Below are positions 1 through 64,000 of a DNA stretch of 64,000 bases, piece after piece (the first letter of the stretch is position 1; every line of letters starts with the position of its first letter). Source of the stretch: Octopus sinensis. Its lineage: Eukaryota. A program made the translations under genes and the position numbers. The stretch spans positions 124,001 through 188,000 of the forward strand of contig NW_021832528.1 in the NCBI RefSeq assembly GCF_006345805.1, in the 5' to 3' direction. The notes beneath the pieces are model-generated. The model was not told where the DNA came from, made no database searches, and saw only the letters and a program-made list of their open reading frames with translations.

Positions 1-1128
1 AAGCAGATTCTATTTGGCTTGTTTCTTGGCCAGTTTGTGTCCTTAGCCATATTCGGGACCTCAATAACAAGCGAATATTTGCAAGAAAAAAATTTTAATG
101 TTCCTTTAAGTAACATATTCATTAAAAATTGTCTTTCTAGCTCAAAATATTTTCTTTTATCTGATCATATCAATTTTTACATGTTCATACAGTCTCTACA
201 AAAAGTTAAATTCAAAAATTTGGATTGTTCTTAAGTAAGTATGTTCTCAAACACTAAGAGAAAATTGGATAGCCTTTTTACTAGTTTCAGTAACAGACGT
301 CGAAGGCAATTATTTGGTAGTGAAAGCCTACAGTAATGCAAATATAACAAACATCCAAGTTAACTTATTTCTATATTCTAGTTAATGGATTCGCTTATTA
401 TTGTCACTGTGTTTATAATCTGTTCTACACTACTCAAAGTTAAATATAAAATTGTGCATGGAATATGTATAATTGCTGTCCTTTTCGGTTCAAGTTGTCT
501 TGTTGTTGGGGATATTTTATTATATGGATATTCAGGTTTTTTGATAAAAAATATTTTTTAGGTTTTAAATCTATTTCTGGACTTGTTTTTGCTTTTTTTG
601 GTTTTGTTAGTTATGGTATTTCTAATGTCATCCAAGAATATATTGTCAAGACTACCAATACGCTACAATTCATGACAATTTTTAGCACATTTGGGTTACT
701 TATAACAGCCGCACAAATGTAGTATATATATGTAATGCCAGGGCTATTTTAGAGTATGAAACACTTAAAAAAGTGCCCTTCAATGGATATATTGGAGGGG
801 CGATTGTCGGATATACCAGTTGTATGATCTTTATATATTCTCTTGTACCTTACGTAATGAAATACAGCGGAGCTTTGATGTTAAATATAGGTGTATTGTC
901 GTCGGATATATTTACGCATATCTATGGGTATATACGACTTCATTATAAAGTATGTATAGGATTAATTTTTAGTTTCATTATTTACATGTTTTTGCGTTTT
1001 TTGTTGTGACGTTTGGAGGTGCGACTTATGCTTTTTATGAACCCGCATCCGAACCTGATTATACACTTTTTAAAAAAATAACAACAGTGAAACAAAAAGA
1101 GAACATAAATGAAATTGATCTTATTTAA
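1..1128 (+). CDS. SLC35F-like solute carrier (5' partial, multi-exon)
   Basis: LGQFVSLAIFGTSITSEYL, AILEYE and YSLVPYVMKYSGALMLNIGVLSSDIF match SLC35F1/2-type motifs. Two 23-nt introns (gtagtatatatatgtaatgccag, gtatgtataggattaatttttag) restore the frame. Stop at 1126-1128. Confidence 0.7.
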
Positions 1129-1749
1129 AAAATATATTTTTATGCTAAGCAAAAGTACATATCTTAGGAATTTTTAAGTTACAAGTCCATTTTCTAACTT
1201 GGACCCACACACAAGAAAAAGAAAAACAAGTAAAGTTAATTTCCCGGCCCTACCTACGATTAGTTAAAAAATTAACTCTTTGCTAAAAATAAAGTGTGTA
1301 TCCTGCCAGTGGGGAGTTATAGAATACTCTGGCTCTGCGGAAAAGGCTATATTATTATAGTTCCATCCCATGTTAATATAATACGTACTATTTTCACTCA
1401 TTCAGGATAAATTAATTCCAACTCTTTCAAAAAGATTCAAAGAATAATATCCCGAGCGGATCCCTCCGTAGTTCCAACTATTAACAATTCCAACTAACAT
1501 TTCGAGGATAATATTTGGATACATTAGCAAATGGCTTCCAAAAAACAAATTCGTTGTGGTCCGAGATAGAATGAACAAGAATTAACGAAATTTAAAAGAA
1601 TTAACAAAAGGACGCCACCGGGAGTGGAGCTTGCCGATCAATATAATATCTTTCTACATTTTCTACACTAAACAATTTTAAAATTTATATTTTTAAAAAG
1701 AATGATTCAATAATCGAAGAAATTAAACAAAATTTTGAAAAATTCTGAA

Positions 1750-2390
1750 GAAATACTTACTTTTCAAGCTGACCAAAGAAAGAAGAAAATTTACTTGTCC
1801 AAGTCTCATCCATTCGACAGAGATTATTTCTCAGAATGGCTTATAGAATTGAACAAAAAATGATTTTGCAAAAAAAATCTAATTTTATTTGATAATGCTA
1901 CTGTACCCTTACATGATTTTGAGATGAGTAGCATCGAACTCTTTTTTCCTCGAAATACAACATTGAGTTATACTTATGATAGCAACGTAGATCACAAAAA
2001 AAGTTACGGAAAAGTAGAATAAATTTACTCTATTGAATTGCTTGATATTCATAAATCAAGCTTGGTTAGAAGTATCGTAATTGATAATTACAAATTGTTT
2101 CAAAAAAGCATTTGAAAATGCGTTAATACAGAACCTGACAGAAATAGAGGAAATAGATGATAAAAATTTTTTGAATCATGATCAAATTGACGACGAAAAC
2201 TTTATACAAAACTTTTGAAAAAACTAAAACAGCAAGACCAAAGTTAGAGAAGAAGATGAAAAAATTTATATTCCGATACTATATGAAGCTAGTGAATATG
2301 CGAAGGCGCATGAATTATGGTTTCTTGAAAATGATTATGAACAAAGAGGAAAAGTATACGAAATACAAAACATTTAAAAAAAACTAATCA
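1750..2390 (+). mobile_element. degenerate pogo/Tigger transposase remnant
   Basis: Broken frames give EWLIELNKK..DNAT, typical of the DDE_1 region. Confidence 0.4.
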
Positions 2391-3189
2391 TTCTCAAAAA
2401 ATCACCGATTACATGATTAATTTGATTCATGTTCTATTTTTTGTTTACGGAAGTCATTAATCCGGATAATTATGTTATAATAGTACGCTGGAACTCTTTT
2501 TTGATCGCGTCAGCCTCTCGCCCAGTAAAGAATCAGCCTTTTTAATTTATTAAATTAATTAATTAATCGTTACCTACAAAACCTTTATTCATTAAAATTA
2601 TGTTAATTCCAGGCCATTAATGTTAATTTAATCAGACAAACTTATCATTTGATCCTAATCTCCCGTTATAAGTGCACAGAATGTCTGGATTTGAAATTCA
2701 AAAATCTCTTTTTACCAAAAATGTTGAAAACTCAAAACCTAATCGAAAAAATCAAATTTTTAATGAATATTACAATTTTTTACAGAAAATGGAGGAAATA
2801 AAAACAAAACTAACTAAAGATACTCCAAGAGAAAATCAACGGCTGCTTCGTACTACAAATTTCAGAAATTAAAATTAAAAGATTGATTAAAATAAAAGAT
2901 TGATTAAAAACACAAATGATACAATTAAATATTATTCTTATATTGAACAAAACTTCAAAATTTGCACGAATGCCATTTATCATTGGGTCATGAAGGTCAA
3001 ATAGAATGATGTATGAGATTAAACAAAAATATAACTAAAGAAATAATTATGATTTATTTGAATTTATGCGAAATAAGGCAGAAAAAGACGAAAATCCCTT
3101 AAAAAAGAATTGTAGTTAGGTCTATTCAAAATGAACAATTTAATTCAAAATGTCAAGTCGATTTAATAAAGAAAAACTCGTTGGAAAGT

Positions 3190-3675
3190 TAAATTAATCA
3201 GAAATTATCGGCCAGCAAACCGGATGGAACAGCTGTTCCCACGCACAACGGCCAACAGGATCCTTTGGATTAGGAATGTAAATTCCCTAGGATCCTTGAA
3301 GCGTAATGAACAGAGGTGGCCAAGTTTCTTCAGATGATCAACTGTCTTTGTGCCAAAGACGCACAAGTCTCAACAACAATTGGCCAAAACCAAAAGCCGT
3401 CTAACAAGCCCTGGTATTTTTCGGATTTTGTATATTCAGCCCTATTAGCACGGGACCCAGGCAGAGAGGCGGATTCGTTGATGGCCGACTTAGAGAAGAA
3501 ATCAACACACGTGGCATCCCAAACTAGTGGTTTACCAGCGTCGAAAGCGAACAACGTCGAGCCATCAGGCCTTTTTCCATCACCACGGTCAAGACCATTG
3601 GCTCAAGGACAGAAGGATACCCTGCCTTTTCGAGGGCATGGAGAATGATCTTGTCTTTTCGAGGGCATGGAGAAT
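3190..3675 (-). mobile_element. CRE-clade non-LTR retrotransposon, 3' fragment (restriction-like endonuclease)
   Basis: [26 protein letters not shown]...PLVWDATCVD...AEYTKSEKY...PIVVET, with one frameshift. Confidence 0.8.
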
Positions 3676-3679
3676 GATC

Positions 3680-4660
3680 ATTTTTTTTAATTATCAAATC
3701 ATTTTCTTGTGGTGCTTCTCTTTGTTTCCTTTTGTCATTTATCGTTTTTATCTTGTACTCACATCCGCTTGCCTTTCATCTCTTTCCACTTTTTATCTTC
3801 TTTAATCCATTTATCAATCTAATTTTCCTTATCGATGACTCTCTGTTCCGTTTGTAACACTTGTAACAAAAGGAAGAAAACCATCCGTTGCGACTCCTGT
3901 GACGCCAGTTTCCATCGTTCTTGTATCAAGTTGTCTAAGAAGTCTGCTTCATCTCTTACTCGTTGGGTTTGTTCTGCTTGTTCCTCTTTCCCTCCATCAT
4001 ACATTCCTCGTGTCATCAGTTCTGAGTCTTCTGTTCCCATTCGTCCTGCCCGCTTCGTGGACCCCTTCCTGCTTAATCCAGAATCAGTCTTAAGACTTGT
4101 TCGAAATTATCGAGCTTCCTATCGTATCCCTATTAGAATTCCCAGATCTGCCCGCTTTTCTGCGGCGAAGGCCTTGTCGGCTTTAATAGAGTCGGTCATT
4201 TGTGACCAGACCATTCCGAATTGGAACCGACTGTTCTGCTTTGCAGTATTTGCCCTCGCTTCCCCAGTTCAAGGTTCATGCTCGAACAAATCCCTTTCCT
4301 CTTCCATCAAAGAAAATATAAATAAGTTCATAAAAGAATCTTTCATTCTGCCGTCTCTTACGGGAAAGTCCAATAAAACAACTTCATCCATTCCTAAAAA
4401 CAACAACCCCATTCGGTTACGCAAACGTATCAACTCCTGCTTAATGGCGCACGACGTCGGTTCTGCGGTCCGCATTCTTTCATCTTCCGATTCCGTCCGC
4501 ACCATTACTCCGGATGTAGTCAAAATTCTCAGCTCTAAGCACCCGACTGGCAATGTGCCTAATTTTTATGGCCAAACTCCAGAGGGGGTCTCGATTGCTT
4601 CTTCGTCTGTCCAGCAACTTTTGTTTGCCTTGAAATCTTTCAGAGGCAATAGTAGTGGTG
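3680..4660 (+). mobile_element. CRE-clade retrotransposon 5' fragment with PHD finger (ORF from 3835)
   Basis: Pyrimidine-rich leader, then a C4HC3 PHD finger (CSVC..CDSC..FHRSC..WVCSAC) and RIPRSARFSAAKALSALI..WNRLFCF. Truncated before the RT. Confidence 0.75.
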
Positions 4661-5575
4661 GTGTCAGAGAAAAAAAGGCCAGAGAAAAAAAGGCTCAGGA
4701 CGAAGATTTAAACTTAAATCTGATGATCTCGGAATAATTCAACGTGAACAAAAAACTGACGTTGATTTCAATTCCGTAAATTTTTTTTCAAATGAAATTT
4801 TTTTATTTCTTAAAAGAAAACAGAGAGAAAAGAGAGTTAACAAGAGGACTTCCCCGCCTCGTAAATGGAGAAACAGTTTCCACGTACAATGGCAAAGGAA
4901 ATCCTCTGAAGATTCCGTAAAATGTTCGGAAATTTTACGTTCTGAAACGGGAACTTTAAAAAGGAAGAAAAACTGAAAGTAATTTGTTATCACTACCAAG
5001 AATTTGAAACGGATGATTTCTTAAGAATCATTGCTAAGTACACTTCTTTTAAAACAGAATAAAATTTTTATTGTTTTCTTCCTAGGCGAGTTGTCTGGCA
5101 CCGGTGTTCTCTGTTCTTTCATCTTCTTTTATGTCTCGCTGCACTTCAGAACGTATTCCATCTTGGGTAAATTTGGAAAAACATACAGTGAAATACAAGA
5201 TATCCCAAAAGTTTTCTCGGCACGATATCGAAAATTATCAGAAGCTATTTAAACGACTGCTCGACGGACAAAAACCCGGGTATGGTTGACCATATTTGCT
5301 TAATCGTTGAGAAATATTTTAAATGAATGAGGTCGAAAAGTTAATGTCCATTTCAACTGTGTTAAATATGCCAAAACTTTTACTAAAAAACAAGAAATCA
5401 GTAACAGCTCAGAAAATAAGAAATACAATGAAAAAATTGGTCTGAATGCTTATCCGCCTACGAAAAGGCCACTTCTTACCAAAAGCAACTATTTGTGGTT
5501 CTCAGAAGTGGTTTTTGATGACCTCCGGAGTATCCGTATAATAAAATGTTTGTATCATCCAATAGACCACATAAA

Positions 5576-8230
5576 ATGTCTAAACCTACCTACCAACTCT
5601 AACTAAGGATACACGTCATCTCAAGATGTGAGGCCTACTAGTCCAGAAATCAATATGCGAGTTCTCCACGTGTATGTAACCAATCTAGGAAGACGTATGA
5701 CCAACCGGGGCGCTTTCCTATCGGATTTTTCAGAGATTTATTTTATCTTTGATCCACTAGAAGCGTTTTGTTATGATCTTGGCCCACCCCTTGAGCGAGG
5801 TTGGCGGTACTTTGTTCGAACTATAGTTTCGAACCCTTCTGAAGCGGTTATTGTTTACCGCTCTCTACCGCCCCTCCTTCCCCGCATTTATAATGTTGTG
5901 GGCTCGTTGGGTTCTTGGGCCGCTGGTTGGCCATTCCCAACTTGGCGGACTATCAATCCTCCGTCTTTCCCTCATGAGTGGTTTTCATCTTCTTGGGATT
6001 TCCTAAGAAGCATCAGAATTCCCTTATTTTCTTTGTCTTTTGATCTCCCCTTTTTTCGAAACCTTTCTTTGTCGTTCTCATCAATTTGGTCTTCTTTTAG
6101 ATCAACTTGGATCTTCTCAAGGTGTTCATCTCGTTTGCATGGAATTCCTTTTCCAAGCCTTCCCTCTTTTTGTTCTTTTAACAACACATACAATTTGTCT
6201 CGCGCCATTCCTCGCGTTTCGAATTTCTGGCGTTCAAGCTTCAACGGCTTCGCAAACCTCGCTCGTGTTGCTTTCTCGTCTATGAAAACCCTTTTTCGTT
6301 AAATTTTCAGGGCACCAGCACTCACTCTTGATTTTGTTTTCAAACCAATACGTGATGGTCTTAAAAATGTTTTTCACGCCTGTGGTTCATTTATCTGGAC
6401 CATAACTGGTGTCGTTTTGAGTTTTTGCCTTGTTGTCCTCATTTTTATTTGTGTGTTGTTGATTATCATCCTCATTATAGACAAGGTTTATTCGAGATCC
6501 TACACCACTCTTGAAGCCTATGATGGCTCTTGGGACCATGACGATGCGGGTTATCGACACTACGGTCTCGTTGCCCGCGTTCGCATTTTTTGCAGTGAGC
6601 GCTTTAGCGTTTTGCATAATTCCAATGAGACTATCAAAGGACTATTTATCCGGGATTTTTACATAGAACAACCGAACCCACGTAAAACCAGCCATGCCCA
6701 CCCGGTAGTACCCGCGGTTGGCATGTCGCCCCAGATGTCACCATGCACGTGGTGGATGATTCAATCAATGCTGATTTGGTTGAATTGGTCGACGTTGACT
6801 ACTATATGGATCTGGCTAACGTCTGTTGCAACTTGCGCCCCGTTTGTTTATACACTGCAAATCCAAAACTCACTGGTGGCATCCTTCCTGCGGGCGAAGG
6901 GTTTTATTACTTTGATCGTGATAGTAATCTAGTCACTCAGATTAATGGTTGCTCTACCTACCGCCATCGTATCTACGACTTCTCAAAAGATTACTTCGTA
7001 TGTAAGAACCGCAAGGGTTGGTTCAATTGGTTTGTAAGTTTCTTCGTAAACGTGCTGACTGTCATTCGCATAGATGTGTTAAACAACGATGATTATCACC
7101 AAGTTGTGTTGTTAACTCCTGTGAGAACTTTGTACGCAGATTTTCTTTCGCCTATTCAAAAACATGCTTTGAAACCTAAAAATTTAATTTACGGTGCCCT
7201 GGTGCTTCAATGGAATACTAGCGGGAATCATCTCGCAGTTTCTGTTGTGGGCCAACATAAATCCGTTCTCGTCCCACACGAGTCCTTTTCTCGTTTCTTG
7301 GCGTCACTTTATTCACCTAGTGATCCAAATCCATCTACCAAAAATAATTTTAAAAATTAAAAAAATAATTCTAATTTAACCAAGAATGATGTAAGAAAAT
7401 TAGATTATAATTTATTTAAAAAAAAGTCGATTTATTACAAATCCAATTTTTTTTGTCAGGCACTGTAGTTGTGTGCAAGCTCTGGACGACAGGTCTTCAC
7501 ATTACTATATGCTGCATTTTGCTAATCACTACAGACAGACTGGTTTGAAGCCTTCAATTCCCGTATATTCTGGTCTGGATATCAAACTGCATGTGGAAAC
7601 CATCACGAACGCCCATTCGGTCCTTTGTTAAACTCGAACCTTCCAAACCCACCAAATCCCCTAGACAAATCAACCAGTAACACGTTAGCCAGACCCTTGG
7701 GCTTTCGGCTTACTCATACCGGTTTAAGGATGAGGTTCTAACAAAACACTCCTTTTACTGCCCGGGGTTTGGCCCAAAACGTATTGCTTCCCTTGTTAAA
7801 CACGCCATTGTCCAAAATTTAAATCCTATGATTACTCCGCCTGGGATTTCACGGTGAATAATCTGGATCGCAGCGTTTATATACACTTGCCTTTCCCTCG
7901 TACGCTGACGAAGTAGTTCGCTTGTTGTGCAATGAGGTGAACCAGCAAGCTCGCCTCACTACATGTGACGGCCGTACGCAGTCGTTCAATTATGAGTATG
8001 CGAGGTTGACTGGTTCGCCAATCACAACTGATATGAACACAGTTATCAACCATTTCAACCTTTGGTTAAGCATTTATTGCCAATGATGCGAATCTTTCCA
8101 TCAAAAGCATAGATTGTCTTTGCTATGTGATGACTTGCTTTGTGCAGAAATTGAGTCCGCCCGATTATCTTTCCTACAACGTTTTTTGGGCAAACGTGTG
8201 TAACTTTGCAAAGCCAGTCTAACTTTTGCA
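5576..8230 (+). other. endogenous viral element: degraded nodavirus-like protein A (capping domain + RdRp)
   Basis: TM segment, SHAHP, GSTRGWHVAPD..LVDVDYYMD..PVCLYT..YRHRIYD (capping domain). RdRp: SFVKLEP..KSPRQI, FKDEVL..FYCPG, YDYSAWD, RLTGSPITTDMNTVIN, LLCDDLL. Several frameshifts and stops. Confidence 0.85.
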
Positions 8231-9627
8231 AAGGCCTGCTAGCATGCGATTACGTACTAGATCAACTAAAAGCTTTTCAAAAATCAAAAATCAGTATAAT
8301 TGCGAATGCTTGAGTATCCATAACAGGATCTCATTCGGCCATAGTTAGGCGAAACTTTTGTCACAGTTATTAACCAATTTGCTCTAACTATAAACATAAA
8401 AATTGCTTTCCCTCGTTTTTTGCCAATCATTTGAATATAAAATTTGAAATGCACCACATTCACTAAAACTTGAGAGGTAGAAGAAATTATAATGAAACAG
8501 CTATGCGTAGTTTAAACATCCCCCAAAACATATGAAGACGTGGTTAGGACAGAAAAACAAAGATCAGAATGACGTGAGTTCAAATTTACAATCAGATCGA
8601 CTGTACATGTAAGAATTAATTGAAATATATATTGGTATTCTGCAAGGCGTCTTCTTATCGCCAATATTCTTTGATAAAAAGTCGTATTTCTATTTTTCAA
8701 TCTTTACTTGCTGTAAATTTTAGAAAAAAGTTATTCCAACTTCAACCAGAAAATTTCGATTCCTTATTTTTCAAAAACAAACAATTCGAAGTTGTTATGT
8801 TCCAAGACGATGTCAGTCTATAAATGTGTTGACTCTGATTTCAATTTTCTCATTTGTCGATAAAAATTCTACCGAATTTGTTTTGAGCTTTTTGTCATTC
8901 TTGAGACAAAATTCTCGACACAAATAAAAAGTGGATGTATCTCACTAGTTTATGTCTTCTGACATAATCAAATGACTTAATTCGAAACTTTGTCAGGAAT
9001 TCTAATTAAATGACGTATTTGTGCAGTCTGTAGCTTTATAATATGTCGCAAAATACGCTTCCAACAATCCCATGCTGTGAATCATGGTGACCTTCATAGT
9101 TGACAGGGTTGATATGGTGACCTACATAGTCAAACACTAATTACTAACTTTTGTATTCACAATCGATAAATAAATACAATCATATTATTAACTAAAATCA
9201 CCCTGATCGTATGGCGGAATATAATAACGCATATACATAGAATCAGACGGCGTGAGATTTGACAAGCGTGCACGCTAGCGGAGCGTCGCGTTTCTTTTTG
9301 TGTTCATTTCTTTCATGAAACTAAATCAAATATAAAAGCTATTTATCTGGTCAACGTAGACATCAGATCTGTATCTACAGAAGAATTGTCCCACAATAGT
9401 CCCCTGGGGTAACACTCCTAGGCGGCCAACTAGAAAGCCAGCAGATCCAAAAAGATCACACCATTACAGACACTAATTACTAACTAAAGTAACCCTGATC
9501 GTATGGCGCAATATAATACTAAATCAGACAGTCTGGAAAATACAAATCAAAAGTAACTAACATATTAAAACCATATTAATCTAACCACGTGAAAAACCAT
9601 AGTTGATAACGTTTAATTATAGAGTAT

Positions 9628-10896
9628 TCAAAACAAGAAAGAGAACGAGTTAATTAAGAGTATATTTTTCTCGTAGGGCACCCCAGTGTCACTAGGCTCG
9701 AGAGCAGATTTTCTAATCTTGAAATTTTCATACATAGCACTGACAAGATCAGTAACGACAATATCCGTAGAATTATGTGAAATAAGTCTCATGGCAAAAA
9801 CCCCATCAGACCTCAAATAGTTGAGGACAAAGTCCCTAAGAGTGGAATACATATCGCCCTCATCAATCAGTTCATCCCGAAGTGCTTCCTGATGTAGAAT
9901 ACTGTCACTTTTGAACAGCGAATACCAAACCCACTTGCACAAACTAAAGGCATTGAAACAGACTGCCATTATCAGCCAAAACCAATAAAATGCAAAAATT
10001 GCCTCTGAGAATAAATTTATCGACAACACACATTGGACAGTGTATCGATGACCTATGACTTCAAATCCCATCTCCCTCACGTTAAAGTCACACAATGTGA
10101 TTCGTGGGAAGTAATAGGACCCCTTAAACTTTCCCCATTTATGAAATTCTGGACCAATCTAATTCCATACCCATTTACTACTCCATTTGACAAAAGCATG
10201 TCGATCAATATGAATTGTGCCACTGTATTTAATAGGTACATGCTCTTTGTGGTAACGTACAACAATGTGATGTAGTTTCCGTACTTCGGCCTGTACAAAC
10301 GCAGGCAGCCCGCATTATTTCTTTCACAAATCAACCCTCCTGGTGTTAGGCCTGTTCCACCGCTTCCTCATCTCAAATAACGGTCAAAATGTTTAGTAAG
10401 CATCTTCACACAGTTGTCCTTAGTGTCCATATTCCCTGCATCGATGTACTGGATTGATATGTTTATTATGTTGTCCAAATTCATTCCACTGCTCTCGTTA
10501 TTCGCCCTCCAAAATAAACATGGGAGTTGGTAAAAAAGTGCCAATCCGAGTAGAATGAAAGGCATCCATTGGTAGTACCGCAGTTGAGGCTTGTCCTTCA
10601 GGCTGTTGGTCTCGGGGACCATTTCGTCCATGGATATGTAGTAAGTGTTCTTGACCCAGCAGATGTTGCTTGTATAACGAATATAATTTCCTAATTAATT
10701 TGTTATTAATTAATTTTAAACCTGTGAATTGTGCTGGGCACCAACATTCTATTGGTTCGCCGACATATTGTTTGGTGGTGACCACAACTGCGAATAAAAT
10801 TAGAAGCATGGATGTGTAGATGTGGTTGAGACGGTCTGTCGCGTCGTCGTCCTTTCGGTTCCCTGCACTGCTCCTTATCACGTTTAAGAGATCCAT
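9628..10896 (-). CDS. innexin (gap-junction protein)
   Basis: DDATDRLNHIYT, QYVGEPIECWCPAQFT, CWVKNTYY, YYQWMPF, YGNY..LY, FPRITLCDF, QCVLSINLF. One 31-nt intron near 10692-10722. Four apparent 1-bp homopolymer deletions. Confidence 0.93.
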
Positions 10897-12229
10897 CTGG
10901 CAGAAGAAATGCGCAACAAAGTGTATTTATATGAAAATAAATCGTTAATTGATATTAAATCAATTTACAAAATAATCTTATTAATTTATTTAAAAAATTA
11001 CTTTTTTTGGCAAATAATACTAAAAACATTTCATTTGGGAAGAGATTTTATTTATGTTTTAAATTTGTATAAAAATTGATTATTTTGCACGTTTTAAATT
11101 TCCCCGCAAATCGATATTAAAATTCAATAAAGAATTTTTTATATAAACAATGATCTTCAATATGAATTTGATTTCTTTTCATGGACTCGGTAGAGCATCG
11201 AGAAAGTGCAGTCTGAATATCAGAAAGTGACTAGATTAATTATTTATGTTTTAAATCCGTATAAAAATTGATTATTTTGCACTTTTCAACTTTTCCCTCA
11301 ACTCGATATTCAAATGCAATTAAAAATTGATTTTTCAATTTCTTATTCAAAGTTCAATAATTTATCAAGATTAATGTTAATTAACTATAAAATCGTAATT
11401 TTGACAAAAAAGTGTAATTAAGTGTATTTAAATGTAGATTTATGTAAATAAATTATACAAATTTACTAATATTTAATTTCATTTTTTTATTTTTGAAATT
11501 TACAATTCTGAAAGTTTTTCCCGGAGCTGAAATTTAGACAAAACCGAATCTCTTAACATTTTGAAAGCACATTATTAACAAATTCCGAAAAAAATTGTTT
11601 AAATAAATTAATGACCCATCAATACGAATTTGATTTCCTTTTCTTCGACTCGGCAAACCATCAAGAAAGTTGTAATCTGAATATCAGAAAGTGAAAAAAA
11701 AGAAAGTGACTATAGATTAATTAGATTGACAGCTATCAGGAAGAATTCTCCCAATTGTCAAAGTACTCTTGTGGTTGTTAATGACAAACCGTCCAATTTA
11801 ATCACACATTGAATGTGGTTGTCTGGTGTAAATCCAATTTTGTGGATATACAGTCAAACCCTTCTAAACCGACTTCCTGGTATATCGGAATTCCTTTACA
11901 ACATGACTTAACTTCTGACTCCGATTCACCTCATGGACTATCACTGCTATTTCACTAAGTATTTGGAGATCGGAAAACTTTTCCGTTTTGTCCCAATCTC
12001 GATAGAGAAGTATGGTGTATTGGGTTCAAAGCTGTGGAATTCCTTAAGGAATTAGGGACGATGTGGACTAAACAATAAAGAGACATTCACGAGGGATATT
12101 GGCTTCGCCAACACATTGAAATTGTGATAAGAAACAGCAATACTGCCTGCCGGTGCGTGACAATTTAATTATTGCTTAAATGTGTTTATTGTACCAAATG
12201 AAAACAAATTAAGTTAGGAATAGGCAGAG

Positions 12230-12520
12230 GGGAAACTCTGGAGGCTAAAGCACGCACCCTCCTGCGGAAAGTACCGCATGCGTGTTGCCACGGAGAACAG
12301 CGATGAATATCCCCTGCAATAGCTACGAAACCTCGCGTGGCTCTTTCATCCTGTGAGCCAGTTTCCTCCCGATGTCGCTAATGAAGGCCGAGGTAAGAGG
12401 TCCGGCGACACCCAATGTCTCCCAAGCGATTGGTACGAAAATAAAGCGGCGTCCAAGTTCTTGGTATTTTTTAATTTTGGCCGTCTCAGTCTTTTCCGCA
12501 GCGGACCCGGGGAAATTGCT
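12230..12520 (-). mobile_element. CRE-clade retrotransposon 3' fragment
   Basis: KKYQELGRRFIFVPIAWETLGVAGP..REVS*LLQGIFIAVLRGN. Confidence 0.75.
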
Positions 12521-14049
12521 TAAATTGATAAATTTTTCAAAAATTTAAAAAATGAACAAAAAATTTAGATTCTTGTTTTAACAACACTTTTTTATGTAAT
12601 TAAAGTTGATTGACTGTTAACCCAATCATGATTAATTTCTCCAAACTTTTGTTTTTTAACCCAAAGATGGCCTTTTCACATTCTTGTAGACAATTCATTC
12701 GAACAACCTCATTTCCGTCAGAATATTTTATAGTAGGGAATTCGGGATATTTATAGCTGGAATACCTAAACAATCACTGACGTACATACACAAGTCAATC
12801 GACTGTTTTTATTCCTCTACTGTAAATGCAGTAAGGTTCTACGTTTTGAAGCACTTTGGTATTTGAAGTAGAATTTGTTTACATATTTAGTAAATAGATC
12901 ATTGCAGATTTGTTCATATTTTTATAAATTCTACGCATTTCAGCGATACAGCAATATTTGAATAAGAATTTTATAATCGTCTAATGAGTAAGTTTCATCT
13001 TCTATTTGGAAAACACTGTCAGAATGAGGAAAAAGTTCAAATATGCTTTGGTGCTTAAATCCGATAAGAAAAGCAGTTGTATAGCCCAAAAATGCTGAAT
13101 ATATTTTTTCTCGTAACTCGCGAGTTTGGATCATCTAAAATCTTGCAGTAATTATGCATCCATAGCTGTGAGTAAAAAGGGCAACATGCACGTTATAAGT
13201 TGTTTTTCATCTGATCTAAAATGAATAAACGGTGTTCAAGACTAGCACCTAAATAATCTGACCCGAAAGTCGTAAGAAATCTCATTTAATAGTCAGACCT
13301 CTTTAATTTACCACCTCTCTGATTTGCCACTGACATTCTGTTTTTTTCTATTTTTACCATCTTTCTATTTGTACCACTTTTTCAGGTTTATTTTAATTTT
13401 TTATTAATTAATTTAGTGCTTAATTAGTGATGTTAATTACTGTCAAAACAAGTGTTTGAATTCGTTTCATGTTGCTGCACGTTGTTCTTGCGGTTCGTTA
13501 TTATATCATTGTTCTATCATTGTGCCCCAGCCAATATAAGTCTATTCTTAAACTTTAAAATCTTTAAAGCCCGGGGAATCGATTGGATTGAAAAATAAAG
13601 TAATAAACCTTATTATTTGGGTTTTTAGATGTCTTTTATCGAATATACAAAAGTCTCACTCAATCTGAAAAACACCCTGAATGAACGTGTCAGTATCAAA
13701 ATAGTCTAAGGTGACGTCCTCTGATGTACGACCTCGCCCAAATCACGTACCCTGCCGATCGTCTGCACAGCCTACTCTACTCTTTCAATAGTTATATTTG
13801 GAACATTCCTCATCAACTCTGCAAGTGGAGTTCATCAATGTGATTCTTTTTGGGGACTTTTATTCTCTCGAAATTCAAAAAACCGAAAAATCGTGTGAAA
13901 TGGATCTTAATTTATGGTCTCTGGAGGATCTAAAAAAACCCCTAAAACTATCCTGGGAACGCTCGAATCACTTTTTAAAATTTTTAAACTTGAATTCAGC
14001 TATCGTTAACATCAATACAGACGAATCTATCTTGTCCACGCTATTCCCG

Positions 14050-14390
14050 TTCAAGGGGGGACTCGCTCTCGTTTGGGACGTCACCTGTGTCGACTCGTTT
14101 TCCTCGTCATTTCTCATGGACTCTGCCTCCCGCCCTGGCTCAGCCTCCGCACATGCCGAAGCAAAAAAATAACAAAGTATGCCTCATTGGAGAACACCTG
14201 CCTTTTCGTCCCTTTGGCTTTCGGGACGAGCGGGATAATCGGCCCAAAAGCTCTGGAGTTCCTTTCGGAAATCGGCTTGATGATCTCAAGGAAGAATCAC
14301 GAGAGACGTGAGTCTAGCTGGCTTTTTCAGCGCATTTCGCTCGCGATATTGCCTGTTTATTCGCTCGTCCTCTCAATCCAAGAATTAACG
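14050..14390 (+). mobile_element. CRE-clade retrotransposon 3' fragment
   Basis: ALVWDVTCVDS..PGSASAHAE..KITKYASL..FVPLAFGTSG..WLFQRISLA. Confidence 0.8.
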
Positions 14391-14543
14391 TGGATCATTT
14401 TATTATTATTACTGTTATCTAAAAAAATCTATCTTTAAGAAGTGGAATACTGAATTCAACATACTGCTGTTTGGATGGACTTTCTCACTAACGAACTTCT
14501 TATCAATCCCAAAGCTAACCTATAAGAGACGGAACCACGCCGG

Positions 14544-14770
14544 AGGCGGAACCTGGAGGCGGAATTTTTCAAATTTTTTTTTAAAATTAAAATTGTACAC
14601 TAAAATATTTATTAAAACACTCAAATATACATTTTTTGCTCAACTTTATTTCACTTTTTCCCAAAGTGAAAAACTAACCCTAACCGTAACCCTAAACCTA
14701 AATGATTTTCCAATGAAAATTAAAACAAAAAATTATTGTTTATTAAAAATTCCGCCTCCAGGTTCCGCCT
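14544..14770. mobile_element. small MITE-like inverted-repeat element with internal telomere-like hexamers
   Basis: 25-bp perfect inverted repeat aggcggaacctggaggcggaatttt at 14544 and 14746-14770. Internal ctaaccctaaccgtaaccctaaacctaa. Confidence 0.6.
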
Positions 14771-16079
14771 TTTACCTGTCACATAGTGCTATAAAAAAAT
14801 CAATTTACTATAAGATTACGCTGAATTTATAAAAATCTGGCAGGAAGCATTCTTTGTTCTGATACACGTGCATGGTGTCAAAATATCCTAGCAATTTCTT
14901 GTAGAGATTAGTTTGGCCACTCCATTTGACTCAGCGCCCGAGGAATAGATCCTCTCGTCCAGAAAGATGATTGACATTGTTCTTTCTCAATGCAATACAT
15001 AGAGAATATTTTTTGATATTGATGCTTGGTTTGCTGCTTGTAAAAAACTGGGGCTGCCTATTTCATCTAATATTAGATGGATTAAATGAAGCCATAAACT
15101 AAAGACAGCTACTTTGCTTATAAGTAGCTTGGATGAAATTTTACCCCTGTAAGACAACTGGCTGGCTTCTGGACGACAAATCAGTGAGAATCGGAATCTG
15201 CCTCGGCTTGTCCTTTTCGGCCAAACAAAAATGTTTTTTTGGCCGAAGAATTTAGCCAACATTCCCTCTCATGTCGCAGCAGAATTTGACGCTTCTCACG
15301 ACACGCCGAACTAAACCAGATTGTCTGTCGGTCTCTCTGAAGATCGACTTTCAACTGAATCATGCAGGGATCTTTGCCGAAGACGGGAGAAGATCTGACA
15401 GGATGAAAACGTTTCCATTTCTAAGATGTCTATTCTGGGAAGTCATTTACGTAAACTTCTATTTTCCCCAGAACATAAAATCGGAGGATTGGCTCGATAA
15501 TAGATAAAGTAATCGGGGACCTATCTGAGCACCGGTATTTAGACGAACGAATCTCTTTGGCTATAAACAGGACTAATGCCCTCCTATCCGCCAATAAACA
15601 TTTTCTGGTTCGATGAAATTAAGTCACGTTAATAAAGCTCCTAAGAAATATATAATTTTATCTTTTGGGTTTTAGTCATAAATTCTTTTAGTGATTTAAA
15701 TAATAATAATAATAATATCGCGAAAGATTTAATATTAAACCAAAAACAAAAATTAAAACAAAAATTAATTGATATTCTCTCTTCTCTTAGGGGAACTACT
15801 CCGTTGACCGGTCATGTCTTGACACCTCTCCTCTTCGTATTGCAGTAAGAAAGCAGACTCCTCTGGCAAGTCAACTGACACTCCCAGTTCTTCTCCTCTA
15901 GCGATAAGACTATCCGTTTCCTTCTCAATTTGGTAGTTGTCGACCTTCATGCCATGTTTGTATTCAACGACCATGCTCTCCAGGGTTTTCTTGATTGTCA
16001 CTGATTGAATGTACGCGAAATATACATAATCGATATAAACTTGGGTGATTATTCAAATTTTTATATTTCATCAGTCGTT

Positions 16080-16840
16080 CATCTTATAACTCATCTGTGC
16101 CTTCCACTCTCAAACCCTCAGAAGAAGAAATTAGAATTTCATTCAAATTATTCGGGAAGAGCAGCTGCAGCGGACTCGATGGATTACGCCCGGGCCATAT
16201 CAAGGACCTCTCTTCGACTGGAGAGGCAGGCAATACCCTGATATCTGCTATAACCCCTCTAGTCGGTAGGATATTGAGCGGTGAGATCTCCCACTTTGCG
16301 AGGAACATGGTCTTCTCGGCACATCTATTTGCATTAAGCAGTTGGAAATTACTTCCGCCGCTTAAAGCCTTTCTTTTCTAACGGAGCACTTAGTTCTCTC
16401 CACGTAGCTATGAAGCTATATTTACGCAACGCAATCGCCCAGTTGGTTTTGCTTTTTTACGGAGAAGAAAGCACGCTTATCTTTGGGAACCAAGTCGTTT
16501 ACTCACGGACAGGAATTCAGTAGGGCGACCCACTCGGGAAGCTTTTCTTTGTCCTCGCAATCGATGATGCCGTACACTCCTTAAACTCTACTTTCAATTT
16601 ATGGTAATGGGATGATGAACTTTTGAATATCAACTATCCTCAGGAAAATTTTCTCGATTTGAGAAAATAAATAACCGATCTCATCTCCGGAGTTCAGACT
16701 ACCATGCCGAAACTGCTATACACGATCCGCTGCGTGCCATGCTACTCTCATCCTGACATGTTATCCTCCATGGAAACCTTCCTCAACGGGCTCTTTTTGG
16801 ATGACGAGACTTTCCGGATTTGAGTTGCTCTCCGGTTTTT
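16080..16840 (+). mobile_element. CRE-clade reverse transcriptase fragment (degenerate)
   Basis: SCSGLDGLRPGHIKDL, then GIQ*GDPLGKLFFVLAIDD and later LNGLFLDDETFRI. Confidence 0.75.
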
Positions 16841-17248
16841 GTTAAGCTAGAAAATTGTCGAATGATGCTTAGTTGCATTAAAAACAATCGAAAACATACT
16901 AAATAAGGAACGGAGAAAAGAAAAACAACATTATTAAATTATCTAACGGTTTTTACAAAAAATGTGCTTAAATAAAAACTTATTTTCTTTATTTTGACAA
17001 TAAATAGCAAACTAATTAAAAAAGAAGATAAGAGGACATTCAAGCTTTAAACCTCCTTTCTTATCACTTCTCTTTTTTGCAACTATTTTGGTTGGTCCGG
17101 TTGGTGGCAATAAATAGAGGGCTGATTGCATTTATAAAACTAGTTTCAAAAATTTAGAACTGTAGGAAATGGTAAAAAATATCCAAATTAGGATATTAAT
17201 GGCGTTTATATTCCCAGAATAAATGGGCACTAAAATCGTGATTCAATT

Positions 17249-18862
17249 ATGTTTAAAACATTATTTATTTTTGTCATCAGCTGTCTATTTTCATCTCTTT
17301 CTGTCAAGATTTCTGTACAGGTCAAAAGAGCCTTTCAGACACAAGTCAAATTGTACAAACAACAGTTGGAACTGATCAATCTAACTCGTAACTTTTCTCA
17401 CATTGTACATCTCATGTACGTGGGGCCCTACATTGGTGAATGTCTGTAATGATTTTTAGCTCATCAAAAGTTCAACCCATTCGACCCCCGTGTCGGAGAT
17501 GGAATCGATCTCATCAAAAATTTTTCCAGTATAATCAAAAACACGACTGGAAATCTTAAAGACATGCTCTTGGCTGAAATTGAAGATCACAAAGTTCTTA
17601 AAAAATCCAAATCTTTTATCGAGAATTCACTAACTTACAAAATTGGACTTTTTGCAGGAAAAGCAGCCCACAAAACAGCTCGATGGCACTTTTCAAAATA
17701 CAAATTGGACTCATGTCCCAATCCAAGGACAGCTTTTCCCGCCAATACAGTTGATCAAATCTTTACTCTTGTTAGTATTTTATATTCATTTATAGCTGGA
17801 AGACAATTGTAGAAATTCAGCTCTGAATTGTTTGATTTTCATGTCGACCTTACTTTCGATGCGAGAAGTAAACAGCTACAAAACTTATCGTCAAATATTT
17901 TCACTTTTTGACCTTTCAAATCCCAAATTGGATAAAGATAGCTTAAAGAAATTCTTCGATCTCCAGGATTCTCTATTTGCTTCAGCACGAGAGAGAAATG
18001 TTTCCATGACTTATTCAGAAGAATTTAAGGTTATTGTTAATCCATCATTTTAGTTGCTTGTCCGAGCTCGTTACTACCTGTGTTGGTACACGATAAGAAA
18101 CGACGAGGCAATGCGGATGCCTTCCTCTGAGTTTTGTTCGCTAATTTTTGCGGAAGACGAACATCTTCGAGTTGGAGATTTTCGAATCAAACCAGAAAAT
18201 GAATTTTCATGTGCAGAACGGTGGTTCTGTCCCGACATTTGTTATGGGACCATCGAACCAAAAGTACTCGAGGACGAGGAAAGAGTTCTCAGTTTAGAAA
18301 ATGACTTGTGTGGGTATATTTATTCCTTCATTCCAGAAATAACGAATACGACGAACACTACATTGATACAGCCCACGAAATGTATGCATATATTCTAATC
18401 TGGTCAAAGTATTAGGAAACATCGTGCTTGCAGTCTCCAATACAACCCAGAAATTAACCTGGAGAATATTATTAGCAATAAATTGACTCATACCTGCGAA
18501 TGTGAGAAAGGTTTTAAATGGAATAAAAATGTATTAATGTCTTTTATACGTAGATCCATGCATGTTTTGACATTGATGAATGCTCGACTAATCTCCACGA
18601 TTGTCCATTGGGGAAAATATGTCGAAACACGAATGGGTCGTACATTTGTGTCTGTCCTTTTGGGTTTTTGATTGATCCTATCAGTGGGGATTGCATTCTC
18701 GCCTCAGGGCTGGAAAAACATCAAATCCACGAGTTTCCTGCCGCTCCGCCTATTTTGTACTTCAATGACGAAGAAAATCTTTCGCTCTTTGAGAATTTAT
18801 TGATTCTCACTGGAATAAGGGATTTTCTGGAGTCTCTTGACTTTTTGTATACAAAAACTTAA
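17249..18862 (+). CDS. predicted secreted protein with C-terminal calcium-binding EGF domain (multi-exon)
   Basis: Hydrophobic N-terminus MFKTLFIFVISCLFSSL. CECEKGFKW, a 23-nt intron, then CFDIDECSTNLHDCPLGKICRNTNGSYICVCPFGF. Linking all upstream ORFs into one gene is inferred. Confidence 0.6.
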
Positions 18863-20689
18863 TACTTTGAGTTAAATAAAATCTGAAATTTAACAGTAAA
18901 AAATGTAAATTATGCGATGCAGATAAATTTGTTTATTCAAGTTTAAAACGTTGATCGTTTCAAAAAAAACTCTCGTTCATCGGTTTTTTCGGAAAACATA
19001 GAACTAATTTTATTACATACAACCAACTTTCTAATTAATTTTTTTTCTGAAAAACGAAAAAGATTAATTTTATGATTGAATTTTTTATGTTAATGGAAAC
19101 AGGGATAGTTTCGAACAATCTTGTCAAATTATTAGTTATATTTGAGCGAGGGAAGATTGGTTGCCTCTTTGAACACATCGATTCAATTAAATTAACTACT
19201 CTACTAATCTAAATCTTCAAGACACACTATTTGATCCGATTCAGCGACACGCAAAACTCTCAAGTTTGTTCCAACAGCATTTTTCTCCGGTGCAGAAACA
19301 CTAACAAGTTTGACAAGACGTTGCTGGGATTTTTGATACGACAAGCAAACAAGGCATGGGAACGATAGACAAGACTGGGTGACATGGCTTTGTGAATAAC
19401 AAGAATTCGTAACGTCGTGTCCTCGCATATAAACGTATTAATGTCGGTATTGGATTGTGGATATTGAAATGTATTCAAAGCGGATTAATATTAAGCGGAT
19501 ATTAAGCTTAATGACCTTCAAAAAATTTAAAAAATAAAATTGTAAGGTTAATTTTTTTCAACTTTATATTTTTCATTATTTCAACAAAAAGTCAAGACTA
19601 ATTAAAATGATGCTCCAGAGAATGAGATATCATCCTTACTTGACAACATTTGAACATGCTGAATTGCGAACAGTGTCTAGCAGGTGTGTAGAGCGTGATC
19701 AAAGTATTGCTATGCAGATCTCTACAATGACCCCCATCATCCTGAAATAAAAGGTCCATTTGCCAACAAGACATCTCCACAACGGGTATCACGAAGCCCA
19801 AGAAGAGAATAGTCATTGCACCCGAGAATACACAGTATGCGAACATATTGTCTACAATATTAAAAAGAGAGGCTAGAGGTGACTGCATTGATGATCATTA
19901 TCAACAGGGCGATTTCATATCATCAGATAGGGGTGATGACAATTCCATTCTTTGATGAGAATGAAAACTATGTTTAACGAAGTGCTCAAAAAGGCATTTT
20001 GTTAACTTCACAGGTTGTCCAAGGAACATAAAACTTCCCTTGGTAAGGATTTTTCGATGATATAATAGATAGTTTGACAACATATCGCCAGCAAAAATTA
20101 GATGAATAAGAATTGATATCTGAAATTTGAAAGTGACTAAGGCCTGTTTGAAATGTGACATTCCACTAACAAAATTATCGATGCCTTTGTTTATTCAAAT
20201 GCAACCAGATTTCACTTCCTTCATAATCATAAGCTAAAAATTGTGCTAAATATATTGCTAATAAATATATGGATTCTTTCATGATCTAATTCGAGTATTC
20301 CATCAAATTTTATTAAAAAGAAAACCCTTGAGATTGATTCTTATAAAAACAGAGTTGAACTGTGGGAAAGAACGCTTGAACTGGACAAAAGAATAAGCAA
20401 GATGTATCACCAAATTAGTATTTCTTAAGGTCCGCCCCTGCTTGTCAGTACCTCGAAAGGAAAGAGGTAAACATGTCTATATGAATTAATTTGCAAATAG
20501 AGGATATAGCGACCGGAAGAAGTTTAATATTTTGATTTGAAGTTTAATACATTTATTTATTTGAAAAAAATAATCATTGAAAACAAGTCTAGTGAAATGA
20601 AGAGTAATGAAGTGATGGATGTCTTGAAAAGTGAAGCAATTGCAAGGATTAAGAAGCTTGCTAATACAAAGCTAAATTCTGGAAATTTC

Positions 20690-21560
20690 TTTAAATCAGT
20701 TAACGAATATGCACTATCGATTTATAATTATTATTCATCCCAAAATGTACAGACATTTATTTCTAGTAAACATAATTGGGCTTTGACGGTCACAACAACA
20801 TTTCTAGAAGCCAATATACCTTTATATAAACTGATGCATCTTTCCATAATACGTTTGTTTCAAAATGATACCTTTACTCTCCCTTCAGAATCTACATGCA
20901 GGTCGTGTGTCAAAGAAATCGTTACAGATAAAATTAATCAAATTATGAATTCCTTAAGGTTTTGTTTTAAAGTAAATTGTAGTGGCGTATATGTTTCCAT
21001 GGTCATTGATGAGGATCAAATTAATGGGTCACGTTTTTTGGTATCTTTGATGGGGAATATAGAATTTCCGAAAAAACTATATTTAAAATCCTGCAAAAAG
21101 TTAGACGATCCACCCACTGCTTCTAAAATTTGCGTTGAAGTCGATGAATTGATTAAAGATATGAACATTCACCGTGATAAATTTGTTTTGTTGGTTTCAA
21201 ATGCAGCAAGGTGGTAAAAATTTAATTAATTTTTTAGCTGGAATATCATTAAAAATGATTTATCCAAATCTTTTTCATATAACATGCGTATCTCATTTGC
21301 TTCATAATTGTGCTTTAAGAATAAAGTCACATTTTGGAGATATGGATGAATTAATTTCAAGAATCAAGGCGGCAATAGTAAAAAATAGGGGACGGAAAGA
21401 AATGTTTTCAAAAATTGGGCAACCACCTGATGTGGTTGTCACAAGATGGGGTAGCTGGCTATCAGCAGCTAAATATTATTCCGAAAATCTTCCTGAAGTC
21501 ATTAAAATTGTATCAAATTTTAGTGGAGACGGAATATTAGTTAATAAGGTGAAAACTAAT
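20690..21560 (+). mobile_element. hAT/CGGBP-like transposase remnant
   Basis: FLEANIPLYK, LPSESTCR, HITCVSHLLHN, PDVVVTRWGSWL. Preceded at 20537-20690 by an RTE-like scrap (TKLNSGNFFKSVNEYAL). Confidence 0.7.
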
Positions 21561-22060
21561 ATGATCGTTGGTTTGGGATTCAACGTGTGTTGACACCCAT
21601 TCCAAAACTAATATGATCTCTTCTGCTGTTTCTCCAGGTTCTGCAGCAGATGCTGCAGAGCAAAGAAAAATTGCCAAATACGCAAATCTTGGACAACGGT
21701 ACCGCTTCGTACCTATCGCTGTGGAGACTTCTGGAATAACCGGCCCTCTTACGACTTCTTTCATCAGAGAAGTCGGAGGAAAAGTTGCTAGGCGACGTGG
21801 GGAGCCTCGAGAAGTGTCATGGTTATTCCAACAAATTGGAATAGCTGTCGTTCGCGGCAATGCACACTCCATCATGCGTGCAACCGCAAGTGCCTTTTAA
21901 TCATTGACTAGCTTATTTCAATAATTAAAAATAAGGTGAATATTTATATAATAAAGCAGAGGACATCAAGAAGAAGAAATATGATGGGCTCACCGATCGT
22001 TACGTTTTCCGGCCGGTTGCTGTCGAAACCCTGGGATTGATTGGGAAGGAGTCGTCCTTT
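21560..22060 (+). mobile_element. two head-to-tail CRE-clade 3' fragments
   Basis: VWDSTCVD..KIAKYANL..VPIAVETSG..LFQQIGIAVVRGNA*, followed at about 21957 by a second piece KKKYDGLTDRYVFRPVAVETLG. Confidence 0.8.
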
Positions 22061-22069
22061 AAAAGTATA

Positions 22070-22300
22070 AGCATTTTTTATTGTAGATTGGAGATATAAA
22101 TCACCATGTTTTTGCTTCTTGTCCTAATGAACGGTTTCAGATAGATCTTATAGACTTAAAAAGATTTTCAACTGTTAATCATGATTTTAAATGGATTTTA
22201 ACGGTCATTGATGTCTATAGCAGGTTTGTTAGTTAAAACAATCTTTATAGATTTGCCTTCGCCAGGCCTCTTTATAATAAGTCAGGCAAGGAAGTATCTA
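22070..22300 (+). mobile_element. Ginger/KRBA2-like integrase fragment with a 27-nt intron
   Basis: ERFQIDLIDLKRFS..FKWILTVIDVYSR, intron gtttgttagttaaaacaatctttatag, then FAFARPLYNKSGKEV. Confidence 0.7.
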
Positions 22301-24085
22301 TAAAAGAAGAAGCGACATTGTTGGATGCTGTCAAGATTTATGGAAAGGATTTTGATCATATTTCAACAATTTTACATGAGAATCAACGTTCAGCTTCGGC
22401 AATAAAAAGAAAATGGGAAAAGATGTCATGTGATAAAAAGTTGTTAGAAAAAGTGTCCAAATATTTATGGAAAGGATTTTGATCATATTTCAACAATTTT
22501 ACATGAGAATCAACGTTCAGCTTCGGCAATAAAAAGAAAATGGGAAAAGATGTCATGTGATAAAAAGTTGTTAGAAAAAGTTTCAAAATATTTATGGAAA
22601 GGATTTTGATCATATTTCAACAATTTTACATGAGAATCAACGTTCAGCTTCGGCAATAAAAAGAAAATGGGAAAAGATGTCATGTGATAAAAAGTTGTTA
22701 GAAAAAGTGTCCAAATATTTATGGAAAGGATTTTGATCATATTTCAACAATTTTACATGAGAATCAACGTTCAGCTTCGGCAATAAAAAGAAAATGGGGG
22801 AAAAGATGTCATGTGATAAAAAGTTGTTAGAAAAAGTGTCCAAATATTTATGGAAAGGATTTTGATCATATTTCAACAATTTTACATGAGAATCAACGTT
22901 CAGCTTCGGCAATAAAGAGAAAATGGGAAAAGATGTCATGTGATAAAAAGTTGTTAGAAAAAGTTTCAAAATATTTATGGAAAGGATTTTGATCATATTT
23001 CAACAATTTTACATGAGAATCAACGTTCAGCTTCGGCAATAAAGAGAAAATGGGAAAAGATGTCATGTGATAAAAAGTTGTTAGAAAAAGTTTCAAAATA
23101 TTTATGGAAAGGATTTTTTTTCATATTTCAACATTTTACATGAGAATCAACGTTCAGCTTCGGCAATAAAAAGAAAATGGGAAAAGATGTCATGTGATAA
23201 AAAGTTGTTAGAAAAAGTGTCCAAATATTTATGGAAAGGATTTTGATCATATTTCAACAATTTTACATGAGAATCAACGTTCAGCTTCGGCAATAAAGAG
23301 AAAATGGGAAAAGATGTCATGTGATAAAAAGTTGTTAGAAAAAGTTTCAAAATATTTATGGAAAGGATTTTGATCATATTTCAACAATTTTACATGAGAA
23401 TCAACGTTCAGCTTCGGCAATAAAAAGAAAATGGGAAAAGATGTCATGTGATAAAAAGTTGTTAGAAAAAGTGTCCAAATATTTATGGAAAGGATTTTGA
23501 TCATATTCAACAATTTTACATGAGAATCAACGTTCAGCTTCGGCAATAAAGAGAAAATGGGAAAAGATGTCATGTGATAAAAAGTTGTTAGAAAAAGTTT
23601 CAAAATATTTATGGAAAGGATTTTGATCATATTCAACAATTTTACATGAGAATCAACGTTCAGCTTCGGCAATAAAAAGAAAATGGGAAAAGATGTCATG
23701 TGATAAAAAGTTGTTAGAAAAGTGTCCAAATATTTATGGAAGGATTTTGATCATATTTCAACAATTTTACATGAGAATCAACGTTCAGCTTCGGCAATAA
23801 AAAGAAAATGGGAAAAGATGTCATGTGATAAAAAGTTGTTAGAAAAAGTGTCCAAATATTTATGGAAAGGATTTTGATCATATTTCAACAATTTTACATG
23901 AGAATCAACGTTCAGCTTCGGCAATAAAGAGAAAATGGGAAAAGATGTCATGTGATAAAAAGTTGTTAGAAAAAGTTTCAAAATATTTATGGAAAGGATT
24001 TTGATCATATTTCAACAATTTTACATGAGAATCAACGTTCAGCTTCGGCAATAAAAAGAAAATGGGAAAAGATGTCATGTGATAA
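22300..24085 (+). repeat. 127-bp tandem repeat (about 14 units) derived from a Myb/SANT coding segment
   Basis: The lead-in plus first unit reads EEATLLDAVKIYGKDFDHISTILHENQRSASAIKRKWEKM. The 127-bp period is seen directly. Confidence 0.9.
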
Positions 24086-24427
24086 AAAGTTGTTGGTTGC
24101 TGCAATATAAAAAATTATATTATAAGGTTGTTGTTGCACGTTGTTGTAGTGCAACTTCTCCGCCGCCTCCGGCAAATCCCGCACAGAATCCCAAAGGCTG
24201 CTCGTATCCCAGCTGCTTCCTCTTTTTTCATTATAATAACACATTTTTTACAAGCAATCAACAGAATGATTCTTTCTTTAATTTAATTGATTTGGTAATT
24301 ATTAATGTGAGTTGAACTACGAATCCGAGCAAAAAGAGGATTTGTGCTAATTTTAAACAAAATCGAGGAACAAATAGACGAGCACTAGACGCGACTTTGA
24401 CACCTGTCATCAACGTGTCAGTCTAAT

Positions 24428-24985
24428 TTACTCGTCATTGTGTTTACGAACATTGAAGAAATGAAAAATTTTGCTCGAGGGATTCATGAGGCCAATCATT
24501 GCGGACACAATGCTTTGGAAGCTCTTTCTAGGAAAAGATTTTATACAATAAAAAGAGAGATCATTCGGGAAGTTGGACTCTTGACTCTGATATTGATTCG
24601 GCCCTCGCTTTTTGGAAACGCAATTTCTCTGAAGTCCCTTCCGATGTCTTTTCTCAGCGAGACTGGGACAAAATTCTTTGCCGTCGATCTTCAACTGACT
24701 TGGAACCAAAATCTCGACCAGGAGACAAAAATCCTTATCAGGAAAAGAAACTTTTTTAAAAAGAATCCAATTTCTATTCCTGGAGGAAGACAAGAAATAA
24801 AGAACCTAAATGATACAATTTCTAAGAAACTGAAAGCATCCCAAAGAAGAAGATGGGAAAAACAAATCAAAACGCTTGATAAGGAAAAATCTACCCAACA
24901 CATGTGGAACACACTCAAAAAATTCAGGCCCGCCAACTATTGCAAAGACAAAATCGAAGAACAAATAAATAAAATTATGTTATAA
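24428..24985 (+). mobile_element. LINE endonuclease/RT linker remnant
   Basis: ILIRKRN..EIKNLN..KRRWEKQIKTLD..MWNTLKKF resembles the EN-RT linker of Jockey/L2-type ORF2. Confidence 0.4.
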
Positions 24986-25339
24986 AATTATAAGGAATAT
25001 AAATTTTAATTAAAAATAGGATAAAATTCAATAAATAAAAATGAATCAAAAATTTCAAAATAAATGGAATGAACAGATTGAAGGAATAAACTCACAAATA
25101 TTACAAAATGATGAAATTTCAGATAATTTAACCATTAAAAGAAACTACATCTCGGAATATTTCTTCTGAATCCATTTAAATAAAAAAATAAAGATCGATC
25201 AAATAATGTAACAGGACAACAAGGAATGTAACAGCGTGCTTACACGTGCCATAATTTATTAGGTTTTCAATTAATAATTGGATAACCAAAAATTAAGATA
25301 ATTTATTAATAAAAAAACATTATTTTAATTAAAACACAA

Positions 25340-26540
25340 TTCTACCTTGTCGCTTATAAACAGTGTAAATAACAACGCGCATATCTCAATGATGCTCCAG
25401 ATAGCTGAAATAATGATACAAAGTGCAATCAAATAAGACAATACAACCAGCTACATAACCAAAATTGGAGAGCCTGACAATCGACTGTTTTGTTTGTTTT
25501 TTCATAATTTAAAAAAACAAAATAAACTTCATTCATTAATTTTCTCGTGATCAAATTCATTTAAAGAATTTTTAGTGTGACAATTTTGTAAATTTTTAAT
25601 TTTTTTAAACTTGCTTTTCATTCATCGAGCAAAAAGAAACATCCAAATAACTGTAAGAATTACCAAATGAAAACAATTGGATCCAAAACCAACCTATATC
25701 TAAAAAAATGTCCACTGAAAATAATAGAAATAAAAGTTGAATATCTAGGAAATATTTACATTTGGGCTAGATCATTTGCGTGAGCGTATACTGTTTTCTA
25801 ATAAGAGAGCGTACGGCTTCGTTAATGTAAGGAAACAAAATAATGCCCATAACAGGTGCTAATAAATGGATAGATAACTGAATTGTGCAGAGTGTAAAAC
25901 AAAAATTAAGGGCAAAAATAAAAACCATAAAAAATTCTGACAATTTAATCGATAAGTGGAATGACGCCTTCTCTACGAATATGTGTCCTTATAGCATTAC
26001 GAATAATCCATGTTGAATCCTGTTAGTGTCGTTCATAAGCTATGACTTTTTTGTAAATAGTCTTTAACCTGGAATAGAGATTCAATTTTAACATTTTTTA
26101 CATTAATTTTGACAAAATTGGCCGTTTGTGCACCCTTCGTTGTTTCCAAATCTTGCGAGCCGGTTTTGTCTGATGTTCGATTAATTAGAAACTTTGTCTG
26201 ATTTCATGTGTAAAAAATTATAATTATTTTTGTGAGTATATTTTGACAAATATTTTTATAACATATACACATAAGGACTTTTTCTAATCGGTTAAATCAA
26301 GATGAGAGCTAATAAAAATAATTTTATTAATCAGGTTAATGGAATCCCAATCGTACAATTGATTTTTTCTGCATTTCTGTAGAAACTCCGTATTTTCTCC
26401 CGAGTTAGATTTGCCAGAGAATATTCTAACGCATTTTGTAATAATAGTGCTCGAAATTTGGTCAATGTTTATTTTTTTAATATTTTCCAGACTATTCCTC
26501 GAAATTCGTCCTCTTTGCTGCATTTTGTAAATAATCAATC
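25340..26540 (-). CDS. possible MFS-type membrane transporter (fragmented, model uncertain)
   Basis: Several hydrophobic stretches in short exons, for example LAPVMGIILFPYINEAVRSLI and SYLIALCIIISAIWSIIEI. No complete model could be built. Confidence 0.3.
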
Positions 26541-26944
26541 GGCCATCAAGTCGTTTATATATTGTCGCAATACAAATTTTATTATTTATATTCTCAAATT
26601 TTTCAATTAAAAAAATTCATATCATCCGTAAGTTTAATCGTAGCATCCCTTCTACTTCCAGTTTAAAAACATACAGATTTCCACTTTTTACAATGGCTAT
26701 AGCTGTTGTTCTCCTAGACCAAAATCCCGAGAAAGCTTATATAATTGCCACCCTTTTCATTCTTATTTATAAGTCCTCTTTATGTAGGTTTTAATATTCT
26801 TGAATTTGTTCTTGACAAAATTCGTACAAGAACGACGAATCAGAAAATCTTAATAATAAAATGGTATGGTGTGTGTCTGTCTGTCTGTCTGTCTGTGTGT
26901 CTGTCTGTCTGTCTGTGTGTGCACACCAACTTCAAATTGGCAAT

Positions 26945-28600
26945 ACGATGTCCTCGACTTACATGATGAGGTCCTTAAAACCTTCCCCCCAAAAAAATTA
27001 AAAAAAAATTTTCTGCATTTGGTTAAAATGAACAACTACAATGTCCTCGACTTACATGATGAAGTCCTTAAAACCTTCCCCCCAAAAAAAATTAAAAAAA
27101 AATTTTCTGCATTTTGGTTAAAATGAACAACTACAATGTCCTCGACTTACATGATGAAGTCCTTAAAACCTTCCCCCCCAAAAAAAATTAAAAAAATTTT
27201 CTTTCTGCATTTTGGTTAAAATGAACAACTACAATGTCCTCGACTTACATGATGAAGTCCTTAAAACCTTCCCCCCCAAAAAAATTAAAAAAAATTTTCT
27301 GCATTTTGGTTAAAATGAACAACTACAATGTCCTCGACTTACATGATGAAGTCCTTAAAACCTTCCCCCCCAAAAAAATTAAAAAAAATTTTCTCTGCAT
27401 TTTGGTTAAAATGAACAACTACGATGTCCTCGACTTACATGATGAAGTCCTTAAAACCTTCCCCCCAAAAAAATAAAAAAAAATTTTCTGCATTTTGGTT
27501 AAAATGAACAACTACAATGTCCTCGACTTACATGATGAAGTCCTTAAAACCTTCCCCCCAAAAAAAATTAAAAAAAAATTTTCTGCATTTTGGTTAAAAT
27601 GAACAACTACAATGTCCTCGACTTACATGATGAGGTCCTTAAAACCTTCCCCCCCAAAAAAATTAAAAAAAAATTTTCTGCATTTTGGTTAAAATGAACA
27701 ACTACAATGTCCTCGACTTACATGATGAAGTCCTTAAAACCTTCCCCCCCAAAAAAATTAAAAAAAATTTTCTCTGCATTTTGGTTAAAATGAACAACTA
27801 CAATGTCCTCAACTTACATGATGAAGTCCTTAAAACCTTCCCCTCCAAAAAAAATTAAAAAAAATTTTCTGCATTTTGGTTAAAATGAACAACTACAATG
27901 TCCTCGACTTACATGATGAAGTCCTTAAAACCTTCCCCCCCAAAAAAATTAAAAAAAAATTTTCTGCATTTTGGTTAAAATGAACAACTACGATGTCCTC
28001 GACTTACATGATGAAGTCCTTAAAACCTTCCCCCCAAAAAAAATTAAAAAAAAATTTTCTGCATTTTGGTTAAAATGAACAACTACAATGTCCTCGACTT
28101 ACATGATGAAGTCCTTAAAACCTTCCCCCCAAAAAAAATTAAAAAAAATTTTCTGCATTTTGGTTAAAATGAACAACTACAATGTCCTCGACTTACATGA
28201 TGAAGTCCTTAAAACCTTCCCCCCCAAAAAAAAAAAAAAAAAATTTAATTTTCTGCATTTTGGTTAAAATGAACAACTACAATGTCCTCGACTTACATGA
28301 TGAAGTCCTTAAAACCTTCCCCCCCAAAAAAATTAAAAAAAAATTTTCTGCATTTTGGTTAAAATGAACAACTACAATGTCCTCGACTTACATGATGAAG
28401 TCCTTAAAACCTTCCCCTCCAAAAAAAATTAAAAAAAATTTTCTGCATTTTGGTTAAAATGAACAACTACAATGTCCTCGACTTACATGATGAAGTCCTT
28501 AAAACCTTCCCCCCAAAAAATCAAAAAATTATTTTCTGCATTTTGATTAAAATGAACAACGCGAATGTCCTCGACATTCATGATGAGGTCCATTAAAACC
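26945..28600 (+). repeat. about 95-bp satellite, about 18 units, inside the Helitron
   Basis: Unit aatgtcctcgacttacatgatgaagtccttaaaaccttc(C)n(A)n..ttttctgcattttggttaaaatgaacaactac. Confidence 0.95.
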
Positions 28601-28815
28601 TTCAAGGCAAAAATCTCACGTATTAAGAATATCCTTGATGAAAACGACAGCGAGAATATTAACAATGATGAACTCCCAATTATTCGCGATAAAGAAATTC
28701 AATTCATCCTATGTTTTTCTCTTTAAAATTAATTGCATATATCATTATCGACCATGAATCAAAATTAAAGCTATTATCATATTTGACTTTGACAGAATGT
28801 GCAATCACAGATTGC

Positions 28816-29122
28816 ACGACTTTGAATAGAGTGTGCAATTAACAGATTTTGAAAAACCACTTTGATAGTTGAAACCACATTAGCACAATCATTAACACAA
28901 TTTACCACCAATTGACGCACGACCTTGAATAGAGTGTGCAATTAACAGATTTTGAAAAACACTTTGATAGTTGAAACCACATTAGCACAATCATTAACAC
29001 AATTTACCACCAATTGACGCACGACCTTGAATAGAGTGTGCAATTAACAGATTTTTAAAACACTTTGATAGTTGAAAGAAACCACATTAGCACAATCATT
29101 AACACAATTTACCACCAATTGA
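28816..29122 (+). repeat. about 101-bp tandem repeat, 3 units, inside the Helitron
   Basis: gcacgac(c/t)ttgaatagagtgtgcaattaacag... recurs at about 28816, 28918 and 29019. Confidence 0.9.
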
Positions 29123-30559
29123 CAGCGCAATCAGAAGAATTTGCGTAAAAATATTAACTATTTACTTGAGTTTTTCGTAAAGATAGAATTTATTTTCGGT
29201 ATGCCTCTTTTCCTAAATTTTTTTATTATTCAAAAATAATTTTTTAAATAGATAACCGAAGGAGGAAAAACGAAGCTGAAGAAAAAACGGTCAGCTTAAT
29301 AAGGTAATTAATTAAATCTTTTTTGTGCGTCGCTTTTTTGTGTGTCGCTTTCTTGCCTGCCGCATCTCTGCCTGCCGCATCTCCCCCTGCCCCATTTCCG
29401 CCAGTAAAAAACAAAAAAATAAAAAAAGAAAAAAAAGGAAATTACAAAGGAAAAATGAAAAAATTAAATATAAAAAAAAATAAACCACAAAAATGAAAAA
29501 AAAAGTTTGCAATGACAATAAACAAGGCCCAGGGACAGTCATTAAAGGTGGTTGGGTTATTTTTAGAGTGAGTGCTTTTCACATGGACAGCTGTATGTGG
29601 GATGCTCGAGGGTAGGCAGAAGAGAAAATTTATTCATATATGCCAAGGAAGGACGGACGACAAACATCGTTTATCAACAGGCGATAGAATAGGGTTACAT
29701 TAACCAGGTAGTTTTATACATCTACATAAACTTATAGTTGTTTGATGAAACAGGCCTCCGCAGGAGCTAGGTCGCGGTGAGCGAAGCGAGCTGCCGAGCT
29801 AGTATAAAATAAATGACAAATCGTCAAAAGTCAAAATTAACACAAAAATGTAAAAATTGATGAAATAAGTGTCAAAATTGAATATTGCTCGGTTAAAATT
29901 GATATAAAAATGTCAGAATTGAACTGAAAGTGGTATAGTTTTTCAACAATATCAATTTAGGAGTCATCTCGAAGCGATGTTGAGAGAAGTTTTGAATAGA
30001 TGTCATGTAACACCTCAGACAAAAGACATGCTCTCACTTAAAGGCGTTATAATAAGTATATTTTCTCCTCATCGCTTTTCCGAACCCGCCGCTACAGATT
30101 GTCAACTTTACATCGCTTACTGCGTAATGTATTTAATTTTCCAAGCCCTACAAAACCAGATTATTATTATTATTTAAGCCAAACAAAATCACCGTCTTAA
30201 CCAATTAACTAACACGTTCAGGTGATTCCGACACTTCTCAACAGTCGAGGCATCTTTTCACGATGTCCCGACCATGACCACACTTGCCTCTACGAAAGAC
30301 TCCAGTGTTCTATGGACAATTTCCCTATCGGTGTGGTCCTTCAGATGTTTGACCCAGAGCTTCAACAAGCATTGGATATGCATAGATAGCTAGACATTAA
30401 CGAGTTGTCTTTCCCTGACGTATTCCTGAAATATATTCTCGTATAGTCAGACAGAATTATTGTTAATATGCGAGACTTAATTCAAGTAACACTTGGTCAG
30501 TGCAAATGGAATTGACTTTTTCTAATGATGAATTTCAAGCTCAATTACAGCAAAATGCG

Positions 30560-30850
30560 CTATCATCCCATCGACCTTCCACCGAAAATTGGAAAAGCAC
30601 GTATCCCGGGTGTGGTTCGTTATGGACAGGACAGCGGTATTCCGACTCAAATGAGGGACCAACCCCGACAAAATTATCAATGTGTGCCGAATCAAACGTG
30701 TGTCAGAGCCATTGTAACCCGAAAGAACTTGATGAATTTTACTCCACCATCACAGATTTATACAACAACCTCAATTCTTCCTACATGTACATCATTGGCG
30801 GGAACAGGAAAGCCAAAGCTGAAAAAGCCTGACTCCGAGAAACATTTTTG
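30560..30850 (+). mobile_element. RTE-type endonuclease remnant
   Basis: ELDEFYSTITDLY..YIIGG..AK resembles the APE region ending in GDFNAK. Confidence 0.45.
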
Positions 30851-31549
30851 ATTTAAATCAGATTTTCATAAGCGAAAATGTATTGCTTAAATTTTGGTCT
30901 GAGTCGCGAGAGCATATTCATAATGTTAAGCATAATATTTCAAAGCAAAGTCAATCTCTACAGTTGAAAGAGATTTTCCTCCATTAGATTCACAAGTAAG
31001 TGGAAAAATGTTAATGCTTGATCAGCTCGAGTTTTCACTTTTTCTAAAATAGCCGTAAATTCATAAGTCGGTTCAAGTTCCTTCCAAATTTCTACAGAAT
31101 GACTAATCTTTGTAGAATCATTTTGCATTTCGTCTAAACCGACAGCAATTGGTTTATTTAGCTGCAAATATTCTTCAGCATGACGTTTTAGGAAAATAAT
31201 TTAGACTTTAGAAGCAAAATCTGAATTAATATCGAATCTGTGTTCTTGACAAATTTTCAAAATTATCAATGTGTGCCTAATAAATAAATAAAATTGAATT
31301 TAATTATGAAAAGGTCGATGTCGACCTTAATTATGAAATATGCCGTATTTAATCAAATTTTTTGATGCCGAGTAAAAATTTGCTGACAAAACAAATTTAA
31401 ACTTGCATATTTGTCGTTCAAAAGGTAACTTTTTTTTCAAAATAGAAATTGTTAAAAAAACAAATCTAGCTATTAAGTACTGGCTCGTAGGATTGAAAAA
31501 CAATTCCCGCGTAAAACAGCCAGCGAGATCCTCTGAATAAGGAATATAA

Positions 31550-32110
31550 ATTCCCTGTGATCTCTGGAGCGATAGGTGCACAGACGGCCAAGGTAAATTT
31601 TTTAATTAATTACTCAAAAGGATGGTTAAAAGTTGGATCACGTGCATTGTCTATTGCATCGACTTCAAAAGGTCCAGATATCCATTTTATTGGAGCTATG
31701 AGTTTGTCAGAAACTGTCTTCGCGAGGTCTATGAAATAAACAACTCCGGGGACGTAGTTATAATTGACAATGCCTCATGCCATTCACAACTGGAAGAAAT
31801 CCTCCGTGAAGAAAAGTTCACAATGCATCAAATTCTTCGATTGGCACCATATACTTCTATGATAAATCCTATTGAAAATGCATGGTCAATTTCAAAGGCA
31901 TGAGTGAAAAAAAAATTTATCAACTCATCTTCCATCTATTTTAGAAAATAATCAAACGGACTCAACACAAAAAAATCTCGCTTATGGTGTCTTGAAAAAA
32001 TTATTGAGGAAAACATTGGACTAATAGCTGTTCAAAATGTGTTGCATTTATAACTAATATTTAGCGCAAACTTCCAAGTGCAATTCAAATGCAGAACGTC
32101 CAATTTTAAA
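31550..32110 (+). mobile_element. Tc1/IS630-like transposase remnant
   Basis: VVIIDNASCH..ILRLAPYTSMINPIENAWS. Confidence 0.8.
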
Positions 32111-32469
32111 AATAACGCTCATTTTTTTCTATAATTTTATACGTTTTTGATTAGTTAAATTGCAAATTATAAAATTGAAGTTGCCAATTATAAAATTGAA
32201 CTTGCGGATTATAAATTTGAAGTTTTTTGGTATAATTCGAAAGGCGAGAGAGTTTAAAATTAGAAACGTCAATTAATTATTAAAATGAAAACATCCATAT
32301 GTTCTTATATTACGATCATTGTTCGTCTATTTGCTAAAAATAACATTGCGATTCAAATAACCACTATATTTTGATATTGATGAAAAATTTTGACGGGAAC
32401 CGTATTTCCCTAAAAAAATTTTGATCACTTACACTGTACACTTAAAATATATTCGCCAGAGAAACACAG

Positions 32470-32945
32470 AAATGACCAGGATTGCAAAAGGGGCGACCAG
32501 TAATAAAATGAGCACAACTAAACAGAATTCTATTCAATTATTCCCGAAAAACAAACGTGAATATTCGAGATGAACACCTATTTTTGATATAGAATAAAAA
32601 TAATTTGCAAATATTGGATGACTTTTTATTTAAAATATAAATTTAATCAAGGAAATAATTACTATTTACGGTATTCGCTTGATTAATTTTTCATTTTCGC
32701 TCCAATTTTCTTTCACATGCCTGTTCACTACCAATCCTACTTCCCTCTGAATAATCTGCAACTTGGTTAACAAAGGAAAGGCCGTATTGTTCATTCCGTT
32801 CAGGTTTCTTTCATCTCTCTTGTTTTTCCCTGGCTCGCTGCATTTCGGAACTTCTTCCATCAAATTTAAAAGCCCTCGGCGTCTTTACCGAATGTTTTAA
32901 AAATCTTATATTGATATAACTAAATTTTTTCCTATTTGATAAACG
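32470..32945 (+). repeat. about 470-bp dispersed direct repeat, copy 1
   Basis: Closely matches 36545-37023, from accaggattgcaa to cctatttgataaacgt. Confidence 0.85.
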
Positions 32946-33042
32946 TATTTTTATTAATTTTAGTGGTTATCCATTACAAATTAATTAAAAAATTACTTTT
33001 ATTTAAAAAAACTACTAAGTTAAATTAACAATATCAGCGTAA

Positions 33043-33225
33043 TTCTAAAAGCCAACCCTAACACTAACCAAACCCTAACACTAAACATAATTAAGTTAAT
33101 TCTAAAAGCCAACCCAAATACTAACCAAACCCTAACGCTAAACATAATTAAGCCTAATTCTAAAAGCTAACCCTAACCCTAACCAAACCCTAACGCTTAA
33201 CTTACCCAACCCTAACCCTAATTGT
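33043..33225 (+). repeat. about 58-bp minisatellite rich in CCCTAA-like hexamers (about 3 units)
   Basis: ctaaaagc(c/t)aaccc..ctaaccaaaccctaac repeats three times. Confidence 0.8.
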
Positions 33226-33386
33226 AACCAATCCAATTAATTTCAAATTTTTACTAAATCCTAATTTTTAAAACCAACTCTAACTTGACAAAAACCCCTA
33301 TTAGGCCTTAACTTTACCAAGCTTTATTTTTAAAAATCAACCAGATTTTGAACTTTATATTCGTAAAAAAAATTTCTAAAATAAAG

Positions 33387-34432
33387 TCAACTAAGCTTTT
33401 TCAATCTTGAAATATGTACGTCAGTTACAATGTTCCCTTTATCGTCTTCTAGAACATACAAATCTCCATTAACGGTTCTGACATAATAAAGTGTAGTATC
33501 TAGTCCATCATATAAAGGCAGCTTTGGTCGATTTGCGTCCGAATCAGTTCTTAAAATCACCCGATCTCCCTCAATTATCGCATCTTCGTCGTATTTCCAC
33601 TTTCGTCTCTTTATCATTTTGTCCGCTGCCACAAGAATGTTGTCATAAGCAACTCGCTGGAATAGACTTGTTATTTCTTCAGCTGTCTTCGTTTTTGCCA
33701 TTTCTACAACAACATACTTGGAAAAAGAGTCTATAATTACTAAAATCTAAAAATATAAATCGAATGTAATACCCAGCAAAAAGAATCATTTAGAGAGGAG
33801 TAACGTCTAAGATCTATCAAATCAGCGATGTATCTGTCACGAGGTCTCTTAGCGATTATAGGAGTTATTTGAGGCTTTGTAGCCATCAATTTCTTTGACT
33901 GACAAATATAGATCAAAAAAATACCTGACAAAATGAACATTTTGATACAATCTGAGCAACTTCGGAACGGGTAACATCGTAATAACGATTACGAAGTTTG
34001 TCAAATAGACGATCTCTTCCAAAGTGATCCATATTATGTTCTGACTGACGATGTTTAATAATAGGTAACCTCGATGTGTTTTAATTTAGCTCATATTCCT
34101 CGACCGCAAAAAAACGACGTTCAGTATCTTCATGTAAGATGTAAGTTTTTCCGTCTTTAAAGCGGAATAGATTCGAAATTTTTCTTAGTCTGTATCTTTT
34201 TTTCGTGTCGACATCTTTAAAAGATGTTGAATCGCGATCAGAATTAATATAATCCTTAATTTGTTCTATTTCTTGCAAAAAAATCTTCACTAAAACCATG
34301 CGGCAATTTGAAATAATTATTTTTTTATTAGTTATAATATTATCTATTAACTTAAAATAATTCGATTGCCATCTATTTCATAAAAATTAGTCGGTCGATT
34401 CAACGGCGTGGTATATTGAATGGACGGTGACA
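33387..34432 (-). mobile_element. Ginger-like DNA transposon with intron-containing, core-deleted integrase
   Basis: Terminus TGTCACCGTCC..CACGCCG at 34432. Zinc-binding EHN..HFGRDRL..CSFCQ, ITPIIAKRPRDRYIADLIDL, ILVIIDSFSKY and C-terminal VHISRLKK. Introns of 25, 26 and 26 nt. The other end was not found. Confidence 0.8.
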
Positions 34433-36544
34433 TGATATGTAGTGGAGATACATTTTATCTTCCAGAATACAACTTTTTCTAGAACCTTCAACATGAAACA
34501 GAGTAGGACGAGTGGCCTGGTTTTTTGAATTATTAAATTTAGTTTGGTGTTAATTTTTTTGACAAAATCTCAGTTTTTAGATAACAGTCAAATTAAAAAA
34601 TATTCGGATATAACATAAATATTTTACCAAGAAATTTAAAATTCCTGCATTTTTGAATTTGACAGACTTTATTAAAAGATATTTATCAACTGTTTCTTAA
34701 AGAAGATTTTAGTTTGAACTCATAAAATTTAATTGTTAATAAAAGGTTTTGATAGTTTTAAACTGATGTTTATATATGTTTCAGTATAAAAAATCAAATG
34801 ATTTATTTAGAAATTATGTCAAGAATTCTAATTAAATTGCGTTCTTATTGCAATATAAATTGAGTTTCTGCAGTCAGTGGCGAGTCATGTTCGTAATCTC
34901 ACTTCTCTTTATTCCAAATGTGTTCAATCAAGAACGCGATAAGTTGAAAAAAATGGAAATGTTTTTTACAAAAAACGCAAACGGAAATACAATGAACCTG
35001 AAATTAGATCTGTAAATCTGACTGTTTAATTCAATTAGAACATTTGATAGCGTGATCAGTATGACGATTAATGGTCTTTTTCCCCCAATCTATCGTGTAA
35101 AAACTTAATAAAATTAATTTCAGGACAACAAACCTAAATCAATAATATATATATTTACTAATTTTTTAAGTATAAATGTCGCTGGATTAGTTGCTGGAAG
35201 TGAACTTCAAAGTAATTGAGTATTCTAATACGTTGATAGAATATAATGATAATATATCTCCGCTTAAACCAACAATGCAACAATTTTTAGTTAAACTTGG
35301 GATAATCACTACTCTAGCTAATACAAAAAGAGAAGCCAAAGTCTTTACAGACCATAAAATAAGAAAACGACAAGTGAGATAAATTTTAAATATAATTTTG
35401 AAGGGAACCAAACTAGGCTTTGAGCAGATAACTAAGTGTAAGATTTATAAGATGACTAAATTAATTATAGACAAAATATCAGTAGTATTAAAAAACAACA
35501 ATAAAAAATTGGACATTAATATAAAATAGTATAAATTTCAACTAAGCTAATGATTAGTGGAACTTCAGATCTGGAATCTGCAGGATATTTAACGTATACT
35601 AATATTAACTTTCCAGCTAATATTGTATTGATTTTATTACCTATTTAAGGATTATATATCCAGGGAAAGCATTTATTATTTGTTACTATCATTTGGAGTT
35701 GATGAAAGTGTATTAGATGCTATAAATCTTAAAAAAAAGTTTGTATGATTTTGAACTCTTATAGACGCGACGACAAAAAACAATTGTCCATGTGTTTTGA
35801 AGACTGGTACCTTCATATGGCGAAAAATTTTTTCCTAACTGATGAAAGTAACGTAAAACAGACAATTGAGGATATAAAAATTGGACTTGAAAATTGCATA
35901 TCACAAAATCCGGCCATTTTACCGACTGCACCAACAAATACAACAAAGAAACCCAAAAACGTAGCTAGTAATAGAATGTTTGGCTTTATAATCGGACTTA
36001 CTGGGAGTTATATAATTCAGGCACTTTTATAGTTAAAATAGCTAATAAGACTTTTAACCTTTCATTCGATTACTAATAAAGATAACTTTAATTTTAAATG
36101 TTAAAAATGTTTTAATACTTAATCTTAAAGCCCCAGAGAATATCTGACTAGCCTCAGATTGTAATAGGGAAGTCAATGTTTTACTGACATTTATGGAGAG
36201 AACTCAGCACAGTTAATAGGTTAGTAGGACAAGAATTTATTAATTATTTAAAAAATTCATTCCTTAAATATTTTCATAATTAAATAGAATTAATTGGACA
36301 AATCCTCCTCAATATCTAGCCTAAAATCATCTGGGGTCCCCGATTATCGTGGTCCAACAGGAGGCGAATCGATAAGGTTCAACAAAGGGGCACAAATTAA
36401 CCGATCGTTGATTACACGATAATGAACGCCCCGATCCAGCTCCTCCGGAAGACCTTATCAAGCTGAACTTCTGTCCGACTGCAAATGCCCCGTCAAAAAC
36501 AGTCTGCCGCCCAGTTGGATCTTGTGTGGCCTCGTGGAAAGATC

Positions 36545-37023
36545 ACCAGGATTGCAAGAGGCGCGACCAGTAATAAAATGAGCACAACTAAACAGATTTC
36601 TATTCAATTATGCCCGAAAAACAAACGTAAATATTCGAGATGAACACCTATATTTTTGATATGGAATAAAAATAATTTGCAAATATTGGATAACTTTTTA
36701 TTTAAAACATAAATTTAATCAAGGAAATAATTACTATTTACGGTATTTGCTTGATTAATTTTTCATTTTCGCTCCGATTTTCTTTCACATGCCTGTTCAC
36801 TACCAATCCTACTTCCCTCTGAATAATCTGCAACTTGGTTAACAAAGGAAAGAAGGGCCGATATTGTTCATTCTGTTCAGGTTTCTTTCATCTATCTTGT
36901 GTTTTCCTGACTCGCCGCATTTCGGAACTTATTCCATCAAATTTAAAAACCTTCGGCGTCTTTACCGAATGTTTTAAAAATCTTATATTGATATAACTAA
37001 TTTTTTTCCTATTTGATAAACGT
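36545..37023 (+). repeat. about 470-bp dispersed direct repeat, copy 2
   Basis: Matches 32470-32945. Confidence 0.85.
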
Positions 37024-37399
37024 TCCCTGGCTGCACAAGCAATTACAATTAATGTTTCCAATAATGGTATAAATATAGCATTTTGCGTAGTTAAATCAAA
37101 ATGATTGTCTTTCTCATTTTTTCTATTTAATAATCGCCGATGGGGAAAAAAAGCAGAAGATGGACTAATAAAATTTTTAGAAATTTTTATTTTATTTATA
37201 TTAATTTCTAACATTTAGAATACGACCCATTACGTATTAGATAAAGTCCTTAAAGCAAAGTCAAGTTGAGATTTTATTTATTAATTTTAGTAACTTTTCC
37301 ATTACCCATATAATTTACTGTTTTAAAATTATCCATTAATAATTTAATTAAATTGTATCTAACTAACAGATAATACACGGAAATATTAACTAAATTATG

Positions 37400-37808
37400 A
37401 CCTGAATTTATCATTAAGCAGGTCTAGGAATGTAGTTTTCCTTGAATTTTATAACGCACAGCGAAACGTTGATTCCTCTCTAAAAACTTAACAAGCTGCG
37501 AGGTCCTCTTAGCAACAATTGTCATATTCCCGAACACAATAAGATAAATCTTTTTGTCCGTAGCACTTGACAGCATTAAAGATTCTTTCAATGCGAAGCC
37601 GAAACAATTCCAAGTTATCTTCAACTTGAAATAATTGAACTCCAATCAGATAATATTCTAAAAGATAAATATGAAAAACAGAATATTATTCAATTTTATA
37701 AATATTTAAATTCTGATCAGTTTCCAATTTTGAAACGATACGCATGCGGATTTATAACTACTTTTGGTACAACATACCTTGTGAACAAACATTTTCAAGA
37801 ATGAAATA
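37400..37808 (+). mobile_element. hAT (SPIN/GTF2IRD2-like) transposase C-terminus, left part
   Basis: LQLEIIELQSD..FPILKRYA..FGTT..LCEQTFSRMKY. The frame resumes at 44891 once the insertion is removed. Confidence 0.85.
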
Positions 37809-38205
37809 TGTCACATGGGCGACTATGTCGCTATGGGCAGCCAGTCCTTTTACGTGTTTCTATGGAAACCGCAGAAAAGGTATTAAATATTGAATATAGC
37901 AATTTATATATGGAAGAGTGTAGATTAATCAATTATTCTAATTTAAAATTACATTTGAATTATCTTTAAAAATGGCTTACCCAAAAGTATATTAATTTTA
38001 ACAGCGTGGTTACTCACACTTTGTGATGTCTGGGTTTAAGGGTACGTCAGAAATATTAACGAATACAATCAAATTAAGGAAGCGTTAATCGGGATATTCC
38101 CGGAGGATATGAATGCTCGAAGCAAACACCGGTTGGCCAAAAAGGCTTTTAATTTTTGTCAAAAATGTCTGAAGAATCGTCAGCAGAAACATCATTTAAT
38201 TTCGA

Positions 38206-39380
38206 GTTAGGGTTACTTTAGGTTTGGGTTAAGGTTAGGGTTAGATTTTGAATATTTATGTTGTCACTTGCCAACGTTAGGGTTAAGGTTAGATTTTGAA
38301 TATTTATGTTGTCACTTGCCAACGTTAGGGTTAAGGTTAGGGTTAGATTTTGAATATTTATGTTGTCACTTGCCAACGTTAGGGTTAGGGTTAGATTTTG
38401 AATATTTATGTTGTCACTTGCCAACGTTAGGGTTTGGGTTAAGGTTAGGGTTAGATTTTGAATATTTATGTTGCCAACGTTAGGGTTAGGGTTAGATTTT
38501 GAATATTTATGTTGTCACTTGCCAACGTTAGGGTTAAGGTTAGGGTTAGATTTTGAATATTTATGTTGTCACTTGCCAACGTTAGGGTTAGGGTTAGATT
38601 TTGAATATTTATGTTGTCACTTGCCAACGTTAGGGTTTGGGTTAAGGTTAGGGTTAGATTTTGAATATTTATGTTGCCAACGTTAGGGTTTGGGTTAGAT
38701 TTTGAATATATTTATGTTGTCACTTGCCAACGTTAGGGTTTGGGTTAAGGTTAGGGTTAGATTTTGAATATTTATGTTGCCAACGTTAGGGTTTGGGTTA
38801 GATTTTGAATATATTTATGTTGTCACTTGCCAACGTTAGGGTTTGGGTTAAGGTTAGGGTTAGATTTTGAATATTTATGTTGCCAACGTAGGGTTTGGTT
38901 AGATTTTGAATATTTATGTTGTCACTTGCCAACGTTAGGGTTTGGGTTAAGGTTAGGGTTAGATTTTGAATATTTATGTTGTCACTTGCCAACGTTAGGG
39001 TTTGGGTTAGATTTTGAATATATTTATGTTGTCACTTGCCAACGTTAGGGTTTGGGTTAGGTTAGGGTTAGATTTTGAATATTTATGTTGCCAACGTTAG
39101 GGTTTGGGTTAGATTTTGAATATTATGTTGTCACTTGCCAACGTTAGGGTTTGGGTTAAGGTTAGGGTTAGATTTTGAATATTTATGTTGTCACTTGCCA
39201 ACGTTAGGGTTTGGGTTAGATTTTGAATATATTTATGTTGTCACTTGCCAACGTTAGGGTTGGGTTAAGGTTAGGGTTAGATTTTGATATTTATGTTGCC
39301 AACGTTAGGGTTAGGGTTAGATTTTGAATATATTTATGTTGTCACTTGCCAACGTTAGGGTTTGGGTTAAGGTTAGAGTT
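38206..39380 (+). repeat. telomere-motif satellite, about 22 units
   Basis: Core gattttgaatatttatgttgtcacttgccaacg alternates with variable runs of TTAGGG, TTTGGG and TTAAGG. Confidence 0.95.
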
Positions 39381-39590
39381 AAAGTTGTTACAAACTTTGC
39401 AAAAAATTTGATGTAAATTATAATTTGCTAATGTTGCAATTTATATTATCAAAAATAAAAATAATTCACATTATAATTTGCTAATGTTGTAAATAATTTT
39501 ACTATTTTAAAGCAAGCATGGTTCAAATATAAAACATCATTTTCTCAAAAATTTAAAGTTCAATCATTAGTTCGGATCGCTTGCCTTTAT

Positions 39591-41381
39591 CTATCTGGAA
39601 ACATATTCTACAAAAATCGTCTCAAACAATAGGAAAACTCACATGCCAAACATGAATGTTGAAATCCTACTAAGGAAAAAACAATGTCTAAGGAACAAAC
39701 TCCGGCGCTGCGCAGATTTTCGTGACCGGTCCGTTTTGGAAAGTGAAATCTTCACCATTACGGAAGAAATAAGAAAATCGGCGAAGGTGGCGAAGGATAA
39801 AAAATGGAATACTGAGTGCAAAAAGCTACATAAAGGAAGTCCAAATTTTTGGAAGGTCTACTCGAAATTAACCTCGACGTCTGAGAAAACTATACCTAAA
39901 CTGCTAAAACAAGATGGATCCCCTGCATCTCATGAAGAATCCCGAACATATTTGCTGATAGTCTCAAAAGAATACAAGAAGTCAATCCGGATACAAATCT
40001 ATCTGATTCAGCTTTGTTTGATATGGAAAAAGAGTTGGAAGACAATCTTAGCTCATTACCAATGTGCTCGGAATCTATAACGTGCAAAGACGTGGAAAAT
40101 GCAGTTAGATACTCCAAAAATAACGCTCCGGGAAAGGACAAGATAACCATGCGCATGTTCAAAGAAGCTCCCAAGCAACTTTACGAATATTTGGGATGTC
40201 TCTTCTCCCGCAGTGTGAGCTTGGGATACGTCCCTTCTTCATGGAAACTGACGGAGGTAAGGATGATACGGAAGCCTGGAAAACCTGGTTACTTGGCGAC
40301 AAGTTATAGGCCTATAAGCCTAATTCCTACCATCAGTCGAATAATGGAAAGGGTAATGTTTGAACGACTCTCTGAACACGTCGAGAGAAATGGTTATCTC
40401 AAAGACGTGCAGTGGGGCTTTCGGAGGGGTCGTTCCTGTGCTGACTGTCTTTATACACTCAATTCGTCGATTGTAAAGGCTCTGGATTTCAAAGAGTGTC
40501 TGACAATTGTGTCTCTAGACATCTCAAAAGCCTTTGATATGGTTTGGCACCTCGGTCTCCTTAGACATCTGGCGAAGTGTCACATAGACAAGGACTATTC
40601 CTATGGCTAAAAGACTTCCTCCGCGACAGGCGCTCTGTGATAAGCTTTCTGAACTATGACTCGGATGAACTGAAACTTAAAAGAGGCGTCCCTCAAGGAT
40701 CAGTCCTCAGTCCTCTATTATTCAACATTGTGATGAGCAATCTGCCGTCTCTGTCAACACACGGACGGAAATTTTGATATACGCCGATGATGTTGTAATC
40801 CTTGACATTTCATCGAAACCTGCCTTATCCGAACAAAGGATTATATCATATATGAATACAGTGGAGCAATGGTGCGATGAAAATATGTTCATTATTGCGC
40901 GTGAGAAGTCGCATTACTGAGAATCACAGAAAGCAGAAATTTAATAAATTTACCGTGCCTGATCAAGAACATACCTCGACAAAACTCAATTAAATATCTT
41001 GGCTTGTTCATCGATGAAAAGGGAAACTATCTCGAAAACGCAAAATTAAGTAAAAGGAAAGCAACTAATGCTCTGTTCTGCCTGAGGAAGTTAAATTTGG
41101 AGCCTGATACTTCCTCTACGTTTTCAATACGGTGATCCTACCGGGACTACTATACGGAAAAGAGGGATGGTACTTCTCTAAAAAGAAGGACACCATCTTA
41201 ACTAAATTTGAAAAGTCTCGCAGGCTCGCTTTGAAGCTTGCTTACCACCAAAAAGTTGAAGATCCAATCCCCCTGTGGCTTGAAAGTAAATCCTCCATGG
41301 TCGGTGAAACTGTCGAAAAAGCTATAAGTGGTTATAAATCCAACTCAATTGTCACTGGACGTACCTGCAGAGGTAGAAAAG

Positions 41382-41421
<40 letters not shown>

Positions 41422-41547
41422 ACTTGAGGGGGTCTCTTTTTTTTTCTGGGAAGAAGTCGATAGGGTAGTCCTATTGTTTCATTATACAAACTCCCCCCTA
41501 ACCTTTAACCCTTCTCTGTTTCCAATAAAACTTCCTTCCTTCCTTCC
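39591..41547 (+). mobile_element. Jockey-like LINE copy 1, 5'-truncated, many indels
   Basis: Nearly identical to 42834-44782. RT motifs YRPISL, QWGFR, SLDISKAFD, GVPQGSVLSPLLF, YADD. Ends with AATAAAA(CTTC)n. Confidence 0.93.
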
Positions 41548-41557
41548 TTGCCTTTAT

Positions 41558-44500
41558 ATGCCCGATTAAAGGAAAAACTGAGAAAAAATGTATAAACTGC
41601 GGTCTGAGTGGGCATTTGGCTTGCTACGGTGGCTGCTCTTCAGCTAAGGCAGCCACTGAACACTAAAAAAGCAGCTCAGTGCCAGGGACAGACTGGCCAA
41701 AGCAGAACACTCAAAAACTGTATGGTCAAAAGCGGAGGCCGTTGAATCTGTATGGCGAAAACCCACAATTTCCCGCTGTTTTGACTCCTCAACGCAAACA
41801 GATGTTAGTGAAGACGCAACTTTGCCTCCCAATACACAACACACAGAGCCTCCAACCCGCTTTAAGAGGAAAGCACCAACTATCGACGTTGAGCTTACCT
41901 CTATGATTCGCAAAATAATCGCTATATGCGGTGAAAAAGGCCTCGATATCAACAATCTGTTGTCCCTTTCTCTTGGAGGGAAAGGATTGATCAGGCGTGA
42001 GCCCCTTTCTGTCTATTATCGCTGTGAACGCACGTTCTCTAAAGAGAAGGCGTTCAGAGATTGAGGATATGTTATCCCATAACCCCGTGGACTTTTGATC
42101 GTAAACGAAACAAAAATCAAAAAACATGATGATTACTACTTGGATGGCTATCGTTCCCTTGATATTAAGTGGAAGCCGGGCTCGATCGCTGGAACAGGCA
42201 CTTCTATCTACTACAAATCAACTCTAAGGGTGAAAAATCTAAAAATTGTGTCCGAGGAATTGTGTGAATTCCTCACAATCGACGTCCTTCTGGAAAAAGG
42301 GTGGGTAACAATCGGAGGGATGTACTCAAAATCCCTTTCCAATTATTCATCGCTTATCAAGGACTTTTTTGCCGATAAACACAATCATTTGTCAATACTC
42401 CTCGGGGATCTAAATGCCAAATGCACATCTTTTGGCTGTCTGAGAACCAACAGGGATGGCATCATTCTTAAGAAGCTTTCAGAATCTCTCAGTTTCTCGG
42501 TCATCACATCAAAAACCCCAAATCATTACTCACCAGGAGGGTGGGACTATTTGGGCGTAGCATTGGTCTCTATGTCTACTCTTCAATTTATGGAACAACC
42601 GTACACCTTAAATGATATTGGAAGTGACCATCTACCAATTTTATACAAACTCAACCTTGGACCTTTAAAGGGTAAACCAACTTTTATACGATATAACCTC
42701 TCGACTATAAACTGGGAACACTACCGAAAATGTTTTACACTTTATCTGAGCAATTTCGCTCCTAAACTTGACGAAAATTCTTCATCTGAGGACCTCGAGA
42801 AGTCTAGCAATTCCCTTATTGGATACATAAAGTCTTATCTGGAAACATATTCTACAAAAATCGTCTCAAACAATAGGAAAACTCACATGCCAAACATGAA
42901 TGTTGAAATCCTACTAAGGAAAAAACAATGTCTAAGGAACAAACTCCGGCGCTGCGCAGATTTTCGTGACCGGTCCGTTTTGGAAAGTGAAATCTTCACC
43001 ATTACGGAAGAAATAAGAAAATCGGCGAAGGTGGCGAAGGATAAAAAATGGAATACTGAGTGCAAAAAGCTACATAAAGGAAGTCCAAATTTTTGGAAGG
43101 TCTACTCGAAATTAACCTCGACGTCTGAGAAAACTATACCTAAACTGCTAAAACAAGATGGATCCCCTGCATCTCATGAAGAAATCCCGAACATATTTGC
43201 TGATAGTCTCAAAAGAATACAAGAAGTCAATCCGGATACAAATCTATCTGATTCAGCTTTGTTTGATATGGAAAAAGAGTTGGAAGACAATCTTAGCTCA
43301 TTACCAATGTGCTCGGAATCTATAACGTGCAAAGACGTGGAAAATGCAGTTAGATACTCCAAAAATAACGCTCCGGGAAAGGACAAGATAACCATGCGCA
43401 TGTTCAAAGAAGCTCCCAAGCAACTTTACGAATATTTGGGATGTCTCTTCTCCCGCAGTGTGAGCTTGGGATACGTCCCTTCTTCATGGAAACTGACGGA
43501 GGTAAGGATGATACGGAAGCCTGGAAAACCTGGTTACTTGGCGACAAGTTATAGGCCTATAAGCCTAATTCCTACCATCAGTCGAATAATGGAAAGGGTA
43601 ATGTTTGAACGACTCTCTGAACACGTCGAGAGAAATGGTTATCTCAAAGACGTGCAGTGGGGCTTTCGGAGGGGTCGTTCCTGTGCTGACTGTCTTTATA
43701 CACTCAATTCGTCGATTGTAAAGGCTCTGGATTTCAAAGAGTGTCTGACAATTGTGTCTCTAGACATCTCAAAAGCCTTGATATGGTTTGGCACCTCGGT
43801 CTCCTTAGACATCTGGCGAAGTGTCACATAGACAAAGGACTATTCCTATGGCTAAAAGACTTCCTCCGCGACAGGCGCTCTGTGATAAGCTTTCTGAACT
43901 ATGACTCGGATGAACTGAAACTTAAAAGAGGCGTCCCTCAAGGATCAGTCCTCAGTCCTCTATTATTCAACATTGTGATGAGCAATCTGCCGTCTCCTGT
44001 CAACACACGGACGGAAATTTTGATATACGCCGATGATGTTGTAATCCTTGACATTTCATCGAAACCTGCCTTATCCGAACAAAGGATTATATCATATATG
44101 AATACAGTGGAGCAATGGTGCGATGAAAATATGTTCATTATTGCGCGTGAGAAGTCCGCATTACTGAGAATCACAGAAAGCAGAAATTTAATAAATTTAC
44201 CGTGCCTGATCAAGAACATACCTCGACAAAACTCAATTAAATATCTTGGCTTGTTCATCGATGAAAAGGGAAACTATCTCGAAAACGCAAAATTAAGTAA
44301 AAGGAAAGCAACTAATGCTCTGTTCTGCCTGAGGAAGTTAAATTTGGAGCCTGATACTTTCCTCTACGTTTTCAATACGGTGATCCTACGGGACTACTAT
44401 ACGGAAAAGAGGGATGGTACTTCTCTAAAAAGAAGGACACCATCTTAACTAAATTTGAAAAGTCTCGCAGGCTCGCTTTGAAGCTTGCTTACCACCAAAA

Positions 44501-44782
44501 AGTTGAAGATCCAATCCCCCTGTGGCTTGAAAGTAAATCCTCCATGGTCGGTGAAACTGTCGAAAAAGCTATAAGTGGTTATAAATCCAACTCAATTGTC
44601 ACTGGGACGTACCTGCAGAGGTAGAAAAGAAAAAAAAAAAAAAAAAAAAAAAATTTACTTGGGGGGGTCTCTTTTTTTTTCTGGGAAGAAGTCGATAGGG
44701 TAGTCCTATTGTTTCATTATACAAACTCCCCCCTAACCTTTAACCCTTCTCTGTTTCCAATAAAACTTCCTTCCTTCCTTCC
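41558..44782 (+). mobile_element. Jockey-like LINE copy 2: ORF1 zinc-knuckle tail plus APE-RT ORF2
   Basis: KCINCGLSGHLACYGGC (gag-like). ORF2 from about 42000: IIAVNARSL, NETK, LGDLNAK, GSDHLPI, then RT motifs through YADD and IKYLG. No RNase H. (CTTC)n tail. Confidence 0.93.
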
Positions 44783-44890
44783 TTGCCTTTATATTAGTTG
44801 GCCTTTTAGTAATATTTGCTATGTAGTTGCCATGGAAACACGTAAAGGCCAGGTTGCCCATAGGGGTCTGATCACCCATGTGACAAAATA

Positions 44891-45174
44891 TGTAAAATCC
44901 AAATATCGAGCAAACTTGTCGGATGAGCACTTACACTTTCTTTTGATAATCGGGACAACAGACTTGACGCCTGATTACAATAAAATATATAAAACGAAAA
45001 GTCAGTTTCATCATTCTCATTAAAAGCTAATGTTTAAATCTTTTTTGTTATTCTGTCTTAGTCGTAGTTAAAAAATTAGGAACATTATTAAATCTAATTG
45101 ATTTTACACTATGGCCCATGGTCATCTACCAAATATTCTATCCGGCCCGCGTTGTCAAAAGTTGGAGACCCCTA
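44891..45174 (+). mobile_element. hAT remnant, right part and terminus
   Basis: VKSKYRANLSDEHLHFLLIIGTTDLTPDY..HHSH*, then gttggagaccccta, which resembles a hAT TIR. Confidence 0.8.
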
Positions 45175-46349
45175 ATATAGCGAATGAAAGGAGATGTACA
45201 ATTATAGTTGTTTGTTGGTAGAAAAACGCTTTTTCTGGAAGAATCTACAAAAATTGTTGTTTATTTCATTTTTCAAATAAAATTCTCACTAGAGGTAAAA
45301 AGTAATTTCCAGTGGGTTGAATGAACGTAGTTGACTTCTTTTTAATTTAGATTTTTTTATTTTATAAAAAAAACTATTTTATTTACTGAAATATTCTAAA
45401 TAAATTATTGTTTTTATGCTGTTGTTGTGGTCGTGATATCTTTGTCTTTATAATTTGATAATTTTGTGAATAGTCATAAGACGACGACAACCAGAAATGA
45501 TCGAGTCAAATATTTTTAAAATTAATTTGGCGGGAAAATTTTAATGGTTAAATTATCTGAAATTTCATCATTTTGTAATATTTGTGAATTTATTCCTTCA
45601 ATCTGTTTATTCCACTTATTTTGAAATTTTTGAAAAATTATTTTCTCCGTGATTTTTATTTATTGAATTTCATCATATTTTTAATAAACATTTCTATTCT
45701 TTATAACACAATTTTATTTTAAAAAATAAAGAATAATTGTGGAATCAAATTACAAGGTGGAGATGCAAAAAATTTGTGTCTCAACCTGAGAGAGTGCGGG
45801 AGGCAGAATGAGAGGACAGATAAGCCGGAAGAGCAAAATCGGAACAGGATCTCAGACCAAGGCGGCCCCAGTAAAATTCTAATGGATCATAAAAAATAGT
45901 TAAGAGCTATTTTAAAAGAAAAATCATGAATTTTTTTTCCCAGTTTTAATTATTTCGACATTGAAAATTGTGATATTGGATGTGAAAAATAAAACATTTT
46001 TCATTTTGCCCACTTTTGGGAACTGTTTTTTGGTTCTTTAGTTATTTATAAGTTACATTAACTGACATGAATATATTCTGAGGACTTGAGGTGATTGTGA
46101 AAACTTGTGAAATAATGGTCCTTTACGATATGATGAATCCCTTCAGAATTAGTTTTCCTTTTTCAATTCCTGGCTTTTAGAATTAGCTCTGATAGTGATT
46201 GAATGTATTTGTGAGATGCAATACTAGAATTTAAGATATTCTTTGAATTTATAAATATTTACAACCAGATTGATTACATAATCTGTCGAGCTAAAAACAA
46301 AACTCTTTTTACCGACGTAAGATCATATGGGGGGTAAATTAGCGACAGT

Positions 46350-47350
46350 GACCATAAAACGGTCATCGACAGAATGTCAAACATCTAATCAGGAACAAAA
46401 CTAATATAAAGAGGCAGATGTTATTTACAGAAGGAGAAAACTCAACATAAATGGACTGTCATTACAACAATAATTACTTGATAAGTATCTAGAAACAAAT
46501 CAACCAATCCCCAAACTCTGAAAGCAAATGTAAAAATCAATACAGCGGACAAATATATACAGAAATTGATAAGACATCACCGAGTGGAACAACTGAGATG
46601 TCACTCCTTGTAAATAAACAAAAATTTATTTGGCTACAATATTTAAATACGGATGACAAACACATCAACGAAAATCTTAGCCGCGAAAGAATAAATATAA
46701 AGTATAAAATCACAAAATGTGTTTTCTCTATGTCAAGAACGAGACTAAGATATAGATCCAGGCAATGGAAGCTTTGAATGAGAATAGTAGGTACTATGAA
46801 GTGATTAGAGTACTACTGAGACTTAAACACAGAAACTTTTATTTATAAATGACGGAAATGACAGGCGAATCGCAGATTCCGCAAAAATCGTCCATTTCAA
46901 GAAATTGTTTAATTCAAAAAGAAAAGGAATTGCAGCATTTACTGGCCATCATAGGAAATTGGAGTTGGAAATAAACGGTTTTCGTGAAGGAAGATCGACT
47001 TCTGACATTGTTTGGAGTCATAGATGAGACGTTCCACTAATCAAAGGTTCAAAAATGCGACAAAAGTTGGTTATCGAGGACGGAACTCAGTCTTATATAC
47101 AGTCAATTGTGTTGAAGAAAACACTGGAGAGTATGATTGTTGAACACAGACACGGATTAAAATCACTGATGAGGAGATAAATTCAGCCAGTTGCCCCTTA
47201 ATTGAAGCAAGTCATTTGTACGAAGATAATATGGCGAGTGGGAAAAGGAGTCGTAACTAACTTGGAGACAGAGGATCAGGGAGTGATGTTGATTACTTCC
47301 TCCTCCAAAAGGAGGAGATTAACCTCTAGCGGAGAACGGTCGGATTAGCA
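46350..47350 (+). mobile_element. degenerate RTE-type RT remnant
   Basis: GFREGRSTSDIVWSHR and similar scraps, with many stops. Confidence 0.5.
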
Positions 47351-47364
47351 TCAATGAAATAATA

Positions 47365-48149
47365 TGTCACATGGGTGATCAGACCCCTATGGGCAACCTG
47401 GCCTTTACGTGTTTCCATGGCAACTACATAGCAAATATTTACTAAAAGGCCAACTAATATAAAGGCAAACGATCCGAACTAATGATTGAACTTTAAATTT
47501 TTGAGAAAATGATGTTTTATATTGAACCATGCTTGTTTTAAAATAGTAAAATTATTTACAACATTAGCAAATTATAATGTGAATTATTTTTATTTTTGAT
47601 AATATAAATTGCAACATTAGCAAATTATAATTTACATCAAATTTTTTGCAAAGTTTGTAACAACTTTAACTCTAACCTTAACCCAACCCTAACGTTGGCA
47701 AGTGACACATAAATATTCAAAATCTAACCCTAACCTTAACCCAAACCCTAACTCGAAATTAAATGATGTTTCTGCTGACGATTCTTCAGACATTTTTGAC
47801 AAAAATTGGAAGCCTTTTTGGCCAACCGGTGTTTGCTTCGAGCATTCATATCCTCCGGAATATCCCGATTAACGCTTCCTTAATTTGATTGTATTCGTTA
47901 ATATTTCTGACGTAACACTTAAACCCAGACATCACAAGTGTGAGTAACCACGCTGTTAAAATTAATATACTTTTGGGTAAGCCATTTTTAAAAGATAATT
48001 CAAATGTAATTTTAAATTAGAATAATTGATTAATCTACACTCTTCCATATATAAATTGCTATATTCAATATTTAATACCTTTTCTGCGGTTTCCATAGAA
48101 ACACGTAAAAGGACTGGCTGCCCATAGCGACATAGTCGCCCATGTGACA
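47365..48149 (-). mobile_element. TGTCAC-ended MITE (empty copy, 785 bp), TSD TAATA
   Basis: TAATA|TGTCACATGGG...CCCATGTGACA|TAATA. Reverse complement of the 37809-44885 element with one satellite core and an uninterrupted target site at 47459-47468. Confidence 0.95.
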
Positions 48150-48205
48150 TAATACCTGAATGACATACTCTTTAACCTTAAATTAACTTTTAAATAAAAT
48201 AATTA

Positions 48206-49120
48206 TTTTCACCGTTATTCAATGGAACACGCCGTTGAATAGACCGACTACTTTTTATTCAAATAAAATGTAACCTTCCTTCCGGTCTTAGCGTGGCGTT
48301 ATGGGGTCCACCATGTCAGTTGGAAAATTCCAATCGGATATGGAAACGCTCAGGAGGCACTTAATGCCTACCGAAAAAGGAGTTCTAGAACTCAGACCCT
48401 GGGACATCGTCATCTTAGGCCGATCATGCGGGCAGGATCGAACCTTTCAGTAGGATCTCCCTCGTTTGGATCGGCGATCACGGGGATTATTATAATTAAC
48501 TGGCTTACCCGTCTTTGGTCTTTAAATAAATAAATAAATAAAAATAATAATAAAATTGCGGCATGGTTTTAGTGAAGCTTTTTTTGCATGAAATACATCA
48601 ATTAAGGATTATCTTAATTCTGATTGCGATCCGTCTTTTTTAAAGATGTCAATAAGAAAAAAAAGAAATTTAGAATCTGATCCGGTTTTAAGATGGAAAA
48701 ACTTACATTCTGAACCTCGTTTTTTTGCGGCCGATGAATATAAGCTAATGTTCCAAGTACAGTCAGAACATAATATGGATTATTTTTGGCGAGATCGTTA
48801 TTTAAAAAGCTTCGTAATCGTTATTACGATGTTACCCGAACTGAGGTTGCTCACATTAGTTTAAAATGTTCATTTTGTCAGGTAGTTTTTTGACATTTGT
48901 TAGTCAAAAATAACTCGTATAATCTCCAATAGACCGCGTGATAGACACATTGCTGACTTAATAGATCTTAGACGCAAATCGACCAAACTGCCTCTATATG
49001 ATGGGCTAGATGCTACAGTGTATTATGTCGTCACTGTTCACAAAGATTTATATCTTCCTGAAGACTATAAAGGAAACATTTTAACTGGCGTACATATTTC
49101 GAGGCTGAAAAGGCTTAATT
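48206..49120 (+). mobile_element. Ginger-like deletion derivative, interrupted by a probable LINE 3' scrap (about 48270-48540)
   Basis: End tttcaccgttattcaat..cacgccgttgaat resembles the 34432 terminus. SEHNMD..CSFCQ..RDRHIADLIDLRR joins directly to KLPLYDGLD..VHISRLKRL. The inner GC-rich piece ends in (TAAA)n. Confidence 0.7.
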
Positions 49121-49424
49121 GACTTTGTTTTTGGTTTGTTCTAAATTTAATTTGTCTAAAAGTCATAAAAACCATTAATATTAAGACATTTTATATGGAT
49201 AGAATTAATGAAAATCACATTTTGATTTTAATCCATTCAACTACAGAATTTAATAAAAAGGAAATGATATCCATTATAAAGATGTTTTCCTTAAGCGGTT
49301 TATTCTGTTTGAGATAAAGTCTAACTACAGCCAAGGCCTGCTAGCATGCGATTACGTACTACTACACCTAAATCCAACTGCGAGTTTTTCAACTGCAGTA
49401 ACGTTAGTATACAGTGTATGGTAT

Positions 49425-50220
49425 ACACAAGGCATTCTCAACCTTTTTTGGTTCATCGCCCCCTTAGATATTTTATCGACCCCTTGTCCACATACAATTT
49501 AAAAATTTTTGTGCATTATTCATTAATTGGTTGTTTTTGTATATAACTTAAAAATCAAAATATAAAACAATAAATCAAATGTAAAAATTGAATTTTCATT
49601 AAAAATTATTATCAACTAAATAAGTGGTGGAGAATGTCAATAATTTTTTTTTTTTTTTTAATAAAAAACTAGAATTGGAAAAATTTTTTTTTTTGAGAAT
49701 TTTTTTTTTTTAATCGGCCTGGCCATTGTTCGGGGCAACGCACACTGCGTCCTCGCCGCTGGAACTTAACTATTTTCGGTGTTAATTTTCCAATTCTAGT
49801 TTTTATGTCAATAATACATTTCTCATTTCCTTCCATAAATTTCATTTGTAGATCTTTTTTGATTGCCAAAATTTCGAGATACCACCCTGTTGAAATCTGT
49901 GAATATATTCATCATTATATTTCAATTATCTCTTCTCGGACTACTGAATTTGTACAGGTTTCCAATTATTTCCTCATTTAATACACATTCATTATCGAAA
50001 TACCTGAATGTTATTAAAAATTCGAAAATAACCTCCCAAATCCCATTAAAACAGCTTTACTATCTACAATGACTCTTTCATCCCTTTGTAAAGAAAACTT
50101 ACTTCGCTTCAGTCTTTCAATAAAAATTTTTTTTACATTATCACCCATTTCATCAATTCTTCGACGAATCGAATCATTGTTAAGAGGAAGTTTTTGTGGG
50201 TGATAAATATGAACTTTCAT
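49425..50220 (-). mobile_element. hAT (Buster/ZBED5-like) remnant
   Basis: LPLNNDSIRRRIDEM..SKFSLQRDE. End-like sequence caaggcattctcaacctttttt at about 49427. Confidence 0.7.
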
Positions 50221-50289
50221 CCAGAAAAAAACAGAACAGCGTGCTGAAAACGCTAATTATTTAAGCAATTTTTTCCTACTGTCTGGGTT

Positions 50290-51870
50290 GTGTCGTACGA
50301 TTTTACTTTAATTTCCAACTGAACTATAATCAAGGCTGTCCAATTCTGCAATCTGCCAGTTCTCGTTATGAAGATATTGTCTTGAACACCCGACTAAAAT
50401 GCAAACCAAACGACCTCTCTGGGTCACAAAATGGACAAATCTCGACCGTGAGTATTGATATGCCAGGGAAATGCGAGTCAATTCCTTACATGAACATGGA
50501 CGAGTCATGTTTGGAATGTAATCATCTAGCTGTAGATCATCTCAACATCGAAACTGGGACTATACAGTACCGCTCAAATGTTCGGACCACCCTATTTTTC
50601 TCAATTTCCAAGTCAATCCTAAATTATTTTTATACGGTTCTTTAGAGAAACTTATTAGATAAGCTTAAACACATTTATTCTATTTTAAAAACTTGGACAG
50701 ATATTCATGTTTGGCGCAATTTTAAAATTATCGATTTTATACTCGATCATATGTTCCGGACCAGTTTAAAAAAAACCGAAAATTTATTAAACTTATAAAA
50801 AGTTAATAATTAATATTTCCTCCGTTGTTCGTTTATAACAGCATTTATTCGCATTTGTTATTTATTAGTCTTTTGTTTTTAATTGAATCAAAAATTATTT
50901 AAATTTAAAGAGATTTAACTGGTTCGAAACATATGATTGCAACTGGTCCGGAACATATGATCGAGTCAAAAATCAATTATATTCAATTGGCGCCAAACAA
51001 AAATATTTAAAGAAAATTTTAGAATAGAATAATGTATTTAAGCTTATCTAATAAGTTTCTCTAAAGAACCGTATAAAAATAATTTAGGATTGACTTGGAA
51101 ATTGAGAAAAATAGGGTGGTCCGAACATTTGAGCGGTACTGTACACGTGTCATCCAATACTGTTTGGGGGATTTTGAAAGGATTAGAAACATTTAGCCAA
51201 CTGATTTGTCGTTCGGATATCGGAGAAGTGAGTACCTTTGCAATTCATGTCCAGTTTATTGTTCCGAGTGCCAAAATAGAAGACAAACCTCGCTATTCTT
51301 ATCGTAGACTCCATTTGAACACATCTTTGCGATATATCCCCAAGGAGGTGATCATGCAGAACTTGGTCGAGGAATGATAAATTAGTAAATAGGACGCAAT
51401 GGCCTACAATAAGCTAAATGCACTTCATTGGACTATTACTGGAAATAAATCAGTCCCCTACGAGAGCACAGTGCACCCAAACATGAGCAAAGTATATATT
51501 TGGTGGATTAATTCATGACGGAGCCTATAGTGAGGAATTGGTTTATACGGCACATCATATCAGGGAGATTGTTCAATATGCGGCCTTGAGAGGGATTAGG
51601 GTCATCCCTCAGTTTAGTTTGTTTGGTAAAAGTCTCACTAATATAACAGTTGATTTATTCCCGTTGCGCAAAGAATACCCAGACATAGTATTATCCGACG
51701 GAAGTATCAACCATCGAATAAAAAAATCCACAACTTTCATATTAGAACTAATAGACGAGTTAGAACAACTATTTCCGGACGAATATTTTTACGTGAAAAC
51801 GCCAGAATACACGTACGGTGATTTGTTTCACTTCAAATTAGAAATGTTTGTTTTAAAAAGTCACTTTTAG
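50290..51870 (+). pseudogene. beta-hexosaminidase (GH20)-like gene interrupted by a MITE
   Basis: CPILQSASSRY, MDESYHLNI (after a 27-nt intron), VWGILKGLETFSQL, IEDKPRYSYR, DAMAYNKLNALHW, EIVQYAALRGIRVIP. A 577-bp insertion sits in an exon. Confidence 0.85.
50565..51141. mobile_element. Tc1/mariner-type fold-back MITE, TA TSD
   Basis: TA|CAGTACCGCTCAAATGTTCGGACCACC...GGTGGTCCGAACATTTGAGCGGTACTG|TA, with inverted arms of about 200 bp. Confidence 0.92.
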
Positions 51871-52000
51871 AGAGAAAAAAATAAACCGCAAATTCATTTA
51901 TGGTCCAGATTATGGCTACAATAACAATCCTCGTGACTCTTAGAAATATTTTTATTACTCGAACAAATCAAAACGAAATCGGGACGATTTTGAAATTATT

Positions 52001-52261
52001 TCAGTCAGACTTGATGAGCTGAAAGGATACAAAGTAAGTGACTATATTACATCTACTTTCCCTGGATTCGAGATGCACGTCACTGAGACAGACGAATACA
52101 ATATTCTCCCCACTCTTTGGTAAATATATTTCAGGCATGTCTAGGCCAACTTGTTCAGGATTTGCGATGAAAATGTGGTACTCATTTAAATGGAATAACC
52201 AAGATGAAATCAGTCGAATCAAGTGCATAATGAACTCGTAATTAATTTTTGTATATTCCAC
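52001..52261 (-). CDS. possible DNA polymerase B-subunit (POLE2-like) fragment
   Basis: Only the motif ENIVFVCLSDVHLE supports this. Confidence 0.2.
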   Translation of the reverse strand: MEYTKINYEFIMHLIRLISSWLFHLNEYHIFIANPEQVGLDMPEIYLPKSGENIVFVCLSDVHLESRESRCNIVTYFVSFQLIKSD

Positions 52262-53275
52262 TCTTAAATCGCTGTACTTCTGCGATTATTACTACGACAT
52301 ATAATCTAACATTCCTGGACATTCGTGTTATCAACTAACACTTATTGTCTCTCCTCGAGTTAGTGAGGAGACCTGAGAGCCAAAACTCGTATACTCCCGC
52401 CCAAGACTTTACTAGTGTCCTCTTGTCTCTCCACCGCTAGATATTGAGTATTGACAAGGTGTCATGTAATCCTCGATGCCCTTAGACCAGGAAAACCAGG
52501 AAACCAGCTGGCCGTACCAAAGAATATCTATAGCAATTTTGCGAGGTAATTCGTATGCTATTTGTGATGTATCCACTGGCGAATTCTAATTGTTTTACAC
52601 TTCCAACTTCTTGTAAATTAAAGATAATTTTTTATTATTCTTCAGACCATATCATTCAACGGCAGACCTACTTACAATCAAATTGCAATCAAACGCTAAT
52701 GATTAAACCAATCATTGTGAGAGGTCGAGTTCTGTTTGGAGTTAAATGGTCTAGTAACCTTGAACACCTCCTGGCGCCCTATTTTGCTGATTGGCTTAGT
52801 TTTGTCTCTTTGATCTCCAATGGGCTAGCCTAATGTTTGTTTATTCGAGAAAGCAGACGATTTGAAGGGTCTTCACTTTTCTAGTCAAAATAAATTAAGA
52901 CCGCTCAAGTTATATGAAGGTGGTTTATCCACAAAAACAAACGTAAGACTACAAGACCAAACAATCCCAGCACACACTGGATTGTAGAACCATCATTAAA
53001 AAACTTTTTAAAATGATAGACACAAATGAAAAAAAGTCGCTGGAAATTTTGGAAATTCCAGTTTGCTATTATAACAAGGCTGTACACTCATTTTCAAATC
53101 AGAGTCCTTTCAAAAGACATTAAAAGATATGCGGAATAAAAACTTTTGTTGCATGTTATAATTATCAAATTATGTATTTAGAAAATATTAGAAATCATTT
53201 TGAAAAGAAAAACTTGACCAGAAAGTAACTTATATAATGAAATAATTACGATAATATTACTCAAAATTTACCTAA

Positions 53276-54035
53276 TTTTTTTCAAAACTAAGAAGTAGAT
53301 TTAATCAAAATCAAAGAACCAAGGAAAACAGAGTAACTAACAAATCAACTTCCTCAAGTTGAGATGGTTCTTTGACATGGACAGCAACAGGCGCGACTTG
53401 TTCGGATGTATTCTCGGCCTCATCGATTTCAACATCAAGAGCGCAGGCCACAATAGTATTAATGGCAGAAATAAACTTGGAAATATTTGGTACAGAGAAT
53501 CCACTTTGTACAGCAGCTTGAGTATGAAGCAAATCAATAGATTTAAGTAAAGCAGTAGAATTTTCGTTTAAGAGGGCTCCTTTTGACCTTTTTGAGACGA
53601 AGAAAAAGAAATCTGGAATTAAGTTGTATGTCCGACGAGTCTTTATAATGGACGAATGTCTTGATCTTGTCCCTTTTTAAAGGGTTGATGGATAGCAACG
53701 ATTTGCTCTCAACCTTTCAAAAGAGATGTTGGCAGAGCAATACAGTCCTTAAAGTTATCAAAAGAACATTGTTAAAAATGCTTTGGACATGTTTTTGGAA
53801 ATGAAATAAAATAAAGAGTTGTATGGGAAATTTTACGAGCAGTACCACAAGAGCGTCAAGCTTGGTATTCATGAGGATTCCACAAATCAGGAGAGACTTG
53901 TTGAGCTTGTCATGTTCAAATCGAATAAATCAAGAACAGAATGACTGATTTTGATTCCTATGTTAAGAGAATGAAAGAAAAGCAGAATGAGATTTATTAT
54001 GTATGTGGTGAGGATGTTGCCTCTGTTTCAGATAT
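53276..54035. pseudogene. rearranged Hsp90 pseudogene (C-terminus on -, middle domain on +)
   Basis: Plus strand: [42 protein letters not shown]. Minus strand: SGFSV..QLEEVD. Frameshifts and a stop are present. Confidence 0.88.
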
Positions 54036-55103
54036 GAAGTTTTGTATCTTGTTGATTTGTTTGAAGAATATGCAGTTCAGAAAATCAAGAATTATAAGGG
54101 GAATAAATTATTATTATTTACCTAACTGTATTACAAAATATTTTATATAAATACTTGAAATTCAAAATTAATAATTTTAAAACAATAAAAATAAAACTCA
54201 AAGAACATAATAACTTATTAAACATTTTTAAAACTTACTTTTCATACAAAAAACATAATATTACATTAAAAAATTATTCGTTCAACAATTTTTCATGAAA
54301 TCCATATATTGTGATATTGTTCGAAGAACTTTCCAACATAAAACAGAATAATCAAATAAAACAATTCATTGATTACATAATGGTTCATTGATTACAAAAA
54401 TAGCACCGTTTTATCTTGCTGCGGGAAATGGGAGCAGCTCATTCAAACAATTCGAATACTGGTTTAGTTTCCCAAAAAGTTAATTTTCTTACTCCGGCTC
54501 TTTGTGGTGTATGTACCAATGCAATTTTATATATTTTGTACTAGTATCTTTACATTGTTTTATATGAATTTTTGTTTCTTGTTCTTGTGACCTCATGTCT
54601 CGCAAAAAATTGAGGCGACCTTGGTATTTCTGAACTGAATTAACTGCAATACGTTTATTTAAATGGCACTTTGAAATTGTCGACCAAATTCTGAAAAAGA
54701 TTCGGGTTTGTGATGTATAATATAGGAGGGTAAGTACTTTGTAAATAAGAAAGTAATCAATAGTCTACATCACATACATTCAAAAAACATATAAATCTGA
54801 GAAACTTCTGTTCTATTTCAAAAACAAAAAAGTTTTCTATCACTTAAGATCGACCGATTTCCCCATTTAAAGAGAAGTGGATAAGCAGTCGCTTACAAAA
54901 CTTTATTTGTTTTTGGCTAGATTTTGCATTATGAAAAGTTTCATTGGTAATGTAAATCAAAGAAGATAGGGGATTCACTTTTAAAACATATCGTACCAGA
55001 CAGACTTGATGTCTTAGGACGTCAAACGGTGACAAGTTTAATTCCACGAATACTGCCGTACTCAACAATCTTAAACATACTCTTCACCCAACAGGAACAA
55101 AAA

Positions 55104-55221
55104 ACGTACGACACTGTTTGTTCCCAGGCGGTCACCCAGCCAAGTACTAGAACAGCCTGTAATCGCTTAACTGCCGTGTTCGGATGGGAACGGGTATTTA
55201 CGACTAAGTATGATCGTACAA
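55104..55221 (-). rRNA. 5S rRNA (divergent)
   Basis: About 118 nt. 5' GTACGAT pairs with 3' GTCGTAC. Internal AGTTAAGC and CTAGTACTTGGCTGGGTGACCGCCTGGGAA. Followed by a T6 Pol III terminator. Confidence 0.88.
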
Positions 55222-55403
55222 TTTTTAAAATTGTGACATTTTTGGAAATAGATAATTCATTTTCCATATCTTCTATATTCAATATTGTATATTGGCTGGT
55301 GTTTACTTTTCTACTTAATAGTAGATTTTATTTTGATCAATAAATATTTTCGGAGGACTTGAAGTAATCGTAAAAAGCTGTCCGTCATTGGTTAAAGTAA
55401 ATA

Positions 55404-58055
55404 CAGTCAACCCTCTCTATAATGAACAAAATGTCCACGTCAAAACATCATGTTCACTATTGTCTATAGTGAACAAAAGGAATCAAAATAACAATAAACA
55501 ATATTAAAGTATGTGACAGTCCGAATAAAATACACGCCGAATAATCTACACTTGTCACAAATGGCTGAAAAAATTAGAAATCTAAAAATTAGTATGAAAA
55601 AAATCAATAATTGATTATTTATTTTAGTAGAATCACATTATTATTTTTTATTTAAAAAAGCGTGAAACATGCGTGTAGTGAGATTATTTAAGGAACACTG
55701 GACAAAATCAAAGAAATGAAAGACTCCAACTTTGATACATCGTCAATCGAGCGGCATGAGCGATACAGGCTCACAAAATTGGGAAAGAATTTCCATTTTG
55801 AAAATGGAAAAACATATTTTCGAAAAAATGGGCTTAAATTGCGTTTTTTCTGTGAAGATGAAATCGAATTAAAGCTTAAGTGCGTTGAGGTCCAACTTAA
55901 TAAATAAAATTTAGGCGGAACATAACTATAACCACTTGGGAGAGACCGGCTTTTTTCGAATTAAGAAATCTCTATTATGGATTGAATAGAGAAGAAATCT
56001 CTAAGGTGATTTCGAATTGTGCTTTCTGTCAGGTAATAACTCCTTTTAGTAAATATTCTTAGTCGAAAAAATTATTGTCTACGAAGCCTCCGATTACGCC
56101 AATCATTGCAAGGAGATGTAGGGACAGATACATTGCGGATTTAATTGACCTCAGAAGATATTCGGCGTTGAATGATGGCTTTAGCTGGGTATGAATTTAA
56201 TGTTAATAAATAGATTTTGGTAATTGTGGATTCTTTTAGAAAACTTAATTAGGCACGAGAAAGTGCATTAGAAAACTTAATTATTGCTGGCGAAAAAATG
56301 ATTGAAAAAAGAAAATGGAGATACGACGAAGAAAATATCAATGTCGGAACGACTGTGCTTTTAAGGTCTCAAGCGTCAAATTAATTTTTAGACAGGACAA
56401 CGATGCCAATGTTCGGCAGTATCCGCTGTACGATGGACTTGATGTTAATAAGTATATTGTTGTCGAGCGAAGAAATGATCTCTATGTTATCGAAAAGGAG
56501 GACGGTGAGCGGTTACACGGAATTCATATTTCTCGATTAGCTAAAATTGATTAATTTTCATAAATCCATAATAAAAATAATTTTTTATTTAAATTAACGA
56601 TAAATTTTATATGAAAATTTTATTAGGATAACCTAAAATGGAATAACAATATTCAAACGTTTAAGTTAACTGCGTAAATTGAGTGTGGTTGGTTTTGTTT
56701 ATATAAATTAGTAAAAAAGGTTAATGAATTTTACATTAAAAATCATATTTTTAATAATAATTAAACATTTTGTTGTGTAAATTTTTATTTCAGTAAAATT
56801 AAAGAATGTAATTATTCGGCGTGTATTTTATTCGTACTGTGACAAAGTATAATTACAAAGATTATTTAGAGATTTTAATCATGTAATCGGTGATTTTTTG
56901 AGAATTATTAGTTTGATAATTTCTTAAAATTTTTCGTATTTCGTATACTTTTCCTCTTTGTTCATAATCATTCTCAAGAAACCATAATTCAAGCGCCTTC
57001 GCATATTCACTAGCTTCATATTCACTAGCCATATGTCATCCATGCTTTTTTATTTGATTTGTATTCCACTTGTAAATTATTAATTAATTTCTTCTTCCTT
57101 TAAAGCAGCGTGGATTTTTGGCTTTTCCAATAACAAATGGGTCAAGTTTTTCTCCCATCATACTAACGCAAAACATAACAGTTACTCTTTCTTTTATCGG
57201 TTTTTTAGACAAATTTTTGTCCGAGTCAACAGCTAATGTTCTCTTCGACAAAAATTTAAAAAACAATCCAGTTTCGTCCAAATTAAAAATATTTTTGAAC
57301 AATATTGTTCTAATTTTCTATTGAGGCTTTCTGTAAAATTTTCAATCATAGACGTTTCAACAAATTGATTTTCCTCACATAAAGCACGGGAAGCAATCTA
57401 ATATCGATTTTTAAATTTCTCAAGCCATCCATTTGATGCTTGAAATCCTTGAATATTACAAACTTTCGCCATTTTTAGAGACATGGACTTCAAAAGATAT
57501 TCATTGATTGTAAATCCAAATGATCGTTTTTTAACGAACCATTCAAATAAATCTCTGTCGAATGGTTGAGACTTGGGCAATTAAATTTTCTTCTTTTTTT
57601 GGTCATCTTGAACATTAAGTATTCCTTCAGAATTTTTCAAAATTTTGTTTATGCAGCCCAGAGAAACATTGAAATAAAGGGATAAATCGCGCTGTGTGTA
57701 ATGTCTATTTTTATGATAAAATTCGATTATTTCCTTCTTTTGAAAAAATGACAGGCGTTTTCGATTTTCCACCATGCTAACAACTGTAGAACGTGTAGTT
57801 TATTCATTTTAAAGAATTTTAAATATATATGTAAAAAATATTAAATTTAATATTTTTATGTTCACAAAATTTGACGTTCACTATTCTTTAATAGTGAACA
57901 AAAAAATATTTAAATAAATGATATTATACATTTTTAAACGTGGTATTCATTTTATAATAAATATATTAATGAGAATTACTAATATTTGTTATTGTAGATT
58001 GCATTAATATGGCCTGTTCACTATAGAGAGGGTTCACTATAGAGAGGGTTGACTG
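55404..58055 (-). mobile_element. pogo/Tigger DNA transposon (defective), TA TSD
   Basis: TA|CAGTCAACCCTCTCTATA...TATAGAGAGGGTTGACTG|TA. Transposase pieces at 56960-57775: psq HTH, ASNGWLEKFK, IFNLDETGLFF. Confidence 0.92.
55512..56844 (+). mobile_element. Ginger-like element with both TIRs, TSD AAGTA, nested in pogo
   Basis: AAGTA|TGTGACAGTCCGAATAAAATACACGCCGAATAAT ... ATTATTCGGCGTGTATTTTATTCGTACTGTGACA|AAGTA. Integrase exons are split by 25-, 30- and 25-nt introns. Core deleted after VDSF. Confidence 0.9.
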
Positions 58056-58307
58056 TATATGTGGAAGAACATTGGAAGAACTTACTAGACTTGTATACGA
58101 CTGATTCTATTTCCAAGCTCTGTTTAAACAACTTTTCGCCAATATTTTCCATAATGAAGAGTTTTCATTAGTAATGTAAATCAGGTAAGATAAGCGATCC
58201 ACTTTTAACAACAACAAACGCACATGCCTTCTTAGAACAGGGAACGCTGACACGTTTAACTACTCTACCATCCTAAACACACTCTTCACCCAACAGGCAC
58301 CAAAAAT

Positions 58308-58379
58308 TGACACTGTTTGTTCCCAAACGGTCACCCAGCCAAGCACTAGAAGTCGCTTAACTGCCGTGTTCGGATGGGA
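58308..58379 (-). pseudogene. truncated 5S rRNA pseudogene
   Basis: Matches the 3' two-thirds of 55104-55221 with an internal deletion. About 160 bp of the downstream flank is also homologous. Confidence 0.85.
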
Positions 58380-58476
58380 CACCTCCACTCCTCTAGTCAC
58401 TATAGACAGAGTATCCCTGTAAGACTACTAACGGGACTGGCCGTATAAATAAAAAGACACAAATTAATAAATCAAT

Positions 58477-58839
58477 TTAATTATTTTTTTTGCCTTTATT
58501 GGCAACAATAAACTCATCATAATGATCTCTCCTTTTACGTTCAAATTCCGACAATGTCCGTTTTGGTTCCTCAAGTTTGACTGCACTCTCCTGACTACAA
58601 ACAGGGGAGGTTACAGTCTCCCACACTGCGCCTGCAAAGTCGGGTTGTTCTTCTGAGGTCGGGACTGTGCTTGGTTCGAAGGGAGTCTTTGGTTCGTCTA
58701 TTTTCATATGTCCGTAGTCCTTGTCGATTGGGTGGAGAGTCGCCAAAACATTCATTTCATCAAAAGTTTGAGTTTTACAAGATTTATTTACTGAAGGATT
58801 CTTTTTTAGAATACCACGAGGATTTCCTTGTTCTGACAT
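58477..58839 (-). CDS. PPP1R2: protein phosphatase 1 inhibitor-2
   Basis: [42 protein letters not shown]. Confidence 0.9.
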
Positions 58840-58904
58840 TTAATGTCCCACCAGAATAATAATTTAAATAATTTTATTAATATTAGTTGATTACCGATTT
58901 AATT

Positions 58905-59955
58905 AAATTAATTATTTATCCACATAACGATCAATGTCAAAAGTGTATCATCTGGAGGGTCACCAACAAATAGGTCATCCATCAACAAAGGATCTATAAA
59001 TATTCAATATAATATAACTTTCAATATAATTATATTTAGAAAAATCCACAATTCCTGCACTTTTTAAAATTTCTTCATCTATGCAAAAATTCCCGCTAAA
59101 ATCCCTGCTATTTTTCTTCAAAACTTCAAAGGCGGCATCTGCCATTATTTCCGGACTCCGACAAAAGTTTTTCGCCTCGATTTTCCCGCCACAAACCATA
59201 TCAATTGCCGCGGTTTTTATTGTAGTTTTGGGCCACAGTGCATTGAAGGCCACTCCTCTGGTCTTGTAGTCCTTGGCCAGTCCGGTGATCAGACCTGACA
59301 TTGCCGCCTTGGTCACAGTGTAGGCTGAGTGAGTCCGATACCAGTTATGATGAAGGGGCAGAGGGGGACTCAGATTGATAACATGAGGATTAGAAGATTT
59401 TAATAAATATTTAATACAATGTTTTATACTATATTTAAATTATATTTCATTTTGGTTTATATAATTTATAATAAATATTTAAATTACCAAAGTAGTGTGC
59501 CGCGTATGTTGATGTTGAGCATTAGGTCTAGTTTTTTAGTTTCCAGGTCTTCAAGTGAGGACAAGTGATGGCACTGGCATTGTTAATAAGCACATCAATC
59601 CCTCCAAAAGTATCCACTGTTTTTTCCACAGCTTGTTCGATCTATTCCAATTTTTGTATAAAATCCACAAACAGCATTTTCGTTGCGAATATCCAGTTCA
59701 CATGCCAGTCCTCTCCCTCCAGCATTACTTACTATTATATATGTGGGTATATATTAGTTACTTTCATTTACTGTGGAGTATATAGTGCCTGGTAGGACTG
59801 GGTGTGGATTGACGGTTTTTGACCCAATTGAGACATTTGCCCCGTTTTTTGCTAGTTTTAGTGCAATTGCTTTGCCTATTCCACGACTTGCCCCTGTTAT
59901 TAAGATTGTCTTGCCCACTAGAGACCTATTATTAGGAATTAGTGCAACCCCACAT
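58905..59955 (-). CDS. HSDL2: HSDL2-like short-chain dehydrogenase/reductase (no SCP2 domain), multi-exon
   Basis: ITGASRGIGKAIA, KTVNPHPVLPGTIY, GGIDVLINNASA, NLSPP, catalytic YTVTK, NALWPKT, EIMADAA. Introns of about 23-59 nt. Start codon position approximate. Confidence 0.85.
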
Positions 59956-60012
59956 CAATCAGCAACAAATTATTTCAAATATTTATAATTTATTTGTTTG
60001 AAAAAAATCAGT

Positions 60013-62070
60013 TAATTTCAATTTTTATATTTTTTAAATCTTTGAAAACTAAATTATTATATTTTTGGGGTGTATCAAAAGATGTTTTTTGCGTGATATT
60101 ATTCATCATTTTTTTGATATGTTTTTTTTGTTTTTTGTGTCAATTTCATTATAAAATTCTCGACTTTTGACTAGATTTTTGTTTCTAAATATTACTTAGT
60201 TATTATTTCATCCAGGATTTCTTACCCGCAATTTTTATCTTCGGCCAATTCTACTATTTTTTCCTCAATTTCCTTCCAACAATTAATTTCTTTTATTTAT
60301 TTAATTTCCATCTACGGGTTTTTAACAACTAACATAATCTGTAGCATAGCTATTGAATGCCGTTTTTTAAATTTTTGAGCTTAGTAAATTTATTTTTATT
60401 GTTATATTCTAATACAGTGAATACTTCCAAATTTGCCATTTTTGGTTCCGTCATTTAATGCGGCGAATTTGAGAAATGGCGAATTTGTGAATATATTCAA
60501 TAATTTTTGAATGTGAGTAGAACTGCTTATTTTTCAATTTTTATATTTTTTTAAATCTTTGAAAACTAAATTATTATATTTTTGGGGTGTATCAAAAGAT
60601 GTTTTTTGCGTGACATTATTCATCATTTTTTTGATATGTTTTTTTGTTTTTTGTGTCAATTTCATTATAAAATTCTCGACTTTTGACTAGATTTTTGTTT
60701 CTAAATATTACTTAGTATTATTTCATCCAGGATTTCTTGCCCGCAATTTTTCTTCGGCCAATTCTACTATTTTTTCTCAATTTCCTTCCAACAATTAATT
60801 TCTTTTATTTATTTAATTTCCATCTACGGTTTTTAACAACTAACATAATCTGTAGCATAGCTATTGAATGCCGTTTTTTTAATTTATTGAGCTTAGTAAA
60901 TTTATTTGTTATTGTTATATTCTAATACAGTGAATACTTCCAATTTGCCATTTGGTTCCGTCATTTAATGCGGCGAATTTGAGAAATGGCGAATTTGTGA
61001 ATATATTCAATAATTTTTGAATGTGAGTAGAACTGCTTAATTTCAATTTTTATATTTTTAAATCTTTGAAAACTAAATTATTATATTTTTGGGGTGTATC
61101 AAAAGATGTTTTTTGCGTGACATTATTCATCATTTTTTTGATATGTTTTTTTGTTTTTTGTGTCAATTTCATTATAAAATTCTCGACTTTTGACTAGATT
61201 TTGTGTTTCTAATATTACTTAGTTATTATTCATCCAGGATTTCTTGCCCGCAATTTTTATCTTCGGCCAATTCTACTATTTTTTCTCAATTTCCTTCAAA
61301 CAATTAATTCTTTTATTTATTTAATTTCCATCTACGGGTTTTTTAACAACTAACATAATCTGTAGCATAGCTATTGAATGCCGGTTTTTAAATTTATTGA
61401 GCTTAGTAAATTTATTTGTTATTGTTATATTCTAATACAGTGAATACTTCCAAATTTGCCATTTTTGGTTCCGTCATTTAATGCGGCGAATTTGAGAAAT
61501 GGCGAATTTGTGAATATATTCAATAATTTTTGAATGTGAGTAGAACTGCTTAATTTCAATTTTTATATTTTTTAAATCTTTGAAAACTAAATTATTATAT
61601 TTTTGGGGTGTATCAAAAGATGTTTTTTGCGTGACATTATTCATCATTTTTTTGATATGTTTTTTTGTTTTTTGTGTCAATTTCATTATAAAATTCTCGA
61701 CTTTTGACTAGATTTTTGTTTCTAAATATTACTTAGTTATTATTTCATCCAGGATTTCTTGCCCGCAATTTTTATCTTCGGCCAATTCTACTATTTTTTT
61801 CTCAATTTCCTTCCAACAATTAATTTCTTTTATTTATTTAATTTCCATCTACGGGTTTTTAACAACTAACATAATCTGTAGCATAGCTATTGAATGCCGT
61901 TTTTTAAATTTATTGAGCTTAGTAAATTTATTTGTTATTGTTATATTCTAATACAGTGAATACTTCCAAATTTGCCATTTTTGGTTCCGTCATTTAATGC
62001 GGCGAATTTGAGAAATGGCGAATTTGTGAATATATTCAATAATTTTTGAATGTGAGTAGAACTGCTTAAT
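60013..62070 (+). repeat. about 512-bp tandem repeat, 4 units
   Basis: tttcaatttttatatttt..ggggtgtatcaaaagatg recurs at about 60015, 60532, 61040 and 61552. Confidence 0.95.
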
Positions 62071-62199
62071 AATTCGAAAATAGCCAAAATTGACGTACTT
62101 GAAAAAATTAATTTTATTTTAACAAAGAATTATGCTTTTTTATCAAAGTAAATTCCAGTCCCGTTTGTTGTCTCTTTATTTTGATTTGTTTCTTCAAAT

Positions 62200-62800
62200 C
62201 TTCAAATTGAAGTAATTAGACGCACATCTTCTTCGTTTTCAACATATCGATTAGTGACTTCTCAATTTCTTTTAATTTTACACCAATCTCATTTCTAGTG
62301 AGATGAAATATTGTTTGTTCATTTGAAGGAAAATTTTTATCTGCAGATTGTTCTTCAGGATCTTCATTATCGAAATTACTTTCTTCGTTAATTGCATTTT
62401 CTTCTAAATAATTTATAGAAGTGAATTCTTCAATTTGAATAGGATCATAAATATCTGTTTTAATTATCAATTCATCAATTAAATTTTTATCTGTAGATTG
62501 TTCATCAAAATCTATTTTTCCAGTTTTTTGAAGCAATTTTCAATAGTTTTTGAGCATACGTCTTCCCAAGCCATTTTTAAAAAAACAGTGTCCTTAAGAT
62601 TTAAATGTTTATAGGATTCATAAACCGAAACTTTGTCTGTTTCCAAAATTTTAGTGAGATAAAATAATTTGTGCCTATTAAAGTGCACTTTAAATGTTTT
62701 GATAATTCCCAAGTCCATTGGTTGTATTATTCATGTTGCATTTTTAGGAAAGAACATAATTTTTATATTTTCAAGATGACAACTTACAATTAAATTTGGT
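62200..62800 (-). mobile_element. pogo/Tigger transposase C-terminal remnant
   Basis: FFPKNAT..QPMDLGIIKTFKVHF..AWEDVCSKTIENCFKK. Confidence 0.8.
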
Positions 62801-62829
62801 GTCTTAATTTACAATTACAATTACACAAT

Positions 62830-64000
62830 GGGGAAAGGCCTGGCACCCTACCCCGTTTCTTCTTGTTGCCTTGCAAATTCTTCTGACAAACCTTTCACGG
62901 ATCCTTCTGCCCAAATTGTCAATAACGTTAACCCTTTTCCTACTAATGTGCGCATTGCGGATTCTCACAAAATTGCAACGTGGAATGTAAGAGGACTTAG
63001 TTCCGGGAAATTGGACATTGTAAAATCTGAAATGCGTCGTTTAAATATTGACTTACTTGGCATAAGTGAAGTCCACTGGAAAAACAATGGTTGTTTTCAG
63101 TCTGATGATTTCGTGATTTATTATTCTGGCAATGAACATATGAAAAGAAATGCTGTCGCTTTCATTACTTCGAAAAAATTTTCCCATTTCATTGAAAGTC
63201 ATACAATTATCAGCGATCGTATTATTCTTATCCACGTGCGTGGAAAACCACTGCATCTTACATTTATACAAGTTTATTGCCCAACTACTGCGGCAAACGA
63301 TTATCAAATTAACACCTTCTATGATGAGCTCCAGGATTCCTTGCGTAAGACGCCAAAGAATGCCATAATTTACATATTGGGTGATTTCAATGCAAAAGTT
63401 GGAAGCCTCAAGCACAATGACACCGTTGGGAATTTTGGTCTGGGTCTAAGAAATGATGCTGGGGATCGCTTGATTCAGTTCTGCGAAGAAAATCGGTTCC
63501 GTATTACCAATACCTGCTTTCAACAACCTAAGAGAAGACTATATACATGGACTTCTCCTGATGGAAAAACCAGAAATCAGATTGATTATATTCTATGCAG
63601 CAACCGGTGGAAGAGTTCCATAACTGCCATCAAGACTTTTCCCGGTGCAGATTGTGGATCGGACCATGAACTACTCGTTGCTAAAATCCGCGTCAGACTC
63701 AGTAGAATAAAACATAAAAAGCATGGAAGAAATTTAGACCTTCGAAATATCCCATCTGCCTTCTCCGCCCAGGTTGAAGAAAATTTCAAACTGTTGGATA
63801 CTAACGGAGCTGCACCAGAGGTTCTGTGGCTCAGCATAAAGTCGATCATCAACACTGCGGCAGAAAAACATCTGTCCATCAAAAAATCTGACTCTAAATG
63901 CGATTGGCTATCAGAAGATACTATTAAAATTGCTCTCTGTCGTAGAGAAGCAAAGGCTTCTGGCAGGAAAAAGGATGTCGTCTTTCTAAATGCCAAATTC
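62830..64000 (+). mobile_element. RTE-clade LINE, 5' part (APE endonuclease), runs off the window
   Basis: IATWNVRGL, LGISEVHW, IQVYCPT, LGDFNAKVG, YTWTSPDGKTRNQIDYIL, GADCGSDHELL. One frameshift near 63180. Confidence 0.92.

Follow-up and report, generated by a model that had tools for sequence, protein, structure and literature searches.

The two head-to-tail LINE copies that occupy a MITE in the window (the whole 64,000-nucleotide stretch of Octopus sinensis DNA analysed here) probably arose in two distinct events of target-primed reverse transcription, both initiated at one and the same nick in a TGTNR-ended, Ginger2/Tdd-like element. The two copies would share one 10-bp site because insertions of this LINE family recur at a few fixed positions in MITEs. 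The family is a site-selective, APE-type LINE family with real target selectivity: copies with independent truncations and flank repeats recur at the same nucleotides, head-to-tail tandems are present at more than one locus, and the elements carry endonuclease and reverse transcriptase (RT) domains.

Structure of the locus, the LINE and its host MITEs

The tandem and an empty copy of its host MITE occupy the following positions of the window.

37809–39580, plus strand: host MITE (family C), left arm, opening with the TGTCACATGGG terminal repeat and showing an inverted-repeat match to the empty copy
38221–39381 (1.16 kb): minisatellite inside the left arm, found by tandem-repeat search, with 102/209-bp units and TTAGGG-like motifs
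39581–39590, plus strand: target-site duplication, copy 1 (TTGCCTTTAT)
39591–41547, plus strand: LINE copy 1, 1.96 kb, 5′-truncated at about position 2005 of the 3953-bp element
41548–41557, plus strand: target-site duplication, copy 2, common to both LINE copies
41558–44782, plus strand: LINE copy 2, 3.23 kb, 5′-truncated at about position 727
44783–44792, plus strand: target-site duplication, copy 3
44793–44885, plus strand: right arm of the host MITE, terminating in ...CCCATGTGACA
47365–48149, minus strand: empty copy of the family C MITE, 785 bp, with a 5-bp TATTA flank repeat and one TTGCCTTTAT at 47459–47468

As the original prediction had it, TTGCCTTTAT brackets the two LINE copies, at 39581, 41548 and 44783, and the empty MITE reads straight through a single 10-mer. 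Together with these three plus-strand matches and the minus-strand match in the empty copy, a match in an unrelated context (58490–58499) brings the number in the window to 5, as compared with 0.3 expected; 5 matches were reached in 0 of 100 shuffles. The terminal repeat of the family C MITE is matched at 37809 and 48127, and the target site lies 103–104 bp from the MITE end when measured from the nick (93 bp by the counting used originally).

The truncation points proposed for the two copies, in the endonuclease–RT linker and at an ORF1 zinc knuckle, also proved correct. Homology to the LINE begins in copy 1 near ORF2 residue 247, past the APE domain (residues 5–182) and short of the RT (residue 473 onward), and in copy 2 between CCHC knuckles 2 and 3 of ORF1, with one extra base between the 10-mer and the LINE homology in each case (C at 39591 in copy 1, A at 41558 in copy 2). 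Copy 2 contains the ORF1 remnant and, from about 42000 to about 44625, an ORF2 with APE and RT whose frames are broken by 1-nt indels; after ORF2 come an internal poly(A) tract, the 130-bp 3′ end and a tail like that of copy 1. Over 1.96 kb the two copies differ by eight one-base homopolymer indels, one substitution and the length of the poly(A), and both end in AATAAAACTTCC(TTCC)3 followed by TTGCCTTTAT.

The full element measures 3.95 kb (3953 bp), and the 3′ end of the family is found 64 times in the 2.72-Gb genome with almost no substitutions among copies; this is a very young, low-copy family of the octopus genome. ORF1 has three CCHC knuckles, read in translation and matched by the zf-CCHC domain, and ORF2, of about 880 aa (766 aa of it open in copy L056), has an endonuclease (PF14529/PF03372) and an RT (PF00078) and no RNase H. 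Tails of (CTTC)n or (CCTATT)n after AATAAAA distinguish two subfamilies, (CTTC)4 being usual in the former; terminal poly(A) is absent in all copies, the poly(A) tract being internal, 130 bp before the end. Foreign leaders of 20–37 nt and chimeric 5′ ends are seen at junctions of the family, in which template switching clearly happens.

All three MITE families that host the LINE have TGTCR...YGACA ends (TGTCGCG...CGCGACA and TGTCACA...TGTGACA across the three, both of the form TGTNR...YNACA) and 5-bp TAWTA duplications; in family A, the 610-bp MITE, 8 of 10 copies are flanked by TATTA or TAATA, as are 3 of 3 complete copies in family C. Measured from the same end in every family, the LINE site is 93 to 114 bp inward. 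Ginger2/Tdd transposons have TGTNR...YNACA termini, a flank repeat of 4 bp in animals and 5 bp in TDD-4/5, and the target RTATAY (PMC2836005). The termini of the host MITEs conform to this pattern, and their AT-rich flank repeat has 5 bp where 4 bp is the published length for animals; judged by the termini, the MITEs appear to be Ginger2/Tdd-like.

Insertion sites across the genome

Flanks were read for 44 of the 64 LINE copies, some of which may be allelic duplicates on alternative contigs. Thirteen copies lie at a single nucleotide of the 610-bp family A MITE (AAGCC/TGGGTATTTGT, the slash marking the insertion point), eight at a site in a second MITE family (TATGT/CGTTGTGATTG) and five at TTGCCTTTAT, the third-ranking target of the LINE family, the last group being made up of the present tandem, the same tandem on a twin contig, and an independent insertion on contig C2292. 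Because 5′ truncation points or tails differ, the three sites record at least 8, at least 7 and at least 3 independent events, respectively, so that independent copies have entered a repeated target at the same nucleotide at three sites. Exact unoccupied sites in the 2.72 Gb number 40, 12 and 21 in the same order. The first nick is constant to within a few bases, and the length of the flank repeat ranges from 0 to 13 bp.

The copy on C2292 is a (CCTATT)n-subfamily insertion at TTTGCCTTTAT, in a diverged copy of the family C MITE, with flank repeats that match on both sides; that an insertion from the other tail subfamily arose independently at this very MITE position bears out the idea that TTGCCTTTAT is a re-used target. 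Among the right junctions at TTGCCTTTAT, 8 of 39 are without the MITE's own bases before them, and three of these eight were read. We note that on a further contig (C12605) an intact CGTTTGCCTTTAT is preceded, at a distance of 28 bases, by a LINE 3′ end; this end is near the TTGCCTTTAT site and not at it, and was left out of the count.

The original prediction of an APE-type LINE with target selectivity is supported by the endonuclease domain and by the recurrent same-site copies, but its claim that the element targets one site does not hold as worded: TTGCCTTTAT is re-used, yet most copies lie elsewhere, many of them (13 and 8 of the 44) in the two other MITE families. The tabulation of 3′-end flanks that it called for has 26 of the 44 copies on three nucleotide positions, all in MITEs, with only five of them at TTGCCTTTAT, and about 16 copies in assorted other sites. 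Use is spread over three differing hot spots plus these other sites, and comparison of the three hot-spot sequences revealed no obvious long motif in common. With no such motif and about a third of the copies elsewhere, the specificity is looser than that of R1 or R2.

Other accounts of the junctions were also considered. That TTGCCTTTAT is the LINE's own 3′ end is ruled out, since it follows only 5 of the 64 3′ ends. RNA-guided targeting was rejected when the terminal segments of the LINE (last 200 nt, first 150 nt), aligned locally to both strands of the three target regions, did not outscore shuffled sequence. Rfam gave no match in the target MITEs or leader loci, and known RNA genes were accordingly rejected both as targets and as the origin of the 5′ leaders.

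Origin of the tandem

In the mechanism that we favour, the LINE endonuclease, or another DNA-reading part of the protein, would nick the bottom strand at the left edge of TTGCCTTTAT, and the nick would prime cDNA synthesis on the repeat tail of the LINE. A cut in the top strand about 10 bp downstream would lead to duplication of the 10-mer, leaving a usable copy of the core target in each flank, and a second element could then land in one of them to give the order target, LINE, target, LINE, target. Besides scattered sites, the family uses three or more hot spots of this kind, all 93 to 114 bp from one and the same MITE end. We only infer which part of the protein recognises the target, which of the two insertions came first and which half of the target suffices.

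With three 10-mers and two tails identical in length, the locus by itself cannot separate two events from one complex event. Other head-to-tail pairs make two successive insertions the best explanation. Contig C9535 carries a second clean head-to-tail tandem, whose flank repeats (CAGGTATTT, CAGGTATTTGTCA and AGGTATTTGTCA) differ in length and fit a pair of events that shared the first nick but differed in the second, and at three loci the tail of another LINE family lies directly upstream of this LINE. A single retrotransposition with a template jump, in which one RNA is copied as far as the ORF1 knuckle before the RT jumps to the 3′ end of a second LINE RNA (a read-through ending in tail plus TTGCCTTTAT) and copies it to the endonuclease–RT linker, would account for the near identity of the copies and the identity of their tails and 10-mers. 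It could draw on the template switching seen in the family's foreign leaders and chimeric 5′ ends, on two loci (C4852 and C8223) where no flank repeat is visible between this LINE and the preceding tail of another family, and on C9587, where two copies are 11 bases apart by coordinates only. Such a jump, however, presupposes a source copy that already occupied this MITE site, together with a transcript whose end coincides exactly with that of the 10-mer; the middle flank repeat on C9535 is longer than the left one, which is simple under sequential insertion; and the identity of the tails carries no information, (CTTC)4 being typical of that subfamily. We regard the template jump as less economical than two insertions, and as improbable.

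The tandem might instead have been produced from one insertion by DNA rearrangement, through tandem duplication of the LINE with its flank repeat or unequal exchange, followed by a deletion that shortened the upstream copy at its 5′ end. On C8318 this LINE is involved in a complex triple repeat of 1.3 kb, which indicates that LINE-bearing segments do undergo duplication at the DNA level. At the present locus, though, the deletion would have had to stop exactly at the 10-mer and leave the clean junction with one extra base that ordinary 5′ truncations have, and independent insertions are what would yield differing truncation points, each directly next to the target; the original argument that a simple tandem duplication is inadequate here is upheld on the same ground, and we give rearrangement only a very slim chance. 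Hardly more probable, in our view, is a false tandem chained together by the assembly from two alleles with unequal insertions or by a repeat-induced mis-join, even though the assembly has many 1-nt homopolymer errors and none of the short assembled contigs aligned to the locus spans the tandem or its internal junction. A second contig (C12603) carries the tandem in the same order and spacing, with the substitution that distinguishes copy 2 from copy 1, and differs by 14 substitutions farther out in the flank, so that it is a separately assembled sequence; similar tandems are also present at other loci. Least credible of all is that there is no targeting, the LINE inserting at a loose T-rich motif and the shared sites reflecting chance or survivorship in neutral repeat DNA. 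The roughly 16 copies at varied sites, and the GTATTTGT-like or TGTCGTT-like words that several non-hot-spot sites hold, suggest a short degenerate preference. Three positions that are each present only a few dozen times in 2.7 Gb nevertheless hold 26 of the 44 copies, an enrichment that an 8-bp word cannot yield, and survivorship cannot fix an exact nucleotide.

Relation to known LINEs and significance

A close parallel in target choice is Tx1L of Xenopus (Tx1 clade, L1 group), an APE-type LINE that occupies a fixed site in the DNA transposon Tx1D and forms composite elements with it. The octopus LINE likewise prefers fixed sites in DNA transposon families, but it has at least three MITE targets as against one and a tail of tetramer or hexamer repeats. 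ORF2 proteins of the Tx1 clade are of L1 type, about 1,200–1,300 aa long with a C-terminal CCHC, whereas here ORF2 has about 880 aa and a PF14529-type endonuclease, and its best RT relatives, of about 900 aa and with PF14529, are not L1/Tx1-like. Transposons are a recognised target class (PMC4640811).

The family resembles the R1 clade (R1, TRAS, SART, Waldo, Mino) in both ORFs, with APE and RT in ORF2 and three CCHC knuckles in a gag-like ORF1, and also in its insertions: the first nick is fixed, the flank repeats keep roughly the same length, and copies form head-to-tail arrays at the target. It differs in having MITEs as targets instead of rRNA genes, telomeric repeats or microsatellites, in using several unrelated-looking targets with a third of the copies elsewhere, and in its mollusc host. 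R1-clade elements have a Cys-His motif in the C-terminal region of ORF2; none was found in about 90 translated residues after the RT, where frames are broken by indels. The nearest protein-atlas cluster bears the automatic name 'type-1 retrotransposable element R1', which is a lead only, and comparison with solved structures was uninformative as to clade, giving only generic L1 and R2 RT matches, the R1Bm and TRAS1 endonucleases not appearing. The R1Bm endonuclease domain is described as cutting both target strands specifically (PMC1919474).

The initial label 'Jockey-like' can be accepted only in a loose sense. Like the Jockey clade, the family combines an ORF1 with three CCHC knuckles and an ORF2 of similar length (~900 aa) with a PF14529-type APE, RT and no RNase H, and its best RT matches include many arthropod proteins of about 900–920 aa, one of them auto-named 'mobile element jockey'. 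The label fails at the 3′ end, which is (CTTC)n or (CCTATT)n and not terminal poly(A), and strong site selectivity is a further difference.

A rather doubtful, if conceivable, extension is that the lineage may have specialised in the subterminal DNA of a single DNA-transposon superfamily and may find its site, which is 93 to 114 bp from the same end in three diverged TGTNR MITE families, by something other than plain sequence read-out by the endonuclease. The cue might be a positional or structural signal of the transposon end, or a degenerate conserved motif bound by a separate DNA-binding module; a fixed 5′ leader retained through template jumps might be a second trait.

Site-specific LINEs so far belong mainly to the R2, R1 and Tx1 lineages, with rRNA genes, telomeres, small-RNA genes and microsatellites as targets. 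The octopus family belongs to a familiar type of site-specific retrotransposon, though its set of targets is unusual, and site-specific LINEs are natural models of programmable RNA-templated gene insertion. A young, almost undiverged family with three well-defined MITE targets, clear empty and filled sites and repeated tandems offers a tractable case for studying the recognition of multiple targets by an APE-type LINE and the extent of target required for re-insertion. In the genome of a cephalopod, a group whose transposon biology has been little studied, it also presents one class of mobile element for which another serves as a safe landing pad.

A LINE pair bracketed by one 10-mer inside a MITE

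The window contains the 10-mer TTGCCTTTAT five times, where 0.3 occurrences are expected. Three of these occurrences bracket two LINE copies, a fourth lies within an empty copy of the host MITE (family C), and the fifth is a chance occurrence.

Window features bearing on the LINE pair
39581, 41548 and 44783, plus strand: TTGCCTTTAT, bracketing LINE copies 1 and 2
39591-41547, plus strand: LINE copy 1, 1957 bp
41558-44782, plus strand: LINE copy 2, 3225 bp
47365-48149, minus strand: empty copy of the host MITE, uninterrupted, with TTGCCTTTAT once
47459, minus strand: TTGCCTTTAT within this empty copy
58490-58499: TTGCCTTTAT in unrelated sequence, without MITE or LINE context

Reading 39300-45100 and aligning the blocks between the 10-mers showed that they are two copies of a single element, full-length copies of which start elsewhere about 727 bp upstream of the start of copy 2, giving an element of 3953 bp. 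Differences over their common 1.96 kb are limited to eight single-base indels in homopolymers, a single substitution (A at 41427 in copy 1, G at 44662 in copy 2) and an internal poly(A) tract of unequal length. Both terminate in AATAAAACTTCC(TTCC)3 followed directly by TTGCCTTTAT, and one extra base separates the start of each from the preceding 10-mer. Copy 1 is truncated in the linker between the endonuclease and the reverse transcriptase (RT), copy 2 between the ORF1 zinc knuckles, and the sequence outside the pair is a single repeat with its left terminal repeat from 37809 and its right end at 44885. Because reading and alignment show a bracketed pair inside a repeat that has an uninterrupted second copy, the original prediction, namely that a LINE had inserted twice at the same 10-mer inside a MITE, with two different 5′ ends each at the target and an empty MITE carrying a single 10-mer, is confirmed as an observation; its interpretation is partly supported.

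Short-read contigs carry an extra base at homopolymers 43777, 44388, 41661, 41976 and 42091 (the first two also in C12603, the twin contig of the window tandem), so the frameshifts of copy 2 may be assembly errors rather than mutations. The internal poly(A) tract (41376-41420 and 44625-44653) measures about 30-45 nt, and in every copy 130 bp separate it from the actual 3′ end; L066, the shortest copy observed, begins within it. The host MITE also contains a minisatellite (38221-39381) of 102/209-bp units with TTAGGG-like motifs; the LINE-bearing copy has about 11 of these units, the empty one about 1.5. Elsewhere in the window is a complete 5S rRNA gene (55103-55221, minus strand; Rfam RF00001, 101.7 bits).

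Insertion sites and their host MITEs

The genome contains 64 exact matches to the 25-mer at the LINE 3′ end. We read the 3′ flanks of 44 of these 64 copies, together with many 5′ junctions.

LINE insertion sites (slash, listed position)
Site A, AAGCC/TGGGTATTTGT: 13/44 copies; 40 exact empty sites in the genome
Site B, TATGT/CGTTGTGATTG: 8/44 copies; 12 exact empty sites
Site C, CGY/TTGCCTTTAT: 5/44 copies; 21 exact empty sites
Site D, a fourth repeat, insertions 20 bp apart: 2/44 copies
Other, varied sites: about 16/44 copies

The MITE that holds site A is about 610 bp long, and most junctions at this site fall within 3 bases of the listed position (L013 has its junction 7 bases upstream); a second repeat family holds site B. 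The five copies at site C are the two in the window, the same two on C12603 and one on contig C2292. Several of the other sites hold GTATTTGT-like or TGTCGTT-like words, and that of L029/L064, in a related repeat, looks homologous to site C. Since 5′ truncation points differ among copies at the same site (1, ~50, 1448, 2128, 2632, 2731, 2758 and 3745 at site A; 95, 775, 1873, 2471, 2859, 3044 and 3447 at site B; 161, 727 and 2005 at site C), such copies represent independent events. By its tails the family divides into two subfamilies, (CTTC)n and (CCTATT)n, and each of sites A, B and C is used by both.

A single fixed target had been proposed, with the proviso that TTGCCTTTAT might prove to be the LINE's own 3′ end. 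The latter is not so, as it follows only 5 of the 64 3′ ends, and TTGCCTTTAT is a genuine re-used target, but the third among at least three, outranked by sites A and B. Two observations establish this. The C2292 copy, of the (CCTATT)n subfamily, lies in a diverged member of the family C MITE with TTTGCCTTTAT on both sides, and at 31 of 39 right junctions of site C the preceding bases are those of the MITE itself, while the other 8 follow different sequence, which in three cases is the tail of the LINE under study. The remaining five (C900:9993; C10703:77257 and 106912; C12471:70177 and 84863) are preceded by TCT, CTT, ATT or TAT, as opposed to the MITE's CGN, and may mark further occupants, perhaps other LINE families.

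The MITE ends are TGTCGCG...CGCGACA in family A and TGTCACA...TGTGACA in families B and C. A 5-bp TATTA or TAATA duplication flanks families A and C (both ends read), and the flank of family B is of the same kind at the right end, the one read. TGTNR termini and short AT-rich duplications mark the Ginger2/Tdd transposons, in which the duplication is 4 bp in animal members and 5 bp only in TDD-4/5 (PMC2836005); the host MITEs have such termini, and their AT-rich duplication is of 5 rather than 4 bp. In all three families the LINE site is subterminal at the same end, which the LINE 3′ end faces, at a distance of 93 bp (A), 104 bp (C) or 114 bp (B). Comparison of the three target sequences gave no convincing alignment. 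The untranslated ends of the LINE resemble the targets no better than chance, which leaves unsupported any guidance through RNA-DNA pairing that extends past two or three tail bases.

Head-to-tail pairs and the origin of the window tandem

Head-to-tail pairs are common in this LINE family. On C9535, two copies at a variant of site A have the flank repeats CAGGTATTT, CAGGTATTTGTCA and AGGTATTTGTCA, which is what two insertions with a common first nick and different second nicks give. On C9587, coordinates place two 3′ ends 3.2 kb apart, the next copy beginning 11 bases after the first. C8318 holds a complex triple (L068, 260307-265831) of LINE 3′ fragments 1.3 kb apart, two of which agree in truncation point and 5′ flank but not in 3′ flank; here duplication or recombination at the DNA level has been added to insertion. 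At three loci, L033 (C12597), L063 (C4852) and L067 (C8223), the tail of a different LINE family, for example (TTACC)n or CTTTCCATTCATTCC after AATAAA, lies directly upstream of the LINE under study, with a site A duplication between the two at L033. These mixed-family pairs suggest that sister families use common hot spots.

Copies at site B have flank repeats of 0 to 13 bp; at site A the range is 4 to 13 bp, except for one copy that has none. The first nick is constant and the second variable, as is known from target-primed reverse transcription when the endonuclease is sequence-selective. The endonuclease domain of R1Bm cleaves both target strands specifically (PMC1919474). Insertion of the LINE would duplicate the 10-mer, leaving the core target in either flank, so that a second insertion could occur at either one; a second hit in the duplicated 10-mer would yield exactly the observed order, target-LINE-target-LINE-target. 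Weaker than two insertions is a single event in which a template jump made both copies, as this needs an RNA ending precisely at the tail plus 10-mer, and weaker too is duplication followed by deletion, which requires the deletion to have stopped exactly at the 10-mer. That the tandem is an assembly artefact is unlikely, given that C12603 repeats its structure and carries the copy-specific G at the position of 44662 while diverging from the window by 14 substitutions from 45423 onward, which makes it either a haplotype that was assembled separately or a recent duplicate. Support for the tandem comes from two assembled contigs, C12603 and the one of which the window is part, C8999 (2.72-Gb assembly), the read-derived sequence consisting of short contigs, shorter than the pair.

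A young LINE family and its affinities

Over 27 LINE copies, 1.4 kb contains 37 variable columns, and substitutions are almost absent, indicating that the family is very young. Most differences between copies are 1-nt homopolymer indels, which differ even between the twin contigs and are thus probably assembly noise. A sequencing run labelled as another species (X5) contains LINE pieces of 288 and 469 bp without substitutions (window 43253-43540 and 44115-44582), implying that the family is common to, or very recently separated from, a close relative.

A leader of 20-37 nt separates the upstream flank repeat from the LINE body at seven independent 5′ junctions (L016/L071, L023, L033, L060, L066, L068/L069; also L070, L072), in copies truncated anywhere from position 1 to 3828. 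Its core is GAGTATTTTGCATTGTGCCATCCAGCCC, with a fixed left edge and a variable right edge. It also heads a different LINE family (L070), and in a 69%-identical sister LINE it occurs where the 5′ end is expected, the zinc-knuckle region following about 790 bp downstream. A degenerate 19-mer for the leader has only 19 genome matches; Rfam gave no match, and sequence search found it neither in the LINE body nor in the MITEs. Our best guess is that RNAs of the clade truly begin with the leader, which would persist through template jumps or deletions within the element; for the rotifer LINE Hebe, internal deletions that leave the 5′ end in place have been described (PMC2861651).

In the naturally open copy L056, ORF1 encodes three CCHC knuckles and ORF2 an AP-type endonuclease (PF14529, PF03372) and an RT; ORF2 is open for 766 residues there, the whole being about 880 residues as judged from the stop position. 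Domain analysis of L056 found no RNase H domain, and no Cys-His motif is visible in the C-terminal stretch of ORF2 that was translated. Among named proteins, the best relative comes from Octopus sinensis (40% identity). Most of the RT relatives at 35-39% identity have about 900-920 residues and share these domains; many are arthropod proteins. The nearest cluster in a protein-atlas search bears an automatic name derived from R1 elements, no more than a lead, and a solved-structure search returned only generic L1 and R2 RT matches. We therefore class the LINE, in a broad sense, among APE-type elements of the Jockey/R1/I kind. The label "Jockey-like" originally given to it holds to that extent, and fails in that the LINE is without Jockey's poly(A) tail.

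The element behaves as a site-specific APE-type LINE. Tx1L, which inserts in the Tx1D transposon, is the closest functional precedent, although the LINE under study is not Tx1-type in size and domains. Reports of target-specific APE-type LINEs chiefly concern the R1 and Tx1 clades, with transposons among the target classes listed (PMC4640811). In literature of partial coverage we found no cephalopod report of such a MITE-site LINE. What is unusual is that one young family uses three different MITE sites at comparable positions and frequently forms same-family and mixed-family tandems.
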